Assembly (NCBI GenBank): GCA_031362565.1
Contig: JANLSU010000130.1
Coordinates: 1-60,963, forward strand
Length of the DNA stretch: 60,963 nt
From: a bacterium
Lineage (GTDB): Bacteria; Krumholzibacteriota; Krumholzibacteriia; G020349025
Direction of reading: 5' to 3'
Under the pieces are notes generated by a model, which was not told the DNA's origin, searched no databases, and saw nothing but the letters and a program-made list of their open reading frames with translations. This document shows, in pieces, positions 1-60,963 of the stretch; position 1 is the first letter of the stretch; the number at the start of each line of letters is the position of its first letter. The position numbers and the translations under genes are program-made.

Positions 1-204
1 TTTGCGACCGTTCTCGGTACGCTTTGGGATACGCCCAAAGATGCAGCGGAATTCGCTGCCGCCCTCGCCAAACGGCCGGCGCTGCATTGCGAGCGCCAGG
101 GTGACGCCGTCGCGGTCGTGGCCGGTGTGCCGGCGGCACAGGCGCGCACCGTGGCGCGCGCCTACGTCCGCGTCCTACGCCAGGCGCCGCTCAAGGCGCA
201 CTGA
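1..204 (+). CDS. 3' end of a gene running in from outside the window; possibly a DUF6782-like putative metallopeptidase
   Basis: Frame 1 is open from base 1 to TGA at 202-204: FATVLGTLWDTPKDAAEFAAAL...LKAH. The WDTxxDAxEF motif is recalled from this family. Not in the ORF track because it has no start codon. Confidence 0.55.
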   Translation, partial: FATVLGTLWDTPKDAAEFAAALAKRPALHCERQGDAVAVVAGVPAAQARTVARAYVRVLRQAPLKAH

Positions 205-212
205 CAGTCGGA

Positions 213-2861
213 CTACAGCGAGAACCACTTGCTGATCTTCAGCAGAAACACGTCGTGCGGGTGCACGTCGAACAAACCTCGCACGTCGTTGTGCAGCGAG
301 AACGTGCCGGTTGGCACGAAGTCCGAGCGCGCCTGCGACCAGACGAGAAAGGCCGTCGAGCCGGGCTGGAACTCCCAGCGCAAGACCAGGTTCGAGTTGA
401 AGTCGCGGACATTGAAGTTGGGATTGTCGACGGCGTAGTCCGTCGAACCATTCGCGTCTTCGTCGACCGTGTAGGTCGAACCGGCGGCGGCGATTTCGTT
501 GCCCGCGAAGGTGTGGAAGCGATCCTCGTAGCGATCGGCGCGCGGCGCCGTGACCCGCTTGAACTGCGTATACGAACCCGCCGACACGAACGGCGACCCA
601 TAGTACTGCAACGTCAGATTCGGGCGCACGGTGTAATCGAGCCGGAACGTCAGCGACGTCGTCTTCTGGTCGAGTGCCGCCAGCACGAAGCGGTCGCCCG
701 CCGGACTCGTGACGCGATCGACGTACTGAATCTGGTCGTTGAAACGCGTCACATCGGGATTGAGGCTGATCTGCACCGCGTTGCTCGGCCGGTACGATAC
801 AGACACCCAGCCGTTCCGGTAGCGTGAGCTGGCATCGTCGCCGTCGTCGAAGTTGGCGCCGAAGTCGACCCCAACCCGCCGCCGGTGGTCCGAGTTCACC
901 CAGAACTGGCTCTCCCAATCCCCGGGCCGGCGCGACGACGGGCCGCCACGCAACGCGTTGTTGGAAATGTTTTCGCTGGTGCGGGTCACGCCGGCGCCGC
1001 ACTGCCAGTTGTTCTTGAAATTGGCGTTGAAGTTCGTGTTGTAGCTCTCCGACAGGCGCTGGCCGCCGAAATCCCAATTCACCCACTGGTTGCCGTTGAT
1101 CCCCATGCGGCGGAAAATACCAACCGGGTTGCGGATCGAGTACCCGACCCACGAGAACTGATTGACTTCGTCGGTGCGCCGCAAGAAACCCACGTCGTTG
1201 ATTTCGAAGCCGGGCGAGCGCCATGCGGCGCCACTCTCGAACTGCCAATGTTTGCCGCCGCTTTTGCCCAGCCGCAATGAGCCCGCATGGCCTGCAAGGC
1301 TCGTGCGCGTCGAATCGACCGATTCATGGTTGTTGTCCGGGCGCTGATAGTAGCGCGCCGAAGACCGCTGGGTCAAAAGCAGCGCCTCGCGGTCACCGTT
1401 GACATTGCTGAAGGCCCCCGTGCCGGCGACGTACCACGCCTTGTCGTGCCACTGATGCAAGACATCGACCCCGCCCGCGTACGCGGAGCGATGCAAGAAG
1501 TCGAGCTGCGGGTCCTCGATCTTGCGCTGCAGCGCCGTGAACATGACGCCGGCGCGGCGATTCCCACTGTCGAAATCCTGTGACAGGCGCCCCACGAAGA
1601 AGTTCGTATAGGGCTCCACCGTTTCCTTCCGGCCGCTCGACGGGCCGCTGACCCGCGCATGTTCTTCCGCCGTGACGCTCTCCAGCACGCCGACCGACAA
1701 ACCGTGAGTCGATTTGCCGGTCAACTTGGCGGCTCCCAGGATCGATGACGCGTTCGGCACGTCGGAGCTTTCGCCGGCGGCCAGGTCGGGGCTAAAACGT
1801 GGCCGGCGGCCGATGCGGCGCGAATAGAACAGGTTATCGGCGGTGAATCCGCCGCCGGCGATGGACGGCGCGAGCTGGAAGTCGAGAATATCGTTGCCTT
1901 CGATGAAGAACGGCCGCTTCTCGGCGAAGCGCGTTTCGAAGGCGGTCAGGTTCACTTCCGAGGGATCGGCTTCGACCTGGCCGAAGTCGGGATTGACCGT
2001 CAGATCGAGGGTCGCGTCACTCGAAACACCGATCTTGCCGTCGAGCCCGACGCTGGCGTCCGAGTCACGGCCATCCAGGAACGGGTTGCCCGCGACGCGC
2101 TCGAAGCTCTCGCGCCGCCCCACCGTGTAGGGCAAAAGTTCCACCTGCCGCTGCGGCCGGACGCCTTTGATGCCGCGCAACTCCCCGAACCGGCTCACCC
2201 AACCGGACGCACTCTTGGTCATGGGCTGCCAGAGGGAGCGCTCCTCCTTGCGAAAGATCCGGCGCGTGACCTGAATGCCCCAGGTTTGTTCGGCCTTGGA
2301 GGCGAAGCGCAGCTGGGTGAAGGGGATCCGTACTTCCGCGGTCCACCCCTGTTCGTCGACCTGCGTGCGCAGCTCCCAGATGGGGTCCCAGTTGCCGTCC
2401 CAGTTGTCGCCGTCCTTCGACACGAATTCGTCGCCGCGCGCGCCCGACACGCTCGAGGTGAACGAGAACGCGGTGCGATGGTCGAAGTAGCTGTCGATGT
2501 TGATCTCGATCCAGTCGCCGGGGAAGCGGTCACGCCGCGCCAGCAGGTTGGCGATGGCGTGCGGGTCCTTTTCGTAGGCGCGGTAAGCGAGATACAGCGC
2601 GCGGTCGTCGTAGAGGATCTTGAAGGCGGTCTGCTCGGTTGGGGGCTGCCCCTCGGCCGGCTCGAACTGAACGAAGTCCGTGGCCCACTCGACGTGCTGC
2701 CAGCATGCGTCGTCCAGGACCCCATCGAGCTTCGGCGGTGCACCCTCGATACGCTGCGTCGTGTAGACCCGCTGCGCAGGCGGCGGGCCATCGCCGAAGC
2801 ACGGGATTGCAACGGCGGCGAGCCATGCGAACGCGAGTCCGGCGGCGGCAAAATGCTTCAT
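213..2861 (-). CDS. Secreted CBM9-like / DUF5916 domain protein (probable outer-membrane hydrolase-like protein)
   Basis: Signal peptide; PPKLDGVLDD and GWTAEVRIPFTQLRF (CBM9-like); LTVNPDFGQVEAD..NLTAFE..EKRPFFIEG and LFYSRRIG (DUF5916); aromatic C-terminus WFSL. Confidence 0.85.
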   Translation of the reverse strand: MKHFAAAGLAFAWLAAVAIPCFGDGPPPAQRVYTTQRIEGAPPKLDGVLDDACWQHVEWATDFVQFEPAEGQPPTEQTAFKILYDDRALYLAYRAYEKDPHAIANLLARRDRFPGDWIEINIDSYFDHRTAFSFTSSVSGARGDEFVSKDGDNWDGNWDPIWELRTQVDEQGWTAEVRIPFTQLRFASKAEQTWGIQVTRRIFRKEERSLWQPMTKSASGWVSRFGELRGIKGVRPQRQVELLPYTVGRRESFERVAGNPFLDGRDSDASVGLDGKIGVSSDATLDLTVNPDFGQVEADPSEVNLTAFETRFAEKRPFFIEGNDILDFQLAPSIAGGGFTADNLFYSRRIGRRPRFSPDLAAGESSDVPNASSILGAAKLTGKSTHGLSVGVLESVTAEEHARVSGPSSGRKETVEPYTNFFVGRLSQDFDSGNRRAGVMFTALQRKIEDPQLDFLHRSAYAGGVDVLHQWHDKAWYVAGTGAFSNVNGDREALLLTQRSSARYYQRPDNNHESVDSTRTSLAGHAGSLRLGKSGGKHWQFESGAAWRSPGFEINDVGFLRRTDEVNQFSWVGYSIRNPVGIFRRMGINGNQWVNWDFGGQRLSESYNTNFNANFKNNWQCGAGVTRTSENISNNALRGGPSSRRPGDWESQFWVNSDHRRRVGVDFGANFDDGDDASSRYRNGWVSVSYRPSNAVQISLNPDVTRFNDQIQYVDRVTSPAGDRFVLAALDQKTTSLTFRLDYTVRPNLTLQYYGSPFVSAGSYTQFKRVTAPRADRYEDRFHTFAGNEIAAAGSTYTVDEDANGSTDYAVDNPNFNVRDFNSNLVLRWEFQPGSTAFLVWSQARSDFVPTGTFSLHNDVRGLFDVHPHDVFLLKISKWFSL

Positions 2862-3022
2862 GCGAGATCCTCATCGGTCTCGGGTTTCAACGGACGGGCG
2901 AGCGTTCGGAGGCGGCAAGGAGGTATACCACGAGCGGGCGAAAAAAGTTACGCGCGATCTGGGTGGGGCGGCGACGTGGCTTGGGGCTTGGTGCGCCGAG
3001 GTGGCCCCCGGTTTGGGCACCC

Positions 3023-4603
3023 TCAGTCGCGCGGGTCTTGGACCGAGGCCTCGACGAGCTCAGCCTCGGCTTCGACCGGCACCGGCGCGGACGCGACCAG
3101 GGGCACGAGCGCCGCCTGGGACCCACGGCGCCGCAGCACCGAGACGTCGAAGTTCGCGAGCTTGCGGAGCATCTTCAGCTCGGAGTCGTTGTAGAACCCG
3201 AAGGCGCCGAGGAGCGCGGGATACAGCAACATCATCGCCACGCCACAGGCGATCTGGCCCGCCAGGTTGTCGGGCGTGGTCACCACCGAAATGGCGTACG
3301 TGACGCCCATCGCGGCGACGATCTTGAGGATGCGCCCCCACTCATAGCGAATCGGGAAGTAGTACTCGTCGACAAAGTAGCTCGCAACGCACATCGCGAC
3401 GTAGGCGATCAAGGTCGCCCAGGCCGCGCCCATCATGCCCCAGCGCGGAATAAGCAAGAAATTGAAGATGATGTTGATGATGGCCGCGCCGGCCACCATG
3501 ATCGGCAGCCAGATGTTCTTTTTCTTGATGTTGACGCCGACGGTGATGACGCGATAGACGCCCGAGAACACGAGTGCGGCGACGACGAGCGGCACTACTT
3601 TCTCCGAACCGTGGAACTTGGGATCCGCCATGACGTGCAGGAGCGGCTTCACGAAAACACAGATCGCCAACGCCATGAAACCGACGACGATCATGAAATA
3701 GGTCAGGAAGCGCCCCAGAATTGCCTTACCCTCGTCCTTGGAGTCCTTGGCGAGCGGGAAGTACATGGTCGGCCACGTCTGGATGAATGGCTGGATCGCG
3801 AAGTCACTCAACAGAGTTGCCAGACGGTAGCCGACCGAATAGAGGCCCAGTTCGGTCGAGTTCGAGTAGTGCTCCAAGAAATAACGGTCGCTGGCGGAAA
3901 GCACCAAGAACGACAGACCGCCCGGCACCTTCGGCAGTCCGAACGCCAGCATCTCGCGGAGCTTCTGGCGCGAGAATCGCCGCGCCAGGTAGCGCCGCAC
4001 CGGGAAGAAAAAGACGACCATCAGCAGGCCTTCACGAATCACTTCGCTGTATACGATGCCGGCCAGGCCCTGCTTCATGTAAACGATAAAATAGATATTC
4101 AACAGCGCGGCCGCAATCATGTCGCCAAGCTGAATCATGCTGTAGCTGACGCTCTTGCGGTGGGCGCGCATGATCTGGCGCGGAATGTTCTGCGTGGCGC
4201 GGAAGATTCCCGCCAGGAACATAAGACGGAAGAGATGGGTCCAGTCGGCGTGCTTGAACACCGTGTCGTTCAGCGGGCCGGCGAACATCGACAAGAGGCC
4301 GAAAAACGAGATCGCCGAAGCGATCGAATAGTAATACGAAGTACACACCGCATCGGCCTGGTTGTCCGGGTCGTCCTTATAGTCGAACGAATAGGCTCGA
4401 AAGATGGATGTCGTCAGCCCCTGGATCACCACGATGTCCAGCACCCGCATCGTGATGTAGAGCAGGCCCAGCACACCGTAGTCGGCCGGCGTCAGGTAGT
4501 GCGTGTACAACGGCAGCAGGAAGAAGCCGATGACCTTGGTGGCCATGCCTCCCATGCCGTAGACGCTGGTGTGCTTGGTGACTTCCTTGAGGAAGCGCAG
4601 CAT
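3023..4603 (-). CDS. Wzx-like oligosaccharide flippase (polysaccharide biosynthesis, MOP family)
   Basis: Many TM segments; LLPLYTHYLTPADYG and DRYFL..LGLYSVG motifs; ATG at 4603 with GAGGAG RBS. Confidence 0.85.
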   Translation of the reverse strand: MLRFLKEVTKHTSVYGMGGMATKVIGFFLLPLYTHYLTPADYGVLGLLYITMRVLDIVVIQGLTTSIFRAYSFDYKDDPDNQADAVCTSYYYSIASAISFFGLLSMFAGPLNDTVFKHADWTHLFRLMFLAGIFRATQNIPRQIMRAHRKSVSYSMIQLGDMIAAALLNIYFIVYMKQGLAGIVYSEVIREGLLMVVFFFPVRRYLARRFSRQKLREMLAFGLPKVPGGLSFLVLSASDRYFLEHYSNSTELGLYSVGYRLATLLSDFAIQPFIQTWPTMYFPLAKDSKDEGKAILGRFLTYFMIVVGFMALAICVFVKPLLHVMADPKFHGSEKVVPLVVAALVFSGVYRVITVGVNIKKKNIWLPIMVAGAAIINIIFNFLLIPRWGMMGAAWATLIAYVAMCVASYFVDEYYFPIRYEWGRILKIVAAMGVTYAISVVTTPDNLAGQIACGVAMMLLYPALLGAFGFYNDSELKMLRKLANFDVSVLRRRGSQAALVPLVASAPVPVEAEAELVEASVQDPRD

Positions 4604-4808
4604 GAAAGACTCCTCGAGGCCGGAGCGGACGATTTTGTTCCGGCGTGGCGGCGGCATAGCGACTGGGTCCGGAGCGGTTCAGCAGAATCCGTGCCGCTGA
4701 GAAGATGCGCGGACGCCGTCCGGAACGGCTCTCTGTGCGGTGCTTCGCAAGAATCGCGGCGCGTCGCAGGCGCTGTCCGCGCGGCACCCTTCCTGCACGC
4801 ATGTGGGT

Positions 4809-5849
4809 ATGACGCTCCACGACGTGCAAGACATCGTGCACCGGCTCGAAACCGAGGACCCGCTGCAACTGGGTGCGCCGGTCGCGTGGAACGCGCGGCG
4901 TCTGGAGCGGCGGCGCTTCTCGAGCATTCACTTGCTCGAACCGCGCAGCCACCATGCGGCGCTGCAGGCGCGTGCGGGTTCCGATGCGCTGGTTCTCAAG
5001 ATCTATCACGGCGGTCCAGCGGATCGCCGCCAGCGTGAGTTCGATGACTTACGCCGTGTCTGGGACGAAATGGGTCCTACCGCAGGAGTCGTGCGTCCGG
5101 TGGCATGCTGGCCTGAACTGGGCGCGATCGTGACGGCGCGCGCCGCTGGGAGTTCGCTCGGCGCGCATGTGCGGCGCGCTGTCGTCCGCACGAGCGGCCG
5201 CGAAGAACTCGCCCGTACCGCGGCCGCCTGCACGGAAGCCGGCGAATGGCTGCGAAACTTCCAAGCCAAGGGCGTGGTGGCGATGCGGGGCTCACACCCG
5301 CAGCATCTCGGCTCGCCCGACGCATTCCTCGCCTATCTGGACGACCGCCTGCGTGTGCTGCGTAACAGTCATCCCGGCATCGACGGCGCGCTTCGGACGC
5401 GCCTCTTGGCCTACGCCGCGGCGGCGCTGCACCTGCTGCCCGAACAGGCGTTCGATGCCGTGACGTGGTCGCATTCGGATTTCGGTCCCCACAATGTCCT
5501 GATGGATGGAGAGCGAATCACCGTGCTGGATTTCGAGCTGCACCCACAGCATCCGGAATTCGATGCGGCGTATTTCGTCGAATGTCTGGCCAACCAATCC
5601 GGCCCGCTCGTCGACCCCGAAAAGGTTCGCCGCCTGGAGCGCGCCTTCCTCGCCGGCTATGGGGCGCCGGTCAACGGTCCACTCTTCGCGCTACTGCGCT
5701 TGCGGCACCTCCTCTGCTCGTACGTCTCCGAAACCCGCCGCTCAGGGCGCGTGCCATTTCGCACCTGGCCGGGACTCGTGGTCATGCGAGCCCGCCTGCA
5801 GCGCTTCGCGGATCTCCTCGCACTCCGGAGCCGGGCCCGTGCTGCGTGA
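4809..5849 (+). CDS. APH/choline-kinase-like phosphotransferase
   Basis: LVLKIY, HSDFGPHNVL (HxDxxxxN) and VLDFE motifs. Confidence 0.75.
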   Translation: MTLHDVQDIVHRLETEDPLQLGAPVAWNARRLERRRFSSIHLLEPRSHHAALQARAGSDALVLKIYHGGPADRRQREFDDLRRVWDEMGPTAGVVRPVACWPELGAIVTARAAGSSLGAHVRRAVVRTSGREELARTAAACTEAGEWLRNFQAKGVVAMRGSHPQHLGSPDAFLAYLDDRLRVLRNSHPGIDGALRTRLLAYAAAALHLLPEQAFDAVTWSHSDFGPHNVLMDGERITVLDFELHPQHPEFDAAYFVECLANQSGPLVDPEKVRRLERAFLAGYGAPVNGPLFALLRLRHLLCSYVSETRRSGRVPFRTWPGLVVMRARLQRFADLLALRSRARAA

Positions 5850-8655
5850 TGCTTGGTGCCGCGTCCTTGCCTGTGCCTTGGTGCCGCTCTTCGTTTGCAC
5901 GACGGGCGGTGCGGCCGCGAAACCACTCGAAGTCCCCATTCTCGTCGAGCCTTTGACGCCCGAAGGCGCGCCGAACTACACACCGGGGCCCGGCGTCGTC
6001 GCGGTCGGTGTGCCGTTCGCGCCGGAAGCAGGGCTACGGGATGTCGACTCGCTGGGGCTGCAAGGCTCGAGCGCAGCACAATTCCGAATCTTGGAGCGCG
6101 ATCCCAACAACGGCGCGGTGACCTGGGTCCTGGCGACATTCGTCGCCGACGGCGACGCCTATGCGCTCGTCCAGGGCGCCGGCGCCTTCGGCGGCGCGCC
6201 GCTCGCCACAACATCCGGCGACACCATCCGGATCGATACCGGAAGGGCGCGTTTCAACGTGCGCAAACGCCACTTCAACGGCCTCGATCGCGTCGTGCGG
6301 GATGGCGTGCAAATCGTCACCTCGCACGACGTGGGCGGCGTCGTTGTCGAAACCGACGGCATCCGTTACGAGTCGGCGTTCGACGATTCGTCCGAGGTCA
6401 CGATCGAGGAAAACGGTCCAGTGCGCGCCACGCTGTGCGCGCGCGGTGTCCTCCGCAGCGCGACGCAGCAAAAGAGCCTCGGCTACACGGCGCGCCTGCA
6501 GTTCGATCGTGGTAGCTCCGGATGCCGTGTTTTCCTCACGCTCCGGAATGCCGATGCCGCGTTTCCGCATCCGCGCAGTTTCCACGCTGCTTGGTTCGAG
6601 GTGCCGTTGCATCTTGCCGGTCCCGGCACCGTGCACTTCGGCTTCAAAGGCGATGGGTTCACCGGACCCGTGGCTGCCGACGGAGCCGCGCATCTCTTCC
6701 AAGGCGACAACCGGTTCGAGCGCGGCGTCCGCACCGATGAAGTAGCGCCGCTTCTGACATCCGCCGTCGGGCTCGAGGTGGAGATCAACGGCACCGCCCT
6801 CAACCGTCTTGGTTCATCGAGTGAGGCGGCGCCAGGTTGGATGCGTGTCGATGACGGGCGGACAACGGTTCTCGCCGGCATGCGCGACATGGCCGCGTGG
6901 TTTCCGAGCGGCTTCGATCTCCAAGGCGGCCGTCTCGCGGTCGAACTCTTCTCGCGCCACAACCCGCGCACCAATCTGGTGTTCGCGTGGGGTGCACATG
7001 AAACGCGGGAAATCGCCCTCGATTTCGCCCCTGCCGGAGCCGATGCACAGGCCTTTCATGACCACCTCCAATGGCCGATCTTCGGCCGCTGCGCTTTCAG
7101 CCGCTATCGCGACACGGGCGCATTCTGCGGTGAGCGGCGCTTGGTGAGTGTCGAGGAGGAGAGCCGCTTCTTCCAGGACCAGGGCAAGAGTTGGCGGATG
7201 CCACAAGTTGCTGCTGCCGATTTGCGACTCACGCGCCGGTATCATTTCGGAACCACCGGCGGCGGCAACCAGTTCGATCAAGACGAATGCTTGCTGCTCG
7301 ACTTCGCGCGCAGCGGCGCGCCGGGACTCTTTCTGCAAGGCCGGCTGGGAGCACTCTGGAAGGCCGACCAAGCCGTCTTGCACTCCGACGACTTCGACTT
7401 CGGAACACGCGAGCTGGGCATTTCGAACCTCAATGCCGAGGACCCGAACACCTTTCACGGCCGCGGTGCCGGCAATACGTTCGATGATGAACACCCGCAC
7501 TGGGTGTGCATGGCTCACTACTACCATATGACCGGCGACGAGCACGTCCGCGAAGCGATTGCCGACTACGGCGAGTGGCGGCGGTACCGCGCCGGCAACC
7601 CAACTCACGGCGCGCGGCGCGGCGGCGCGCTGCACCACATGCGACTCTGGTCGCGCTGTTTCCGCGACTTGGCGCTCCTGTGGCAGATGAGCGGCGACAA
7701 ACGCTACCTGGACGACGTCCATGTCATGGCCAAGGCGTTGACCACGACGCTCGACGACGGCCATCACATCGGCCGCAACCTCGATCGTGGCTACTTCTAT
7801 TTTGGTGACCCCGAGAACCCGCAGCGCAAGATTCATCTCTTCTTTCTGACCGAGATGAATTCACTGGCGGTGTATCAGGCAATGGCGGTCCTGGCGCCGA
7901 AGGATCCGGCACGTGAGGCGCTCCGGGACTACTTGACGGGGCTCGCGTGGTTCACTCTGGAGGAGGCGCTCGTCGTTCCGGGGGCGCGCGGTTACCCCTA
8001 CGAATACTTCGCCAACGCGCCGAATCTCGAAGCGGGGAAGCGCGGCGATCAAACCGGCATCGTGCTCGTGCATGGGTACGAGCAAACCGGCGATGCCCGC
8101 TTCATGGATCGGGCCCGCGCGCTGGCGTGGCGTGTTGCCGAGTACCAGCATCCGTTGCGCGCCTCCGAACTCGCGACCCACGCCTGTATTTATCGGTGGC
8201 TGCATCGCGCCGAATCCGGCGCCGTGCTTCTCGCGCCGCGGGCGCTCCGGAACGCCGACGACACGTGGACATTGTCTTGGACGGTGCCGGTGGGGGCTCG
8301 CGAAACGATCGTGCGCTATGGCGCCAAGCCGCTGGTCGACAACTTGGGATTCGATCCTGTGCGGCGGGCGTTTCGCACCGACCCCACCCGCGCCATGAAC
8401 GTCTGGGCGGCGACCAACCTGGCCGGCGAGCCCGCGCCTGGTCGCGACGGCACGATCGAGAGCTGGCGGACACCGGCACTGCCGCATGCAAGCTGGGTGT
8501 TCGCAGTGCAGGTCCTCACCGACCGGACCCCCGGCGGCGAAGACCTGCGGTCCGACAACAACGATGCACCCTCCGGCACGACAGTCGCACCTGCTCCGAA
8601 GAGTGGCTCCGGGCCGATCCGCGGCACGAAACGCCGCGGAAGAACCCTGCGCTAA
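5839..8655 (+). CDS. Large secreted protein, PcRGLX/YetA-like (exo-rhamnogalacturonan lyase-like fold)
   Basis: GTG start overlaps the upstream gene and is followed by a signal peptide. GVPF...QFRILER..VTWVL, IRIDTG and IEENGPVRA resemble YetA/PcRGLX N-terminal and middle domains; Y..TGD repeats suggest an alpha/alpha toroid. Confidence 0.55.
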   Translation: MLRDAWCRVLACALVPLFVCTTGGAAAKPLEVPILVEPLTPEGAPNYTPGPGVVAVGVPFAPEAGLRDVDSLGLQGSSAAQFRILERDPNNGAVTWVLATFVADGDAYALVQGAGAFGGAPLATTSGDTIRIDTGRARFNVRKRHFNGLDRVVRDGVQIVTSHDVGGVVVETDGIRYESAFDDSSEVTIEENGPVRATLCARGVLRSATQQKSLGYTARLQFDRGSSGCRVFLTLRNADAAFPHPRSFHAAWFEVPLHLAGPGTVHFGFKGDGFTGPVAADGAAHLFQGDNRFERGVRTDEVAPLLTSAVGLEVEINGTALNRLGSSSEAAPGWMRVDDGRTTVLAGMRDMAAWFPSGFDLQGGRLAVELFSRHNPRTNLVFAWGAHETREIALDFAPAGADAQAFHDHLQWPIFGRCAFSRYRDTGAFCGERRLVSVEEESRFFQDQGKSWRMPQVAAADLRLTRRYHFGTTGGGNQFDQDECLLLDFARSGAPGLFLQGRLGALWKADQAVLHSDDFDFGTRELGISNLNAEDPNTFHGRGAGNTFDDEHPHWVCMAHYYHMTGDEHVREAIADYGEWRRYRAGNPTHGARRGGALHHMRLWSRCFRDLALLWQMSGDKRYLDDVHVMAKALTTTLDDGHHIGRNLDRGYFYFGDPENPQRKIHLFFLTEMNSLAVYQAMAVLAPKDPAREALRDYLTGLAWFTLEEALVVPGARGYPYEYFANAPNLEAGKRGDQTGIVLVHGYEQTGDARFMDRARALAWRVAEYQHPLRASELATHACIYRWLHRAESGAVLLAPRALRNADDTWTLSWTVPVGARETIVRYGAKPLVDNLGFDPVRRAFRTDPTRAMNVWAATNLAGEPAPGRDGTIESWRTPALPHASWVFAVQVLTDRTPGGEDLRSDNNDAPSGTTVAPAPKSGSGPIRGTKRRGRTLR

Positions 8656-8679
8656 AGCGGCGGCGAAGGAAGAACTCGC

Positions 8680-10350
8680 GTGGCACACGACCTCCTGACA
8701 CCGCACCATCCCGCGCCTTCTGACGCACGTTTGCGCGCTGCACTCGGTTCCGGCGGTGTCTGGCCGGACGGCCCGGGGGGCGACGGCGATCCGTCGCCGT
8801 TCCGGCGCATGGCGCGCATTCCGCTGGCGGTGTTTGCGGCGCTTCTTGCCGCCGTCTATGGGCCGGCAGCCGTACAAACGCTCATCGACTGCTGGAATGA
8901 TTCGAACTATTCGCACGGCGTGCTGTTGCCGGTCGTTGTTGCGTTGCTGATGCGGGCGCGCCATCACGATGTGCATCTGCAGGCTCGCGGCACCGCGCAA
9001 AGCGATGTACGCCGCGCTTGGGTATGCTTTCTCGCCGGCTGTGGTGGTTTTGTATTGGGCACTGCTGCGTCCGAATCGTTCGCAATGCGGACCTCGGGCG
9101 TCCTGGTTGCGACCGGCCTCTGCGGCGTCTTGGGCGGCTCGCGCGGGTGGCGGCGGTATGCGCCTGCCGTCGCGTTGCTCGTCTGCGCGATTCCTTTGCC
9201 TTACGTCATCTACTATCGCATCTCGGTTCCGTTGCAGCTCCTCTCGGCGCGCCTCGCGGTCGGCACTTTGACAGCGCTGGGTCTCGACGTGACGCGGTCC
9301 GGCAACGTCTTCGAAGTGGGTGGACATGCACTCGAGGTCGTGGGTGCCTGTAGCGGCATCCGTTCGATCATGGCGCTCACGACGCTCACGTGTGTTGGTG
9401 CCGTGTGGTTGCGGGTCCGCCCGCTGCGTGGTGCCGCACTCGTTCTTGTGGCGCCGTTCTTGGCCATGCTCGGCAACGTCCTGCGGCTCGTGGTGACGGC
9501 TTTGCTCGTGCTGCGGTTCGGAGTTGGTGCGGCAGAAGGTGTCGTCCACGAAAGCGTTGGCGTCGTGAGCTTCGCGGCGTCACTGGCCCTCTTGGCCGGC
9601 CTCATGAAATGGGCGCGGCGCGGCGAGTTGGCGCTGCCGCCAACGTCCAGGGCCGGGCGTCATTCGGGCAATTGGCGCGGTTGGCTCGGGACGGTGCGCG
9701 CGACGTCGGTACGGAGTGCCTGGGTGGCGGTGGCGGTGTTCGCGGTGGTGGGCATCTACGGATTCGTGCTGCGCTCGCACGCTGTCGAACCTACCGGCAA
9801 GCCGCATCTGGAAACGGTGCCCTTGCAGCTCGCCGGCTACGAAGGCCAAGACATTCCAATCGACGACCGGGTTTTGAATCAAGTCCAGCCCGATGCGTTC
9901 CTATTCCGCAACTATGTGAATGACGCGGCATCCAACGTCGGCCTCTACATGGGCTACTACGTGAATCCGCGCGAGGGTGCCCAGATCCATTCGCCGATGC
10001 ACTGTTACCCAGGCGGCGGCTGGGACATTCTCGCTTCGGCGCCACTCGCCGCACTCGACCCCGCCGGCCAGCCGACCCAGTTCCAGCGCCTCGTCGTCCG
10101 CAAGGACGGCCGTACCGATGTCGTTGTGTTCTGGTACGAGACGCGCACCGGACGGCTGACGAGCGACATCGGTCTCAAGTTCAATCTGATGCGCACCGCG
10201 CTCTTGCATGCACCTCAGGATGTAGCCTTCGTGCGCTGGTCGACGCCCCTCGATCCCGAAGAAGACGTCGAGGCGGGCACCGCACGCCTCCTGCAAGTTG
10301 CCGCATCGGCCTGGTCCGATGTCGAGACCGCGCTGCCCTTCGCACCCTGA
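8680..10350 (+). CDS. Exosortase (EpsH family) fused to an EpsI domain
   Basis: YSHG motif; catalytic ACSGIRS, GNVLRL and HES; C-terminal QIHSPMHCYPGGGW (EpsI). Confidence 0.9.
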   Translation: MAHDLLTPHHPAPSDARLRAALGSGGVWPDGPGGDGDPSPFRRMARIPLAVFAALLAAVYGPAAVQTLIDCWNDSNYSHGVLLPVVVALLMRARHHDVHLQARGTAQSDVRRAWVCFLAGCGGFVLGTAASESFAMRTSGVLVATGLCGVLGGSRGWRRYAPAVALLVCAIPLPYVIYYRISVPLQLLSARLAVGTLTALGLDVTRSGNVFEVGGHALEVVGACSGIRSIMALTTLTCVGAVWLRVRPLRGAALVLVAPFLAMLGNVLRLVVTALLVLRFGVGAAEGVVHESVGVVSFAASLALLAGLMKWARRGELALPPTSRAGRHSGNWRGWLGTVRATSVRSAWVAVAVFAVVGIYGFVLRSHAVEPTGKPHLETVPLQLAGYEGQDIPIDDRVLNQVQPDAFLFRNYVNDAASNVGLYMGYYVNPREGAQIHSPMHCYPGGGWDILASAPLAALDPAGQPTQFQRLVVRKDGRTDVVVFWYETRTGRLTSDIGLKFNLMRTALLHAPQDVAFVRWSTPLDPEEDVEAGTARLLQVAASAWSDVETALPFAP

Positions 10351-10367
10351 TTGGTGTCTGACACCAA
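10351..10367. repeat. Perfect 8-1-8 palindrome TTGGTGTC-T-GACACCAA (REP-like)
   Basis: Read directly from the sequence between convergent genes. Confidence 0.6.
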
Positions 10368-10401
10368 ACTGATGGACCCTGCGGGCGCGTCAGGCCATCG
10401 T

Positions 10402-11583
10402 TCACCGCAGGCGCACGACTTTGGCGGTGCGGGTCTTGGCGTCGGCTGTCAGCACCAGGAAATAGACTCCTGCAGCGACCGGCGCCCCGGCGTCGGATCG
10501 GCCGTCCCAGACCACCGGATGGAGTCCAGCGTCCATGCGGTGCTGGCGCAGGATGGTGCGGATGCGGCGGCCCGCGATGTCGACGACATGCAATGAAACG
10601 CCGCCGCGGCTCTTCATCCCGAACTCGACCTGCGTCATCCCGGTGAACGGGTTCGGATCGGCGCCGAGGTCTCCCGTCTCGGACGCCGGTCGTGACCCGG
10701 CGCCCGTGGGGACCGGCTTCGGGTGCGAGAGCAAGAACCCAATGACGAGCGGTCCGAAGCTCGAAGACAGAGCCGGGATGTGCGTGCCGTTTTGCACCGT
10801 CCACAGTTCCGCCGAGCCCGCCGCCGCACATCCGTTCGCATAACGCGCCACGGTCGTTTCCGCACCCGGCAAGTTCGTGTCGAGATCGAGCGGTGGCAGA
10901 TTGGTTTCCGGGATCGAGGTGCAGCCGGCGAACGCGGCCCGTTGTTGCGCCGTCGCCACCGCGCCGGGGTACGCCACCTGGTTGATGGCCCCACCGCCGT
11001 ACAGAATGGTCGCGTCGCTGGTGCCGTGAATCTCGAGCACGTGCACCGGCGCAGCCGATGCACACTGGTTCGCCTGCAAGTACGTCGCACCAGCCAAGCT
11101 CGCAATTGCCGCAATCGTTTCCGGGTGATCGCAGGCCATGCGATACGCCATGAAGCCGCCGTTCGAATGCCCGACGATGCAGACCCGCAACGCGTCGACC
11201 GTCAGTTGCCCGGCAATGGCATGAATGAGCGCCAAGAGGTAGCCGGAATCGTCGACCCCTTGCTGGAAGAGATCGCAACATGCGTCCGTCGCATTCCAGT
11301 AGCGGCTGCCGGCGGGGTTCATGGTCCCGTCCGGATGCGCGTAGAAGAATCCGAACTGCTGGGCGAGCGGCGCCAGCTGCATGTAGCTCTCTTGAATCGC
11401 GCCGCTGGCGTTGTATCCATGCAGGAGCAGCACGAGCGGCATCGGAACGCCCGGCCTGTACGACGAGGGCACCGTGACCGCCACGGGTCCGCGTCCCGCG
11501 TTGACGATGATCTCGCTCGCAACGGCAACGCCGTGCAACGATGCTCCGGCGATGGCCAACGCGATCAGCGGGTGTGCCTTCAT
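10402..11583 (-). CDS. Secreted LpqC/PHB-depolymerase-family esterase with C-terminal FlgD-Ig-like domain
   Basis: Signal peptide; LLHGY, WNATDACC, GHSNGG nucleophile motif, HGTSD; tail PNPF..VVWDGRSDAGAPVAAGVYF. TAATG coupling to the upstream gene. Confidence 0.85.
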   Translation of the reverse strand: MKAHPLIALAIAGASLHGVAVASEIIVNAGRGPVAVTVPSSYRPGVPMPLVLLLHGYNASGAIQESYMQLAPLAQQFGFFYAHPDGTMNPAGSRYWNATDACCDLFQQGVDDSGYLLALIHAIAGQLTVDALRVCIVGHSNGGFMAYRMACDHPETIAAIASLAGATYLQANQCASAAPVHVLEIHGTSDATILYGGGAINQVAYPGAVATAQQRAAFAGCTSIPETNLPPLDLDTNLPGAETTVARYANGCAAAGSAELWTVQNGTHIPALSSSFGPLVIGFLLSHPKPVPTGAGSRPASETGDLGADPNPFTGMTQVEFGMKSRGGVSLHVVDIAGRRIRTILRQHRMDAGLHPVVWDGRSDAGAPVAAGVYFLVLTADAKTRTAKVVRLR

Positions 11584-13205
11584 TACGCCACGCGCCGGCG
11601 CGCCAGCAACGCCGCGAGCGCCGGGTCCGCCGCGAGACCGCGCGTTTGGCCTTCGGCGTTCGCGAGGCTCGCGAGCCACGACACGACGTCGGCGATGCCG
11701 CCACCGCCTTCGGCCGGCAAACGAAACCACGCTGGGATAGGCGGTGTCCACTTCGCCGCTGCCATCAACCATGGTTTGCAGACGCCGAGTGCGACTGCGT
11801 AACCAGCCTGATGCTGGAACCAGTTTGGATCGCCGGGCGGCTTCTCGGCGCCCGCCAGCTTGCGCAAGAATTCGCGATACCCGGCCCAAGCAGCAGCGCT
11901 CTGCCGCCCATGCGTTGAATGCCGCGGGATGTTGTTCGCGAGCGCGAATGCAACCAATGCGACTCCAAGCGCGCCCAGCGGCAGAATCAGCGCACCCTCG
12001 CCGGCCCTAGGCCACACGAATGGTGCGGCTGCCGCAAGCGCCACGGTTGCCGCGCACCACACGCCTGCCGTGGCGCGCAAGCGCGTGCGTGCTTCGTCGG
12101 CGTGCGGGTCGTAGAGCCCGCTCTGACGCAAATGCATTCGGACCGCGGCTTCGAACGCCGCCTTCTGGCGCGACAAGGGTGTCCACAACCGGGACGCCGG
12201 CACGACGCGTTCGTCGGCCTGCGGGAACACCGTTTCCAGCACCACGCGCTCCCACGCTGCGAGTCCGGCCGCCAAAGAGGTGCGGCGCAGATTCCAAGCT
12301 CCCGATGCGCGCCCGCGTTGGCCGGGCCGCGCTTCGATCACCACGTAGCCGCGCTGGGCGAGATCCACGAGTGTTGCCACCATGTCGTTCCACTGCGAGC
12401 TACCGCGCCAAATTGCACCTGCGAGCGCCGGTGGAAGATTCGCCGGCGGATGCGCCGCGTCACGCATGGGGTCGATGCGCAACGACGCCACTCCCGCCTC
12501 GCGCGCCTGCGCGATGACCAAACCGAGCCCCAGGAGAAAGACGGCCGCGGTGCAGAGGGCGATCGTCCCCCAATGCTGCCGCCGCTCATCCCGCACCGCT
12601 TGCCAGGCGGGAATCGGCAGTGGGTCCGGGCTCGAGAATCGCGCCCGCACCAGCGGTTTGGCTTCGTCACTCAGCCTGCGGCGTTCGAAGGTGGCGCTGT
12701 CCGCCGTTCGCGTCACCCGCCCGTCGCGGGCCCGCAACTCGCGGGCGTTCCATCGTGGCGGCCAATGCAGGACAGCCGTGGCGTTTTCAACCTGGTACTT
12801 GCGATTCCGTGGCACGAGCGGCCAATCGAGCCGGAGCTCAGCGCCGCGCACCTCCACTGCCCCCCGCGCCACATACTCGAGAACAATGGTCCGCGTCGTG
12901 TCACGCAGCGGCTCGAAGGTCCAGCGCAACGGTGCATTGCGACCGGTCCCTACGAACGCATACGGGGCGTTCGAGCGGATCATCTCGATTCCGTCGACAT
13001 CGCGCCGCGGCACGGAGCGGGTGACGGAAGTGAACGGCCCACCGCGGAAACGAAAGCGCAGCGTTTCGGTGACGCGCACCGAGCCGTCGGATTGGACCTG
13101 GATGTCGGAGTGGAACGACTCGGCAACCAGCCGCTTCGCCCAGGCCGGCGAAGCAGCCAACAGACAGCACACAACAGCCCAAAGCCCCACCGTCTGGCGG
13201 TTCAT
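11583..13205 (-). CDS. DUF2207 family membrane protein
   Basis: DIQVQSDGSVRVTETL, PPANLPPALAG, ATLVDLAQRGYV and YAVALGV motifs; GGAGG RBS. Confidence 0.8.
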   Translation of the reverse strand: MNRQTVGLWAVVCCLLAASPAWAKRLVAESFHSDIQVQSDGSVRVTETLRFRFRGGPFTSVTRSVPRRDVDGIEMIRSNAPYAFVGTGRNAPLRWTFEPLRDTTRTIVLEYVARGAVEVRGAELRLDWPLVPRNRKYQVENATAVLHWPPRWNARELRARDGRVTRTADSATFERRRLSDEAKPLVRARFSSPDPLPIPAWQAVRDERRQHWGTIALCTAAVFLLGLGLVIAQAREAGVASLRIDPMRDAAHPPANLPPALAGAIWRGSSQWNDMVATLVDLAQRGYVVIEARPGQRGRASGAWNLRRTSLAAGLAAWERVVLETVFPQADERVVPASRLWTPLSRQKAAFEAAVRMHLRQSGLYDPHADEARTRLRATAGVWCAATVALAAAAPFVWPRAGEGALILPLGALGVALVAFALANNIPRHSTHGRQSAAAWAGYREFLRKLAGAEKPPGDPNWFQHQAGYAVALGVCKPWLMAAAKWTPPIPAWFRLPAEGGGGIADVVSWLASLANAEGQTRGLAADPALAALLARRRVA

Positions 13206-13240
13206 CAAGACCTCCCGGGGGAGCCGAGGGATGTACGTCT

Positions 13241-13267
13241 CTACGGCCGGCGGGCAGAAAGAGTTGC
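13241..13267 (-). promoter_or_regulatory. Putative ECF-type promoter for the DUF2207 gene (GCAAC-N17-CGTAG)
   Basis: AAC/CGT bipartite pattern typical of ECF sigma promoters, about 35 nt upstream of the start codon. Confidence 0.35.
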
Positions 13268-13894
13268 TCGGCCGGTCCGCTTCTGGACGGTACCACTACC
13301 GGCCGACGTTCGGCATGCCTCTTCCAGACCCTGCAAGACGCCCCTCCAGGCGCGGTCGAAGAACGCGTAGGAGGCATCCCAAAGGTCGCCGTGGCGGAAC
13401 CCATAGTGATGCAGTGTGACCCGGGTACGGCCACCCGGCAGCGATTGCAACCGCACTTCGACCCAGGTCGGAAGCGGGCGCTCGTTGCGTAGGGCAGGCG
13501 GCGCGACGGGTGGCGCATTGTTGCCGAGCGTCGAGTCGCCGGCAAAGGTGATCCACTCGAACACCAAGCGCCGGTTCGGCACGAGCCGCAGCATGCGCGC
13601 CCCGGTCGTGCCGTGCGAGAGACCCTGCGGGTCACGGTCGGGAACGAAGAGAATCTCGTAGCGTCCGCCGGGCCATGGCTCGATGTGCGCATCGGGCGCG
13701 AAGAAGCGCTTCACGCCATCCTCGGTGGTCCACAGCCGGTAGACCTCGTGCGGAGTCGCCTCGACCGTCGTTTCGCACCCGACGGTGCGATCGGTCTCGA
13801 CCTTGCCCGACATGAGGGACGTCGCATTGCCCGCGACCGGCACCAGCAGGGCAGCGGCCGTCAAGAGATGCAGAAACGAGACTGAATGGCGCAT
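13241..13894 (-). CDS. SRPBCC/AHSA1-like domain protein with signal peptide
   Basis: VEATPHEVYRLWTTEDG..FFAP, PNRRLVFEW, TRVTLHHYG; hydrophobic N-terminus. Confidence 0.8.
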   Translation of the reverse strand: MRHSVSFLHLLTAAALLVPVAGNATSLMSGKVETDRTVGCETTVEATPHEVYRLWTTEDGVKRFFAPDAHIEPWPGGRYEILFVPDRDPQGLSHGTTGARMLRLVPNRRLVFEWITFAGDSTLGNNAPPVAPPALRNERPLPTWVEVRLQSLPGGRTRVTLHHYGFRHGDLWDASYAFFDRAWRGVLQGLEEACRTSAGSGTVQKRTGRATLSARRP

Positions 13895-13965
13895 GGTGAG
13901 ACCTCACCTTTCGTTGTGGCACGTTGGCCTCGCGACCCCGCGGCCCCGCGGTCTGGCGCGCGCCC

Positions 13966-14001
13966 CCACCGCTCCATTCCACGCCGGGCCGACTTCCTTT
14001 A
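13966..14001 (-). promoter_or_regulatory. Copy 1 of shared motif TAAAGGAA-N10-CGTGGAA-NN-GAG-NN-GTGG (candidate ECF promoter)
   Basis: 26/36 identical to 15820-15855; points toward the SRPBCC gene. Confidence 0.6.
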
Positions 14002-14053
14002 CCGGCCACCGCCGCGGTGGTGCGCCGGCACTCCGGTCCGCTAGACTCTTGGG

Positions 14054-14809
14054 ATGACGGAAGACACGACGATCGGCGGTGCGGGCGGGCGCTTTCCAGC
14101 CACCCGGCAGTCGCTCGTCGTCGCTATCCGCAGCGCCTCGCCCGAACTCCGCCGCCAAAGCTTCGATGCGCTGGTCACGAGCTACTGGAAGCCGGTCTAC
14201 AAGTACTTGCGATTGCGGTGGCGGATCTCCAACGAAGACGCCAAGGACCTGACACAGGGATTCTTCCTGCACGCCTTCGAGAAGAGTTTTCTCGAACGCT
14301 TCGATCCGACGCGGGCGCGCTTTCGCACCTGGCTGCGCGTCGGTCTCGACGGTTACGTCGCGAACGAACACAAGGCCGCGGGCCGTGTGAAGCGCGGCGG
14401 CGGGGCCGAGTTCCTGCAACTCGACTATGCGGGTGTCGAGTCCGAGATCGTCACCACGGCGCTCACCGACAGCGCCGATCCCGAGGCCTGGTTCCGGCGC
14501 GAATGGGTGCGCGATCTCTTCGAGCGCGCGCTGGCCGAATTGCGCGGCGAGTGCGAAGCACTCGGAAAACAAACCGCGCTTGCGGTGTTCGAGCGCTACG
14601 ATCTCAATGAATCGCCCGGCGATCGGCCGCCGAGTTATGCGGACCTGGCCGTCGAATTCGGTGTACCGGCGACGCAAATCACCAACTATCTCGCCTGGGC
14701 GCGCCGGGAGTTCCGGCGCCTCGTGCTCCTGCGCCTGCGCGAAGCAACCGCCAGCGACGCCGAATTTCGCGCCGAGGCGCGCGAAGTGCTAGGCGTGGAT
14801 CCACTATGA
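14054..14809 (+). CDS. ECF RNA polymerase sigma factor, Ser/Thr-kinase-associated type
   Basis: FPATRQSLV N-terminus, YWKPVYKY, DAKDLTQGFF, RFRTWL, KRGGG, region-4 HTH SYADLAVEFG; ATGA overlap with the kinase. Confidence 0.85.
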   Translation: MTEDTTIGGAGGRFPATRQSLVVAIRSASPELRRQSFDALVTSYWKPVYKYLRLRWRISNEDAKDLTQGFFLHAFEKSFLERFDPTRARFRTWLRVGLDGYVANEHKAAGRVKRGGGAEFLQLDYAGVESEIVTTALTDSADPEAWFRREWVRDLFERALAELRGECEALGKQTALAVFERYDLNESPGDRPPSYADLAVEFGVPATQITNYLAWARREFRRLVLLRLREATASDAEFRAEAREVLGVDPL

Positions 14810-15810
14810 GCCCAATCTCCGATGCGGGCCTCGAGCGGCTCCGGCGTGCCGCCGATGCGCCGGACTTCAGCGGCACGCGCTACGAACTCCTCGAGCCGCT
14901 CGGACGCGGCGGCATGGGCGCCGTCTACCTGGCGCGCGACCGTGAACTCGGCCGTGAGTTGGCGCTCAAAGTGCTCGGCGATCCGGACCCGGCGCCGGCC
15001 GCGGTGGATCGCTTGCTGGCGGAAGCGCGCATCATTGCGCGCCTCGAACATCCGGGCATCGTGCCGGTGCACGACGCCGGGCGGTTGCCCGACGGGCGCG
15101 TGTACTACGCCATGAAACGCGTCTCGGGCACGCGTCTCGACGCACTCGTTCGCCAGGGTCCGCCGCTCGTCGAGCGGCTGCGGTTGTTCGAACGCGTCTG
15201 CGAGACCGTGGCATTCGCGCATGCAAGCGGCGTCATTCACCGCGATCTCAAGCCGGAGAATGTCATGGTCGGCGCATTTGGCGAGGTCTTGGTCATGGAT
15301 TGGGGGCTCGCCAAATTGCAGGCCGAAGAAGTGCCGGCCCCGCTCGGAGGAGTGCCCGCCGGATCGACCGCGACACAAGAGGGCACTGTGCAAGGCACGC
15401 CGGGTTATATGTCGCCCGAGCAGGCGCGCGGCGAGATCGGCGCGATCGACGCGCGCAGCGACGTGTTCGCGCTCGGCGCGTTGCTGCACTTCCTCTTGAC
15501 CGGTACGCCGCCCGCGAGCGCGCCGAGCGGCCATGGGCTCGCACCCACCCGGCCCGATCCCGCGGTGCCGGCCGCCCTCGCGGCCGCATGCCGGCATGCG
15601 ATGGCCTTGGATCCAGCCCAGCGCTATGCGAGTGCTACGGAGTTCGGAGCGGAGATTCAGCGCTATTTGAGCGGCGCCGCCGTCCATGCCTACCGCGAGA
15701 ATGCGCTCCAGCGCTTGGCGCGCCTTGGCCGCCGCTATCGAACGCCAATTGCACTCGTCGGCGCCTACTTGTTGATGCGCCTGCTGCTCGTGCTCTTTGC
15801 GCGGCGGTAG
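14806..15810 (+). CDS. Hanks-type Ser/Thr protein kinase with single C-terminal TM
   Basis: GRGGMGAV, ALK, HRDLKPEN, DWG, GTPGYMSPEQ. Confidence 0.92.
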   Translation: MSPISDAGLERLRRAADAPDFSGTRYELLEPLGRGGMGAVYLARDRELGRELALKVLGDPDPAPAAVDRLLAEARIIARLEHPGIVPVHDAGRLPDGRVYYAMKRVSGTRLDALVRQGPPLVERLRLFERVCETVAFAHASGVIHRDLKPENVMVGAFGEVLVMDWGLAKLQAEEVPAPLGGVPAGSTATQEGTVQGTPGYMSPEQARGEIGAIDARSDVFALGALLHFLLTGTPPASAPSGHGLAPTRPDPAVPAALAAACRHAMALDPAQRYASATEFGAEIQRYLSGAAVHAYRENALQRLARLGRRYRTPIALVGAYLLMRLLLVLFARR

Positions 15811-15819
15811 GCGCGGTCT

Positions 15820-15855
15820 TAAAGGAAACCTGCCGAACGTGGAAAAGAGGAGTGG
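15820..15855 (+). promoter_or_regulatory. Copy 2 of shared motif TAAAGGAA-N10-CGTGGAA-NN-GAG-NN-GTGG
   Basis: Ends 37 nt before the ATG at 15893; matches 13966-14001 on the minus strand. Confidence 0.6.
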
Positions 15856-15892
15856 CCGCCTGCCCCGTTCAACCTTTCGAGAGGAGTTCGCC

Positions 15893-16261
15893 ATGAACAA
15901 GCCGCTGTTGGGAGTGCTACTCGGTGGAGTGCTGGGGATCATCGACGGGCTGAGCGCTCTCCTGTCCGCGCCCGAGGTCGCGCCGCAGATCACGACCATC
16001 GTGATTGGCTCGACCGTGAAGGGGCTGATTGCCGGCTGGTTGATCGGGGTGTTCGCGCGCAAGGTGCACTCGCTGCCGCGCGGCATCGTCTTTGGGCTCG
16101 GCGTCGGGCTCGTGCTCGCTTTCGCCGTTGCCGCGATGCCGGACGCGTCGGGCAAGCACTACTACTGGCAGATCATGCTGCCCGGCAGCGTGCTTGGCAT
16201 CATCGTCGGCTACGCCACGCAACGCTTCGGCTCGCAACCCGCGCCGGCTCGGGAGCGGTGA
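15893..16261 (+). CDS. Small ~4-TM hypothetical membrane protein
   Basis: GAGGAG RBS; Gly-rich hydrophobic helices. Confidence 0.75.
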   Translation: MNKPLLGVLLGGVLGIIDGLSALLSAPEVAPQITTIVIGSTVKGLIAGWLIGVFARKVHSLPRGIVFGLGVGLVLAFAVAAMPDASGKHYYWQIMLPGSVLGIIVGYATQRFGSQPAPARER

Positions 16262-16307
16262 CGGAAGGCCTGCGAGTGAGTGCGCCGGCGACGGCGGCCG
16301 CTCACAG

Positions 16308-16532
16308 TCACTTCTCCTTGCGAATCGTCCCGACTACCTCGGCGCAGACGGGTACGCCGGCTATTGTTTTGGGCAGGCGTACGCCGCGCGGCAGTGCGGC
16401 GCGCAAGTTGACCTTGAGTGCGTAGTCGTCGCCGACCATCGTAAGACCGATCCCGACGACGCCCGGGACGTGGGCGAGTTTGGTCTTCGCGGTGGTCTTT
16501 GCGGCGCGCGCCTGCTCGATGGTGACCGGCAT
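16308..16532 (-). CDS. 74-aa protein resembling a stand-alone Nal1-type protease N-terminal (pro)domain
   Basis: PGVVGIGL..ALKV..LPKTIAGVPV..EVVGTIR; starts 4 nt after the protease stop. Confidence 0.65.
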   Translation of the reverse strand: MPVTIEQARAAKTTAKTKLAHVPGVVGIGLTMVGDDYALKVNLRAALPRGVRLPKTIAGVPVCAEVVGTIRKEK

Positions 16533-16536
16533 GCGT

Positions 16537-17541
16537 TCAGTATACCAGCTTGACCTTCAGCGCAGAGAAGACCGCTTGGATCGGGTTCCCGTAGGTCAGA
16601 CCCTTGCCGTTCTTGCCGCCGTGGTCGCCGCCCGCGAAGAGCAGCGCCGCCGCCTTGAGGTCGGCGTCGACAATGAGCGAGCCGCTGTCACCCGCGTCGC
16701 TGAACGACTTCGTTCCGGATCCCTCGATCTCGACCTGGTTGTCGAACGACACGACGCCGATGTCGTACTCGACGTCGACGCCATCTAATTCCACGGCGGT
16801 CACTCGACCGTGGCGGAGGCCTGTCGTACGTCCCAGCTTGTGGACCACGTCGTGAATCCCGAGATCGTGCGCCGCGACGCCGGCGAGCTTCCCAAGACCC
16901 TTGAGGGTCGAAGTGTTCGCAGTGATGCCGGTATTCAGTTTGGCGATGGCGCAATCGACCAGGTTGGTTCCGGCGAGGTTGAGCTTTACGAATGCCGAGA
17001 GTTTGGCGGCGCGGTCGGCCGTCGGACTGCCGCCATCCAGAGCACCAGGCTGGACGATTGGCTTGCCGATCCCGTAGCGATTCTCGTCCGCCAGCACGTG
17101 GTTGTTCGAAAGAATGTAGAGCGCCGGTGAACTCGCCTTGCGTACGAAGCACCCGAGTGTTCCGGCCATGATGTAGCCGGATGCCAGGTACCCAGTCGAC
17201 GAGCCGATCAAGAGCGGCCGGTTCTTCGAGCGGTACCACACCGCTCGCGCCCGGATCCGTCCGACGTAGCGCACGTCGACTTCGCCCTTGGCACGGGCCG
17301 TGATCTCGTCGACGAGGGCACTTCTTTGGAGCGCCCGGTCTTGCAAGCGGACCGCCAATCGATACTCGTTCTTGCCCTTTGCCGACACACCGAGGAAGTA
17401 GCTCGGTGCGACGCGTTGGCGCGATGCCGCATTTGCCACGGCGGTACTCGCCGACGCACGCACCGTTGCCCGCGCCGAGAACGCCCGTTCCAAATGCGCG
17501 GGCAACGACTGCTTGAGTTCACGGACGGAGTTGAGACGCAT
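16537..17541 (-). CDS. Nal1-like trypsin-fold serine protease
   Basis: GTLGCFV, LSNNHVL (His), VDCAIA (Asp), KLGRTTG, GDSGS (Ser); GGAGG RBS; no signal peptide. Confidence 0.85.
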   Translation of the reverse strand: MRLNSVRELKQSLPAHLERAFSARATVRASASTAVANAASRQRVAPSYFLGVSAKGKNEYRLAVRLQDRALQRSALVDEITARAKGEVDVRYVGRIRARAVWYRSKNRPLLIGSSTGYLASGYIMAGTLGCFVRKASSPALYILSNNHVLADENRYGIGKPIVQPGALDGGSPTADRAAKLSAFVKLNLAGTNLVDCAIAKLNTGITANTSTLKGLGKLAGVAAHDLGIHDVVHKLGRTTGLRHGRVTAVELDGVDVEYDIGVVSFDNQVEIEGSGTKSFSDAGDSGSLIVDADLKAAALLFAGGDHGGKNGKGLTYGNPIQAVFSALKVKLVY

Positions 17542-17827
17542 GGATCCTCCAATGGACGCGGTGAGCGTCCGTTCAGCCCAGCCACCAACAATTACGTGTT
17601 TCATGGGCGCGCGAACTCTGCCGGGAGTGCGTAGAATTCGCGATGCCAATCCAACCAAGGGGACTCTAACGTTTCGCCGTTCCACAATTCAACAAGCACG
17701 GCAGGAAAATCGCGCCACCGCAAGTCAGCGTAAGAAGAGCTACCTACAGCGCGCAAGGCGAGTTCGTTCGTGAAGGGTCTATTCACCGGCTGATCGTGCT
17801 GTGGCGGTGCGATTCTTGCCGGCGCCT

Positions 17828-18367
17828 TCAGCCCGGATGCGGCGGGCGAAAGTCCGTCGGCGCTTCGAAGCCGTGAACGCGGGCAACATACTCGGAGAGC
17901 GCATCGAACGTACTCGGGAAGGCGAGTTCACTCCAGGGCAGTTGGCTCGGCGTGAAGGTGCCGCACTCGAGGGCTTCGTCGGCAGCCGCGAACACGCCGC
18001 CCAGCACTTCGGCCGTGAAGACGACGACGGCGACTGGCCGGCCGGGATACGAATAGATGTTGAGCAAACCCGTGATACGGACTTCGAGGCAAGATTCCTC
18101 GAGCGTCTCGCGCCGCGCCGCATCTTCGACCCGTTCGCCGCGATCGACGTAGCCGCCCGGGAACACCCATTTGCCGTAGCCGGGTTCGATGGAGCGCCTG
18201 ACCAGCGCAATGCCGCCGTCGACTTCGACGATGCACCCGGCAGCCAGCTTGGGTTGCTCGAAATGGATGTAGTCACACGCCAGGCAGGCACGCCGCTCAG
18301 GCTCGCCGGCCTTGACGACGCGCGACGCGAGATGGGCACCGCACTGTGGACAGTAGCGGAACGGCAT
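17828..18367 (-). CDS. NUDIX hydrolase with N-terminal zinc ribbon
   Basis: CPQC..CLAC; Nudix box GGYVDRGERVEDAARRETLEE. Confidence 0.9.
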   Translation of the reverse strand: MPFRYCPQCGAHLASRVVKAGEPERRACLACDYIHFEQPKLAAGCIVEVDGGIALVRRSIEPGYGKWVFPGGYVDRGERVEDAARRETLEESCLEVRITGLLNIYSYPGRPVAVVVFTAEVLGGVFAAADEALECGTFTPSQLPWSELAFPSTFDALSEYVARVHGFEAPTDFRPPHPG

Positions 18368-18388
18368 GACTCCTGCTCGATGTGCGCG

Positions 18389-20077
18389 TCACATGTTGAT
18401 GTAGTTCGGCCCGCCGCCACCTTCGGGCGTGACCCAGTTGATGATCTGGTACGGGTCCATGATGTCACACGTCTTACAGTGGACGCAATTCGTGAAGTTC
18501 ACGAACAGCTTGCGCCCGCCGCCCGCCGCTTCGACCATCTCGTAGACGTTGGCCGGGCAGAAGTGGGTGCACGGGTTGCCGTACTCCTGCGTACAGCGGC
18601 TGTTGCAGATGTCGGTGTCGGCGATCTGCAGGTGGCTCGGCTGGTCTTCCTCGTGCGTCGTGCCCGAGTGGTAGACGTCGCTCAGCTTCTTGAAGGTGAG
18701 CTTCTCGTCGAAACTGGTCTCCGGGGGCCGCATGCGGCCGTCGATTGCCGCGCGTTTCAACATGTGCGAATAGTCGGGGGCCATGCGCCGCCGGTCGAAG
18801 AGACCGCGCCCGCCGCTCACCATCTGGAACCCGGTGTGCAGCATGCCGGGGAGGAGCCCACCCTCGAAGCCCTGGCGGAAGTTGCGCACCTTGTAGAGTT
18901 CGTCGCGCGCCCAGCTCTTCTCGAAGCGGTCCTCGTACGACTTGAGCGTCGCCGCATCGAAGCGCTCGGCGAGCATTGCATCGCGAATCGCTTCGGCGGC
19001 CAGCATCCCGGACTTCATCGACAGATGAATGCCCTTCAAGCGCATACCGTTCAAGAAACCGCCCGTTTCGCCGACCAAGAGCACACCGTCGGCGTACAAA
19101 CGCGGCATCGCCCAGTAGCCGCCGTCGGCGATCGTCTTGGCGCCGTAGGCCACGAGTTCGCCACCCTGCAACAGCGACGCGATGTATGGATGCGTCTTGA
19201 ACTTCGAGTACACCATATGCGGATCGGTATCGGGGTGCTTGTAGTCGAGCCCCACCACGAAGCCGATCGACAAAATGTCGTTGTCCTGGTTGTAGATGAA
19301 ACCGCCGCCGTACATGTCGTTCGGGAGCGGAAAGCCCATCGTGTGGATGACACGGCCTTCACGCAGCGATCCAGCCGGCATGCGCCACAATTCTTTGATG
19401 CCGGTGGAATACAACTGCGGGACGCGATCCCGGTCGAGACCCAACTTTGGGATGAGGTGTTTGGCGAGACTGCCGCGTGGCCCCTCGCCGAGCACCGTCA
19501 CCTTGGCGTGAATATCGATGCCGGGTTCGTAGTTGCCCTTGGGTTCGCCGGTCTTGTTGATGCCGCGATCGCCGGTGCGGACGCCGATGACGCGGTCGCC
19601 GTCGTACAACACCTCACGGCCCGCGAAGCCCGGGAAGATATTCACCCCGGCGGCTTCGACTTGCGCCGCCAGCCAGCGGGTCACTTTGTGCAGCGAAACG
19701 ATGAGGTTGCCGTGATTCTGCAGCGGCGGCGGCGTGATCGGAAACTTGAGCTTGCCCGCTTGCGACAAAAAATAGACCGCGTCGGTCTCGACCTTCTTCT
19801 CGATTGGAAAGTCGCGTGATTCGAAATCGGGCAGGAGTTCGCGGAGCGCGCGTGGATCGAGCACCGCACCCGAGAGCGAGTGCATGCCGACTTCGCTGCC
19901 TTTTTCGATGATGGCGATATTCAGTTCGCCGAGCTTGCGGCCGGCGCCGGCGCGCTCGACTGCTTCGTCGTGCGCCCGTGCAAGCTGTGTCAGGTGCAGC
20001 GCACCCGCCAAACTGGCGGGCCCGGCGCCCACGAACAACACATCGACTTCGAGCACTTCGCGGTTCACGTCGCTCAT
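18389..20077 (-). CDS. Electron transfer flavoprotein-quinone oxidoreductase (ETF-QO)
   Basis: GAGPA FAD motif, HSLSGA, GIKELW, C-terminal FCPANVYE..NCVHCKTCDI..GGGGPNY. Confidence 0.93.
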   Translation of the reverse strand: MSDVNREVLEVDVLFVGAGPASLAGALHLTQLARAHDEAVERAGAGRKLGELNIAIIEKGSEVGMHSLSGAVLDPRALRELLPDFESRDFPIEKKVETDAVYFLSQAGKLKFPITPPPLQNHGNLIVSLHKVTRWLAAQVEAAGVNIFPGFAGREVLYDGDRVIGVRTGDRGINKTGEPKGNYEPGIDIHAKVTVLGEGPRGSLAKHLIPKLGLDRDRVPQLYSTGIKELWRMPAGSLREGRVIHTMGFPLPNDMYGGGFIYNQDNDILSIGFVVGLDYKHPDTDPHMVYSKFKTHPYIASLLQGGELVAYGAKTIADGGYWAMPRLYADGVLLVGETGGFLNGMRLKGIHLSMKSGMLAAEAIRDAMLAERFDAATLKSYEDRFEKSWARDELYKVRNFRQGFEGGLLPGMLHTGFQMVSGGRGLFDRRRMAPDYSHMLKRAAIDGRMRPPETSFDEKLTFKKLSDVYHSGTTHEEDQPSHLQIADTDICNSRCTQEYGNPCTHFCPANVYEMVEAAGGGRKLFVNFTNCVHCKTCDIMDPYQIINWVTPEGGGGPNYINM

Positions 20078-20209
20078 CCCGTCCACTCCCCAGTTCGCGC
20101 GTCCCCGACGTGGGTTCGCACCGCCGCCTCGCGACCGCCGCAGTCTAACAGGGTGCCGCGGGGCCCGCCAACCCTTGTCGGCGCGCGCTTTCTCGGCGAA
20201 AATCCCGCC

Positions 20210-20857
20210 ATGGCACTCGACCCCAGCCGGGCGCTCGCGCACTACTTCTATGACCGGTCGGCCGAGATCGTTGCCGAGCGCCTTCTCGGCTGCGTGCTCG
20301 TGCGGCGCTGGACACAGGGCCGGGCGACCCACGTGCTCGCGGGGCGGATCGTCGAAACCGAAGCCTATGTCGGCGAGGCGGATCGAGCCAGCCATGCGCA
20401 CGCCGGACGGACGGCGCGCAATGCGGTCATGTACGGACCCGCGGGCCACGCCTACGTCTATTTCATCTACGGCATGTACGACATGATGAACGTCGTCTGC
20501 CGGGGGCCCGGCCGTCCGGAAGCGGTGCTCATTCGGGCCCTCGAACCGGTCGCGGGGCTCGAAACGATGCGCCTCTTGCGCCCGAGCCGGCGTGATCGCG
20601 ACATCGCGAGTGGTCCCGGCAAGCTGTGCCGGGCGCTCGCCATCACGCGGGCGCTCAATGGTTCGGCGCTGAACGGCGCACCGCTTTGGATCGAGCGCGG
20701 CCGGCCGCGGCGGGCGGAAAGCGTCGGGCGCGGACCGCGCATCGGCGTCGAGTACGCGGGCCCTGACGCGTTACGCCACCTGCGCTTCTTCCTGCACGGC
20801 AACCCGCACGTCTCGCGGGTCGCCGTTAGATTGGCAAGCTCACCGATGAAGATCTGA
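20210..20857 (+). CDS. mpg: DNA-3-methyladenine glycosylase (AAG/MPG type)
   Basis: GRIVETEAY, AYVYFIYGMY, AVLIRALEP, GPGKLC, PRIGV. Confidence 0.92.
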   Translation: MALDPSRALAHYFYDRSAEIVAERLLGCVLVRRWTQGRATHVLAGRIVETEAYVGEADRASHAHAGRTARNAVMYGPAGHAYVYFIYGMYDMMNVVCRGPGRPEAVLIRALEPVAGLETMRLLRPSRRDRDIASGPGKLCRALAITRALNGSALNGAPLWIERGRPRRAESVGRGPRIGVEYAGPDALRHLRFFLHGNPHVSRVAVRLASSPMKI

Positions 20858-20893
20858 CGGCGATGTTCGCCTATTTGCGCAGTATCCCGCCGA

Positions 20894-22186
20894 TCACGAA
20901 CCACGTGCCGGAATGGCAACCGCCGGCGGGGGCCGGCGACTGATCGCGCCGGCTTTGGCGCGCATGAGGATCACCAAAGTTGCGGCACCGAGAAGGATTG
21001 CCGCGCCGCCGACGATTTGCTGCGGCGGCAAGCGGCGCGCCGCCAAGCCGGCGGCACCGATGCTGATTGCTTCGGCGAGTCCAATTGCCGCAACCGCGCA
21101 GCTCATGACGCGTGCGAGTGCGGCGGGTGGCGCTTCTTCTTGCAAGAGTGTCGTCGCGGGCACAAGGACGAAGGCGATCCCGATGCCGAGTGCAAAGCTG
21201 GCGGCGAAAGCTGCCGGCAAGTGGGCGACCCAAGCAAAGGCGCCGAGCGCGAGTGCGACGGCCGCCATGCCGCAGGTCACCGCCGCCAGTTTCGAGCCAC
21301 GCCTGGCGATCGGCAAGACAATGGCCGCGCCGGCGATTGCACCGGCACCGAGAGTGGAGAGCAGGAAACCGGTGGCGCGCGCGCCGGCTCCATAAAGGTC
21401 GCGCGCCAAGACGGCATAGAGCGCAAGCCAGGCGCCTAGGGCAGCGATCGTCAGAAGCGCGCGGCCGACGGCGGCACGAATGCGCCCAGGGCGCAGGACA
21501 ATCGCAAATCCCGCCCGCATCTCGCTCGGGACACTGCGCCATGCACTCCTTCCCGCCAACGTCGCGCTGCGGGGCGCGAGCGGCTGCATGCGGGGCAAGG
21601 TTGCGAGCCACACGGCCGACCACGCAAAGCTCACGGCGTCGATCACGAAACAACTGCCCGCTCCGAATGCGCCGACGAGGGTGCCGGCGATGGCGGGTCC
21701 GAGGATCTTGGCCAAGTGGCCGGCTTGGCTCGTGAGGGCATTCGCCGCCAGCAGCCGCTCGCGTCGGACGAGGCGTGGCAGGGCCGCGGCCTGCGCCGGA
21801 TTGAAGAAGCAGCCGAGCGACTGCAACGCGAAGAGCAAAGCCGCGACCCCAGCCACGCTCGTCGTCCACAGCATGGTCAAGACCACGAGCCCGCGCAGGA
21901 GGTCGCTCGCCACCAACACGCGCCGCAGCTCCCAACGTTCGATGCAGACACCGGCAATCGGCGCGACCAATACGAGCGGCAAGAGATAGGCGGCGGCGAG
22001 CGCCGCCATCGCGCCGGCACTGGCATGCCACTCGAGGGCCACGCGCTCGTATAGCGCCAAGAAGGCGAGCCAGTCGCCGAGGTTGCTTCCCAAGTGGGCG
22101 ATGAACAGAGCCACAAAGGTGCGATCGCCGAGCAACGCGCCGACGTCGGCGGCCGTCCGGTGGCGTGTCGCATGCGTGGCGGTCAC
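20894..22186 (-). CDS. MFS transporter (MefA/EntS-like)
   Basis: About 12 TM; SNLGDW, VLVASDLLR, PAQAAALPRLV..ANAL. Confidence 0.85.
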   Translation of the reverse strand: MTATHATRHRTAADVGALLGDRTFVALFIAHLGSNLGDWLAFLALYERVALEWHASAGAMAALAAAYLLPLVLVAPIAGVCIERWELRRVLVASDLLRGLVVLTMLWTTSVAGVAALLFALQSLGCFFNPAQAAALPRLVRRERLLAANALTSQAGHLAKILGPAIAGTLVGAFGAGSCFVIDAVSFAWSAVWLATLPRMQPLAPRSATLAGRSAWRSVPSEMRAGFAIVLRPGRIRAAVGRALLTIAALGAWLALYAVLARDLYGAGARATGFLLSTLGAGAIAGAAIVLPIARRGSKLAAVTCGMAAVALALGAFAWVAHLPAAFAASFALGIGIAFVLVPATTLLQEEAPPAALARVMSCAVAAIGLAEAISIGAAGLAARRLPPQQIVGGAAILLGAATLVILMRAKAGAISRRPPPAVAIPARGS

Positions 22187-22313
22187 TGTGTCGGCTCCAC
22201 GTCCGGCAGTCTACACGTCGCGCCGCGGGGCAACAACGCAAGGCGTTTGCCCCAAACGCTTCCCGCCGCGTATGATGCCGGCGAGGTTCGCACCTACGGG
22301 GGGAGGTTTGGGG

Positions 22314-23774
22314 ATGACGGCTGCACTCATCGACGATCTCGAACGTCTCCTCGGCGCTCGCGTGCACCACCGCCCCGAGGACTTGCTCGTCTACGAGTGC
22401 GACGGCTTGACCGTCTACAAGCAACCGCCCATCGCCGTCGTGTTTCCCGAATCCACCGCCGAGGTTGCGGCCGTCGTGCGCGCCTGTGCCGCCCACAACG
22501 TGCCCTTCGTCGCACGCGGCGCCGGTACCGGCCTCTCGGGCGGGGCACGTCCCGTCGAAGGCGGCGTGCTCATTGCGACGACGCGCATGCGCCGGATCCT
22601 GCAAGTCGATCTCGATGATCGCTTCGCCATCGTGCAACCGGGTGTGGTGAATATCCTGCTGACCCAGGCGGTCGCGCCGGACGGCTTTTCCTATGCGCCG
22701 GATCCATCGAGCCAGATGGCCTGCACGATCGGCGGCAACGTAGCGGAGAATTCCGGCGGGCCGCACTGTCTCAAGCATGGCATGACGACCAAGCATATTC
22801 TCGGGCTGACGGTGGTACTGCCCGACGGGCGGGTGATGACGATCGGCGGCCCCGAGCCCGATGCACCGGGCCAGGATCTTGTCGGTCTCTTCGTCGGCAG
22901 CGAAGGCACGCTCGGCATCGCGACCGAAATCGTCGTCCGCATCGAACCCAAGCCGCAGACCGTCAGCACTTTCTTGGCGTCCTACGCCCGCATGACCGAT
23001 GCTTGCGCAACGGTGTCGGAAATCATCGCCCGCGGGCTCGATCCCGCCGCCCTCGAAATTCTCGATCGCTTGACCATCGATGCGGTCGAATCCTCGGTGT
23101 ATGCGGCCGGTTATCCACGCGAAGCGGATGCGGTCTTGTTGATCGAAATGGATGGGCTGGCTCCCGAAGTCGAAGCGGCCGGCGCTGAGGTTGCAGCCAT
23201 CTGCCGGGCACACGGCGCCATCGACTTGCAGGAAGCGCGCGATGAAGCGGCGCGCAAGAAACTCTGGAAAGGCCGCAAGGGTGCCTTCGGCGCCATGGGG
23301 CGGATCGCGACCGACCTGCTCGTCATGGATGGCGTCGTACCGCGCCGCAAACTGCAGTGGATCCTCGAGGAAATCTACCGGGTGCGGGAGAAATACGGCG
23401 TCCGATTGTCGAACGTCTTCCACGCCGGCGACGGCAATCTGCATCCCAACATCTCGTACGACGGGCGCGACAAGGAGGCGACGCGCCGGGTCCTTGCGGC
23501 CGGCGAAGAGATCTTGCGTCTGTGCGTCGCAGCCGGCGGCACGCTGTCGGGAGAACACGGCATCGGCGTCGAAAAACGCGAATTCATGCCGGTCTTTTTC
23601 AGCGACATCGATCTCGAGATCATGCGCCGGGTGCATGATGCTTGGAATCCGCGCGGTCTTTGCAACCCCGGCAAGGTCTTCCCAACCGCGAAGGCGTGCG
23701 TCGAAGCGCGTGGCCGCATGCTGACGCTCGACACCGAACTGCCGCCCGAACTCGTCCCGGGGGCCAACGCATGA
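22314..23774 (+). CDS. glcD: Glycolate oxidase FAD-linked subunit
   Basis: YECDG, RGAGTGLSGG, PDPSSQ..CTIGGNVAENSGG, HAGDGNLHP, GEHGIG. Confidence 0.92.
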   Translation: MTAALIDDLERLLGARVHHRPEDLLVYECDGLTVYKQPPIAVVFPESTAEVAAVVRACAAHNVPFVARGAGTGLSGGARPVEGGVLIATTRMRRILQVDLDDRFAIVQPGVVNILLTQAVAPDGFSYAPDPSSQMACTIGGNVAENSGGPHCLKHGMTTKHILGLTVVLPDGRVMTIGGPEPDAPGQDLVGLFVGSEGTLGIATEIVVRIEPKPQTVSTFLASYARMTDACATVSEIIARGLDPAALEILDRLTIDAVESSVYAAGYPREADAVLLIEMDGLAPEVEAAGAEVAAICRAHGAIDLQEARDEAARKKLWKGRKGAFGAMGRIATDLLVMDGVVPRRKLQWILEEIYRVREKYGVRLSNVFHAGDGNLHPNISYDGRDKEATRRVLAAGEEILRLCVAAGGTLSGEHGIGVEKREFMPVFFSDIDLEIMRRVHDAWNPRGLCNPGKVFPTAKACVEARGRMLTLDTELPPELVPGANA

Positions 23775-25036
23775 CCGTCGACACTGAACGCCTTGCCGGA
23801 CTGTTCGGAGCTGCGTCGGTGGGCGTGTTGCCGGCCTTGCCGCACCTGCCGGCATTTTTTCCCGACGACCCCGAAGCGGCTTGCGAAGCGCTGCGGTTTG
23901 CAGCCCGCGAAGCGCTGCGCGTCATCGTCGCCGGCGCCGGCGAACACTTGCCGCCCGGTGCGGCGACCCAGGCCGCCGGCTTCGTGATGTCGATGCAGCG
24001 GCTCGATCGCATTCTCGAATACGAACCGGAGGATCTCGTCGTGACCGTGCAAGCGGGCGTCACGCTGCGGGCGCTCACGGTGCTCGTCGCACCGCACGCG
24101 CAACGTTTGGGGCCCGATGCCGCCTTTGGGCAGGCGGCGACGGTGGGCGGGGCGGCGGCCGCCAATCGCTGCGGAATCGCGCGCCGGGTGCGCGGCACGT
24201 GGCGTGACGCGGTGCTCGGGGCGCGCGTCGCGCATGCCGACGGGCGCATCTCCAGGACCGGTTCACGCGTCGTCAAGAACGTGACCGGGTTCGATCTCGC
24301 GAAGGTCTATGTCGGGTCACGCGGCCGGCTCGGGCTCTTCACCGAACTCGATCTGCGGCTCGGATCGCGCCCGGTGTCCAGTGCGACGGCCGTGACGATG
24401 GTGGCGCGCGCGACATTGCACGAGCGCTGGCTCGAGGTGCATCACAGTCCGCTTGCACCCGTGGCGCTGGTTCTCGTCGAAGGCGAATTCGCCGCGCCGG
24501 GGACAACGGCCCGAGCCGCACTACCCGCCCAACGCGATCACTCGCATCTCGTGGCGCGCTTCGAAGGCCATGCCAAGGCGGTGCGGTGGCAGGTGCAAGA
24601 GTTTCAGCGCTTGCTGGGCGGCGAGGAATGGCTGGATGACAAGGGCGATGAACTCGAAGCGGCGCTCCGCCAGGGCCTCGAACCCCGAATCGGCCAGTGT
24701 TCGGCGCGCATTCTGTGCCGGCCGACACATGTCGCCGCCGTCTTGGACGCGCTTCGCACCGGCGCCAATCCGCCTGCCGGCATCCTGGCGCTATGTAATG
24801 CCGGCGTGTTGAACGCCCACTGGCCGGTCGTCCATTCGACCGACGGACAGGACCTCGTCCAGCGTCTCGCCGCGGTCGGAGCGCGCATCGAGTTCGAAGC
24901 CCTGCCTGCGGGAGTCGAAATTGCATCCCGCGAGGCACTCGATCCGGTCGCCCAAGATCTCGTGCGCCAGATGCAGACGGCCCTCGACCCGGCCGGCTTG
25001 TTTGCAACGGGAGCGGCCCCGGGAGGCGCGCCTTGA
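23771..25036 (+). CDS. glcE: Glycolate oxidase FAD-binding subunit
   Basis: YEPEDLVVTVQAG, VVKNVTGFDL, LDPAG; lies between glcD and glcF. Confidence 0.85.
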   Translation: MTVDTERLAGLFGAASVGVLPALPHLPAFFPDDPEAACEALRFAAREALRVIVAGAGEHLPPGAATQAAGFVMSMQRLDRILEYEPEDLVVTVQAGVTLRALTVLVAPHAQRLGPDAAFGQAATVGGAAAANRCGIARRVRGTWRDAVLGARVAHADGRISRTGSRVVKNVTGFDLAKVYVGSRGRLGLFTELDLRLGSRPVSSATAVTMVARATLHERWLEVHHSPLAPVALVLVEGEFAAPGTTARAALPAQRDHSHLVARFEGHAKAVRWQVQEFQRLLGGEEWLDDKGDELEAALRQGLEPRIGQCSARILCRPTHVAAVLDALRTGANPPAGILALCNAGVLNAHWPVVHSTDGQDLVQRLAAVGARIEFEALPAGVEIASREALDPVAQDLVRQMQTALDPAGLFATGAAPGGAP

Positions 25037-26352
25037 CGGCAGCCAAGACCGGCTACGACATCACGCTCGATTGCGTGCACTGCGGACTCTGTCTGCCGGC
25101 CTGCCCGACCTACGGCCAACTGGGCGATGAAGCGGACTCGCCGCGCGGCCGGATCTATCTCATGCGCGCCCACTCGGAAGGCCGCCAGCCGGCGACCGAA
25201 GCATTCTGGGAGCACCTCGATCGCTGCATCGTCTGCCGCGCTTGTGAAACGGCGTGCCCGAGCGGCGTCCAGTTCGGCAGCATGATGGAGGAGTTTCGCG
25301 CCCGGGTGCGGCCCGAGGTCGAGGCACAATCGCCGCCGCGTGGCTTCGCCGCGCGGGCGCGCGCCGCGCTCGGACGCGCGATGCTCTTGCGGGTGGTGCC
25401 GCATCGCCGCCGCCTGCACTGGATGCTCGAGGGGTTGCGTCTCTATCAAGTAAGCGGGGCGGCGCAGGTCGTGCGCCGCACGGGCCTGTTACGGGCGCTC
25501 GGCGTCGCCTCGCAGGAGGCTTTGAGTCCAGTGGTGCCGCCCCGCCGCCAACGCGCTCCGTGGCCGGCGCTCCTGCCGGCGATCGGCCCGCGCCGCGCCC
25601 GGGTGCTCTTCGTCCGCGGTTGCATCACGCCGGAAGTTCTGCCCGAGATGCACACCGCGTCGCTTGCCACACTGCGTCACAATGGATGTGAAGTCCTGAC
25701 GCCACCGGCGCAAACGTGCTGCGGGGCACTGCATTTTCACGCCGGACATCGCGCCGCCGGGCTCGAACTCCTGGCGCAAAACGTGCGCGCTTTCGACTTG
25801 CGCGACATCGACGCGATCATCGTGAATGCAGCAGGTTGCGGCTCGACGCTCAAGGAGTACGGGAGCTTGAGCGCCGGTGAATCCGGCGTTGCGACTGCCG
25901 CCGCTGCCTTCGCATCCCGGGTCCGCGACATCAGTGAATTCCTGGATGAACTGGGGCTCGTAGCACCCCCAAACGAGGTCCGGGCACGCGTCGCCTACGA
26001 CGAACCGTGTCATCTGCTGCACGGGCAACGCGTGTCGGAAGCGCCCAAGGCTCTCTTGCGCCGCATTCCGGGTCTCGAACTCGTGCCGCTCCGCGATGCC
26101 GATCGCTGCTGCGGCAGCGGTGGGATCTATAATGTCTCGCACCCCGAATTGGCCGGCGCCATCCTGGACGAAAAGGTGACGCATCTCGCCGCCAGCGGTG
26201 CCGAAGTCGTTGCGACCGGCAATCCCGGCTGCATCCTCCAGATTCGCCATGGCCTTCGACTCCGTTCCGCCACCGATCCGCGGCTTGCCGCCGTCACGGT
26301 CGTGCACCCCATGGAACTGTTGGCGCGCGCGTACGGTACCCCGGCGTCGTAG
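25033..26352 (+). CDS. glcF: Glycolate oxidase Fe-S subunit
   Basis: CVHCGLCLPACPTY, SPRGRI, second 4Fe-4S motif, two CCG domains. Confidence 0.9.
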   Translation: MTAAKTGYDITLDCVHCGLCLPACPTYGQLGDEADSPRGRIYLMRAHSEGRQPATEAFWEHLDRCIVCRACETACPSGVQFGSMMEEFRARVRPEVEAQSPPRGFAARARAALGRAMLLRVVPHRRRLHWMLEGLRLYQVSGAAQVVRRTGLLRALGVASQEALSPVVPPRRQRAPWPALLPAIGPRRARVLFVRGCITPEVLPEMHTASLATLRHNGCEVLTPPAQTCCGALHFHAGHRAAGLELLAQNVRAFDLRDIDAIIVNAAGCGSTLKEYGSLSAGESGVATAAAAFASRVRDISEFLDELGLVAPPNEVRARVAYDEPCHLLHGQRVSEAPKALLRRIPGLELVPLRDADRCCGSGGIYNVSHPELAGAILDEKVTHLAASGAEVVATGNPGCILQIRHGLRLRSATDPRLAAVTVVHPMELLARAYGTPAS

Positions 26353-26502
26353 CCGACGCCGGCGCCCGAGCCGGAAATTGCACTGTCGACCGCCAAGAAA
26401 GCGCCGCACGTCACTTGTCACACACGACTAGCGGTCGTCGGCGCGAGCAGACTGGGCGCGGTCGTGCGGGGCGGTTGGCGCGCGGCAGGTCTTTTTCCGG
26501 AT

Positions 26503-26525
26503 TTTTTTGCTGCGGAGGCAAAAAA
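26503..26525. promoter_or_regulatory. Inverted repeat TTTTTTGC-N7-GCAAAAAA in the AT-rich region upstream of the HU gene
   Basis: Read directly; function unknown. Confidence 0.35.
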
Positions 26526-26651
26526 GAGCTTGTTTTATCGGCTCGAATGCCGTACAAAACATGCCGCTACAGTGACCGGGTGCCCTCCGCTGCCCCGGCA
26601 TTTACGGTAAAAACGGAAAAGTTTTCTCTCGAATGGAGAACGATTTTGGTA

Positions 26652-27026
26652 ATGAAGAAGAAAGCTGCGAAGAAGCCGGCGGCCAAGAAGGGCCCCGTCG
26701 CCTACAAGTTCGGCAAGGCTGGCAAAGTGCGCAGCAAGAGCGAGATCTTCTCGAACATCGCGGACAACACGGGTCTGACCCGCAAGCAAGTGTCGGGCGT
26801 GTTCGAGTGCCTCGCCGCGATGATGGGCCAGGACCTCGCCCGGTCCGGACCAGAACTCTTCGCGCTGCCGGGTTTGGCCAAGTTCACCGTGGTGCACAAG
26901 CCCGCGACCAAGGCGCGCAAGGGCATCAACCCGTTCACGGGTCAAGAAGCCATGTTCAAGGCCAAGCCGGCCCGCAAGGTCGTCAAGGTGCGCCCCTTGA
27001 AGGGCGTCAAGGACATGGTGGCCTGA
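26652..27026 (+). CDS. HU-family DNA-binding protein with Lys/Ala-rich N-terminal tail
   Basis: KSEI...TGLTRKQV, LPGLAKF, KPATKARKGINPFTG..FKAKPARKVVKVRP. Confidence 0.9.
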   Translation: MKKKAAKKPAAKKGPVAYKFGKAGKVRSKSEIFSNIADNTGLTRKQVSGVFECLAAMMGQDLARSGPELFALPGLAKFTVVHKPATKARKGINPFTGQEAMFKAKPARKVVKVRPLKGVKDMVA

Positions 27027-27049
27027 GCCACGCTTCGTGTCCGTTGCAA

Positions 27050-27080
27050 GAACGCCCGGCGGGTCCACCGCCGGGCGTTC
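27050..27080 (+). terminator. Stem-loop after the HU gene (13-bp stem)
   Basis: GAACGCCCGGCGG-GTCCA-CCGCCGGGCGTTC; weak U tract. Confidence 0.65.
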
Positions 27081-27109
27081 GTGTCTAGAGACGCCGCGCG
27101 CTGCAAAGG

Positions 27110-27910
27110 ATGCGGGCTGTGAGCCGACACTGGATCCCAAGCATGTGCGGCGGCACTTACGTGCGCGCCTCGGGTCCGCCGGACGGCGGGTTCGATCTTT
27201 GGTGCGCGCATGGGCTCGGCGAGTGGGGCTTGGTGTTCGCGCCGGCGTTCGACTCGGGGCTGCCGCGCCGCTGCCGGCTGCTCGTACCCGACATGCCGGG
27301 TTGCGGTGCGTCCTTGCCACTCGACGGGCCCGCGACGCTCGATGGATGGAGCGCCGAGGTCGCGCGCCTCATTGACGCCGTGTCGGGGACACGCCCGGTC
27401 GCTCTCCTCGGTCATTCCGTGGGCGGCATGGTGATGACCCAGGTGGCAGCCGCGCTCGGTCGGCAAGCCCGCTTGGTGATCGATGTCGAGGGCAATCTCA
27501 CCGCATCGGATGCGCATTTCAGCGGTCTAGCGCAGCGGCATCCGACTGCCGAAGCCTACCACCGTGAACTCCTGGACCGTGTCGAGGGCGAAATACCCGC
27601 CGGCGAGCCGGGCGTTGAACAGTACCGGGCGGCATTGGTTTGCGCCGATCCGCAAACACTGTGGCAACTGGGGCGGTCGGTGGCGGAGCGTTCGACGCCG
27701 TCTGAAGCGGGCGCCGAGTTCGCGCGTCTCGCGGTTCCCAAGTCGTACTACTACGGAACGCGAAGTCTCTCCGCCGAGTCGCGAACATTCCTGGCCGCCG
27801 AAGCCATCCCGGCGCGCGCCTTCAGCAACCTCGGCCATTGGCTCATGCTGGAAGCGCCGGATCGGTTCTATGCCGCCGTCGAAGAGGACCTTGGGCGCGC
27901 CGTATTCTGA
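27110..27910 (+). CDS. Alpha/beta hydrolase
   Basis: HGLG, PDMPGCGAS, GHSVGG, GHWLM; start may be 27143. Confidence 0.85.
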   Translation: MRAVSRHWIPSMCGGTYVRASGPPDGGFDLWCAHGLGEWGLVFAPAFDSGLPRRCRLLVPDMPGCGASLPLDGPATLDGWSAEVARLIDAVSGTRPVALLGHSVGGMVMTQVAAALGRQARLVIDVEGNLTASDAHFSGLAQRHPTAEAYHRELLDRVEGEIPAGEPGVEQYRAALVCADPQTLWQLGRSVAERSTPSEAGAEFARLAVPKSYYYGTRSLSAESRTFLAAEAIPARAFSNLGHWLMLEAPDRFYAAVEEDLGRAVF

Positions 27911-27919
27911 TCGCGTTGG

Positions 27920-29035
27920 TTATGCCGGCGGCCGCAGGCGCGGCGACAGCCGCTCGAACACGGCGTCGAGTTCGGCGCGCCGGGTGTGTACGAGCGCCGG
28001 ATCCGGCGGGTGGACGGCGAGGTGTTCGAGGAATGCGAGCAGCTGCTCGGCGTCCGTCATGCTGACGTATTCGGCGCCGATGCCGGTTTCGGGCGTCATG
28101 TTGTGGTAGTTGCCGAGCGCCAATGCCAAGGCGCCCACCGGCCGGCCGTGCAGCACGTACAAGGATGCCTCGCACGCGCCGCCGGTCATGAGCGCGCGCT
28201 GCCACGCGAAGTCGGGTTCACTGGTGGCGAGCGCCTTGGCTTCCGTCGACAGCCACAGATCCATGCGTGGGTCGAAAGCGGTCATGCGGTCGCCGACCCG
28301 CACCACCGGTCCTGCACCAATCCGGAAGCCCGGCAGTTCCTTGCTTGTCTCGAGCACGATAAGCGGCCGGTCGGGTGACAGGATCGGGCTTCGCAAGACG
28401 CCGCCCGCACCCACCAGTCCGACCTCCTCGGCGCGCGTGAAGACGCCCATCACGTCGGCGGTCACCCCGCGCCGCTTCAACGTGCCGAGCACGGTCAGAA
28501 CAAGAGCGCACGACAGCAGATTGTCGAGGGCGCCGGCGCGCAGCACGCCACCGTCGACTTCGCAGGCGATGTCGAAGCAGCCGAAGCTGCCGCTTCGCAC
28601 CGGCGCATCGAATTCGAGATCGAGCACTTGTTCGGGGCGCCGGCCGCTAATCGGACGCTGGGTGACGCGCCGAATGCGGCCGCGCACCGGTTCGGGTGGT
28701 CCATGCGTCAGATCGCGGTCCGAGGGTTCCGGATAACAGGCCACGGCGGCGCCGGACAAGTGTTCGGCGGTCACGCCACCCAGGAACAAACCCCCCGCGC
28801 GCGTCCCAGGCTCGGTGATCTCGAAGCCCGGATGATCCATGTGGGCAGTAAATGCAATGGGTTCGGCGCGTCCCTTCCGGTAACCAACGTAGAGGTTGCC
28901 GTAACGGTCATGTTTTACCGTCAGTTCGTGCCTTCGCGCCGCGCGTTCGAGCGCCGCGGACACATACTGTTCGCGATACGGCGCGGTCGGCAGGCGCAGG
29001 ATGGATTCCAAGAACCGGCGCTCGGTTTGCTTCAT
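27920..29035 (-). CDS. M20/M28/M42-clan metallopeptidase
   Basis: AHMDH, LDN, RAEEVG, YHN metal ligands. Confidence 0.8.
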   Translation of the reverse strand: MKQTERRFLESILRLPTAPYREQYVSAALERAARRHELTVKHDRYGNLYVGYRKGRAEPIAFTAHMDHPGFEITEPGTRAGGLFLGGVTAEHLSGAAVACYPEPSDRDLTHGPPEPVRGRIRRVTQRPISGRRPEQVLDLEFDAPVRSGSFGCFDIACEVDGGVLRAGALDNLLSCALVLTVLGTLKRRGVTADVMGVFTRAEEVGLVGAGGVLRSPILSPDRPLIVLETSKELPGFRIGAGPVVRVGDRMTAFDPRMDLWLSTEAKALATSEPDFAWQRALMTGGACEASLYVLHGRPVGALALALGNYHNMTPETGIGAEYVSMTDAEQLLAFLEHLAVHPPDPALVHTRRAELDAVFERLSPRLRPPA

Positions 29036-31563
29036 GCACGCCGCCTTCGAGTCCGCCCCGGCTGGCGGCGCGACTGAACTTCGCCGGCATCCGGGTCTTC
29101 GTCCGCGAGCCCCGGCCCGCCACCCCGGCCCGCCGGCGTGTCGGCGCCGTCCATGAACTCCTTGATGCCCTCGGCGAGCTCGAAGAGCGCGTCATCGACG
29201 CGTCGATGAAACGTGTCCGGCTCGAACCGATGCTTGCGGCGCCGCCCGGCCTTGATGCCGAAGAGAAGTTCGATCCCCTCGTCCACCGTGCGCAACGGAT
29301 AAATGTGAAACCGCCGCCGGCGGACTGCCGACACGATGTCCTTGCGCAGCATCAGTTCGGCGGCATTTTGCGCCGGGATGAGCACCCCCTGGGTGCCCGA
29401 CAAGCCGCGCGCCTGGCAGACGTCGAAGAAGCCTTCGATTTTTTCGTTCACGCCGCCCACCGGTTGGATCTGGCCCCGCTGGTCGATGGAACCGGTGACG
29501 GCGAGATCTTGGCGTGCCGGCACGTTGGCAATGGCCGAAAAGAGCGCGTAGACCTCGGCGGCGGTCGCGCTGTCGCCATCGACCCCGCCATACGACTGTT
29601 CGAACGCCAAACTGGCCGACAGCGTCAGCGGCTTGTCCTGGGCGTACATCCCCCGCAGGTAACCGGCCAGGATGAGGACACCCTTGTCGTGCGCCGAGCC
29701 GGACAAGTTGGCCTCGCGTTCGATGTTGACGATGCCACTGCGGCCCATGGAAACCTGGCTCGTAATCCGCGCCGGGCGGCCGAACACGTGATCCCCGAAG
29801 TCGAACACCGTCAGCGCGTTCACTTGGCCGACCTTGCGGCCGCGCAGGTCAATGAGCAATTGCCCGGTGTCGAAGGCTTCTTGGAGTTTGGCTTCCACCA
29901 GGCTGACGCGCTGCAAGCGCGCCGCGAGCGCCTGCTCGACCTGGGCAGCGGACACTGTACGGCGGCGGTCCTTGGTGGCCCAATAGTGAGCTTCGCGCAC
30001 GATATCGGCGATGTCCGAAAAACGCGTCGAAAGTTTGTCCTGCCGGCCGGCAAGCCGCGCGCTTGCTTCCAACACTTCGGCGACGGCGCCGGCGTCGAGC
30101 GGCAGAAGCTTTTCACTGTGCACCACGCCGGCAATGACGCCCACCGAATCGCGCACCGCGCTGCGGCTGCGCGGCATCGAGGAATCGAAATCGGCCTTGA
30201 CCTTGAAGACGCTGCGGAAATCCTCGTCGTGGTCGTACAGCGTCTGGTAAGTGAAGCTGTCGCCGATGACCACGACTTTGACCTGCAGGTCGACGGGCTC
30301 CGGTTTGAGCCCGGCGCCGGCCTGGCCGGTGAGCGGGTCGTAGCTTGGAATCTCGGCCCGCATGTTGCGGAGGGTGCGTTTGAGCGCCGGCCACACCGAA
30401 GCCTCGGCGCCGGCATCGGCTAAATTGAACACGAGATAGCCGCCGTTGGCGCGCAAGAAACTGCCGGCGCGGATGTTCAAGTGCTCACCGCGTTGCGGCC
30501 CGGAGCGATCCAAGGTGCGTTCCACGCCGCCGAACAAATTACGAAACGTCGGGGCGGTTTCCACGATCACCGGTGGCCGGTGTTGGCCGGCGTTGTCGAC
30601 GGCGAGGTTCACTTGGGCTGCGTCGAGCACTCCCAGGATGTCGTCCGGCACGATGTCGTCGGCGTCGCCCGGCATGTTGGCGACCCGTTCGAGTGCATCT
30701 TGCAGGGCCTCTTCGACGGCACGCAGCCATCCCGCGACGCGCGGTGCCGCCGTGTACTTGTCGCGCAGATCGGCGAGCGGCTCGCTGACCGCCGGTGCCC
30801 CAAACTGGCGGATGAGCGCCCGCACCGCGGCGCGCATGTCGCGTTCGTGCTGCCGGCTCGTGCGGACGAGGACCGCGAGCTCCGCCGTCAACGCCGCATG
30901 CCGTTTGGCGATCGCGGCGCGCTGGCGCGGCTTGCTGCGCCGTAGCGCGGCGTGCGCCAGCAGGTCCTGGATTGCAATGGTCTGGTCATTTACGACGGCA
31001 TGAATCTCGGTCCGGGCCGTGGCACCCTGCTCGACTTGGACGAGGCGAAAACCGGCCCGGCGCACCCGCCGGTCGAAAGCGTCGAACAGGCCCCGCACCT
31101 GTTCACGGAACTCGGCCTCGACGCGGGCGCGGGCGTCCTTGAAAGGCGGGCCGTCGAACAGCGCCGGCAGCGCGCGCCGCAGTTCATCACCGAAGTCTTG
31201 CAGATCCTTGCGCAAGACGCGGCCCAGGCCCGCGGGCAGCACCATCACGAGCGGTGATTCGGGTTGCCGGAAATTCTGCACAAAACACAGATCCGGCGGC
31301 GGGCCGCCCGGCAGATTCAATTCGTTCAGCAAGTGCTGAATGCCGGTCGTCTTGCTGCTGCCGGTCAGGCCGCAGACGTAGATGTTGTAGCCCGGGCTGC
31401 GGAATTCGAGCCCCAGTTGCAGGGCCTGCACGGCACGTTCCTGGCCGATGAGTTCGGTGCAACAGCCGATTTCGGCCGGCGAACGAAAACGCAGTGAGCG
31501 CGGATCACACCTCCAGCGCAGCTCGCTGGCGGGAAGCTCGCGCGGCCGTCTCGGCTTTTTCAT
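29032..31563 (-). CDS. Lon-like protease, AAA_32/LonC type
   Basis: IGQERAV..L.LG, P..RNLFG, ANGGYLV, FEQSYGGVDGDSA (Ser), VGGVNEKIEGFF (Lys). Confidence 0.9.
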   Translation of the reverse strand: MKKPRRPRELPASELRWRCDPRSLRFRSPAEIGCCTELIGQERAVQALQLGLEFRSPGYNIYVCGLTGSSKTTGIQHLLNELNLPGGPPPDLCFVQNFRQPESPLVMVLPAGLGRVLRKDLQDFGDELRRALPALFDGPPFKDARARVEAEFREQVRGLFDAFDRRVRRAGFRLVQVEQGATARTEIHAVVNDQTIAIQDLLAHAALRRSKPRQRAAIAKRHAALTAELAVLVRTSRQHERDMRAAVRALIRQFGAPAVSEPLADLRDKYTAAPRVAGWLRAVEEALQDALERVANMPGDADDIVPDDILGVLDAAQVNLAVDNAGQHRPPVIVETAPTFRNLFGGVERTLDRSGPQRGEHLNIRAGSFLRANGGYLVFNLADAGAEASVWPALKRTLRNMRAEIPSYDPLTGQAGAGLKPEPVDLQVKVVVIGDSFTYQTLYDHDEDFRSVFKVKADFDSSMPRSRSAVRDSVGVIAGVVHSEKLLPLDAGAVAEVLEASARLAGRQDKLSTRFSDIADIVREAHYWATKDRRRTVSAAQVEQALAARLQRVSLVEAKLQEAFDTGQLLIDLRGRKVGQVNALTVFDFGDHVFGRPARITSQVSMGRSGIVNIEREANLSGSAHDKGVLILAGYLRGMYAQDKPLTLSASLAFEQSYGGVDGDSATAAEVYALFSAIANVPARQDLAVTGSIDQRGQIQPVGGVNEKIEGFFDVCQARGLSGTQGVLIPAQNAAELMLRKDIVSAVRRRRFHIYPLRTVDEGIELLFGIKAGRRRKHRFEPDTFHRRVDDALFELAEGIKEFMDGADTPAGRGGGPGLADEDPDAGEVQSRRQPGRTRRRRA

Positions 31564-31679
31564 GCGAATCCGCCCCTCCACGCTCCGGCGATGCAACGGC
31601 AACGTTGCCGCTGCCGCGGCTGTCGCGCTTGGATGTCGCTGGATCAGCGGGGCACGATGCCCGCCGGGTGGGTCGAGGA

Positions 31680-31766
31680 TGGTGCCGAAGGCGGGACTCG
31701 AACCCGCACGAGGTTGCCCTCACTGCGCCCTGAACGCAGCGCGTCTGCCAATTCCACCACTTCGGC
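31680..31766 (-). tRNA. tRNA-Leu (CAG)
   Basis: GCCGAAG acceptor, anticodon arm CTGCG-TTCAGGG-CGCAG, long variable arm, GGTTCGAGTCC, encoded CCA. Confidence 0.97.
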
Positions 31767-31824
31767 ACCTAACGAAAACCGTTTGGCACGCAGCGGCTCG
31801 GACGAGCCCGGCAGCGCGAGCCGG

Positions 31825-31854
31825 ACTATAGCCACCGGCTTCGGGCGCTGTCAA
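31825..31854 (-). promoter_or_regulatory. Sigma70 promoter for tRNA-Leu (TTGACA-N18-TATAGT)
   Basis: Near-consensus hexamers upstream of the tRNA. Confidence 0.65.
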
Positions 31855-31951
31855 CGCGCCACCCTGCTGGACGCTGCCGGTCCGGGCGCGGCATACTCCG
31901 CGCGGCGGCCAAGGGCGAACGTGCTGTGGCGGCATTCCCGGGGGCAAAAAC

Positions 31952-32443
31952 GTGACTCAGGACGCGAGCGCCGGGAGCAAAGACGGTGGCGAGAAGCTCA
32001 TCACTTCGAACCGCAAAGCCCACCACGACTATCACATCCTGGAAACCCTCGAAGCGGGAATCGCGCTGCGCGGCACCGAGGTGAAGGCGTTGCGCGCCGG
32101 GCGCGCCAATCTCAAGGACAGCTACGTCGACATGCGCGACGGCGAGATGACGCTTGTCGGCGTCCACATCAGTCCTTACGAAGCCGGCAACCGCTACAAT
32201 CACGAGCCGGAGCGGCCGCGCAAACTCTTGCTGCACAAGCGCGAGATCCTGCGTTTCGGCCAGAAGGCGCGCGAGAAGAGTTTGACCATCGTGCCGCTGC
32301 GGATGTACTTCAAGGGTGGCAATGCCAAGGTGCTGATCGCGCTCGTCAAGGGTAAGAGGGAGTTCGACAAACGCGACACGATCTCCGAACGCGAATCGAA
32401 GCGTGCCGTCGACCGGGCGCTCAAGGAAGGACGGCACCGGTGA
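31952..32443 (+). CDS. smpB: SsrA-binding protein
   Basis: NRKAHHDY, EAGIALRGTEVKALR, RKLLLHKREI, GKREFDKR. Confidence 0.97.
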   Translation: MTQDASAGSKDGGEKLITSNRKAHHDYHILETLEAGIALRGTEVKALRAGRANLKDSYVDMRDGEMTLVGVHISPYEAGNRYNHEPERPRKLLLHKREILRFGQKAREKSLTIVPLRMYFKGGNAKVLIALVKGKREFDKRDTISERESKRAVDRALKEGRHR

Positions 32444-33939
32444 GAGCGGTGGCGGTGGCGGGTGCGGTGGGCTTGTTCCTGCTGTGGAGCGCGGCGGCTT
32501 TGGCTGCCAATTCGCAGTTGCGGGTGCTCGCGCCCGGTGGCCGGGTGGCGGGTACGGTGACGCTCGAGCGCCAGAAGAACGACCCGGACGAGTACTTGGC
32601 GGGCAGCGAACTCGCGGACGCCCTGAACCTCAAACGCTCCTGGAACGCGGCGACGCGGACTTTGGCGCTGCTCGTCGGTGACCACCGCTTGCAGGCCACG
32701 GTCGACTCACGCGTCGTCCTCGATGGCGAGGCGCAAATCACCCTCGGCAACCCGGTTCTTTTTCGCCGTGGCAGCGTCATGCTGCCGCTCGAGTTCTTGG
32801 AACGCGTCGTCGTGCCGCGTCTGGGGCCGAGCGCCAAGTTCGATCGCGCCGGCCGCGAACTGCGCCTAGGACCCAATGATCTGGACGTTCTGGGCGTCGA
32901 CGGCGCCGCCACCGCCTCGGGATCGGTCATCCGCATCCGCTTGGCGCGTGGCCGCGACATCAAGGCCGAGACGACGTCGCCGCAAATGCTGCGGGTGCAA
33001 ATTCAGGACGCCCGCATCGATCCCGTCGGGCTCGCCACCGACCGGCCGGCGCCGCTCGTCAAACGCCTGCGCGCCGAACAGCGCGGGCGCGATGCGGTCC
33101 TGTACTTCGAATTGGATGGGCCTCTGGCGGGATTCACGTCCCAGAAGGAGGATGATGGCCGCACCGCGGTCTTGGAATTGCAACGCGGTGCCGCCACGGC
33201 CGTGGCGCCGGTGACGGCCCGCCAGCCCGTTCTGCGTGATTTGGTGAACACCTCGAGTGACAGCGACAGCTTCGATGTGATCGTTCTCGATCCCGGCCAT
33301 GGCGGTTTCGACCACGGTGCCAAGGGCGGGGGAATGGAAGAAAAGAACGTCACGCTGCAACTGGCGCAAGCCATCCAGCCGGTACTCGAGCACGAACTGG
33401 GGGTGCGCGTCGTCGTGGTGCGATCGGGCGATGAAACCCTGGCGGCGGAAAGCCGTGCCGAAGTGGCCAACCGTTGCGGCGCTGACGTTTTTATCAGCCT
33501 GCACTGCAACGCGTGGTACGACGCCGCGGCCGGTGGCATCGAAGTCGACTACGCGCCACTCGAACATTCGACGACGGCGGAAGTCACCCTGGCTTCGGCG
33601 CGGCGCGGCGTGACCGATTTCACGCCGTGGTCGAGTGCGCATTTGCCGTACGTGCAACGCAGCCACCGGCTCGCGGACCTGGTCGCAACGGCACTCGGAG
33701 CCGCACTCGACCGTCCGAATCGCGGCGCGCGGGCGGCGGAACTCGAAGTGCTCGAGGGCGCCGCCATGCCCGGCATCCTGGTCGAGGTGGGCTTCCTCAC
33801 CAACCCCGATGACGCGCGCCGGTTGGGCGATCCGGAGTTCGCGGCGCACTTGGCGCAGGGGCTCGTGGCGGCGTTGCGGCAGTTCCGTTCGGAGCCGGTG
33901 TCGGGGCCGGATTCGACTGCGGTTGGAGGCGCGCGATGA
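32440..33939 (+). CDS. N-acetylmuramoyl-L-alanine amidase (Amidase_3)
   Basis: Signal peptide; DPGHGG, EK, SLHCN and VEVGF zinc/catalytic motifs. Confidence 0.88.
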   Translation: MRAVAVAGAVGLFLLWSAAALAANSQLRVLAPGGRVAGTVTLERQKNDPDEYLAGSELADALNLKRSWNAATRTLALLVGDHRLQATVDSRVVLDGEAQITLGNPVLFRRGSVMLPLEFLERVVVPRLGPSAKFDRAGRELRLGPNDLDVLGVDGAATASGSVIRIRLARGRDIKAETTSPQMLRVQIQDARIDPVGLATDRPAPLVKRLRAEQRGRDAVLYFELDGPLAGFTSQKEDDGRTAVLELQRGAATAVAPVTARQPVLRDLVNTSSDSDSFDVIVLDPGHGGFDHGAKGGGMEEKNVTLQLAQAIQPVLEHELGVRVVVVRSGDETLAAESRAEVANRCGADVFISLHCNAWYDAAAGGIEVDYAPLEHSTTAEVTLASARRGVTDFTPWSSAHLPYVQRSHRLADLVATALGAALDRPNRGARAAELEVLEGAAMPGILVEVGFLTNPDDARRLGDPEFAAHLAQGLVAALRQFRSEPVSGPDSTAVGGAR

Positions 33940-34526
33940 GCCCGGTGCATCGGGAAGATCCGGCGCGCCGCTCGCCGGTGCGCATGGCGCTCTGGTTCGT
34001 TGCGGCGCTCATTTTGGCGGGCGGCGCGTGGCTGCTCTTTTGGCCGCGCGCCATCGAGCCGCCGGAGGTCATGCCCACCCTTGCGGGCGAGCCCGGTGCG
34101 GCGGTGACCGCTTCGATCATGCTGTTTTTTGGCGATCGCGATGGCCGCTCGATCGTCACCGAGCAGCGGCTGTTGCCGGCGCAAGGTCCACTCGAAACGC
34201 GCCTCGGGTTGGTCGTCGCGGCACTCATCGACGGACCCGAATCGCCGGAGATGGTACGTTGTCTGCCGCCCGAGACGCGTCTGCGGCGCGTGTTCCACGA
34301 CGACGAGTCGGGAACGCTGTTCCTCGACTTCGATCCGGCACTCGTCACGCGCCACCCGGGCGGATCGGCAGCGGAATGGGCGACTCTCGCGACGCTGGTG
34401 CGGACGATCGGCAGCAATTTTCCGGAGATCGCCCGCCTGCAGATCATGGTGGACGGCGACCCGCTCGAGACCCTCGCCGGGCACTTCGACACATCGCGTC
34501 CGCTGGAGGTGGCCGCGTGGCAATGA
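33936..34526 (+). CDS. GerMN domain protein
   Basis: N-terminal TM; LIDGP, GGSAAE, QIMVDG..ETLAGH.D. Confidence 0.85.
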
Positions 34527-34575
34527 CTGCTGTTGGACCCCACCGCAGGATCAACCTTTCGAGACAGGAGACCGC

Positions 34576-35286
34576 ATGAGGCCGGATGGCCGTGCGCCGA
34601 ATCAGATGCGACCAGTGCAGATCGAGCGCGGATATCTGCGCCATGCCGAAGGCTCGGCCCTGATTGCGGTCGGGAATACGCGCGTCTTGTGTGCCGCGAC
34701 GGTGGAGTCGTCCGTGCCGGAGCACCTCAAGGGCACCGGCAAGGGTTGGGTCACCGCCGAGTACAGCATGTTGCCGCGCAGTTCGAAGCAACGCGTGCGG
34801 CGCGAATCGGTGAGTGGCCGGATCGGTGGCCGCACCCACGAGATCATGCGCTTGATCGGCCGCAGCCTGCGGACCGTCATCGACCTGCCCGCCCTCGGGG
34901 AGCGCACAGTGGTGCTCGATTGCGATGTCATCGAGGCCGACGGTGGAACGCGCACGGCTTCCATCACCGGGGCCTGCGTCGCGCTGCACGACGCACTGAC
35001 GACGCTCGGCCTGGTGCGGCACCCGATGCGCCAGCTCGTCGCCGCCGTGAGCGTCGGCATCTGCGCCGGGGAGCCGGTTCTCGACCTCGACTATCGCGAA
35101 GATTCGAGCGCCAGCACCGACATGAACGTCGTCATGACGGCTTTCGGCGGTCTCATCGAAGTGCAGGGCACGGCCGAAAAAGAGCCCTTCAGCGACGCCG
35201 AACTGCATGCCATGCTGACCCAAGCGCGGAGCGGACTCGCCGAACTCTTCGCCCTGCAGCGCACTGCCCTGGGGATGACGACATGA
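34576..35286 (+). CDS. rph: Ribonuclease PH
   Basis: [45 protein letters not shown]. Confidence 0.97.
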
Positions 35287-35963
35287 GCCGGCCACGGCTG
35301 TGCGTCGCAACGCGCAACGTCCACAAGCTCGAGGAACTGCGGGCCTTGCTCGCGGATCTCGACGTGGAACTCGTGAGCGCCGCCGAAGTGCCCGGTGTAC
35401 CGGAAGTCGAAGAGGACGCGACGACCCTCGAAGGCAACGCCGAGAAAAAGGCGCGCTGGGTGGCGGCAGCCGCCGGCTGCGTCGCGCTCGCCGATGACAC
35501 CGGACTCGAGGTCGATGCCTTGGGCGGCGAACCGGGGGTGTACTCGGCGCGTTGGGCGGGGCCGGAGTGCAGCTTCGCCGACAACAACAAGAAATTGTTG
35601 CACGAACTCTCCGATCTGCCCGAGAAGCAGCGCACGGCGCGATTCCGTTGCGTGATCGCGGTCGCGGTGCCGCAGGGCGACGCCGGCGAGTTCGCGGCGC
35701 GGGTGGAGAACTGCAGCGTGACGCTCTACGAGGGACGGGTCTTCGGGAGAATTGTCAGCAAGCTCCGCGGTACGAATGGGTTCGGCTACGATCCGGTGTT
35801 CTTCGTGCCGGAAAAGCAGCGCACGCTCGCCGAGTTGTCGATTGCCGAGAAGAACGAGATCAGCCATCGGGCGCGGGCCCTCGCTGCCGCGCGTCCGGCG
35901 CTGCTCGCGGCGCTCGCCGCATACGGCTCGCCACCGTCCGGGCCGGCGACCGGCGGCGCTTGA
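35283..35963 (+). CDS. rdgB: Non-canonical purine NTP pyrophosphatase
   Basis: [33 protein letters not shown]. Confidence 0.95.
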
Positions 35964-35988
35964 CGCCCGGGAGGCGCCAGGCTAGCGT
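35960..35988 (+). promoter_or_regulatory. Putative sigma70 promoter for tRNA-Pro (TTGACG-N17-TAGCGT)
   Basis: Spacing and position 12 nt upstream of the tRNA. Confidence 0.45.
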
Positions 35989-36000
35989 AGTCAGGATCCT

Positions 36001-36077
36001 CGGGGCGTAGCGCAGCCTGGTAGCGCACCTGCTTTGGGAGCAGGGAGTCGTCGGTTCAAATCCGACCGCCCCGACCA
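36001..36077 (+). tRNA. tRNA-Pro (TGG)
   Basis: CGGGGCG acceptor, anticodon arm CCTGC-TTTGGGA-GCAGG, GGTTCAAATCC, CCA end. Confidence 0.97.
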
Positions 36078-36133
36078 TTCGTCCTCGCCGGGGCTCGGGA
36101 TTCCGAGCGCGGCAAGCCGGCCGGGCGGCGATC

Positions 36134-38068
36134 ATGATGCCCTCCGAAGCGTCGTCGACGGAGCCCGAGGCCGCGGAACTCCGCGCGCGGCTCCGCAGGC
36201 TCGAAGCCGAACTCGTGGCGGCGCGCGAGCGCGAGACGAAACTCCAGGAATCACAAGCGCGCTATCGCATCCTGGCCGAAGACTCGCTGGCCGGCGTGTA
36301 CGTGTTGCAGGACCACAAATTCGCCTATGTCAACAAGCCGGCGGCGGCGCTCTTTGGTGCGGAACCGCAAGATCTCATCGGCCAGGACTTCACGCCTTTC
36401 ATGCTGCCGGAGACCGCGCCGTTGGTCGAAGAAAATATCCGCCGCCGCTTGGCGGGTGAGATCTCGAGCGCCCGCTACACGTTCCGCATTCGCACCGTGC
36501 AGGGCGAGATTCGCGACATCGAAGTTCTGGGCACGATCGCGACATTCGACGGCCGTCCGGCGATCATCGGTACGGCTCTGGATCGCACCGGTGACGTCGC
36601 GGCGCGCAATGCGTTGCAAGAACAAACTCGCCTGCTCGAACTGATTCTGGAGTGCATGGGGGATGGCGTCGCCGTCGCCAACCCCAAAGGCGAGTTCGTT
36701 ATTTTCAATCCGGCCGGAATCCGCATCACCGGCGTCGGGCCCACCGATGCGCCACCCGCGGCGTGGGGGGACGCGTATGGCATCTTTCTACCGGATCGGA
36801 CGACACCTTTCGCAGCCGGTGATTTGCCGCTGGCACGCGCGCTCCGCGGCGAGTCCACCGACGGGGTCGACATGTATCTGCGCAACCGCTCTCGGCCCGA
36901 CGGCGCTTGGCTCCGTGTCACCGGGCGGCCGCTCGTCGATGACGATGGTCAGATGCACGGCGGCGTGGTCGTCTTTCACGACACGACCGACCTTCGGCAC
37001 ACGATCGAAAAGCTCGAGCGTGCCGAGGCCAAGTATCGCGCCTTGGTCGAACAGTTGCCGGTCATCACGTACACGGCATCCGCCGAACCCATGGGCACCA
37101 TTCTGTACGTGAGCCCGCAAATCGAAACGGTGCTTGGGGTCGCTCCCGCCGAGTGGGTCGCGAATCCGAATCTCTGGCTCGGACACCTGCACCCGGAAGA
37201 TAGCGATCGCGTCGTCGCGGAAGTCCGCCACGCCTGGGAATCGCACCAGCGGTTCGTGTCCGAATACCGCATGATCACCCGCGCCGGCGATGTCGTATGG
37301 TTTCACGACGAAGCGGTCGTGTTGCACGACCTGCAAGGCAACGCATCGCTGCTGCAAGGTGTCATGTTGGACGTGACGGAACGCGAAACGGAACGCCGTG
37401 GACGCAAGCGCTTGCAGGCGTTGTCCGCGGATCTCGTGGCGGTGCAGGAGGCGGAGCGGCGGCGTCTCGGCCTCGAGCTGCACGACGACATTGGCCAGGT
37501 TCTGACCGGGCTCAAGATGATGCTCAATGCGGCGCTGGCGAGCCCGGGTCCCGAGTTGCTCGCACGCGTCGGCGACGCGGAACGGCTGGTCGATGAGGCG
37601 ACGCAGCGAGTGCGTGAGCTGTCGCAGCGCCTGCGGCCGGCGGCGCTCGACGACCTGGGCCTGCTGCCGGCGCTCGTCTCGCATGTGCGAAGCTACGAGC
37701 GGCAGACGAAGATCCAGGTCGAGTTCGAACACCGCGGCATCGAGCGGCGGCGCTTTGCCCCCGACGTAGAGACGGCCGCGTATCGCATCGTTCAGGAGGC
37801 GCTTACGAATGTTGCCCGGCATGCGCAGGTGCGCGCCGTGCGGGTGCGAGCCTGGGCCGAGGCCGGGCACCTGGCGGTGCTCGTGGAGGATCAAGGGGTC
37901 GGCTTCGATGCGGCGCTTGCCGAGGTCGACGGTGCGACCCGTGGTTTGGGTGGGCTGCGGGAACGCGCCGCACTTCTCGGGGGGCAAGTCTTGATCGAGA
38001 CCGCCCCGGGCCTGGGGTGCCGGGTGCACGTGGAACTGCCACTCGTGGATTTCGTGGACTGGCGATAG
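36134..38068 (+). CDS. Cytoplasmic triple-PAS sensor histidine kinase (HisKA_3)
   Basis: Three PAS/PAC repeats, ERRRLGLELHDDIGQ, EALTNVARHA, DQGVGF; no TM seen. Confidence 0.92.
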   Translation: MMPSEASSTEPEAAELRARLRRLEAELVAARERETKLQESQARYRILAEDSLAGVYVLQDHKFAYVNKPAAALFGAEPQDLIGQDFTPFMLPETAPLVEENIRRRLAGEISSARYTFRIRTVQGEIRDIEVLGTIATFDGRPAIIGTALDRTGDVAARNALQEQTRLLELILECMGDGVAVANPKGEFVIFNPAGIRITGVGPTDAPPAAWGDAYGIFLPDRTTPFAAGDLPLARALRGESTDGVDMYLRNRSRPDGAWLRVTGRPLVDDDGQMHGGVVVFHDTTDLRHTIEKLERAEAKYRALVEQLPVITYTASAEPMGTILYVSPQIETVLGVAPAEWVANPNLWLGHLHPEDSDRVVAEVRHAWESHQRFVSEYRMITRAGDVVWFHDEAVVLHDLQGNASLLQGVMLDVTERETERRGRKRLQALSADLVAVQEAERRRLGLELHDDIGQVLTGLKMMLNAALASPGPELLARVGDAERLVDEATQRVRELSQRLRPAALDDLGLLPALVSHVRSYERQTKIQVEFEHRGIERRRFAPDVETAAYRIVQEALTNVARHAQVRAVRVRAWAEAGHLAVLVEDQGVGFDAALAEVDGATRGLGGLRERAALLGGQVLIETAPGLGCRVHVELPLVDFVDWR

Positions 38069-38132
38069 GATCCGAGGAGCGCGATGGCGGACGGGCCCCG
38101 AGCGCCCGCCCCAGCCTGGGAGGGTGCCCAAA

Positions 38133-38819
38133 ATGATGTCGACCGTTCCGACCCGACCGACCCGCATCTTGCTGGTCGATGACCACTCGGTGGTGCGCGC
38201 AGGGGTTCGTTCCATCCTGCAGGCACAGGCGGATTTTACTCTCGTCGGAGAGGCCGAGGACGGCCTCGACGCGGTTCGCAAAACGGTCGAGCTCAAGCCG
38301 GATGTGCTCGTGCTCGACCTCGTTTTGCGCGGTGTCCAGGGCTTGGAGGTCCTGCGGCAGGTGCGCGAGCAGGCACAGCGCACGCGCGTTGTGGTCTTGT
38401 CGATGCACCAGGATCTCGCCTACGTTGTCGAGGCGCAGCGGGGCGGTGCCCTGGCCTACGTGCTCAAGGCGGGGCCTGGGGACGAGATCGTCAAGGCGGT
38501 CCGCGCCGCGATGCAGGGATTGAGCTACGTGAGTCCGCCCCTGAATCAAGCCGACATCGATACGGTGGCGAGGCAGATGGAGGGCGGCAAGCTCGACCTG
38601 TACGAGACGCTCACGACGCGTGAGCGGGAAGTGTGTCAGTTGGCAGCTCAGGGGTACACGAACGACGAGATTGGCGGGCAGCTCGACATCAGCCGGCGCA
38701 CGGTGGAGTCCCACCGGTTCCGGATGATGCACAAGGTGGGACTCAAGAACCAAGCCGAACTCGTACAGTTCGCGATCGGCCGCGGCGTGATTCCACGCCT
38801 GCCCGGCACTCGGCAGTAG
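38133..38819 (+). CDS. NarL/FixJ-family response regulator
   Basis: VDDH, LVLD, YVLK, LTTREREV LuxR-type HTH. Confidence 0.93.
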   Translation: MMSTVPTRPTRILLVDDHSVVRAGVRSILQAQADFTLVGEAEDGLDAVRKTVELKPDVLVLDLVLRGVQGLEVLRQVREQAQRTRVVVLSMHQDLAYVVEAQRGGALAYVLKAGPGDEIVKAVRAAMQGLSYVSPPLNQADIDTVARQMEGGKLDLYETLTTREREVCQLAAQGYTNDEIGGQLDISRRTVESHRFRMMHKVGLKNQAELVQFAIGRGVIPRLPGTRQ

Positions 38820-38854
38820 GTGTTCGTGATGGCATTTTCAGAAGGAGGCACCGC

Positions 38855-39061
38855 GTGAGCGAGGAGCAGGAGATTCTCATCGTCGTTTCGAAGCTGAAGA
38901 ATTATATTCGCGATAAGTCTGGAATGAATTCTTCCGCCGGCGTGGCGCAAGTGTTGTCCGACCACTTGCGCGGCATGTGCGATCAGGCGATCGAGAACGC
39001 CAAGAAGGACGGCCGCAAGACGGTGATGGATCGCGACGTTCCGCCCCTCGGGCCCGGCTGA
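38855..39061 (+). CDS. Bacterial histone-fold protein (Bd0055/HBb-like singlet), 68 aa
   Basis: AGGAGG RBS then GTG; EILIVVSKLKNYIRDKSGMNSSAGVAQVLSDHLRGMCDQAIENAKKDGRKTVMDRD with the RKTVxxxD histone L2/alpha3 motif. Confidence 0.88.
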   Translation: MSEEQEILIVVSKLKNYIRDKSGMNSSAGVAQVLSDHLRGMCDQAIENAKKDGRKTVMDRDVPPLGPG

Positions 39062-39099
39062 GGGCAGCGGTCCGCAGGGCGATCTGTCTGGAAAAGATG

Positions 39100-39128
39100 G
39101 CCCGCCCCCCACGCAGGGGGGGGCGGGC
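39100..39128. terminator. GC-rich hairpin between convergent histone and msrB genes
   Basis: GCCCGCCCCCC...GGGGGGCGGGC; CATCTTTT follows on the minus strand. Confidence 0.7.
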
Positions 39129-39131
39129 TCT

Positions 39132-39668
39132 CTATTTGTGGTCGGGAATGAAGACGAGCGCCACCGAATTCATGCAGTACCGCAAATGAGTCGGCGCCGG
39201 GCCATCGTCGAAGACATGCCCGAGGTGTCCGTCGCAGCGAGCGCAGGTCACTTCATCGCGCTCCATCCCCAGCATCTTGTCCTTGCCGATCTTGACGTGC
39301 TGGGGATTCAACGGTTCCCAGAAGCTCGGCCAGCCGGTTCCGGAGTCGAACTTGGTCTTGGAGCTGTAGAGATCGTAGCCGCATGCCGAGCAGCGATAGG
39401 TTCCGGCCGCATGTTCATCCCAGTACTTGCCCGTGAAGGCCCGCTCGGTGCCTTTTTCGCGCATGACGTTGTACTGCTCGCCGGTCAGCAATTGCTGCCA
39501 TTCGGCGTTCGTCTTGACGATGCGATCGGGGGTGTTGGGATCGGCCGTGACGGCCGCGGGCGTAGCCATGGGCGCTGTCTTCGCGGCGGGCTTGTTGGCG
39601 GCGATTCCGGCCACCGCCGCCAGAACGAGCGCCGCGCAGACGAGGCCAACGCGGGACTTGGATTTCAT
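39132..39668 (-). CDS. msrB: Methionine-R-sulfoxide reductase with signal peptide
   Basis: GTERAF, KFDSGTGWPSF, HLGHVFDDGP, RYCMNS, two CxxC; hydrophobic leader. Confidence 0.93.
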   Translation of the reverse strand: MKSKSRVGLVCAALVLAAVAGIAANKPAAKTAPMATPAAVTADPNTPDRIVKTNAEWQQLLTGEQYNVMREKGTERAFTGKYWDEHAAGTYRCSACGYDLYSSKTKFDSGTGWPSFWEPLNPQHVKIGKDKMLGMERDEVTCARCDGHLGHVFDDGPAPTHLRYCMNSVALVFIPDHK

Positions 39669-39788
39669 GATCCGGACACTCCTGTTCGTCGAGTCAGCGG
39701 TCGAGGCGCCGGTGCGTCGCCGCAAGTTGGGGGGTGAGGCCCATCCTCTGATGCCCAAGCCCCTCTACAGGGAAGAACCGGCGCTCGG

Positions 39789-40014
39789 ATGAAAAAATGC
39801 CCGCCGGTGCCGCTTTTCGCTGCCGGCGCCGCCAGAGCGGTTCACGCCACTGTAATAGTTGGCGGACAAGAGATGTTCCCGATCAAGGACATCGGTGAGG
39901 GGCGGCAAACGATGGGCGTCTTTCAACGGCCCGAGCAACATCATCATCAAGGAAAAGTCCGGCAATGTCGCCGACATCGCCACGTACGATGTTGCTCTCA
40001 ACGGACTGTTTTGA
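39789..40014 (+). pseudogene. Degraded fasciclin (FAS1) domain gene with large internal deletion and frameshift
   Basis: MKK..TVIVGGQEMFPIKDI in one frame, then VRGGKRWASFNGPSNIIIKEKSGNVADIATYDVALNG-stop in another; these match recalled N- and C-terminal ends of bacterial fasciclins. Confidence 0.65.
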
Positions 40015-40293
40015 TGCTTGATGTCCGGGCTCACGGCTGCGTGGAACGCGTTACGGCTTGACTGGTGGGCGGCGCGGTGCCGATTTGCAACAGGATGTGT
40101 CCTGCAATGCCGCGAGCGCCGGATATTTCGCTGAACGTCACCCGGCGGACACCCAAGCAGAACCCCCCGCCGGGAGCCGAAGGGAGCGCAGTTTGTCCCC
40201 GTGATCCCTGCGCCCCCGAGCCGGGATCGATTTGTGAGGTGTCGTCCACGCGTCTGGCGAGGGTCTTGCTCCATCGACCGCGGGAGACTCTTC

Positions 40294-41634
40294 ATGGCAC
40301 TCGTCATCACGACGCTCGGCGTACTCGCGACTTTGGCGCCTCTCGCTGCCTTCTCGGTTCGCCGCGAACGGCAGAAGCAACGTCGCGCTCGCATCGCCCT
40401 CGCACGCGCCCAAGATACGGGTGCCCACGAACCGATGTCGCTGCACCCAGTCATCGATCCTTCGGCGTGCCTCGGCTGCGGCGGCTGCGTCACCGCGTGT
40501 CCCGAAGGCGACATTCTCATGCTCATCGAGGGACGCGCCCGGCTGGTGCACGGTTCACACTGTGTCGGACACGGGGCGTGCAAAGAGGCCTGCCCGAATG
40601 ACGCCATCGAACTCGTGTTCGGCACGGCGACACGGGGGGTGCAGATCCCCGAAGTCGCGCCCGACTATCAGTCGAACGTGCCGGGTGTCTACATCGTCGG
40701 CGAGTTGGGCGGCATGGGGCTCATTCGCAACGCCATCGGCCAGGGCCTGCAGGCCGTCACCCACATTGCTGCCGCACTGCCGCAGAAGCGTGACACCAGC
40801 TTGTTGGACGTTTGCATCGTCGGCGCCGGTCCGGCCGGGATGGCGGCAGCACTCGCCTGTCGCGAGCGCGGGCTGACGCACGTTCTCTTCGACCAGGAGG
40901 GATTGGGCGGCAGCGTCAACCACTATCCGCGTCGCAAGCTCGTTATGACGGCACCGGTCGAACTGCCAATCGTCGGCACGATGCATTTCCGCGCGATCGA
41001 CAAGGAGGGCCTCATCACCTATTGGACCGAGGTCGCACGGCAAGCGCAGATCGAAGTGTGCGCCCCGGAGCGCGTCGAGACCGTGCGGCGTGACGATGCG
41101 GGCTTCATGATCACGACTGACCGGCGCACGATCAGAGCGCGGCGCGTCGTGCTGGCCATCGGCAGGCGCGGCACGCCGCGCAAGCTTGGCGTGCCGGGCG
41201 AGGACTCGTCCAAAGTCGCGTACCGCTTGCTCGAGCCAGAGCGCTGGGCCGGCCAGCACGTGCTCGTCGTCGGGGGTGGCAACAGTGCCGTCGAAGCCGC
41301 GGCGGCGCTTGCGGAAGGCGGCGCTGCGGTGACGCTCAGTTATCGTGGCGCAGCCTTCAATCGCGTTGCCGAAGCCAACCAAACACGTTTGGCGGCCGCG
41401 CGCCGCCATCAACTCGAGATTGCCTTCGAAACCCAAGTGCTCCGCATCGCGGCGGAACACGTGTGGCTCACGACCCCGCAGGGTGAGCGGGTCTTGCAGA
41501 ACGATCAAGTTTTCGTGTTCGCGGGTGGCCAGTTGCCGGATGCCTTCCTGCAGCACATCGGGGTGCGCATGCAGTGGCACCACGGCGAGCGCGCGCCGCG
41601 GCCGGCGGCACCGCCGCGGAGGGCAACCGTATGA
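40294..41634 (+). CDS. Membrane-anchored 4Fe-4S ferredoxin / NAD(P)-FAD oxidoreductase fusion (thioredoxin-reductase-like)
   Basis: N-terminal TM; CLGCGGCVTACP, CVGHGACKEACP; GAGPAG; GGGNSAVE. Confidence 0.88.
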   Translation: MALVITTLGVLATLAPLAAFSVRRERQKQRRARIALARAQDTGAHEPMSLHPVIDPSACLGCGGCVTACPEGDILMLIEGRARLVHGSHCVGHGACKEACPNDAIELVFGTATRGVQIPEVAPDYQSNVPGVYIVGELGGMGLIRNAIGQGLQAVTHIAAALPQKRDTSLLDVCIVGAGPAGMAAALACRERGLTHVLFDQEGLGGSVNHYPRRKLVMTAPVELPIVGTMHFRAIDKEGLITYWTEVARQAQIEVCAPERVETVRRDDAGFMITTDRRTIRARRVVLAIGRRGTPRKLGVPGEDSSKVAYRLLEPERWAGQHVLVVGGGNSAVEAAAALAEGGAAVTLSYRGAAFNRVAEANQTRLAAARRHQLEIAFETQVLRIAAEHVWLTTPQGERVLQNDQVFVFAGGQLPDAFLQHIGVRMQWHHGERAPRPAAPPRRATV

Positions 41635-42611
41635 TCGAACGCCCCAATGTCGCTGCGCCCCATTCACCGGCCGGCACGCCGGCCGGTGCGCGTCCGGCGC
41701 CGTCGGGCGTGCATCCCGCCCCGCGGCCCAACATGCGCCGGTCGCGCCCAGTGCGACGCCAGCGCACGCCGTTTCTCATCGACGCCGTCTTGATTGCGGG
41801 TTGGTTCGCTCTGGCGCTGCTCGGCAGTAGCTACTACCGATTGGCTCCGGAAGCGCGCTTGCATCATGCGTGGCACGCGCTGCTCAAGCCGTCCGGCGTG
41901 GTCGGGCTCGCGTATGGGTACTTGGGCACGGCGTTCATTCTGCTCTTGCTCGGGTATTCGTTGCGGAAGCGGTGGCGGCGGCTCCGGCAACTCGGTGCGC
42001 TGCGCCGCTGGCTCGATGTCCACATCACGTTCGGCCTTCTGGGCCCGGGCTTCATCACGTTGCATGCGGGGTTTCGCATTCACGGCGCCATCGCGATTGG
42101 GTACTGGGCGATGATCGGCGTCATGGCGAGCGGCTTCGTCGGATACTACTTGTACCGGCAATTGCCGAAACTCATTGCCGGCCAAACCGATCAATCGGAA
42201 CTCCTGCGGGTTGAAACCGACGCGCTCGATCAAGAACTACGCGAGCATTTCGGGCTCGACGCCAAGGAGATCGAAGCGCTGCGGCGCGCCGCCGGCGTCG
42301 AACGCGCGGCGCAGCTTGGCGCCCTCGGGAGCCTGGGTTTCTTGATTGGCCAGGATCTGCGCTTTGCGCTCGGGATGTGGCGTTATGGCGGGCTCGGCCG
42401 GCGCCGCTATCCGCGCGCCGAGGCGGCGCGCCTGCGCGGGCTCGTACGGAGCCGCATTCTCGTCGAGCGGCGGCGAGCCTTCCTGCGCCAGTCCGAAGCC
42501 CTCTTCGGGTATTGGCACACGATCCACAAACCGTTCGCGATCGTGTTGTACGTGATGATGACGGTGCACATCGCGATCGCAGTGTGGCTCGGATACGCGT
42601 GGGTGTGGTAA
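41631..42611 (+). CDS. Integral membrane protein, ferric-reductase/cytochrome-b-like
   Basis: About 5 TM with His motifs WLDVH, TLH, WHTIHKP, VHI. Confidence 0.7.
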   Translation: MIERPNVAAPHSPAGTPAGARPAPSGVHPAPRPNMRRSRPVRRQRTPFLIDAVLIAGWFALALLGSSYYRLAPEARLHHAWHALLKPSGVVGLAYGYLGTAFILLLLGYSLRKRWRRLRQLGALRRWLDVHITFGLLGPGFITLHAGFRIHGAIAIGYWAMIGVMASGFVGYYLYRQLPKLIAGQTDQSELLRVETDALDQELREHFGLDAKEIEALRRAAGVERAAQLGALGSLGFLIGQDLRFALGMWRYGGLGRRRYPRAEAARLRGLVRSRILVERRRAFLRQSEALFGYWHTIHKPFAIVLYVMMTVHIAIAVWLGYAWVW

Positions 42612-42616
42612 CGGCC

Positions 42617-44368
42617 ATGGGTGGTGCGATGCGGGCGGGCGGTGTTTGGATGGGAATGGCGGCGGGACTAGCGACTCTTCTGCACCCGGCGACCGGGCGC
42701 GCACAGTTCTCGCCTGGACACCTGGCACACGCGCACGCGTCCATCGACGGGCCGACGCAATGTTTCCAATGCCACGAGCCGCGCAAGTCGACGACCGCCG
42801 GCCGTTGCCTCAACTGCCATCGGGAGGTCGGCGCGCGCCTCGCGGCCGGTTCCGGCTTTCATGGGCATCTGCCCGCGGACAAGCGCCGACAATGTGGCAC
42901 TTGTCATGCCGACCACGGTGGAACCAAGACAGTGCTCATCGTCTGGCCGGGTGGACGTCGCGAGGCGTTCGACCACGGTCTTACGGGCTTTGCGCTCACC
43001 GGGAAGCACATCTCGACGCAGTGCGATGCGTGCCACAAGCCGGATTTGATTCGCGCCGCGGACGTCGAAGAAGCGAAGAACCTGCAACTGGCGACCACCC
43101 ACCTCGGACTCTCGACCCGCTGTGTCGAGTGCCACAAGGATCCGCACGCCGGCCAGTTCGCGTCGCGCGTGACGCGCGACGACTGCGCCGCATGCCACGT
43201 CACCGCAGCGTGGAAAAGGGTGACGTTCGACCACGCCACCGCGCGGTTTCCGCTCGCCGGCAGCCACGCGCGCGTGGCCTGCGCCAAGTGCCACTACTCC
43301 GAGGCTGCAGCCGGGGCGCGGGTCGCCGCCGCGACACCCGGGGCGATGGTCCGTTACCGGCCGTTGGGCAAGGCCGCTTGTGCGGAGTGTCACCCCGACC
43401 CGCACGCCAATCGCTTCGGCAACGACTGCGCCCAGTGTCACTCGGCGGAGAGCTGGCATCGAGTGGTCGCCGGACGCTTCGATCACGAACGGACCCGCTA
43501 TCCACTCACCGGGCGCCACGCCACGGTCGCCTGTGAACGCTGCCATTGGCTCGACAACGCCGCCGGCGCGCGGGTGGTTGAGAATACGGCCGGCGCCAAA
43601 CGCCACTATCGGCCGATCGCCTTCGAGGCCTGTACGACCTGCCATGCGGATCCGCACCAGAAGCGCTATGGAATGGACTGCGCGCGTTGCCACGCCACGG
43701 TTGGCTGGAAAGACATCACGGCCGGCGGCATCGATCACGACAAGACACGCTTTCCGCTCCGCGGCCGCCACATCCCGGTCGCCTGTGAAAAGTGCCACAA
43801 GGGGCGCGACTTCAAGCAAGCATTGGCCTTCGACCGCTGTACGGTCTGTCACGCCGATGCGCACCGCGGCGAACTCGCGACCCGGGCCGACCGCGGTGCA
43901 TGCGAATCCTGCCACACAGTCGATGGCTTCACGCCGGCGCACTTCGATGCCGAAGCACACGCGAAAACTCAGTTCCCGCTCGCCGACGCGCACCGGGCGG
44001 TGGCGTGCGTCACGTGTCACGCTCCGAAGGACGCACTGGGGGCGAAAGCGGTGTTTCACTTCAAGTTTGCAGATGAGCACTGCGCGGCGTGCCACGCCGA
44101 TCCGCACGCTGGACAATTCGCCGCCAAAACCGGTGGCGCGACCGATTGCGCCCGCTGCCACACCGCATCCATGTGGCGCTTGTCCTATTTCGATCATGCG
44201 GCGACCCGGTTCCCGCTCGACGGCGCGCACTCGCGCGCTGCCTGCGCGGCGTGTCACCGTTCCCAATTGCTCGCGGGCCAGTCCGTAGTGCGGTACCGGC
44301 CCCTCGACACCGCTTGCCGCTCGTGTCACTCGGATCCGCCGCGCGCGAAGCGCGTCAAAGGGACGTGA
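42617..44368 (+). CDS. Multiheme cytochrome c, 20 CxxCH motifs
   Basis: Signal peptide then QFSPG; 20 CxxCH counted; repeating FDH..T.FPL.G.H unit. Confidence 0.93.
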   Translation: MGGAMRAGGVWMGMAAGLATLLHPATGRAQFSPGHLAHAHASIDGPTQCFQCHEPRKSTTAGRCLNCHREVGARLAAGSGFHGHLPADKRRQCGTCHADHGGTKTVLIVWPGGRREAFDHGLTGFALTGKHISTQCDACHKPDLIRAADVEEAKNLQLATTHLGLSTRCVECHKDPHAGQFASRVTRDDCAACHVTAAWKRVTFDHATARFPLAGSHARVACAKCHYSEAAAGARVAAATPGAMVRYRPLGKAACAECHPDPHANRFGNDCAQCHSAESWHRVVAGRFDHERTRYPLTGRHATVACERCHWLDNAAGARVVENTAGAKRHYRPIAFEACTTCHADPHQKRYGMDCARCHATVGWKDITAGGIDHDKTRFPLRGRHIPVACEKCHKGRDFKQALAFDRCTVCHADAHRGELATRADRGACESCHTVDGFTPAHFDAEAHAKTQFPLADAHRAVACVTCHAPKDALGAKAVFHFKFADEHCAACHADPHAGQFAAKTGGATDCARCHTASMWRLSYFDHAATRFPLDGAHSRAACAACHRSQLLAGQSVVRYRPLDTACRSCHSDPPRAKRVKGT

Positions 44369-44372
44369 GATC

Positions 44373-45761
44373 ATGCTGAATCGAGCCATCCAGCGCCGCG
44401 CCAAGCGATGCCCCACCGCCGTGTGCGTGCTGCTTGCGGCGCTGATCGTAGCCCGATCCGCGGCCGCCGCCGCGCCCGTCTGGGGTGCGCGCCCCGCGCC
44501 CGCACCGGGGCTCGGGCCCGTGGTGGTGTTGGCCATGAATGAGGCGCCGGCGCCAGTGTCGGCGCCGGCGCCAGGCAAGGCCCTGGCGGTCGAGAACCCG
44601 CACGGCAACATCAAAGCGGCCTGCGAAGAGTGTCACACCGCCGAGAGCTGGACCAAGATGCGCCGGCCGACGCGCTTCCAACACGCGTCAACGGGCTTTC
44701 CGCTCGACGGGCGCCACGCATCGGCGGAATGCCGCGCTTGTCACGGCTCGCTCGGGTTTTCCCGCGTCGCGACCAGTTGCGTCGACTGTCACCGTGATGT
44801 CCACGAGGGTCGCAAAGGCCTCCGGTGCCAGGAATGTCACACCGCGAGCCGGTGGGTGGATCGCTCGGACGCGGTGCGGCGGCACGCCAGCACCGGCTTC
44901 CCGCTGCGCGGCGCGCACGCCCTCGTGGAATGCGCCCGCTGCCACGGCGGCTCGGACGAAGGACACTTGACGCGCGCGTCCACGGCCTGCGCGTCGTGCC
45001 ACGCGAGCGACTATGCCGCGGCGCGCAACCCCGACCACAAGGCGCTCGGTTACTCGACCCAATGCCAAGACTGTCACGACGCGGCGCGCACCACGTGGAC
45101 CGGCTCCGGCTTCAATCATGCCGCGACCGGGTTTGCGCTGACGGGTGCTCACGGCTTGGTTGGGTGCGCGTCGTGCCACCCTAACAACCGGTTTGCCGGC
45201 ACGCCGACCGATTGTTACGCGTGCCACCGGACGAATTTCGAGGCCACCACCAATCCGAATCATGTTGCCGGCGGGTTCGCGACGGCGTGTGTCACGTGTC
45301 ACTCGACGAATGCCTGGCGTCCGGCGGCGTTCAATCATGCGGCGACGGGCTTTGCGCTTACGGGGGGACATGCTTCGGTTGCGTGCGCCTCCTGCCACCC
45401 GAACGGCCGGTTCACGGGCACGCCGACCGATTGCTACGCATGCCACCGCACGAACTACGAGGCGGCGCTGAATCCACCGCACGCCGCCAGCGGCTTTGGC
45501 ACGACCTGTACCACGTGCCATACAACCACCGCATGGCAGCCTTCGACCTGGGACCACGACGCGCAGTTCTTCCGCATCTATTCGGGCACCCATCGCGGCC
45601 GCTGGACGAGTTGTGCGACCTGCCATACGAGCCCGAGCAATTTCGCCGTGTTTACGTGCTTGCAGTGTCATTCGCAGTCGGCGACGGATCCTCATCACAG
45701 CAACGTGTCGGGGTATCGCTATGACAGCAACGCCTGTTACTCCTGTCACCGCCGGTCGTGA
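44373..45761 (+). CDS. Multiheme cytochrome c, 16 CxxCH motifs
   Basis: Signal peptide, Pro/Ala linker, 16 CxxCH counted. Confidence 0.93.
   Translation: MLNRAIQRRAKRCPTAVCVLLAALIVARSAAAAAPVWGARPAPAPGLGPVVVLAMNEAPAPVSAPAPGKALAVENPHGNIKAACEECHTAESWTKMRRPTRFQHASTGFPLDGRHASAECRACHGSLGFSRVATSCVDCHRDVHEGRKGLRCQECHTASRWVDRSDAVRRHASTGFPLRGAHALVECARCHGGSDEGHLTRASTACASCHASDYAAARNPDHKALGYSTQCQDCHDAARTTWTGSGFNHAATGFALTGAHGLVGCASCHPNNRFAGTPTDCYACHRTNFEATTNPNHVAGGFATACVTCHSTNAWRPAAFNHAATGFALTGGHASVACASCHPNGRFTGTPTDCYACHRTNYEAALNPPHAASGFGTTCTTCHTTTAWQPSTWDHDAQFFRIYSGTHRGRWTSCATCHTSPSNFAVFTCLQCHSQSATDPHHSNVSGYRYDSNACYSCHRRS
45111..45548 (+). repeat. Intragenic tandem duplication, two copies of 219 bp (73 aa, three hemes each)
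   Basis: TTCAATCATG starts at 45111 and 45330; FNHAATGFALTG..CASCHPN.RF.GTPTDCYACHRTN is repeated. Confidence 0.85.
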
Positions 45762-45765
45762 CGCG

Positions 45766-47376
45766 GTGGGTCACGGATTCGTGCGGGGTGCTTGGCGCTG
45801 GATCGCGCTGGTTGCGGCTCTCGCCGCCGCCGGCGCGCGCCCGGCAGAGGCTGCGACGGCACGCATCCAATATGTTTCGAGCGGCAGCGTCTACCTCGAT
45901 GCGGGCCGCGCTGCAGGCCTCGCCGAAGGCGCGCATCTGCGCGTCGAGCGCCAAGGCCAGGTCGTAGGCGAACTCGTCGTGGAGTTTGTCGCGGAGAACT
46001 CGGCGGCCTGCAAGGTGCTTTCGGCGACCGCTGCGCTTGCGGGCGGCGATTTATGTGTGTTCGAAGCGCCGGCCGCGCGCGCTCCCGGCACCACTTCTCC
46101 GACCGGGCCGCAACCGCCACCGGGTCCGTCGACAGCGCGCGATCGAAACTCAAAACGCGCCTCCGGCGGCAGCGCTGTGCGCGGCAGCCTGGCCTTCGTC
46201 TACCGAGAGTACTCAGCCGACGACGCCACCTCCAGGACACCGGCCGTGCGTGCCAACGTGCGCTGGGAAGGCGACGAGCGGCAAAGACTCGAAGTGCGCG
46301 TCTACGCCACCCACCAAGCGCTCGATCTGGGTGCGGCGACTTCGAACGGTGTGTCGCGTCTCTATGACGCGGCGTTGCGCTATCGCGCGGCGCGCGACCG
46401 GTTCGGGATCGACGGTGGGCGCTTCGTCCCGGAGCGCTTGGAATGGATGGGTTCGATCGATGGTGCCGCGGCCGCGGTGCGGCCGCTTGCCGGACTACGC
46501 TTGGGATTTGCCGGTGGGCGTGCGGCGCGCCTCGAGTGGGGGGAACCGTCGAACCTCGGGCAGCGCTGGGGTGGATTCCTCGAAGCCAATGACGCGCGTC
46601 CACAGGGCCCGGTCCGGTGGCGTGTCGTGGCCGGTGGCGTGCGTTTGCAAGATGCGTCGGTGATCCAGCGGCAGTTCGGTTTCCTGCGCACCGACGCGCG
46701 GCTAGGAGCGCGCGTTCGTGCGTATGACTTGTTCGAAGTCGACGTCAATCCGGCGTGGAAACGGCGGCTCGGAGAACCGCACGTGACACTGACATCCTGG
46801 GGCGCGGGGACCGACGTGTCGTTGCCGCACAATCTGGAAGCGACGGTCGGGGTGGATTCGCGCCGCGACGAGGTGTTGCCCCAAATCGGCAGCGTCCCGA
46901 TCGTGCCGGCGCCGGTTTCCGAACGCACCAACGGCATCAATGCGGGTCTCGCGCTGCGTCCGTCGCTGTGGAGTTCATTCCGGGTGCGAGGTGACGTTCG
47001 CACCCGCAGCGATGGCAGCCGCGCCACACGTTCATGGGACGCGAGCGTCGCGGCGACGCCACCGCAGCTCCGGCAAGTGACGGGCATCCTTCACGTGAGC
47101 CTGCACGATTCACCGTTCGAGCGCGGCGAGATCACCGATGCGAGCCTCTCCTACGCCGTAACATCGATGTGGCGCTGCGACGTGGCGGCCGGCTCGTACC
47201 GGTCGCGCGGCGGCTCGACCGGAGTCGTGCCGGGAACCGGGGATCCACGCCGCAATTGGCTCCGGCTCGGCGCCGACCTGCAACTCGGCGGCGGCACGTG
47301 GCTGTCGGGAAGTGGGGAGTGGCGCTCGCAAGCCGGTGGGCGTGACGTGTTCGTGGAAGCGGGGCGCCGTTTCTAA
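45766..47376 (+). CDS. Putative outer-membrane beta-barrel (porin) with N-terminal soluble domain
   Basis: Signal peptide ending AEA, Pro-rich linker, amphipathic strands, terminal Phe (VFVEAGRRF). Confidence 0.7.
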   Translation: MGHGFVRGAWRWIALVAALAAAGARPAEAATARIQYVSSGSVYLDAGRAAGLAEGAHLRVERQGQVVGELVVEFVAENSAACKVLSATAALAGGDLCVFEAPAARAPGTTSPTGPQPPPGPSTARDRNSKRASGGSAVRGSLAFVYREYSADDATSRTPAVRANVRWEGDERQRLEVRVYATHQALDLGAATSNGVSRLYDAALRYRAARDRFGIDGGRFVPERLEWMGSIDGAAAAVRPLAGLRLGFAGGRAARLEWGEPSNLGQRWGGFLEANDARPQGPVRWRVVAGGVRLQDASVIQRQFGFLRTDARLGARVRAYDLFEVDVNPAWKRRLGEPHVTLTSWGAGTDVSLPHNLEATVGVDSRRDEVLPQIGSVPIVPAPVSERTNGINAGLALRPSLWSSFRVRGDVRTRSDGSRATRSWDASVAATPPQLRQVTGILHVSLHDSPFERGEITDASLSYAVTSMWRCDVAAGSYRSRGGSTGVVPGTGDPRRNWLRLGADLQLGGGTWLSGSGEWRSQAGGRDVFVEAGRRF

Positions 47377-48782
47377 GCGCCGGTGCCGCGGCGTTTCCAG
47401 AGCCAATAGACGGGAACGCCCGACAGCAGGATCCCCAGGCCGATGGCGCTGTTGGCGGGGTACTTGTAGACGGTATTAATCACCATGACAGCGCTCGCGA
47501 CGATGAAGAGCGTGGTCGTCACCGGATGGCCGGGAATCTGGTAGGCGACCGGGCCGGCACTGCCGTTGGCGGCATCGCGGCGCCGCAGCACGAAGACACA
47601 GCTCGCCGCGAGTCCGAAAAAGATCCAATCCACCGATACGACGTAGTTCAAGATTTGCTCGTAGCGCCCCGACAATGCGATCACGATGGCCAGAACTCCT
47701 TGCAGTGCGATGGCGACGACCGGAACGCGCGTCCGGGGATGCAGCCACGCCACGCGCCGCAGAAACAATCCATCTTGCGCCATGGCGTAGTACACGCGCG
47801 GTGCGGTCAACATGCTCTGGCCGAGGAAACCGAGGGTGGAGATGGCGATGCCGGCGGCGATCAGCCGCGCTCCCGTCGTGCCGAGCGCCGCCCGCATGAC
47901 GTCGGACGCGGGGGTGACCGTGGCCGCGAGTCCGGCGGTGCCGAGCACCCGGATACAGACGAAGTTCACCGTCACGTAGAGCGCGACGACGCCACAGACA
48001 CCGATGATCAAGCCACGCGGCAAGTTCTTGCGCGGCTCGCGCACTTCGGCGGCGATAAAGGACGCCGTTTGCCAGCCGCCGTACGCGAAGAGTACCGGAA
48101 CCATGGCGGCGCCGACCGCCGTCACGAGATCGAAAGACGGCGGACGGTCGAGCCAGCGGCCCGCTCCGGGCGTTCCGAGAGTCGGTGCAGCACCCTCGGC
48201 CACCCACAAACCACAGGCGATGAGGGCTAAGATCGCGATGACCTTGAGCACCATGAGAACGTTCTGCACCGTGCTGCCGCTCCGGACGCCGAAGCAGTTG
48301 ACCACGGTGAGTGCGCCGAGGGCGAGTGCCGTGACAGTGCCTTCCGCGAGCGGCGAGCCTGTCAGGTCGATGACGTAACGCGCGAACGTCACACCGACCG
48401 CCGCCATGCCGCCCGTTTGGGTCACGAGCAACAGCCCCCATCCATAGATGAACGCCAGCAGTGGGTGATACGCCTCGCGAATGTAGGCATACTGGCCGCC
48501 CACCGCCGGGCGGCGTGCCGCGAGTTCCGCATAGATGAACGCCCCGGCCAGGGCAATGACGCCGCCCGCGATCCACACGCCAAGGATCAGAAACGGCGTG
48601 TGAACCTGCTTCGCCACGACATACGGATTCATGAAGATGCCGGAACCGATGATGCCGCCCATGACGATCATCGTGGCATCGAACGGTCCCAAGCGCCGCA
48701 CGAGTCCGTTGCCGGATGCGCCGGCGGCAGTGGGCGCATCGAGCGTCGAACCTGTCGCAGGCGTGTGCTTTGGATCGGCCAC
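47373..48782 (-). CDS. APC-family amino acid permease
   Basis: GGIIGSGIF, YAELA, GGQYAY, FAYGGW, EVREPRKNLP; GAGG RBS with GTG start. Confidence 0.9.
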   Translation of the reverse strand: MADPKHTPATGSTLDAPTAAGASGNGLVRRLGPFDATMIVMGGIIGSGIFMNPYVVAKQVHTPFLILGVWIAGGVIALAGAFIYAELAARRPAVGGQYAYIREAYHPLLAFIYGWGLLLVTQTGGMAAVGVTFARYVIDLTGSPLAEGTVTALALGALTVVNCFGVRSGSTVQNVLMVLKVIAILALIACGLWVAEGAAPTLGTPGAGRWLDRPPSFDLVTAVGAAMVPVLFAYGGWQTASFIAAEVREPRKNLPRGLIIGVCGVVALYVTVNFVCIRVLGTAGLAATVTPASDVMRAALGTTGARLIAAGIAISTLGFLGQSMLTAPRVYYAMAQDGLFLRRVAWLHPRTRVPVVAIALQGVLAIVIALSGRYEQILNYVVSVDWIFFGLAASCVFVLRRRDAANGSAGPVAYQIPGHPVTTTLFIVASAVMVINTVYKYPANSAIGLGILLSGVPVYWLWKRRGTGA

Positions 48783-48888
48783 CGGCGCTGCACCTCGCGG
48801 GATTGTGGACGCATCGCGGAAGTTGTGCCCCCAAGGTATGATGCCTTTGCCGGGACCGGCAAGCACCTCTTGCGGCGGCCGGCGGCTC

Positions 48889-48933
48889 GCAACGATTCGA
48901 ACTTCTGCAACGATTCGAACTTCTGCAGCGATT
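48889..48933. repeat. 18-bp tandem repeat, 2.5 copies (GCAACGATTCGAACTTCT)
   Basis: Exact copies at 48889 and 48907, partial copy at 48925. Confidence 0.85.
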
Positions 48934-48944
48934 GCGACGGGACG

Positions 48945-49895
48945 ATGGCGGACAACAGCCCGATCGATCGCGACGCGATTCGCGCCGCGGCAAAGCTCAT
49001 TCGGCCGCATGTGCGGTGCACGCCCATTTTGGAACTCGAGCGCGCCGACTTCGGTCTCGATGCGGGCCGCGCCGTTCTCAAGCTCGAGCTTTTTCAGCAC
49101 ACCGGCTCTTTCAAGACGCGCGGCGCGTTCACGAACATGCTGTTGCGCGCGATTCCGGCCTCCGGGGTCGTGGCCGCTTCCGGTGGCAATCATGGTGCGG
49201 CGGTCGCCTACGCGGCGATGAAGCTCGGCGTGCCGGCGCGTATCTTCGTGCCGACCGTGGCGTCGCCCGCCAAGATGGCGCGGATTCGTTCGTATGGTGC
49301 GGAACTCGTGGTCGGCGGTGAGCGTTATGCTGATGCGCTCGCGGCCAGCGAAGCGTGGGTCGCGGAATCGGGCGCGCTCGCCATCCATGCCTACGACCAA
49401 CAGGAAACCCTGGTCGGCCAGGGGACGTTGGGACTGGAACTCGAAGCCCAGGACCCCGGTCTCGACACACTCTTGGTGGCGGTCGGTGGCGGTGGTTTGA
49501 TCGGTGGCGTCGCCGCCTGGTATGGCCGCCGACTGAATCTCATCGGCGTCGAGCCCGAAGCCGCGCCGACGCTCGAGCACGCCTTGCGCGCCGGCCATCC
49601 CGTCGACGCGCCGGCGGGCGGCATCGCGGCCGATTCACTCGCACCCAAGCGGGTCGGCGCGCTCATGTTCCCGATTGCGGTCGAAGCCGTGCGCCAAGTC
49701 GTGCTGGTCACCGATGCGGCGATCGTCGAGGCGCAAAAAACACTCTGGGAAAAGGTGCGCGTCGTGGCCGAACCGGGTGGCGCCGCGGCGCTCGCGGCAC
49801 TGCTTTCGGGCCTATATGTCCCGGCCCCGGGCGAGCGGGTGGGGATCGTCGTCTGCGGTGGCAATACCGAGGCCGTCGATTTCACGCCACGCTAA
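48945..49895 (+). CDS. PLP-dependent threonine/serine dehydratase family protein
   Basis: KLELFQHTGSFKTRGA, ASGGNHG, VGGGGL, EPGGA. Confidence 0.9.
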   Translation: MADNSPIDRDAIRAAAKLIRPHVRCTPILELERADFGLDAGRAVLKLELFQHTGSFKTRGAFTNMLLRAIPASGVVAASGGNHGAAVAYAAMKLGVPARIFVPTVASPAKMARIRSYGAELVVGGERYADALAASEAWVAESGALAIHAYDQQETLVGQGTLGLELEAQDPGLDTLLVAVGGGGLIGGVAAWYGRRLNLIGVEPEAAPTLEHALRAGHPVDAPAGGIAADSLAPKRVGALMFPIAVEAVRQVVLVTDAAIVEAQKTLWEKVRVVAEPGGAAALAALLSGLYVPAPGERVGIVVCGGNTEAVDFTPR

Positions 49896-49905
49896 GCGCG
49901 TTCAA

Positions 49906-50823
49906 TCAGGTCTTGCCGGCGGGGTATGCGTTCCGCGTCGTCGCCGCGACGCGCCGCAGCGCCGGCGCGAGTGGCGAACGCTTCCGCCACACGAGCGCAA
50001 TCGTGCGGAACGGCGCCGGCTTGGCAAACGCCCGCACCCGTAGGTTGGCGCGCTGGGTTTCGATCGGGACCGCGAGTTGCGGCAGAAGAGTCACCCCGGC
50101 GCCACCGGCCACCATCTGCGCCAGGGTCGAAAGGCTGGTGGCGCGAAACGCCAGCTCGTGAGCTTTGGCATCGGCACAAAACGCCAGGGCCTGGTCGCGA
50201 AAACAATGCCCATCATCCAAGAGCAAGACGTCCAGATCCGCGAGTTCGGCCGGACGCGCCGGCGTCTTCCGTTTGCACACCCGGTTGCCGAGCGGCGCCG
50301 CGAGGACGAACATGTCACGCGCGACGACCTCGCGCTCGACGTCGCCGACGTTGGCTTCGAGGGCCAAGAGTGCCGCTTCGGATTCACCGGCCTCGAGGCT
50401 CCGCAGCAGCACATCGGTCTTGTCTTCGACCCAAACGATCGTCAGATGCGGGTGCGCGGCGCGCAGCGCCGGTGTGAGGGCCGGCAACAGATAGGGCGAA
50501 ATCGTCGGGATGACCCCGATCCGAAGCGTGCTCGCCAACGGATCCTCGGCGCGCTTGGCGGCATCGGCGAGGCCGTCGGTGTCGCGCAGGATCCGGCGGG
50601 CGCGTTCAATCAGCTCACGTCCCGCGGCTGTTGGGAGGACGCGCCGTTGATTACGCTCGAACAGACGGACGCCGAGTGCGGTCTCGAGCGCCGCAATCTG
50701 GGCGCTGAGCGATGGCTGCGAGACCCCGCAGCGCTCGGCCGCCTTGCGGAAGCTCAACAGGTCGGCGACCGCGACGGCGTACTGCATCTGGCGCAGCGAG
50801 AAAGGATGCGAGGAATGCTCCAT
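49906..50823 (-). CDS. oxyR: Hydrogen-peroxide-sensing LysR regulator
   Basis: LysR HTH; GHCFRDQALAFC with both redox cysteines; divergent from catalase. Confidence 0.9.
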   Translation of the reverse strand: MEHSSHPFSLRQMQYAVAVADLLSFRKAAERCGVSQPSLSAQIAALETALGVRLFERNQRRVLPTAAGRELIERARRILRDTDGLADAAKRAEDPLASTLRIGVIPTISPYLLPALTPALRAAHPHLTIVWVEDKTDVLLRSLEAGESEAALLALEANVGDVEREVVARDMFVLAAPLGNRVCKRKTPARPAELADLDVLLLDDGHCFRDQALAFCADAKAHELAFRATSLSTLAQMVAGGAGVTLLPQLAVPIETQRANLRVRAFAKPAPFRTIALVWRKRSPLAPALRRVAATTRNAYPAGKT

Positions 50824-50858
50824 AGCCGGAGCCTATCACTTCCATCGGCACATTGTCT
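50822..50858. promoter_or_regulatory. OxyR binding site ATAG-N7-CTAT-N7-ATCG-N7-GTCT
   Basis: First two tetramers match the OxyR consensus exactly; overlaps the oxyR start codon. Confidence 0.65.
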
Positions 50859-50941
50859 TGGACCCCATGGCGGCGCGCGCCGCATTCTTCGCGGCGTACG
50901 CTCGTGGCGAAGTCCAGCTTTGAACGACCAAGGAGACGCAC

Positions 50942-52423
50942 ATGTCGAAGCGACCCAAACTAACCACTGAGGCTGGGAAGCCCGTCCTCGACAACCAGCA
51001 CTCGGAAACCGCCGGGCCCGCGGGGCCGGCGCTGCTGCAGGACCACCATCTGATCGAGAAGCTGGCAAGATTCAATCGCGAGCGGATTCCGGAGCGCATC
51101 GTGCACGCTGTCGGCAGCGGCGCGTACGGGTATCTCGAAGTGACGAACGCCCAAGTGTCGCAATGGACGAAGATGAAGGTGTTCTCGCCGGCCGGCAAGC
51201 GGACGCCGCTCTTCATTCGCTTCTCGACGGTCGCGGGCGGGCGAGGCGCCGCCGACACGGCGCGTGATCCGCGCGGCTTCGCGGTGAAGTTCTACACCGA
51301 GGACGGCAACTGGGACCTCGTCGGCAACAATACGCCGGTGTTCTTCTTGCGCGACGGCATCAAGTTCCCCGACTTCATCCACTCGCAGAAGCTCGATCCG
51401 TATACGAACCGCCAGGAACCCGACAACGTCTGGGATTTCTTTTCGCACTCACCGGAAGCAACCCACCAATTCGTGTGGTTGTTCGGTGATCGCGGCCTTC
51501 CGGCGTCGCTGCGGCAGATGGATGGCTTCGGCTCGCACACTTTCCAGTGGGTGAATGCCAAGGGCGAGCGCTTCTGGGTGAAGTTCCATTTCAAAACCGA
51601 TCAAGGCATCCACTGCCTGACGTCCGACGAGGCGGCGGCGCGCGCCGGCAAGGACCCATCGGCCACCCACAAGGATCTCTACGACGCCATCGAACGCGGC
51701 GAATATCCGTCGTGGACGCTCAAAGTGCAGGTCATGCCCGAGGCGGCGGCCGCCACGTACCGTTTCAACCCCTTCGATCTCACCAAGGTGTGGCCGTACG
51801 CCGACTACCCGCTGATTCCGGTTGGCAAGATGGTGCTCGACCGCTTGCCCGAGAACTACTTTGCGGAAGTCGAGCAAGCGGCATTCGATCCGGCCAACAT
51901 GGTGCCGGGCATCGGCCCGTCACCGGATCGCATGTTGCAGGCACGGCTCTTCGCCTACGGCGACGCGCATCGCTACCGGCTCGGCATCAATCACACCCGG
52001 CTGCCGGTGAATGCGCCCAAGGAGGTTGCAGGTGGCGCCAGCAACTACGGCCGTGATGGCGCGATGCGTTTCGACGCCAACGGCGGCCGCACCAAGAATT
52101 ACGAACCCAATTCCTTCGACGGCCCAATGCAAACCGGTGAGCGGCACGAGACCGGCTTCAACGTCAGCGGCGCGACCGGACCGGCCGTGCCGTTCAGCCA
52201 TGTCGAGGACAACGACTTCGTGCAGGCAGGCGCGCTCTACCGGGTGATGAAGGCCGACGAGCGCGAGCGGCTCGTTGCGAACATCGCCGGCAGTATGGCG
52301 CAAGTGGGGCGCGACGATGTCGTTGAACGATCGATCGGCCACTTCCGGGCAGCGGACGCGGAGTTCGGCAAGAAGCTCGCGGACACGGTCGCGGTCCTGC
52401 GTCGTGCAAGGAGTTCGAAATGA
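50942..52423 (+). CDS. katA: Monofunctional heme catalase (small subunit)
   Basis: [40 protein letters not shown]. Confidence 0.96.
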
Positions 52424-52974
52424 GCCCCCTGGGTTCGAGTCTGGCGCCGGACGGAGCCGGCGCGCCGGATGAAGAGGCGCTGGCCATCGCTCGCGCCGCC
52501 TTTCAGCACGCCCGGGCCGGCGACGCGGCCGCGCTACGCGGCCTTCTCGACCTCGGGCTGCCGGTGGACGCGCGCAACGAGAAGGGCGATAGCCTTCTCA
52601 TGCTCGCGAGTTACAACGGCCATCTCGATGCGGCGCGTTTGCTCCTCGAACGTGGCGCCGACGCTGGATTGCGCAATGATCGCGGCCAGACAGTCCTCGC
52701 GGGCGCGGCGTTCAAGGGGGACACCGCCGTCGTGCGGCTCCTGCTCGAGCATGGTGCACCGGCGGACGGCGCGGCACCGGATGGCAAAACGCCGCTTTTC
52801 TTCGCCGCGATGTTCGATCGCATCGAAGTCATCGAGATCCTGCTCGCACACGGGGCTGTCGCTGATCGCCCGGACGCCGCCGGCGCGAGCGCTCTCGACC
52901 TGGCGCGCGGCATGGGTGCCGAGCGGGCCGCGGCCCGGCTCGCAACGGCACTGGCGGTGCGCGGCCCCGGCTAG
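52420..52974 (+). CDS. Ankyrin repeat protein (AnkB-like, catalase-associated)
   Basis: [38 protein letters not shown] overlap with catalase. Confidence 0.88.
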
Positions 52975-53063
52975 TACGATGCGGCGCGCCGCCCCTTGGG
53001 GACAGGGGCGGCATCTTGGGCTCAAAGACGCGCCTGAATCACACCCAACCGCGGAGGCGTGAC

Positions 53064-54464
53064 GTGTCGGACGCGACGTACGCACCCATCACGGGGCCAT
53101 CGGACGAACGCACCCTCTTCGGACACCCGCGCGGACTCTACGTTTTGTTCCTGACCGAGATGTGGGAGCGGTTCTCCTATTACGGCATGCGGTCGTTGCT
53201 CGTGCTGTACATGGTGAACCACCTGTTTATCAATCCCGACGTCGGCCAGCGCGTTCTCGGGTTCAACGCCCTCAAGGGAGCGCTCGAGTCGGCGTTCGGG
53301 CCGCTCGCGGTCCAGCCTCTCTCGTCGCAGATCTACGGCATCTACACGGCACTTGTGTACCTGACGCCGTTCTTCGGCGGGATGCTCGCCGACCGGGTCC
53401 TCGGCCAGCGCCGCACCGTCGTGCTGGGCGCCATCCTCATGGCGATCGGCCATTTCTTGATGGCGAGCGAGGCGTTGTTCTTTCCGGCGCTCTTCTGTCT
53501 GATTCTCGGCAATGGCGCTTTCAAACCGAATATCTCGACGCAGGTCGGGCTCTTGTACAAGCAAGGTGATCCGCGCCGCGACGGTGCGTACACGATCTTC
53601 TACATGGGTGTGAACCTCGGCGCCTTTCTGTCGCCGCTCGTGTGCGGGACTCTGGGCCAGAAAGTCGGCTGGCACTATGGCTTCGGTGCGGCGGGCGTCG
53701 GCATGATCTTGGGTCTCATCCTGTACCTGTCGGGGCAGAAATACCTGGCGCCCGATGTCTTGACGCAGAGCCGCGCTGCGGCCGCGGTCAAGGTCAAGAT
53801 GACCCGCGCCGAATGGTTGCGCGTCATGTCCTTGGTGCTGATCTGCGCCCTCAACGTTGTCTTTTGGGCGTGCTACGAGCAGCAGGGCAACACCATGCAG
53901 TTGTGGGCGGACCAGAACACGAATTGGACTTTCTTTGGGTGGACGGTGCCGTCGACGTGGTTCCAGTCGTTCAATCCCATTATGATCTTCATCTTCGCGC
54001 CGCTCTTGAACTTCTTCTGGGCGTGGCAATCGCGGCGCAAGCAAGAGCCCTCCAGCATCATGAAGATGGCGATCGGCTGTTTCCTGCTGGGGATGTCGTT
54101 CATCATCATGATCCTCGCCGCCCAGGGATTCACTCCCGACGCCAAGCGCAGCTTGCTGTGGCTCACCGGCACGACCTTCATCTTGACGATTGGTGAGCTG
54201 TACTTGTCGCCCGTCGGGCTGTCGTTCGTCACCAAGATCGCGCCGCCGCGCATGGTCTCCATGCTGATGGGCGTCTGGTATCTGGCGAATTTCGCCGGCA
54301 ACTATCTCAGCGGCTATTTGGGCACCTTCTGGGAAAAGATGCCGCGCCAGGAATTCTTCCTGATGCTGACCGTGCTCGGCGTCACATCCGGGATCGCGAT
54401 GTTCCTGATCGGCCGGCCGCTCAACAAGATCGTCGGCAGTCACGACCGCGGCGAAGTGGCGTGA
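53064..54464 (+). CDS. POT-family proton-dependent oligopeptide transporter
   Basis: GHPRGL, EMWERFSYYGM, FYMGVNLG, ELYLSPVGLS. Confidence 0.93.
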   Translation: MSDATYAPITGPSDERTLFGHPRGLYVLFLTEMWERFSYYGMRSLLVLYMVNHLFINPDVGQRVLGFNALKGALESAFGPLAVQPLSSQIYGIYTALVYLTPFFGGMLADRVLGQRRTVVLGAILMAIGHFLMASEALFFPALFCLILGNGAFKPNISTQVGLLYKQGDPRRDGAYTIFYMGVNLGAFLSPLVCGTLGQKVGWHYGFGAAGVGMILGLILYLSGQKYLAPDVLTQSRAAAAVKVKMTRAEWLRVMSLVLICALNVVFWACYEQQGNTMQLWADQNTNWTFFGWTVPSTWFQSFNPIMIFIFAPLLNFFWAWQSRRKQEPSSIMKMAIGCFLLGMSFIIMILAAQGFTPDAKRSLLWLTGTTFILTIGELYLSPVGLSFVTKIAPPRMVSMLMGVWYLANFAGNYLSGYLGTFWEKMPRQEFFLMLTVLGVTSGIAMFLIGRPLNKIVGSHDRGEVA

Positions 54465-54516
54465 TGCGGCGCGAATCCCGGATGACGGGCGTTGCCGTCC
54501 GGGCCTCGAGGTCAAG

Positions 54517-56067
54517 TTGAACGGGCGAACGGCCTTCTATCCCTTGCGTTCCAGTGTCGCACCCGCTGGCGGGGTGGCGAGCCTGGACCTGCCGTCCGAT
54601 CTGCAGGCGCGCACCAGCCACCGCATTCAACGGCTCGCGCTCGTACTCACGCTGCTGAGTGTGGTGACGACCATCCTGTCGTTCTTTTCACCGGGCAACG
54701 GCCCGCCGTCGCCGGTGGGCCGCGCCGGCGACCTGATGTTTTGTGTGATCTCGGCCGCAGTGTACTTGGCGGTGCGCAGCCGGCGCTTGGGCAATGCGCG
54801 GGTCCGCGATCTCGGCATGGTGTACGAGGTGTTGCTTTGCCTCAACATCTCGGTCGGCAGCGTTTGGGTATCCTGGCTGGAGACCGGACACTTGCCGCCG
54901 CTCACGTGGACGGCGGTCCTCATCGTGCTTTTTCCGCTCGTCATCCCGAGCCGGCCGCGACGGACGCTGATCACGGCTTTGGCCGGTGCGGCCACCGCGC
55001 CTTTGGGGCTCGGAATCCTGGCCGCAATGCATGCCATTCCGGTGCGGCCCGGCGACTACATCGACGTCGCGGTGCGGCCGCTCATGTGCGTTGCACTGGC
55101 CTACTTTGGGTCGCGCGTCATCTATGGGATCAGCATGGACGTCGCCCGGGCGCGCGAAATGGGCAGCTACCATCTCGAATCGCTCCTCGGTCGTGGCGGG
55201 ATGGGAGAGGTGTGGCGTGCCAGCCACCGCCTGCTGGCGCGCCCGGCGGCAATCAAGTTGATCCGCGTCGACTGGCTCGTCAACTCACAGCCCGGCAACC
55301 GCAAGATCATTCTGGAGCGTTTCGAGCGCGAGGCACAGGCGACGGCCGCGATGCGTTCGCCACATACCGTGCAACTGTACGATTACGGCGTGACCGAGCA
55401 GGGTTTCTTCTACTACGCGATGGAACTTCTGGACGGGCTCGATCTGCAAGCGCTCGTCGAACGCCATGGGCCGCTGCCGCCGGAACGCACCATCCATCTG
55501 CTGGCTCAAGTCTGCCACTCGCTTGCCGAGGCTCACGGCAAGGATCTCATCCATCGCGACATCAAGCCGGCGAACGTCTACGTCTGCCGCTACGGCCGCG
55601 AATTCGATTTCGTGAAGTTGCTGGACTTCGGGTTGGTGGAGAGCCGGGCCGGTGCGGACGCGACAGAAACCATGGACGGCACAACGGTTGCGGTGGGCAC
55701 GCTCGGGTACATGTCACCCGAACAAGTCCTTGGCAGCTCGCTCGACGCACGCGCCGACCTGTACTCGGTGGGGTGTCTCGCGTATTGGCTGTTGACCGGC
55801 CGCAAAGTGTTCGACGGTGAGAACCCGAACCGAATTCTCCTGCAGCACGTGCAAGCGGCGCCGGGCCCGCCATCCCAGTGGGCGTTCGGCGCGATTCCAC
55901 CAGGCCTCGACGCGATCGTTCTCGCGTGCCTCGAGAAGGATCCCGATCGCCGGCCCCAGAGTGCCGATGCGCTGGCGCAACAGTTGATGCAATGCACGCC
56001 CACGGACGTGTGGAGTCCCGAACGGGCGGCCGCGTGGTGGAAAGCCCACGTGCCGGCAGCAGCGTGA
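54517..56067 (+). CDS. Ser/Thr protein kinase with N-terminal multi-TM region
   Basis: About 5-6 TM, then GRGGMGEV, AAIK, HRDIKPAN, DFG; start codon uncertain. Confidence 0.88.
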   Translation: MNGRTAFYPLRSSVAPAGGVASLDLPSDLQARTSHRIQRLALVLTLLSVVTTILSFFSPGNGPPSPVGRAGDLMFCVISAAVYLAVRSRRLGNARVRDLGMVYEVLLCLNISVGSVWVSWLETGHLPPLTWTAVLIVLFPLVIPSRPRRTLITALAGAATAPLGLGILAAMHAIPVRPGDYIDVAVRPLMCVALAYFGSRVIYGISMDVARAREMGSYHLESLLGRGGMGEVWRASHRLLARPAAIKLIRVDWLVNSQPGNRKIILERFEREAQATAAMRSPHTVQLYDYGVTEQGFFYYAMELLDGLDLQALVERHGPLPPERTIHLLAQVCHSLAEAHGKDLIHRDIKPANVYVCRYGREFDFVKLLDFGLVESRAGADATETMDGTTVAVGTLGYMSPEQVLGSSLDARADLYSVGCLAYWLLTGRKVFDGENPNRILLQHVQAAPGPPSQWAFGAIPPGLDAIVLACLEKDPDRRPQSADALAQQLMQCTPTDVWSPERAAAWWKAHVPAAA

Positions 56068-56070
56068 ATG

Positions 56071-56892
56071 TCACGGGGTCGAGAGCCGCACCGGCTTGCT
56101 GAATCCGGGATCGTCGAGTTCGAACTCCACCGGCACCCGGATCCAGTAACCTTCCGCAAGTTGGTATTGCTTGGGAAGCTGCAGACGCCATTGTTGAAGC
56201 GCTTCGATCGCGGTCAGCTCGAAACTGCGGGTCGATGCGATCGCGGGGTCGGCGGTTGCCTCTTGAACCCGGGCCTCGCCGACTTCGCCCTCCGCCGTGA
56301 TTCGCAACGCGACGATGACTCGCCCCGAAATGCGGTGCTGCAACTCGTACTCCGGATACGTCGGCTTGACGAGTTTCAGAATGACGAACTGTTCCGAAAA
56401 CGGCACATCGGGTTGCAATCCCGGTTCTTGGATGGGCGGATCCGCCTCTTGGTTGTCGGTCGACACGCCGCCTTCACCGTGCGTGCCGGCCGCGCCATCC
56501 ACGCGTGACATGGGACGCGCGCCGTCGGGGCTCGGTGTGGATCGCGTCTTTGTGGCGTGGGCGCGATCGAGCTGCTGTGCCGGCGCACCGCGCGATTGCG
56601 CCGGCTGCTCGGCTTGCACCCGGTGCCGGGTGCTCTGTACACCGTTCTGCGGCGCTCTGAACAAGTAAGAGCGCATTGCATTCGCCTGTAGTTCGTCGAT
56701 GTGGTCGGAGTAGTGCGTTGGCCCCAGATACCCGAGGAAGAGCGGCGGCTCGGGAATCGTCCGTGGCATGGAATGGAACAGGTTGAGGCGCGGCGAGAAA
56801 AAGACCAGGAACCCGATGAGCAGGTGGGTGGCGCCGGACGCAATGAACCAACGTCTCGACGTCGACGGCAACTCCTCCTCGGGCCGGCTCAT
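56071..56892 (-). CDS. TonB-family energy transducer
   Basis: N-terminal TM with His; C-terminal KPTYPE..GRVIV..ALQQWR..VPVEF. Confidence 0.75.
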   Translation of the reverse strand: MSRPEEELPSTSRRWFIASGATHLLIGFLVFFSPRLNLFHSMPRTIPEPPLFLGYLGPTHYSDHIDELQANAMRSYLFRAPQNGVQSTRHRVQAEQPAQSRGAPAQQLDRAHATKTRSTPSPDGARPMSRVDGAAGTHGEGGVSTDNQEADPPIQEPGLQPDVPFSEQFVILKLVKPTYPEYELQHRISGRVIVALRITAEGEVGEARVQEATADPAIASTRSFELTAIEALQQWRLQLPKQYQLAEGYWIRVPVEFELDDPGFSKPVRLSTP

Positions 56893-57132
56893 GGTCCGCG
56901 TCGACACTGCAACCTTCCATTCGGGGGCATCTTGCGATTCTCCCGACTTGGGGCCCGGCGATGCCCAGAGTGTATCAAGAATGCGCGGCAGGTGTTGCAG
57001 GGCGCGCCGCCCGCTCAGCATTCGACGGGGCGCCGCGCTCGGCCGGGTCTCCGGGGGCAGAGGTTCCAGGCATTGGATATGCACAAAAACACCAGCTTGA
57101 CGGTCCGGTACGTAATCGCTACAGTGATCTTG

Positions 57133-57149
57133 TTGAGACTGAGTCTCAA
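57133..57149. promoter_or_regulatory. Perfect 8-1-8 palindrome TTGAGACT-G-AGTCTCAA, Fur-family box
   Basis: Between divergent TonB and FTR1 genes; resembles the 7-1-7 TGAGAAT-N-ATTCTCA Fur box. Confidence 0.7.
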
Positions 57150-57244
57150 TCGCAAGGGGTCTGCCGACGGAACCACGGCGCTGTCGCTCGAGGATCGATC
57201 GACGCGCAACGGGTCGGCGCCATGGCAACCGAGGGAGTTCGCGG

Positions 57245-58099
57245 ATGCTGCAGGCATTCATCATCATTCTGCGCGAAGGCTTCGAGGCATTTCTGCTCGT
57301 GGCGATCGTGTTGGCCTACTTGCGACGGACCGGGCGCACATGGTCGATCCCGGCGGTGTACTGGGGCCTGGTCGCTTCGGTGGTGGCCAGCGTCGGGCTC
57401 GGCTACCTGCTGAAGAACGGTGTCGACGAAGCGCTGCTGCAGAAAGTCATCGGGGCACGTCTTGCCGCATCGGCAACCCGCTTCTTCAACATCGAGTCGT
57501 GGCGTGAGGCAGTCCTTGGCGTGGTGACGATTCTCTTCGTCGGCACGTTGGTGATCCATATGTGGAGAACCGGCCCGAGCGCCAAACGCGACATGGAGCA
57601 GCGCCTTGACGTCGCCGCATCGCGGTCGTCGCGTTTCCTGGCGCTGGGTGGCATTTTCCTGTTCACCGTCTTGATGATCACCCGCGAAGGCATGGAGACG
57701 GCGCTCCTGCTGTTGCAAGTTCACGACCGGCAATGGGTGTATGGCGCGCTGTTCGGGGTTGGAGCTGCCGCACTCATGGCGTGGGCGTGGTCGAAGTTCG
57801 GCCAACTCGTCAATCTGAAGCGTTTCTTCCAGGTTACCGCCATCTTCCTCATGCTCTTCATGGTGCAGGTTGCGATCTACACGTTCCACGAGTTCACCGA
57901 GGCGGGTGTGTTCCCGAACAGCGAAGCCCTGCACGTCGCGACCGAGCCGTTCTCGCCGGTGGGCCTTTACGGCAAATGGTTCTCGCCGCTGATGATCGCG
58001 GTCTGTGCTTGCTGGCTCGTGGGGGCGCATTTCGTGGATCGATCCAAGACCAAGTCCAAGCGCGGCCCTCTGCAACCGCTCGGCCACGGCTCGCACTGA
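57245..58099 (+). CDS. FTR1/EfeU-family iron permease
   Basis: Two REGxE motifs (LREGFEA, TREGMET); multi-TM. Confidence 0.92.
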   Translation: MLQAFIIILREGFEAFLLVAIVLAYLRRTGRTWSIPAVYWGLVASVVASVGLGYLLKNGVDEALLQKVIGARLAASATRFFNIESWREAVLGVVTILFVGTLVIHMWRTGPSAKRDMEQRLDVAASRSSRFLALGGIFLFTVLMITREGMETALLLLQVHDRQWVYGALFGVGAAALMAWAWSKFGQLVNLKRFFQVTAIFLMLFMVQVAIYTFHEFTEAGVFPNSEALHVATEPFSPVGLYGKWFSPLMIAVCACWLVGAHFVDRSKTKSKRGPLQPLGHGSH

Positions 58100-58110
58100 T
58101 TGGCGCTTCC

Positions 58111-59220
58111 TTAGACGAGGTCCGCCAGAAACGTGCGCGCCGGCATCAGGCGAATACTGCGGGAGACTTGCACGTCCTTGCTGCCGGTTGCGGAGAGCTG
58201 ATACGCCGGCGTGTTTGGAAATCGGTCCGAGAGATATCGCAACGACGGCGCCACCTCTCGGTCGCTGAACTTGCACTCGACAAGCATGATCGGCTTGCGG
58301 TCCTCGACCACGACGAAATCGACCTCGCGACCGTCGACATCGCGGAAGTAGCGTAACTCAATCGACCGGCCGGCCGCATCGCGCTGGAAGTCCACCCACT
58401 TGAGAAGATGTGACCCGACCAAGTTCTCGAAACGGAACGCCTTGTCGGGCACAACGGACCAATCAAAATGGTAGTGCTTTCGTTCCTTCTTGACGGCCCG
58501 GGTCTTCGGCGCACCGAACGGCGCGACTCGGAAGATCCCGTACATCCGCTCGAGCACATCGAGCCAGCGAGACACCGTCTGGTGATTCAACTGTAGGTCC
58601 TCGCGCAGCGCGTTGACCGACAACGGGCTGCCGACGAGTTCCGGCAGGCGCAACACCAAGAGCTCGAGCGCGCCCAGGTTCTGAATGTTCTCGACTGCGG
58701 CGATCTCTTCGCGGACGAGCCGCTCTCGATAGTCGATCGACCAGCGCTTGGCTTGGATCGCGGACCCACTCAGGAACGGTTCCGGGAACCCGCCGAGTGT
58801 CAGCAGCGCCGTGAAGTCTGCGGCCGTAGTACCCAGTTCCGCCACCGAGAACGGATGCAGGCGCAGGAAATGATACCGTCCCTGCAGCGAGTCGCCACCG
58901 AAGCGGTACAGGTCGAGCCGTGCACTTCCGGTCACCAGGATGCGCTTCTGCGTGTGAAACTCATCAAAGACGCCTTTGATGTAGTTTCGCCAGCCACGAT
59001 ACTTGTGGATCTCGTCGAAGACGAGCAGCTTGGTGGACGGCAGCTCGCGCTTCAAAATGTGCTGACGCTGTGCTGGGATGTCCCAGTTCAGGTATCCAGC
59101 CGTCGAGCGCCCCAGGATCGCCTTCGCAAGGAAGGTTTTGCCAACCTGGCGAGGACCCCCCAAGAGAACCATTTTGCGGCCGAGATCGGCCCGGACTTGC
59201 TTTTCGAGGTAGCGTTTCAT
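58111..59220 (-). CDS. AAA_14 ATPase with DUF4143 (PD-(D/E)xK-like) C-terminus
   Basis: GPRQVGKT, FDEIH, TGSA, GGFPE, EVDFVV..VECK. Confidence 0.9.
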   Translation of the reverse strand: MKRYLEKQVRADLGRKMVLLGGPRQVGKTFLAKAILGRSTAGYLNWDIPAQRQHILKRELPSTKLLVFDEIHKYRGWRNYIKGVFDEFHTQKRILVTGSARLDLYRFGGDSLQGRYHFLRLHPFSVAELGTTAADFTALLTLGGFPEPFLSGSAIQAKRWSIDYRERLVREEIAAVENIQNLGALELLVLRLPELVGSPLSVNALREDLQLNHQTVSRWLDVLERMYGIFRVAPFGAPKTRAVKKERKHYHFDWSVVPDKAFRFENLVGSHLLKWVDFQRDAAGRSIELRYFRDVDGREVDFVVVEDRKPIMLVECKFSDREVAPSLRYLSDRFPNTPAYQLSATGSKDVQVSRSIRLMPARTFLADLV

Positions 59221-59358
59221 TCCGAGAGCCTATTCCGGTGGATCGTGAATTACAAGCGAGTTTATTACGGTCGATCGTGAAAAACTCTTGCTGGCCCACG
59301 CTGCGCCCAGGACGGCGCTGATCCGTTAGGATCTCCGCCGGACCAAAGGGAGAGCCCA

Positions 59359-60826
59359 ATGCACGGCGACGCGTTTCTCGAAGCCTTGACGATCGTGCTT
59401 TGCACGGCCGGCATCACGACCGTGCTCTTCCAACGGCTGCGCCAGCCGGTGGTCCTTGGCTACATCCTCGCGGGTGTCATCGTCGGGCCGCACGTGCCCA
59501 TTCCATTGATCGCGGACCCGGAGATCGTGCAGACGCTTTCCGAGGTTGGCGTCATCCTGCTCTTGTTTTCGCTCGGACTCGAGTTCCGCCTGCGGAAGCT
59601 GTTTCAGATGGGCCCGGGCCCGAGTATCACGGCGTTGATCGAATGCAGTGTCATGGTTTGGCTTGGCTTCTTGGTCGGCCGGGGCTTCGGATGGACGACG
59701 CGTGAGTGTTTCTTCGCGGGCTCGATCATCGCGATCTCGAGCACGACGGTCATTGCAAAGGCATTCGACGAACAAGGCATCCTGGGCAAGCTGCGCGAGC
59801 GCGTCATCGGCGTCCTCATCGTCGAGGATCTGATCGCCGTTCTCCTCATGACCGCTTTGACCGCCCTGTCCGCCGGCGACGGACTGGGAGTCGGGACGCT
59901 GGTGCGTTCCAGCGCGCGGCTGCTCATCTTCCTGGTGGCGTTCGGCGCCATCGGCCTCCTTGTCGTGCCACCGACGATCCGCGCTATTCAGCGTCTGCAA
60001 CGCGCCGAGACGACGCTCGTCGCCAGCATCGGGGTGTGCTTCGCGGGTGCGCTCCTGGCGTTGAAGTTCGGCTACTCGGTGGCGCTCGGAGCCTTCATCG
60101 CCGGATCGCTGGTGGCCGAGTCCGGCGCCGAGAAGGCGATCGAGCCGCTCATCCATCCGGTGCGTGACATGTTCGCGGCGATTTTCTTCGTCTCGGTGGG
60201 CATGTTGATCGATCCGCACTTGATTGCCGAGCACTGGCAAGCCGTGGCAGTGCTGACGTTCGTGGTCATCGCCGGCAAAGTGATCGCGGTTGCGGTGGGT
60301 GCATTTCTCACCGGCAGCGGCACCCGGACCTCGGTACAGACCGGCATGAGCCTGGCGCAAATCGGTGAGTTCTCTTTCATCATCGCGAGCCTGGGCGTGG
60401 CACTCGGCGCGACGCGCTCGTTTCTCTATCCGGTGGCGGTGGCGGTGTCGGCACTGACGACACTCACCACCCCCTGGCTCATCCGCGCCTCGGGTCCAAC
60501 GGCATCGTTCGTCGACCGCAAGTTGCCGCGGGCGCTGCAAACGTTCGGCGCCTTGTACGGCACCTGGATCGAGGGCTTGCGGAGCGCCACGCGGCAGAAA
60601 ACCGAAACTTCGGCTATCCGCCGCCTCGTGCGGTTGCTCGCCGTGGATCTGCTGGTCCTCGCAGCACTCATCATTGGTGCGGCGCTTTCCGCCGGCACCG
60701 TCGTCGAGTTCCTCCAAGGCGGGCTCGGATTCGGTCCGCGGCTGTCGCAAGGGCTCGTCGTCGCCGGCGCCGCGGTGCTGGGGATTCCCTTGGTCGCCGG
60801 CTTGTTTCGCATCACCCGCCGGCTAG
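59359..60826 (+). pseudogene. CPA2 cation:proton antiporter, apparently interrupted near its 3' end
   Basis: QPVVLGY, LLFSLGLEF, SSTTV, VEDL, FFVSVG, IGEFSF; the translation loses membrane-protein character after CTAG at 60823-60826. Confidence 0.65.
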
Positions 60827-60963
60827 GAGCCTGTCCCAGTAACGGCGAGTGGGCAGGCGTTTCCCGCCGGTCGCGACCGGGAATCGGTGATCTGCTTGCG
60901 GTTGTCGCGGTGGCGAGATGTCACGAAACGTCTTGCGACGCAGCTCACGCCCTGGTTTGAGCG
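60827..60963. mobile_element. Probable end of an IS5-family insertion sequence (partial)
   Basis: CTAG followed by GAGCCTGTCCCAGTAA at the point where the antiporter sequence breaks, close to the window end; no transposase visible. Confidence 0.45.

Follow-up and report, generated by a model that had tools for sequence, protein, structure and literature searches.

The window analyzed here is a stretch of 60,963 nucleotides from a bacterium of the phylum Krumholzibacteriota (assembly GCA_031362565.1, contig JANLSU010000130.1, positions 1 to 60,963 of the forward strand). Between the genes of a two-component system and a convergent gene for a methionine sulfoxide reductase, it contains a short frame that very probably encodes a bacterial histone. 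The features of this locus are listed below with the basis of each assignment in brackets.

36134-38068, + strand: PAS/HisKA_3 sensor kinase (Pfam)
38124-38819, + strand: NarL/LuxR-type response regulator (Pfam)
38843..38848, + strand: Shine-Dalgarno AGGAGG with a 6-nt spacer to the GTG (sequence)
38855..39061, + strand: gene for a probable HBb/Bd0055-type alpha3-truncated singlet histone (translation, phmmer, AF2 model, Foldseek)
39099..39129, both strands: GC-rich hairpin, likely a bidirectional intrinsic terminator (terminator scan)
39132..39758, - strand: MsrB, methionine sulfoxide reductase B (SelR domain), convergent (PF01641, E 7.6e-51)

The histone frame opens with a GTG at 38855, 6 nt downstream of the AGGAGG, and runs for 68 codons to a TGA stop at 39059-39061. 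A preliminary description of the locus, made from the sequence alone, had reported this ribosome-binding site and a 68-aa product; we found both where it had placed them, together with every peptide stretch that it quoted. It was also right that the frame is hidden in the track of open reading frames, since the mechanical list gives a 142-aa GTG ORF (38633..39061) instead, the first 74 codons of which overlap the 231-aa response-regulator gene (38124..38819) in a different frame. We take 38855 to be the true start because homologues in the family alignment begin at the equivalent residue, for example with M-S-D-E-K-E, and because inspection of the sequence between the regulator stop (38817-38819) and 38855 revealed no in-frame start codon. 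The HBb-type genes of nine other Krumholzibacteriota genomes have a GGAG or GGAGG 5-9 nt 5' of their start. In the 5.4-Mb, 133-contig genome to which the window belongs, the histone gene is present as a single copy, and its GC3 is 0.78, compared to 0.67-0.87 in 40 neighboring genes. A local dip in GC (0.555 at 38800-38999) had raised the question of recent horizontal transfer, which we rejected because GC3 is as in the neighbors; the dip is due to a GC of 0.38 at codon position 2, i.e., to amino-acid composition. We likewise rejected a mis-binned contig, since the SmpB that the contig encodes shares 65-71% identity with that of five genomes of the same family and 50-60% with that of 14 genomes of other families.

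When the 68-aa product was compared by phmmer with all PDB chains (177,635 sequences), the best match was to HBb/Bd0055 (8cmp/9ezz/9f0e and 8fvx/8fw7), with an E value of 1.6e-12 and 50.5 bits. The alignment is ungapped over query residues 5-62 (58 residues), of which 28 are identical as counted on the HMMER midline (about 47%). Weaker matches were obtained for HLp of Leptospira perolatii (25.1 bits), HTkC of Thermococcus (17.4 bits), and HMfA/B (around 13 bits). The HBb score is thus twice that of HLp and 3-4 times that of HTkC or HMf, which assigns the protein to the HBb type by sequence. The Bd0055 sequence given in the preliminary description agrees with PDB chains 8cmp_A/8fvx_A, and the colinear match that it drew, including the RKTV..RD motif, is far beyond chance at this length and E value. 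In a large protein collection, we found 559 clusters of homologous proteins (37-119 residues); the top one is 94% identical to the query, and E values go down to 5e-34. A family alignment of 69 sequences from several phyla (the query and 68 of 120 listed homologues) has 12 invariant columns, namely S12, K13, K15, Y17, N25, A45, A49, R54, K55, T56, R60, and D61.

Curated models recognize the protein poorly. Its score with Pfam PF00808 (CBFD_NFYB_HMF), a domain name that the solved HBb chains carry in the PDB, is 16.8 bits for a gathering cut-off of 21.4 (E 0.0081, residues 30-62 only), and its score with NCBIfam NF043032 (archaea_histone) is 22 bits for a cut-off of 50 (E 1.7e-4). Scores below these two cut-offs account for the name "hypothetical protein" given by the NCBI source to homologue P0041; many homologues are named "histone H3/H4" in JGI. 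Since both models miss the gene, annotation pipelines will leave it as a hypothetical protein, and ORF tracks will place its start wrongly.

We modeled the protein with AlphaFold2 on the family alignment, which yielded a mean pLDDT of 87.5. The model has a helix 1 at residues 9-22, a helix 2 at residues 28-51, and a three-residue helical turn at residues 59-61 in place of helix 3. In a Foldseek search, ranks 1-5 were all HBb (TMq 0.77-0.80, TMt 0.83-0.88, rmsd 1.4-1.6 Å, 46-47% identity), followed by HLp and HTkC (TMq 0.71-0.74) and then by archaeal and eukaryotic histones. The preliminary description had expected a three-helix histone fold. This is borne out in that the model superposes on HBb histones, but helix 3 is a single turn and the fold is not a full three-helix one. 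A helix 3 reduced to 3-4 residues is described as the defining trait of alpha3-truncated histones (Schwab et al. 2024), and the predicted structure of the window protein has this truncated helix 3 together with the helix 2 of bacterial dimer histones, which is shorter than in nucleosomal histones. HBb of Bdellovibrio bacteriovorus (PDB 8cmp, 8fvx, 8fw7, 9ezz, 9f0e), a protein of similar length that also consists of the histone fold only, has the same one-turn helix 3 and short helix 2. With the archaeal histones HMfA/HMfB (PDB 1a7w, 1b67, 5t5k), the window protein has in common the histone fold as well as an RKT loop and an RD clamp. Their matches are weak (sequence E about 1 with phmmer, Foldseek E 0.12), and they differ by a helix 3 of three turns, a helix 2 of greater length, the tetramer His49, the sprocket Arg, and the formation of hypernucleosomes, all absent in the window protein.

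Since the alignment with HBb is ungapped, residues could be compared by count, HBb residue n being window residue n+3. Eight of the ten HBb residues ranked by their DNA contacts in the published work (Hu et al. 2024) are kept: N22, R57, S9, T53, S24, K10, K12, and K52 correspond to N25, R60, S12, T56, S27, K13, K15, and K55. Of the other two, K16 is conservatively replaced by R19, and T8 is changed to V11. The RD clamp of HBb (R51-D58) and its helper D49 are retained as R54-D61 and D52, and the RKTxxxxD motif of loop 2/helix 3 is present as R54 K55 T56 V57 M58 D59 R60 D61, sharing RKTVM.RD with HBb. At helix 1, where both proteins have an S-K motif, S12, K13, and K15 are invariant in the family, and R19 stands in for HBb K16. 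The dimer-interface residues L31, I35, L38, V11, and I59 of HBb are L34, L38, M41, L14, and V62 in the window protein and thus hydrophobic throughout. In HBb, A48 occupies the position of the archaeal tetramer histidine (Hocher et al. 2023); by count, the window protein has K51 at this HBb A48/archaeal His49 position, so that neither protein has the tetramerization His. The residues R48/N52, which make the dimer-dimer contact in the published logo of face-to-face (FtF) histones (Schwab et al. 2024), are N48/D52 in the window protein when counted back from the RKT motif.

Apart from the changes at V11 and K51, the window protein differs from HBb, which belongs to Bdellovibrionota, by an acidic N-terminus, a Pro/Gly-rich C-terminal extension of six residues (P-P-L-G-P-G), and a net charge of 0. 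The neutral charge (pI 6.55, compared to a median of +1 and pI 7.87 in 86 relatives) stems from the acidic residues of the N-terminal S-E-E-Q-E. The fold core of 56 residues is itself basic, with a net charge of +3 and a pI of 9.36, which is near the median values of the family (+4 and 9.52).

Because the protein has the sequence and predicted fold of bacterial dimers and lacks the FtF residues, it fits the "bacterial dimer" category, which is defined by sequence clustering (Schwab et al. 2024). Sequence match, predicted fold, and diagnostic residues together support the Bd0055-like identity originally proposed for it, and we conclude with good confidence that the gene encodes an HBb/Bd0055-type alpha3-truncated "bacterial dimer" histone, which by homology would form a homodimer, bind DNA, and bend it. 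By analogy with HBb, two chains would pair antiparallel along helix 2. With no sequence specificity, this homodimer would contact the phosphate backbone of DNA across minor grooves at two places: its paired L1-L2 loops, formed by N25-S27 and K55-T56 and fixed by the R54-D61 clamp, and the residues S12, K13, K15, and R19 at the beginning of helix 1. Given that the tetramerization residues are absent, dimers are expected to act singly, bending or compacting DNA instead of wrapping it. In the cell, the histone may serve as a nucleoid-associated protein alongside five proteins of the HU/IHF family, whose genes score above the Pfam cut-off (PF00216) in this genome; with five such genes present, the histone need not be the main nucleoid protein. 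Bdellovibrio, too, is described as having HU/IHF genes next to its histone (Schwab et al. 2024). HU/IHF proteins (PF00216), which are small, abundant, dimeric, and non-specific DNA benders, would be likely functional analogues of the window protein despite their unrelated fold, and HBb has itself been compared to an HU/IHF-like bender (Hu et al. 2024).

Bending is the likelier but unsettled part of this mechanism because two binding modes have been published for HBb. In one, single dimers bend DNA (Hu et al. 2024); in the other, dimers line up end-on as a filament on straight DNA (Hocher et al. 2023). A protein of the same family could accordingly act as a "nucleohistone filament", in which end-on dimers coat straight DNA through the single L1-L2 face at about one dimer per 2.5 bp. 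This arrangement was seen in the Bd0055-DNA crystal (Hocher et al. 2023), and the L1-L2 residues on which it relies are identical in the window protein (N25, S27, K55, T56, and R60). However, a second DNA interface (T8, S9, and K10) and bending observed in solution and in molecular dynamics have been reported for HBb (Hu et al. 2024), and two of its residues, S12 and K13 in the window protein, do not vary in the 69-sequence alignment, for which reason we favor bending. Moreover, the N-terminus proposed to stabilize the fiber (Hocher et al. 2023) differs in the window protein, being the acidic S-E-E-Q-E. We therefore regard the filament as a rather unlikely mode for this protein.

A feature that sets the window gene apart from that of HBb is its position immediately behind a two-component system. 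The response-regulator gene ends 35 nt 5' of the histone start on the same strand, and the terminator scan found no + strand terminator-like site between the two. On the other side, a hairpin of 12 pairs (11 of them G-C), with T-rich tails on both strands, separates the histone gene from the convergent msrB. It corresponds to terminator-like sites at 39099..39129 on the + strand and 39128..39100 on the - strand; the total for the region is 7, compared to 1.2 expected in shuffles. A scan of 38000-39800 detected no sigma-70-like promoter, using a consensus that may not be that of Krumholzibacteriota. The 35-nt gap, the lack of a + strand terminator-like site within it, and the blank promoter scan make co-transcription of the histone gene with the kinase/regulator system possible.

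We compared this arrangement with the loci of six relatives (1.7-3.2 kb each), in which tblastn matched the histone alone and returned no match for the kinase, the regulator, or MsrB. Four relatives from the same family as the window (L003, L005, L006, and L007) have a common -10-like element, TGCTATGGT / TGCTATCGT, about 90 nt 5' of the histone start, with GGTGAC 18-19 nt upstream of it. Judged by its letters, this element with its GGTGAC looks like an extended -10 promoter followed by a long leader. The leader is absent from the window locus, where the response-regulator gene fills that space.

Rather than constitutive, abundant chromatin, the histone might thus be a conditionally expressed accessory DNA-binding protein, the third gene of a PAS-kinase/NarL-regulator operon, which would alter the nucleoid or gene expression solely when the two-component system senses its signal. 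Consistent with such an operon are the shared strand and short uninterrupted gap, the strong terminator 3' of the histone gene, the outcome of the promoter scan, and the missing -10-like leader of the four relatives. However, the adjacency of kinase and regulator is not kept in the six relatives' loci, a promoter with a consensus other than the one scanned for could sit inside the end of the regulator gene, and the strong ribosome-binding site argues for efficient translation. We consider this conditional role improbable, and a nucleoid-associated DNA bender of the HBb type remains our preferred reading.

We wondered how widespread such histones are. Among 185,579 species genomes, at least 561 loci encode a relative. 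The best 80 of these at least 561 loci are mostly titled Bdellovibrionota, with proteins 57-75% identical to the window histone, and the other titles among these 80 are Planctomycetota, Myxococcota, Nitrospirota, Eisenbacteria, Gammaproteobacteria, Candidatus Krumholzibacteriia, and Candidatus Latescibacterota. Within Krumholzibacteriota, we searched 208 species genomes, counting a match at E <= 1e-15 as an HBb-type gene and a match at E <= 1e-3 as any alpha3 histone. HBb-type genes are present in 10 of the 208 genomes: in six of the seven of the window's own GTDB family (f1, its own genome counted), where the genome lacking one is 71% complete, in 3/13 of family f8, in 1/23 of family f4, and in none of the 165 genomes of the remaining six families. 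None of these ten genomes has a second histone match at E <= 1e-3. At that threshold, 110 of the 208 genomes have an alpha3 histone match, mostly of a Leptospira-like type. The view that histones are uncommon in bacteria therefore holds overall but not in Krumholzibacteriota, where these 110 genomes have an alpha3 singlet histone.

All 20 of the weaker loci that we inspected contain a histone-fold ORF of 55-60 residues with the FtF signature R-x3-N-x-[RK]-K-T. Three family-specific types can be told apart among them, with HTkC or HLp, and not HBb, as their nearest solved relatives. Family f2 (L009, L108, L110, and L113-L115; e.g., L108:57-224(+)) has alpha3 singlet histones of 55-58 residues with the FtF signature, and family f3 (L010, L102-L105, L107, and L116; e.g., L103:1501-1674(+)) has a second type of the same length and signature. 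The f2 and f3 types have HTkC (E 4.4e-6) and HLp (E 4.7e-8) as their best solved relatives, and 76/91 genomes of f2 and 7/43 of f3 have a match at E <= 1e-3. In family f6 (L100:1426-1683(+), L011, L101, L106, L109, L111, and L112), an HLp-like fold (E 1e-10) is preceded by a Lys/Ala/Thr-rich N-terminal tail of 27-40 residues. This tailed form is conserved in seven genomes of the one family, with start codons uncertain in three of the loci; most bacterial singlet histones are described as having no tails (Hocher et al. 2023).

The prevalence of the FtF type in the phylum bears on whether the window protein could instead be a tetrameric, DNA-wrapping face-to-face histone, as are HLp of Leptospira and the archaeal HTkC. 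These two proteins (Leptospira perolatii and Thermococcus kodakarensis; PDB 9qt0-2 and 9f2c) share the alpha3-truncated singlet fold and an RxT....D motif with the window protein and rank next after HBb both by sequence and by fold, and most other histones of Krumholzibacteriota are of this type. However, FtF histones tetramerize via R48/N52 and wrap about 60 bp of DNA (Hu et al. 2025; Schwab et al. 2024), while the window protein has N48/D52 at these positions, its score with HLp is half of that with HBb (25.1 versus 50.5 bits), and the signature it lacks is carried by all 20 of the weaker-matching histones of the phylum that were inspected. A tetrameric wrapper is thus very unlikely. Scarcely credible is a chance ORF, or a histone-fold scaffold protein that does not bind DNA, even though the Pfam and NCBIfam scores fall under the curated cut-offs and some eukaryotic histone folds are reported to function solely in protein complexes (Hocher et al. 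2023): there are 559 clusters of homologues with E values down to 5e-34, the 12 invariant columns match the positions that contact DNA or form the clamp in HBb, and the gene is single, stand-alone, and domain-only in a genome with no partner histone-fold gene.

The window histone shares 52-69% identity with the other nine phylum members of the HBb type (L003-L008 and L097-L099) and 72-80% with some MAG proteins titled Bdellovibrionota and Lysobacteraceae, and its D-R-D-V-P-P ending resembles that of proteins titled Polyangia. In a rapid tree of poor resolution, built from 115 rows and 67 columns (duplicates L034, L072, L081, and L091 and homologues from P0031 onward omitted), it pairs with a metagenome protein, apart from the nine other sequences of the phylum. 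We make no claim of a separate origin for the window copy, since a single clade of all ten phylum sequences was not rejected by the AU test (p 0.458, lnL difference 3.14).

We tentatively propose that Krumholzibacteriota may be a histone-using phylum, in which about half of the genomes have an alpha3 histone, usually a single one, of a family-specific type that would have been swapped during diversification. In this scenario the window copy, having lost its leader and standing last behind a kinase and a regulator, would be a candidate for signal-controlled chromatin remodeling.

Bacterial histones have been characterized from 2023 onward, and to our knowledge bench studies cover only two of them, HBb and the Leptospira histones, with solved structures for HLp. 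Our literature search found no paper on Krumholzibacter and histone, in agreement with the earlier view that histones are uncharacterized in this lineage, and among the matches listed for Latescibacter and histone none is, by its title, on bacterial histones. In the supplement of Hocher et al. 2023, the displayed occurrences of Krumholzibacter/Latescibacter sit in the list of surveyed assemblies and not in the histone table. Three supplementary files of Schwab et al. 2024 have 0 occurrences of four taxon names, a blank of little weight because these files probably do not give taxon names in that form ("Nitrospir" is absent too). The main holders of bacterial dimers named in that work are Bdellovibrionota, Elusimicrobiota, Spirochaetota, Planctomycetota, Myxococcota_A, and Chlamydiota (Schwab et al. 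2024). As far as we searched, the family is thus already catalogued and widespread, and the Krumholzibacteriota lineage is new in print. With this gene, the HBb type gains a well-supported member from a candidate phylum for which we found no histone reports. The phylum-wide pattern of family-specific histone types may be of greater use than the single gene, since half of the genomes of the phylum, each with one alpha3 histone, form a natural comparison set of what would be dimeric benders versus tetrameric wrappers.

Two further observations concern the surroundings of the histone gene. One of the five HU/IHF-family genes (PF00216, E 2.4e-15) lies in the window at 26415-27026 (+), with a probable start near 26652, and M-K-K-K-A-A-K-K-P-A-A-K-K, a short tail rich in Lys and Ala, opens its likely product. 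Genes for oxidative stress and cytochromes also lie no more than 12 kb from the histone gene, namely MsrB, a LysR-type regulator beside a catalase, and two genes for multihaem c-type cytochromes (39132-39758 (-), 49906-50823 (-), 50942-52423 (+), and 42377-45761 (+)).

Follow-up and report, generated by a model that had tools for sequence, protein, structure and literature searches.

A cluster of five genes (g1 to g5) was found in the window, the whole stretch of 60,963 nucleotides that was analysed, and we judge it somewhat more probable than otherwise that the five proteins form a PCC3-type wire for NADPH-fed electron export to an acceptor on the cell surface or outside the cell. ORF analysis placed all five genes on the + strand from 40294 to 47376 (Table 1). 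The junctions were -4 nt (g1/g2), +5 nt (g2/g3), +4 nt (g3/g4) and +4 nt (g4/g5), figures that depend on taking the nearest start codon past the upstream stop as the start of g3 and of g5; g1 is a translationally coupled flavoprotein gene. These values agreed with the original prediction of five co-oriented genes spaced by 5 nt or less and of 20-heme and 16-heme cytochromes. Together, the neighboring g3 and g4 hold 36 CxxCH motifs, far more than chance would give: only 19 frames in the 5.4-Mb genome have at least three. A sigma-70-type promoter was sought upstream of the operon and none was found.

Table 1. Features of the five-gene cluster and of two iron-uptake genes in the window
Feature	Position	Strand	Description
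g1	40294..41634	+	446 aa; TM anchor, 2x[4Fe-4S] ferredoxin and Pyr_redox domains (Pfam)
g2	41631..42611	+	326 aa; PCC3-type inner-membrane protein (alignments, hydropathy)
g3	42617..44368	+	583 aa; 20 CxxCH; predicted signal peptide
g4	44373..45761	+	462 aa; 16 CxxCH; predicted signal peptide, without lipobox
g5	45766..47376	+	536 aa; predicted barrel, C-terminal RRF
TonB C-terminal protein	56071-57267		Pfam
FTR1	57245-58099		Pfam

A PCC3 gene cluster, as given in the text of He et al. (2017; PMC5566968), encodes a membrane protein, a periplasmic and an extracellular multiheme cytochrome and a porin. The membrane protein is described there as having ~300 aa and five TM helices, with WX3HX13H on TM3 and TM5 and SGXXG on TM4, and the cytochromes as very large, with 22 to 39 aa per heme and ~21 hemes in the periplasmic one. 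The type loci in Sideroxydans lithotrophicus ES-1 are Slit_0867-0870 and Slit_1446-1449 (PMC5566968; Hoover et al., PMC9900912), and the PCC3 porin of L. cholodnii is given with 22 strands. The same four components were adjacent and in the same order in g2 to g5. The membrane protein g2 carried every PCC3 motif (W127-x3-H131-x13-H145, S167-G-x-x-G171 and W295-x3-H299-x13-H313) on five predicted TM helices; the large, repeat-built cytochromes g3 and g4 had 29.1 and 28.9 aa per heme, with a periplasmic heme number close to the ~21 of PCC3; and g5 was predicted to be a many-strand barrel, of 22 strands. Homology was compared with L127 and L129, two metagenome clusters with the canonical layout, which were assigned to PCC3 by inference and served as stand-ins for the ES-1 type proteins. 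The membrane protein matched theirs at E values of 3e-18 and 9e-15, g3 was 32% identical to the 21- and 24-heme cytochromes of canonical-layout PCC3 loci (E values of 3e-70 and 2e-64), and g5 was matched to the barrels by profile only (1e-8 and 3e-6). Judged by gene order, motifs, heme spacing and the predicted barrel, g2 to g5 fit PCC3, so that this kind of conduit was already described; the expectation of a conduit different from Mtr/Pcc held, whereas that of an unnamed kind did not. The cluster differed from published PCC3 in its fifth gene, in a shorter g5 that lacked TPR/SPOR domains and was weakly related to the canonical-layout barrels, and in its non-proteobacterial host, and the published model uses quinone. 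In the open-access literature searched, a flavoprotein with PCC3 was not described, although the figures and supplementary tables of He et al. could show one; the novelty lies in g1 as a PCC3 partner, which is absent from the published PCC3 model in that literature.

The two HX13H pairs of g2 were placed on TM3 and TM5, as in ferric reductase domain proteins, and their four His residues were invariant in all 149 alignment rows. This favored the heme-b membrane protein that had been proposed, the heme itself being a prediction; the protein was indeed a membrane protein but was not His-rich (12 of 326 residues). Four hydropathy peaks exceeded the threshold, and TM3 was placed from the alignment. 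Lys/Arg residues numbered 9, 8 and 22 in the N terminus, loop 2-3 and the basic, 119-residue loop 4-5 versus 3, 1 and 0 in the alternate segments, so the N terminus was assigned to the inside. A search of g2 itself gave no Pfam family at an E value of ≤0.001, and its profile had no match among solved structures. Weak matches to PF01794 were obtained with 38 of 149 homologues at an E value of ≤0.1 (best, 2.8e-5) and, likewise weak, to PF01292, a quinone-reactive cytochrome b family, with 30 of 149; that the second are nearly as frequent as the first counts against export. Overall, g2 is likely a di-heme b protein with a ferric-reductase/NOX-like layout.

Heme number was compared in 38 clusters. 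The g3 cytochrome had 20 hemes in 30 clusters, 17 in 7 and 23 in 1, and it probably spans the periplasm because its heme number is nearly constant; g4 ranged from 12 to 49 hemes and is probably the outward cytochrome, since its heme number is free to vary, as expected in an unconfined space. The composition of g4 was 41% Thr, Ser, Ala and Gly, and it had no match among solved structures. An AlphaFold2 model of g5 on a 52-sequence alignment (pLDDT, 84.6; pTM, 0.73) comprised a small N-terminal beta domain (residues 31 to 99), which could occupy the barrel lumen, a flexible linker and the barrel (137 to 535); with its predicted signal peptide and C-terminal Phe, this matched the barrel ending in Phe that had been proposed. 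Every match listed by Foldseek was an outer-membrane barrel. In a VIA comparison the best matches were transporters, with 5t3r_D first (Z score, 16.3; rmsd, 3.6; 374 residues aligned), and MtrB (6r2q_B; Z score, 12.7; rmsd, 6.3; 345 aligned) ranked 40th. No NCBIfam or Pfam family matched g5. Similar barrels were paired with multiheme cytochromes in other loci as well (L080-L082).

MtrCAB (PDB 6r2q) and Geobacter Pcc likewise combine a barrel with two multiheme cytochromes, but the present cluster is without a CymA-type gene, and MtrB reportedly has 26 strands against the 22 of g5. Membership in MtrAB/MtoAB was ruled out: the DmsE/MtrA model (TIGR03508) scored 40.6 and 29.9 bits against a cutoff of 192.2, the MtrC models were also far below cutoff, and g5 matched no MtrB/PioB family.

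By its domains, the flavoprotein g1 was confirmed as a membrane-anchored ferredoxin/FAD-NAD(P) reductase. One N-terminal TM helix (approximately residues 2 to 20), followed by 8 Lys/Arg, preceded two cluster motifs, C59-x2-C62-x2-C65-x3-C69 and C90-x2-H93-x2-C96-x3-C100; the second has predicted 3Cys/1His ligation, and the position of its His ligand was invariant. The C-terminal part was an FAD/NAD(P)H domain of YpdA/TrxR type that lacked CxxC and was circularly permuted, as could be seen against PDB 2zbw. Among 50 orthologues, all had the permuted order, 47 had the anchor and none had a Tat motif. The best PDB match was 7a7b (Bdr/YpdA; E value, 1.7e-48), and TrxR-type ferredoxin-NADP reductases were among the structural relatives. 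With these proteins (PDB 7a7b, 7a76, 2zbw and 3ab1) g1 shares an FAD and NADPH domain lacking CxxC; it differs in permutation, the fused 2x[4Fe-4S] ferredoxin, the invariant His ligand position and the anchor. Assignment to YpdA/Bdr was rejected on the permuted order and on a score about half the cutoff of TIGR04018, the best NCBIfam model (173.6 versus 339.9 bits). As CxxC was found in 0 of 50 orthologues, g1 is not a thioredoxin reductase. The GGGxSA and S-Y-R..R357 motifs suggested that it is likely NADPH specific.

The linkage of g1 to the conduit was then assessed from gene content. Among 181 genomes of the host phylum, g2 was present in 75, a g1-type gene in 71, the barrel in 73 and all three in 70. 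The g1-type gene was found in 71 of 75 g2-positive and 0 of 106 g2-negative genomes, counts that were made among kin with profiles built partly from the same genomes. Profile matches occurred in 84 genomes, of which 13 were dropped because the match covered only the permuted flavin domain within a longer frame; another 4, in which a g1 gene adjoining g2 or g5 was split or cut by the contig end, were kept. The 4 g2-positive genomes without g1 included two with a divergent arrangement (G024 and G034). All five genes were together in 12 of 17 loci examined, in the orders g1-2-3-4-5, g2-3-4-5-1 and g2-1-3-4-5, with g1 linked to the conduit in each, and Emticicia oligotrophica DSM 17448 (EMTOL_RS21090-21110) also carried the unit, behind ccsA. 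Only one true fusion was detected, a 790-aa protein of Planctomycetota (P0226) in which the g1 domains occupy 24-469 and the membrane protein, its two His motifs intact, 487-764; the flavoprotein therefore sits at the N terminus of the membrane protein, which is inside by charge. Four other apparent fusions (P0203, P0194, P0220 and P0201) were discarded as likely frameshift read-throughs, with a garbled last His helix or an out-of-frame join, and a metagenome scan found no relatives of P0226. Among the best 80 metagenome flavoprotein loci, only 46 showed the membrane protein, on the opposite strand in 31, and it was present in 25 of the 35 flanked by 1.5 kb or more in each direction; some long loci (L095, L125 and L160) had none. 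Like the g2-positive genomes without g1, these loci count against NADPH-fed export. In its favor, distant relatives of g2 adjoined FNR-type flavoproteins instead (Bradyrhizobium BTAi1 and Roseomonas). Both the recurrence of the five genes elsewhere and the place of the flavoprotein in the conduit, as originally predicted, thus found strong genomic evidence in co-occurrence, gene orders and fusion.

Further evidence came from Sideroxydans. Next to Slit_0867-0870, Slit_0866 encodes a 430-aa FAD pyridine-nucleotide oxidoreductase, and 4 of its 5 listed peptides matched g1, at 6/8, 10/14, 8/11 and 5/7 residues, suggesting a likely g1 orthologue flanking the type PCC3 cluster. The expressed cluster, Slit_1446-1449, was flanked by an HD protein and an aldolase, with no flavoprotein. 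In the published ES-1 data consulted, Slit_0866 and PCC3 proteins were up late in growth on magnetite, with log2 differences for Slit_0866 of +2.35 and +2.55 versus Fe-citrate from 4 unique peptides, a pattern that does not sit neatly with pure export.

The gene anatomy, motifs, conserved linkage and fusion are observations, onto which we placed putative cofactors, locations, contacts, a direction and a substrate. NADPH would reduce the FAD of g1, from which electrons would leave singly via both [4Fe-4S] clusters, the His-ligated one being the likely exit. Anchored at the cytoplasmic face of g2, g1 would reduce the inner and then the outer heme b in the style of two-component NOX/ferric reductases, a direct coupling that we infer. 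The g3 cytochrome would cross the periplasm, and g4, likely held by or secreted through g5, would meet Fe(III), humic quinones or another cell. With electrons passing out and a proton released inside, proton motive force would be consumed; because an outward wire spends it, the unit is most likely a redox valve or extracellular reductase and not an energy-conserving respiratory chain. The respiration originally suggested was disfavored for this reason.

MsrQ, of the g2 superfamily, is reported to receive its electrons from a cytosolic NADH oxidoreductase and to carry bound ubiquinone (PMC12525009). MsrQ and NOX/FRE proteins share with g1-g2 a heme-b membrane module, a cytoplasmic pyridine-nucleotide flavoprotein feed and outward electrons; here a TrxR-fold Fe-S flavoprotein takes the place of an FNR/Fre-type donor, electrons would go on to a giant cytochrome wire with a barrel, and g2 is below the PF01794 threshold. 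PCC4 and the porin-less clusters of "multiheme + HX13H membrane protein + redox protein" also place a five-TM protein with two HX13H motifs beside a cytochrome and a redox protein (PMC5566968, section 16 and Supplementary Table 6), but their cytochromes are small (4, 5, 10 or 7-18 hemes) and the second group mostly lacks a porin; the redox proteins are not named in the passages of He et al. consulted.

In the published PCC3 model, g2 would be a quinone-reactive cytochrome b connected to the quinone pool, and g1 an accessory that feeds quinone or ferredoxin or helps heme maturation. The quinone entry point, a proposal only in He et al. (PMC5566968), is consistent with the PF01292 matches, the ubiquinone of MsrQ, the ES-1 cluster without an adjacent flavoprotein, and the CcmI/CycH-type maturation genes near the flavoprotein in up to 21 of 103 loci and ccsA in Emticicia. 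This model was considered unlikely: P0226 joins g1 and the membrane protein in one chain, g1 was never found without g2 in the phylum, its lack of CxxC leaves no thiol route for maturation, and g2 has the His spacing and the TM3/TM5 arrangement of ferric reductases. An inward wire, in which electrons from Fe(II) minerals, Fe(0), cathodes or partner cells would reach NAD(P)+ or ferredoxin via g1, appeared improbable. To reduce NADP+, electrons of Fe(II) would have to climb several hundred mV, and the membrane potential opposes their inward movement, so that only donors of very low potential would work; the suggested electron uptake found no support on these potentials. Transcripts of PCC3 in ES-1 also fell on Fe(II) (PMC8788666), against which stand the finding of PCC3 in iron oxidizers, the higher level of Slit_0866 on late magnetite and the TrxR-type ferredoxin-NADP reductases among the relatives of g1.

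A dedicated assimilatory ferric reductase acting with FTR1/TonB iron uptake was regarded as highly improbable. The FTR1 and TonB genes in the window, the resemblance of g2 to ferric reductases and a barrel with the 22 strands of TonB-dependent transporters would fit; the two genes, however, lie ~9-10 kb from the cluster behind unrelated genes, and a 36-heme wire would be expensive in iron for an iron-starvation system. FTR1, TonB, catalase, OxyR-like and MsrB genes recurred in 0 of 103 related loci, many of them short, and the proposed FTR1/TonB link was dropped. Ankyrin matches in these loci belonged to a different, longer Sel1/ankyrin protein. Slimmest was the chance that there is no trans-outer-membrane conduit, with both cytochromes as a periplasmic store or feeding periplasmic reductases and g5 as a transporter or secretion pore. 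The missing lipobox of g4, its greater identity to periplasmic-type repeats (36%) than to canonical outer cytochromes (25-26%), the transporter matches of g5 and the failure of proteomics to detect the ES-1 outer cytochrome Slit_1448 argue for it; the variable heme number of g4 beside a nearly fixed g3 and the pairing of g5-type barrels with multiheme cytochromes argue against.

PCC3 serves in genome surveys as a candidate marker of iron oxidation or extracellular respiration, with the quinone entry point as a guess. If the flavoprotein is the entry point under NADPH-fed export, direction and purpose would change, NADPH electrons would leave at an energy cost, and five genes would suffice as a compact wire linking a cytoplasmic cofactor with an electrode. 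With a little less than even confidence, we suggest that PCC3 in many phyla is a quinone-independent, NADPH-driven system of trans-envelope export, in which a two-component, NOX-like entry module of permuted TrxR-fold Fe-S flavoprotein and di-heme b protein feeds a periplasmic cytochrome of fixed length and an outer wire of variable length. Rather than oxidizing iron or conserving energy by respiration, these clusters may then act as a widespread electron valve that occurs also where aerobic oxidases are present.

All five open reading frames (g1 to g5) were found at the positions claimed in the original prediction, with the claimed numbers of CxxCH motifs and a C-terminal Phe in g5; with the starts that we chose, the successive junctions were -4, +5, +4 and +4 nt. 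The whole window is one contig, C105, from a genome of 5.4 Mb (completeness, 100%), and close relatives of g2 carry the names Krumholzibacteriia and Eisenbacteria. A check for cytochrome c maturation genes detected two CcsA-type genes and no match to CcmE in this genome, and system II maturation is therefore likely. Three heme-copper oxidase subunits, two NrfD-type proteins, one NapC/NirT-type tetraheme protein and the transhydrogenase PntB are also encoded, which by gene content provides respiratory chains separate from the conduit and a source of NADPH.

Positions of the five genes and of neighboring genes in the window
Feature	Position	Strand	Description
g1	40294-41634	+	ORF, 4Fe-4S and pyridine-nucleotide oxidoreductase domains (Pfam)
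g2	41631-42611	+	ORF, PCC3-type inner-membrane protein motifs
g3	42617-44368	+	ORF, 20 CxxCH
g4	44373-45761	+	ORF, 16 CxxCH
g5	45766-47376	+	ORF, ends RRF
MsrB	39132-39758		Apparent signal peptide
LysR-catalase-ankyrin	49906-52974		LysR is OxyR-like
TonB-C, FTR1	56071-58099

The g2 to g5 genes are, by gene order and motifs, of the PCC3 type, described as a four-gene cluster of untested function (PMC9900912; 10.1101/2025.02.27.639646). Four His residues were invariant in 149/149 g2 homologues, which carry W-x3-H-x13-H twice with SGxxG between, a motif set identical to that of the PCC3/PCC4 inner-membrane protein; that protein has been likened to a ferric-reductase domain and proposed to be quinone active, and unnamed redox proteins adjoin related membrane proteins (He et al. 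2017, PMC5566968). Matches of the homologues to PF01794 (38/149) and PF01292 (30/149) were all weak, and Pfam leaves a NOX-like or a quinone-reactive type undecided. Charge bias placed the N terminus, loop 2-3 and the 119-residue loop 4-5 of g2 on the inside. The family is large, numbering 1232 representatives at a threshold of E<=1e-30; its atlas clusters are found most often in Gemmatimonadota, Acidobacteriota and Myxococcota.

A model of g5 built from a 52-sequence alignment (pLDDT 84.6) had, by a count of the DSSP assignments, 22 strands in residues 137-535; a small beta domain lies N-terminal to them. Because all listed matches of the fold searches were membrane barrels (best Z, 16.3; MtrB, 12.7), g5 is predicted to be a barrel, as originally proposed; compared through stand-in loci, it was weakly homologous to the type PCC3 barrel. 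Hemes were counted in 38 loci with two intact cytochrome frames, out of 40 with membrane protein and barrel. The first cytochrome had 20 hemes in 30 loci, 17 in 7 and 23 in 1, a constancy that fits a periplasm-spanning role, while the free length of the second (12 to 49 hemes) fits an outward wire. Second g5-type barrels adjoined 13- to 19-heme cytochromes in three loci (L080, L081, L082), in whose genomes the g2 profile detected no second membrane protein. Elsewhere in the host genome, a 42-heme cytochrome (1122 aa) lies near 7- and 6-heme cytochromes (G000:C85:77936-87118; L044). A second cluster, PCC4-like in flavor (G000:C129:13413-27905; L043 5414-19000 and beyond), encodes a distant HX13H membrane protein, 10- and 3-heme proteins and an LVIVD protein with nine hemes. 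It also contains a cNMP/4Fe-4S protein, a reading frame whose last residue is Phe, an HbpS-like protein and an FHA/2Fe-2S protein with an upstream TrxR-like region.

In a structure-database comparison, the best solved relative of the flavoprotein g1 was YpdA/Bdr (7a7b; E, 1.7e-48), followed by TrxR-type ferredoxin-NADP reductases, but the order of g1 differs from theirs. Profile positions 168-435 aligned to residues 3-271 of 2zbw and positions 120-139 to residues 270-289, and this swapped order marks g1 as circularly permuted by sequence, with the C-terminal FAD motif now in front. The permuted order was present in 50/50 orthologues, none of which had a CxxC or a Tat motif. Y350, R351, R357 and GGGxSA were invariant in these 50, a pattern typical of NADPH-binding members. 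The second ferredoxin motif was CxxHxxCxxxCP in all 50 and in 79/80 metagenome relatives (the best 80 of at least 534), which suggests a His-ligated cluster. A hydrophobic helix precedes the ferredoxin in 47/50, and the domain is predicted to be cytoplasmic because basic residues follow the N-terminal helix. In orthologues from loci with g2-g1 order (L026, L027, L029, L030), an additional zinc-ribbon-like stretch, CxxC...CxxC, is inserted ahead of the ferredoxin. A paralogue of the permuted flavin domain (G000:C90:48679-49716; L045:4115-6412) is embedded in longer proteins that carry an Fe-S region at the C terminus; genomes with such proteins include 13 without g1.

The gene for g2 was present in 18/41 relatives and in 75/181 genomes of the phylum, which are kin and partly supplied the search profiles. 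A g1-type gene was detected in 71/75 g2-positive versus 0/106 g2-negative genomes, leaving out the 13 with only the longer paralogue and keeping four split genes; a barrel was found in 73 genomes, and g2, g1 and barrel together in 70. Co-occurrence of the five genes elsewhere was borne out by 12/17 fetched loci, in three gene orders; two others were contig-cut, one had a frameshifted g1 with no g4 or g5 seen, and two lacked g1. The unit also resides on a plasmid of Emticicia oligotrophica, where ccsA is accompanied by genes for the membrane protein, the flavoprotein, cytochromes of 23 and 40 hemes and the barrel (identities: g1, 44%; g2, 31%; g3, 35%; g4, 42%). In a planctomycete, g1 (residues 24-469) and the membrane protein (487-764) are joined in a single polypeptide. 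Among the best 80 of at least 534 confirmed metagenome flavoprotein loci, a membrane protein was found in 46 (on the opposite strand in 31), a multiheme gene in 42 and a barrel match in 12; the 27 loci of at least 9 kb included 21 with the membrane protein and 7 with all parts, and several long loci had no membrane protein. In many, the cytochromes had 21 or 24 hemes and the barrel was of the TPR/SPOR kind, by sequence the canonical PCC3 layout. Recurrent neighbors of the flavoprotein in metagenome loci L087-L166 were a Sel1/ankyrin protein (its cluster in 29/103 loci) and CcmI/CycH (21/103).

Sideroxydans lithotrophicus ES-1 has two PCC3 clusters, Slit_0867-0870 and Slit_1446-1449, both lower on Fe(II) (PMC8788666). 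A proteomics supplement lists Slit_0866, which the main text does not name, as an FAD pyridine-nucleotide oxidoreductase of 430 aa; of five listed peptides, four matched g1 closely and one placed poorly. On late magnetite, levels of Slit_0866 and the PCC3 proteins exceeded those on Fe-citrate (PMC12016527), which sits awkwardly with a pure export role.

We slightly favor a chain in which NADPH would reduce the FAD of g1, and electrons would then pass over two Fe-S clusters to two b hemes of g2, to g3, and to g4 at barrel g5 for an outside acceptor. NADP+/NADPH lies at about -320 mV and the membrane is inside-negative. With these potentials, export from NADPH would be downhill and dissipate proton-motive force, which argues for a valve or reductase and against the respiration originally proposed. 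Electron uptake, another of the proposed roles, is distinctly improbable; from Fe(II) it would run uphill against the field. Assimilatory Fe(III) reduction is very improbable: FTR1 and TonB, the basis of the suggested iron-acquisition link, recurred in 0/103 related loci, many of them short, and neither MsrB nor the LysR/catalase/ankyrin genes were conserved beside the cluster there. A role in the periplasm only seems least probable.

Entry from quinone is unlikely, yet the better expressed ES-1 cluster, Slit_1446-1449, speaks for it and against NADPH entry, being flanked by an HD protein (Slit_1445) and an aldolase (Slit_1450) rather than a flavoprotein; a possible paralogue acting with that cluster is Slit_0525 (431 aa; one non-unique peptide) (PMC12016527). 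For NADPH entry, MsrQ, of the same membrane superfamily as g2, offers an analogous precedent: it receives electrons from a cytosolic NADH oxidoreductase, and its bound ubiquinone is proposed as acceptor, not donor (PMC12525009). Coupling of g1 to a conduit is undescribed in the available text of PMC9900912, 10.1101/2025.02.27.639646, PMC7399161, PMC8258643, PMC7914226, PMC9769843, 10.64898/2026.05.27.727921, PMC6295460 and PMC12133095, and no paper searched links such a flavoprotein to PCC3 in its text, although figures may show the gene. The g2 to g5 conduit type was already known as PCC3, and what appears new, against the papers searched, is the flavoprotein gene that accompanies it.
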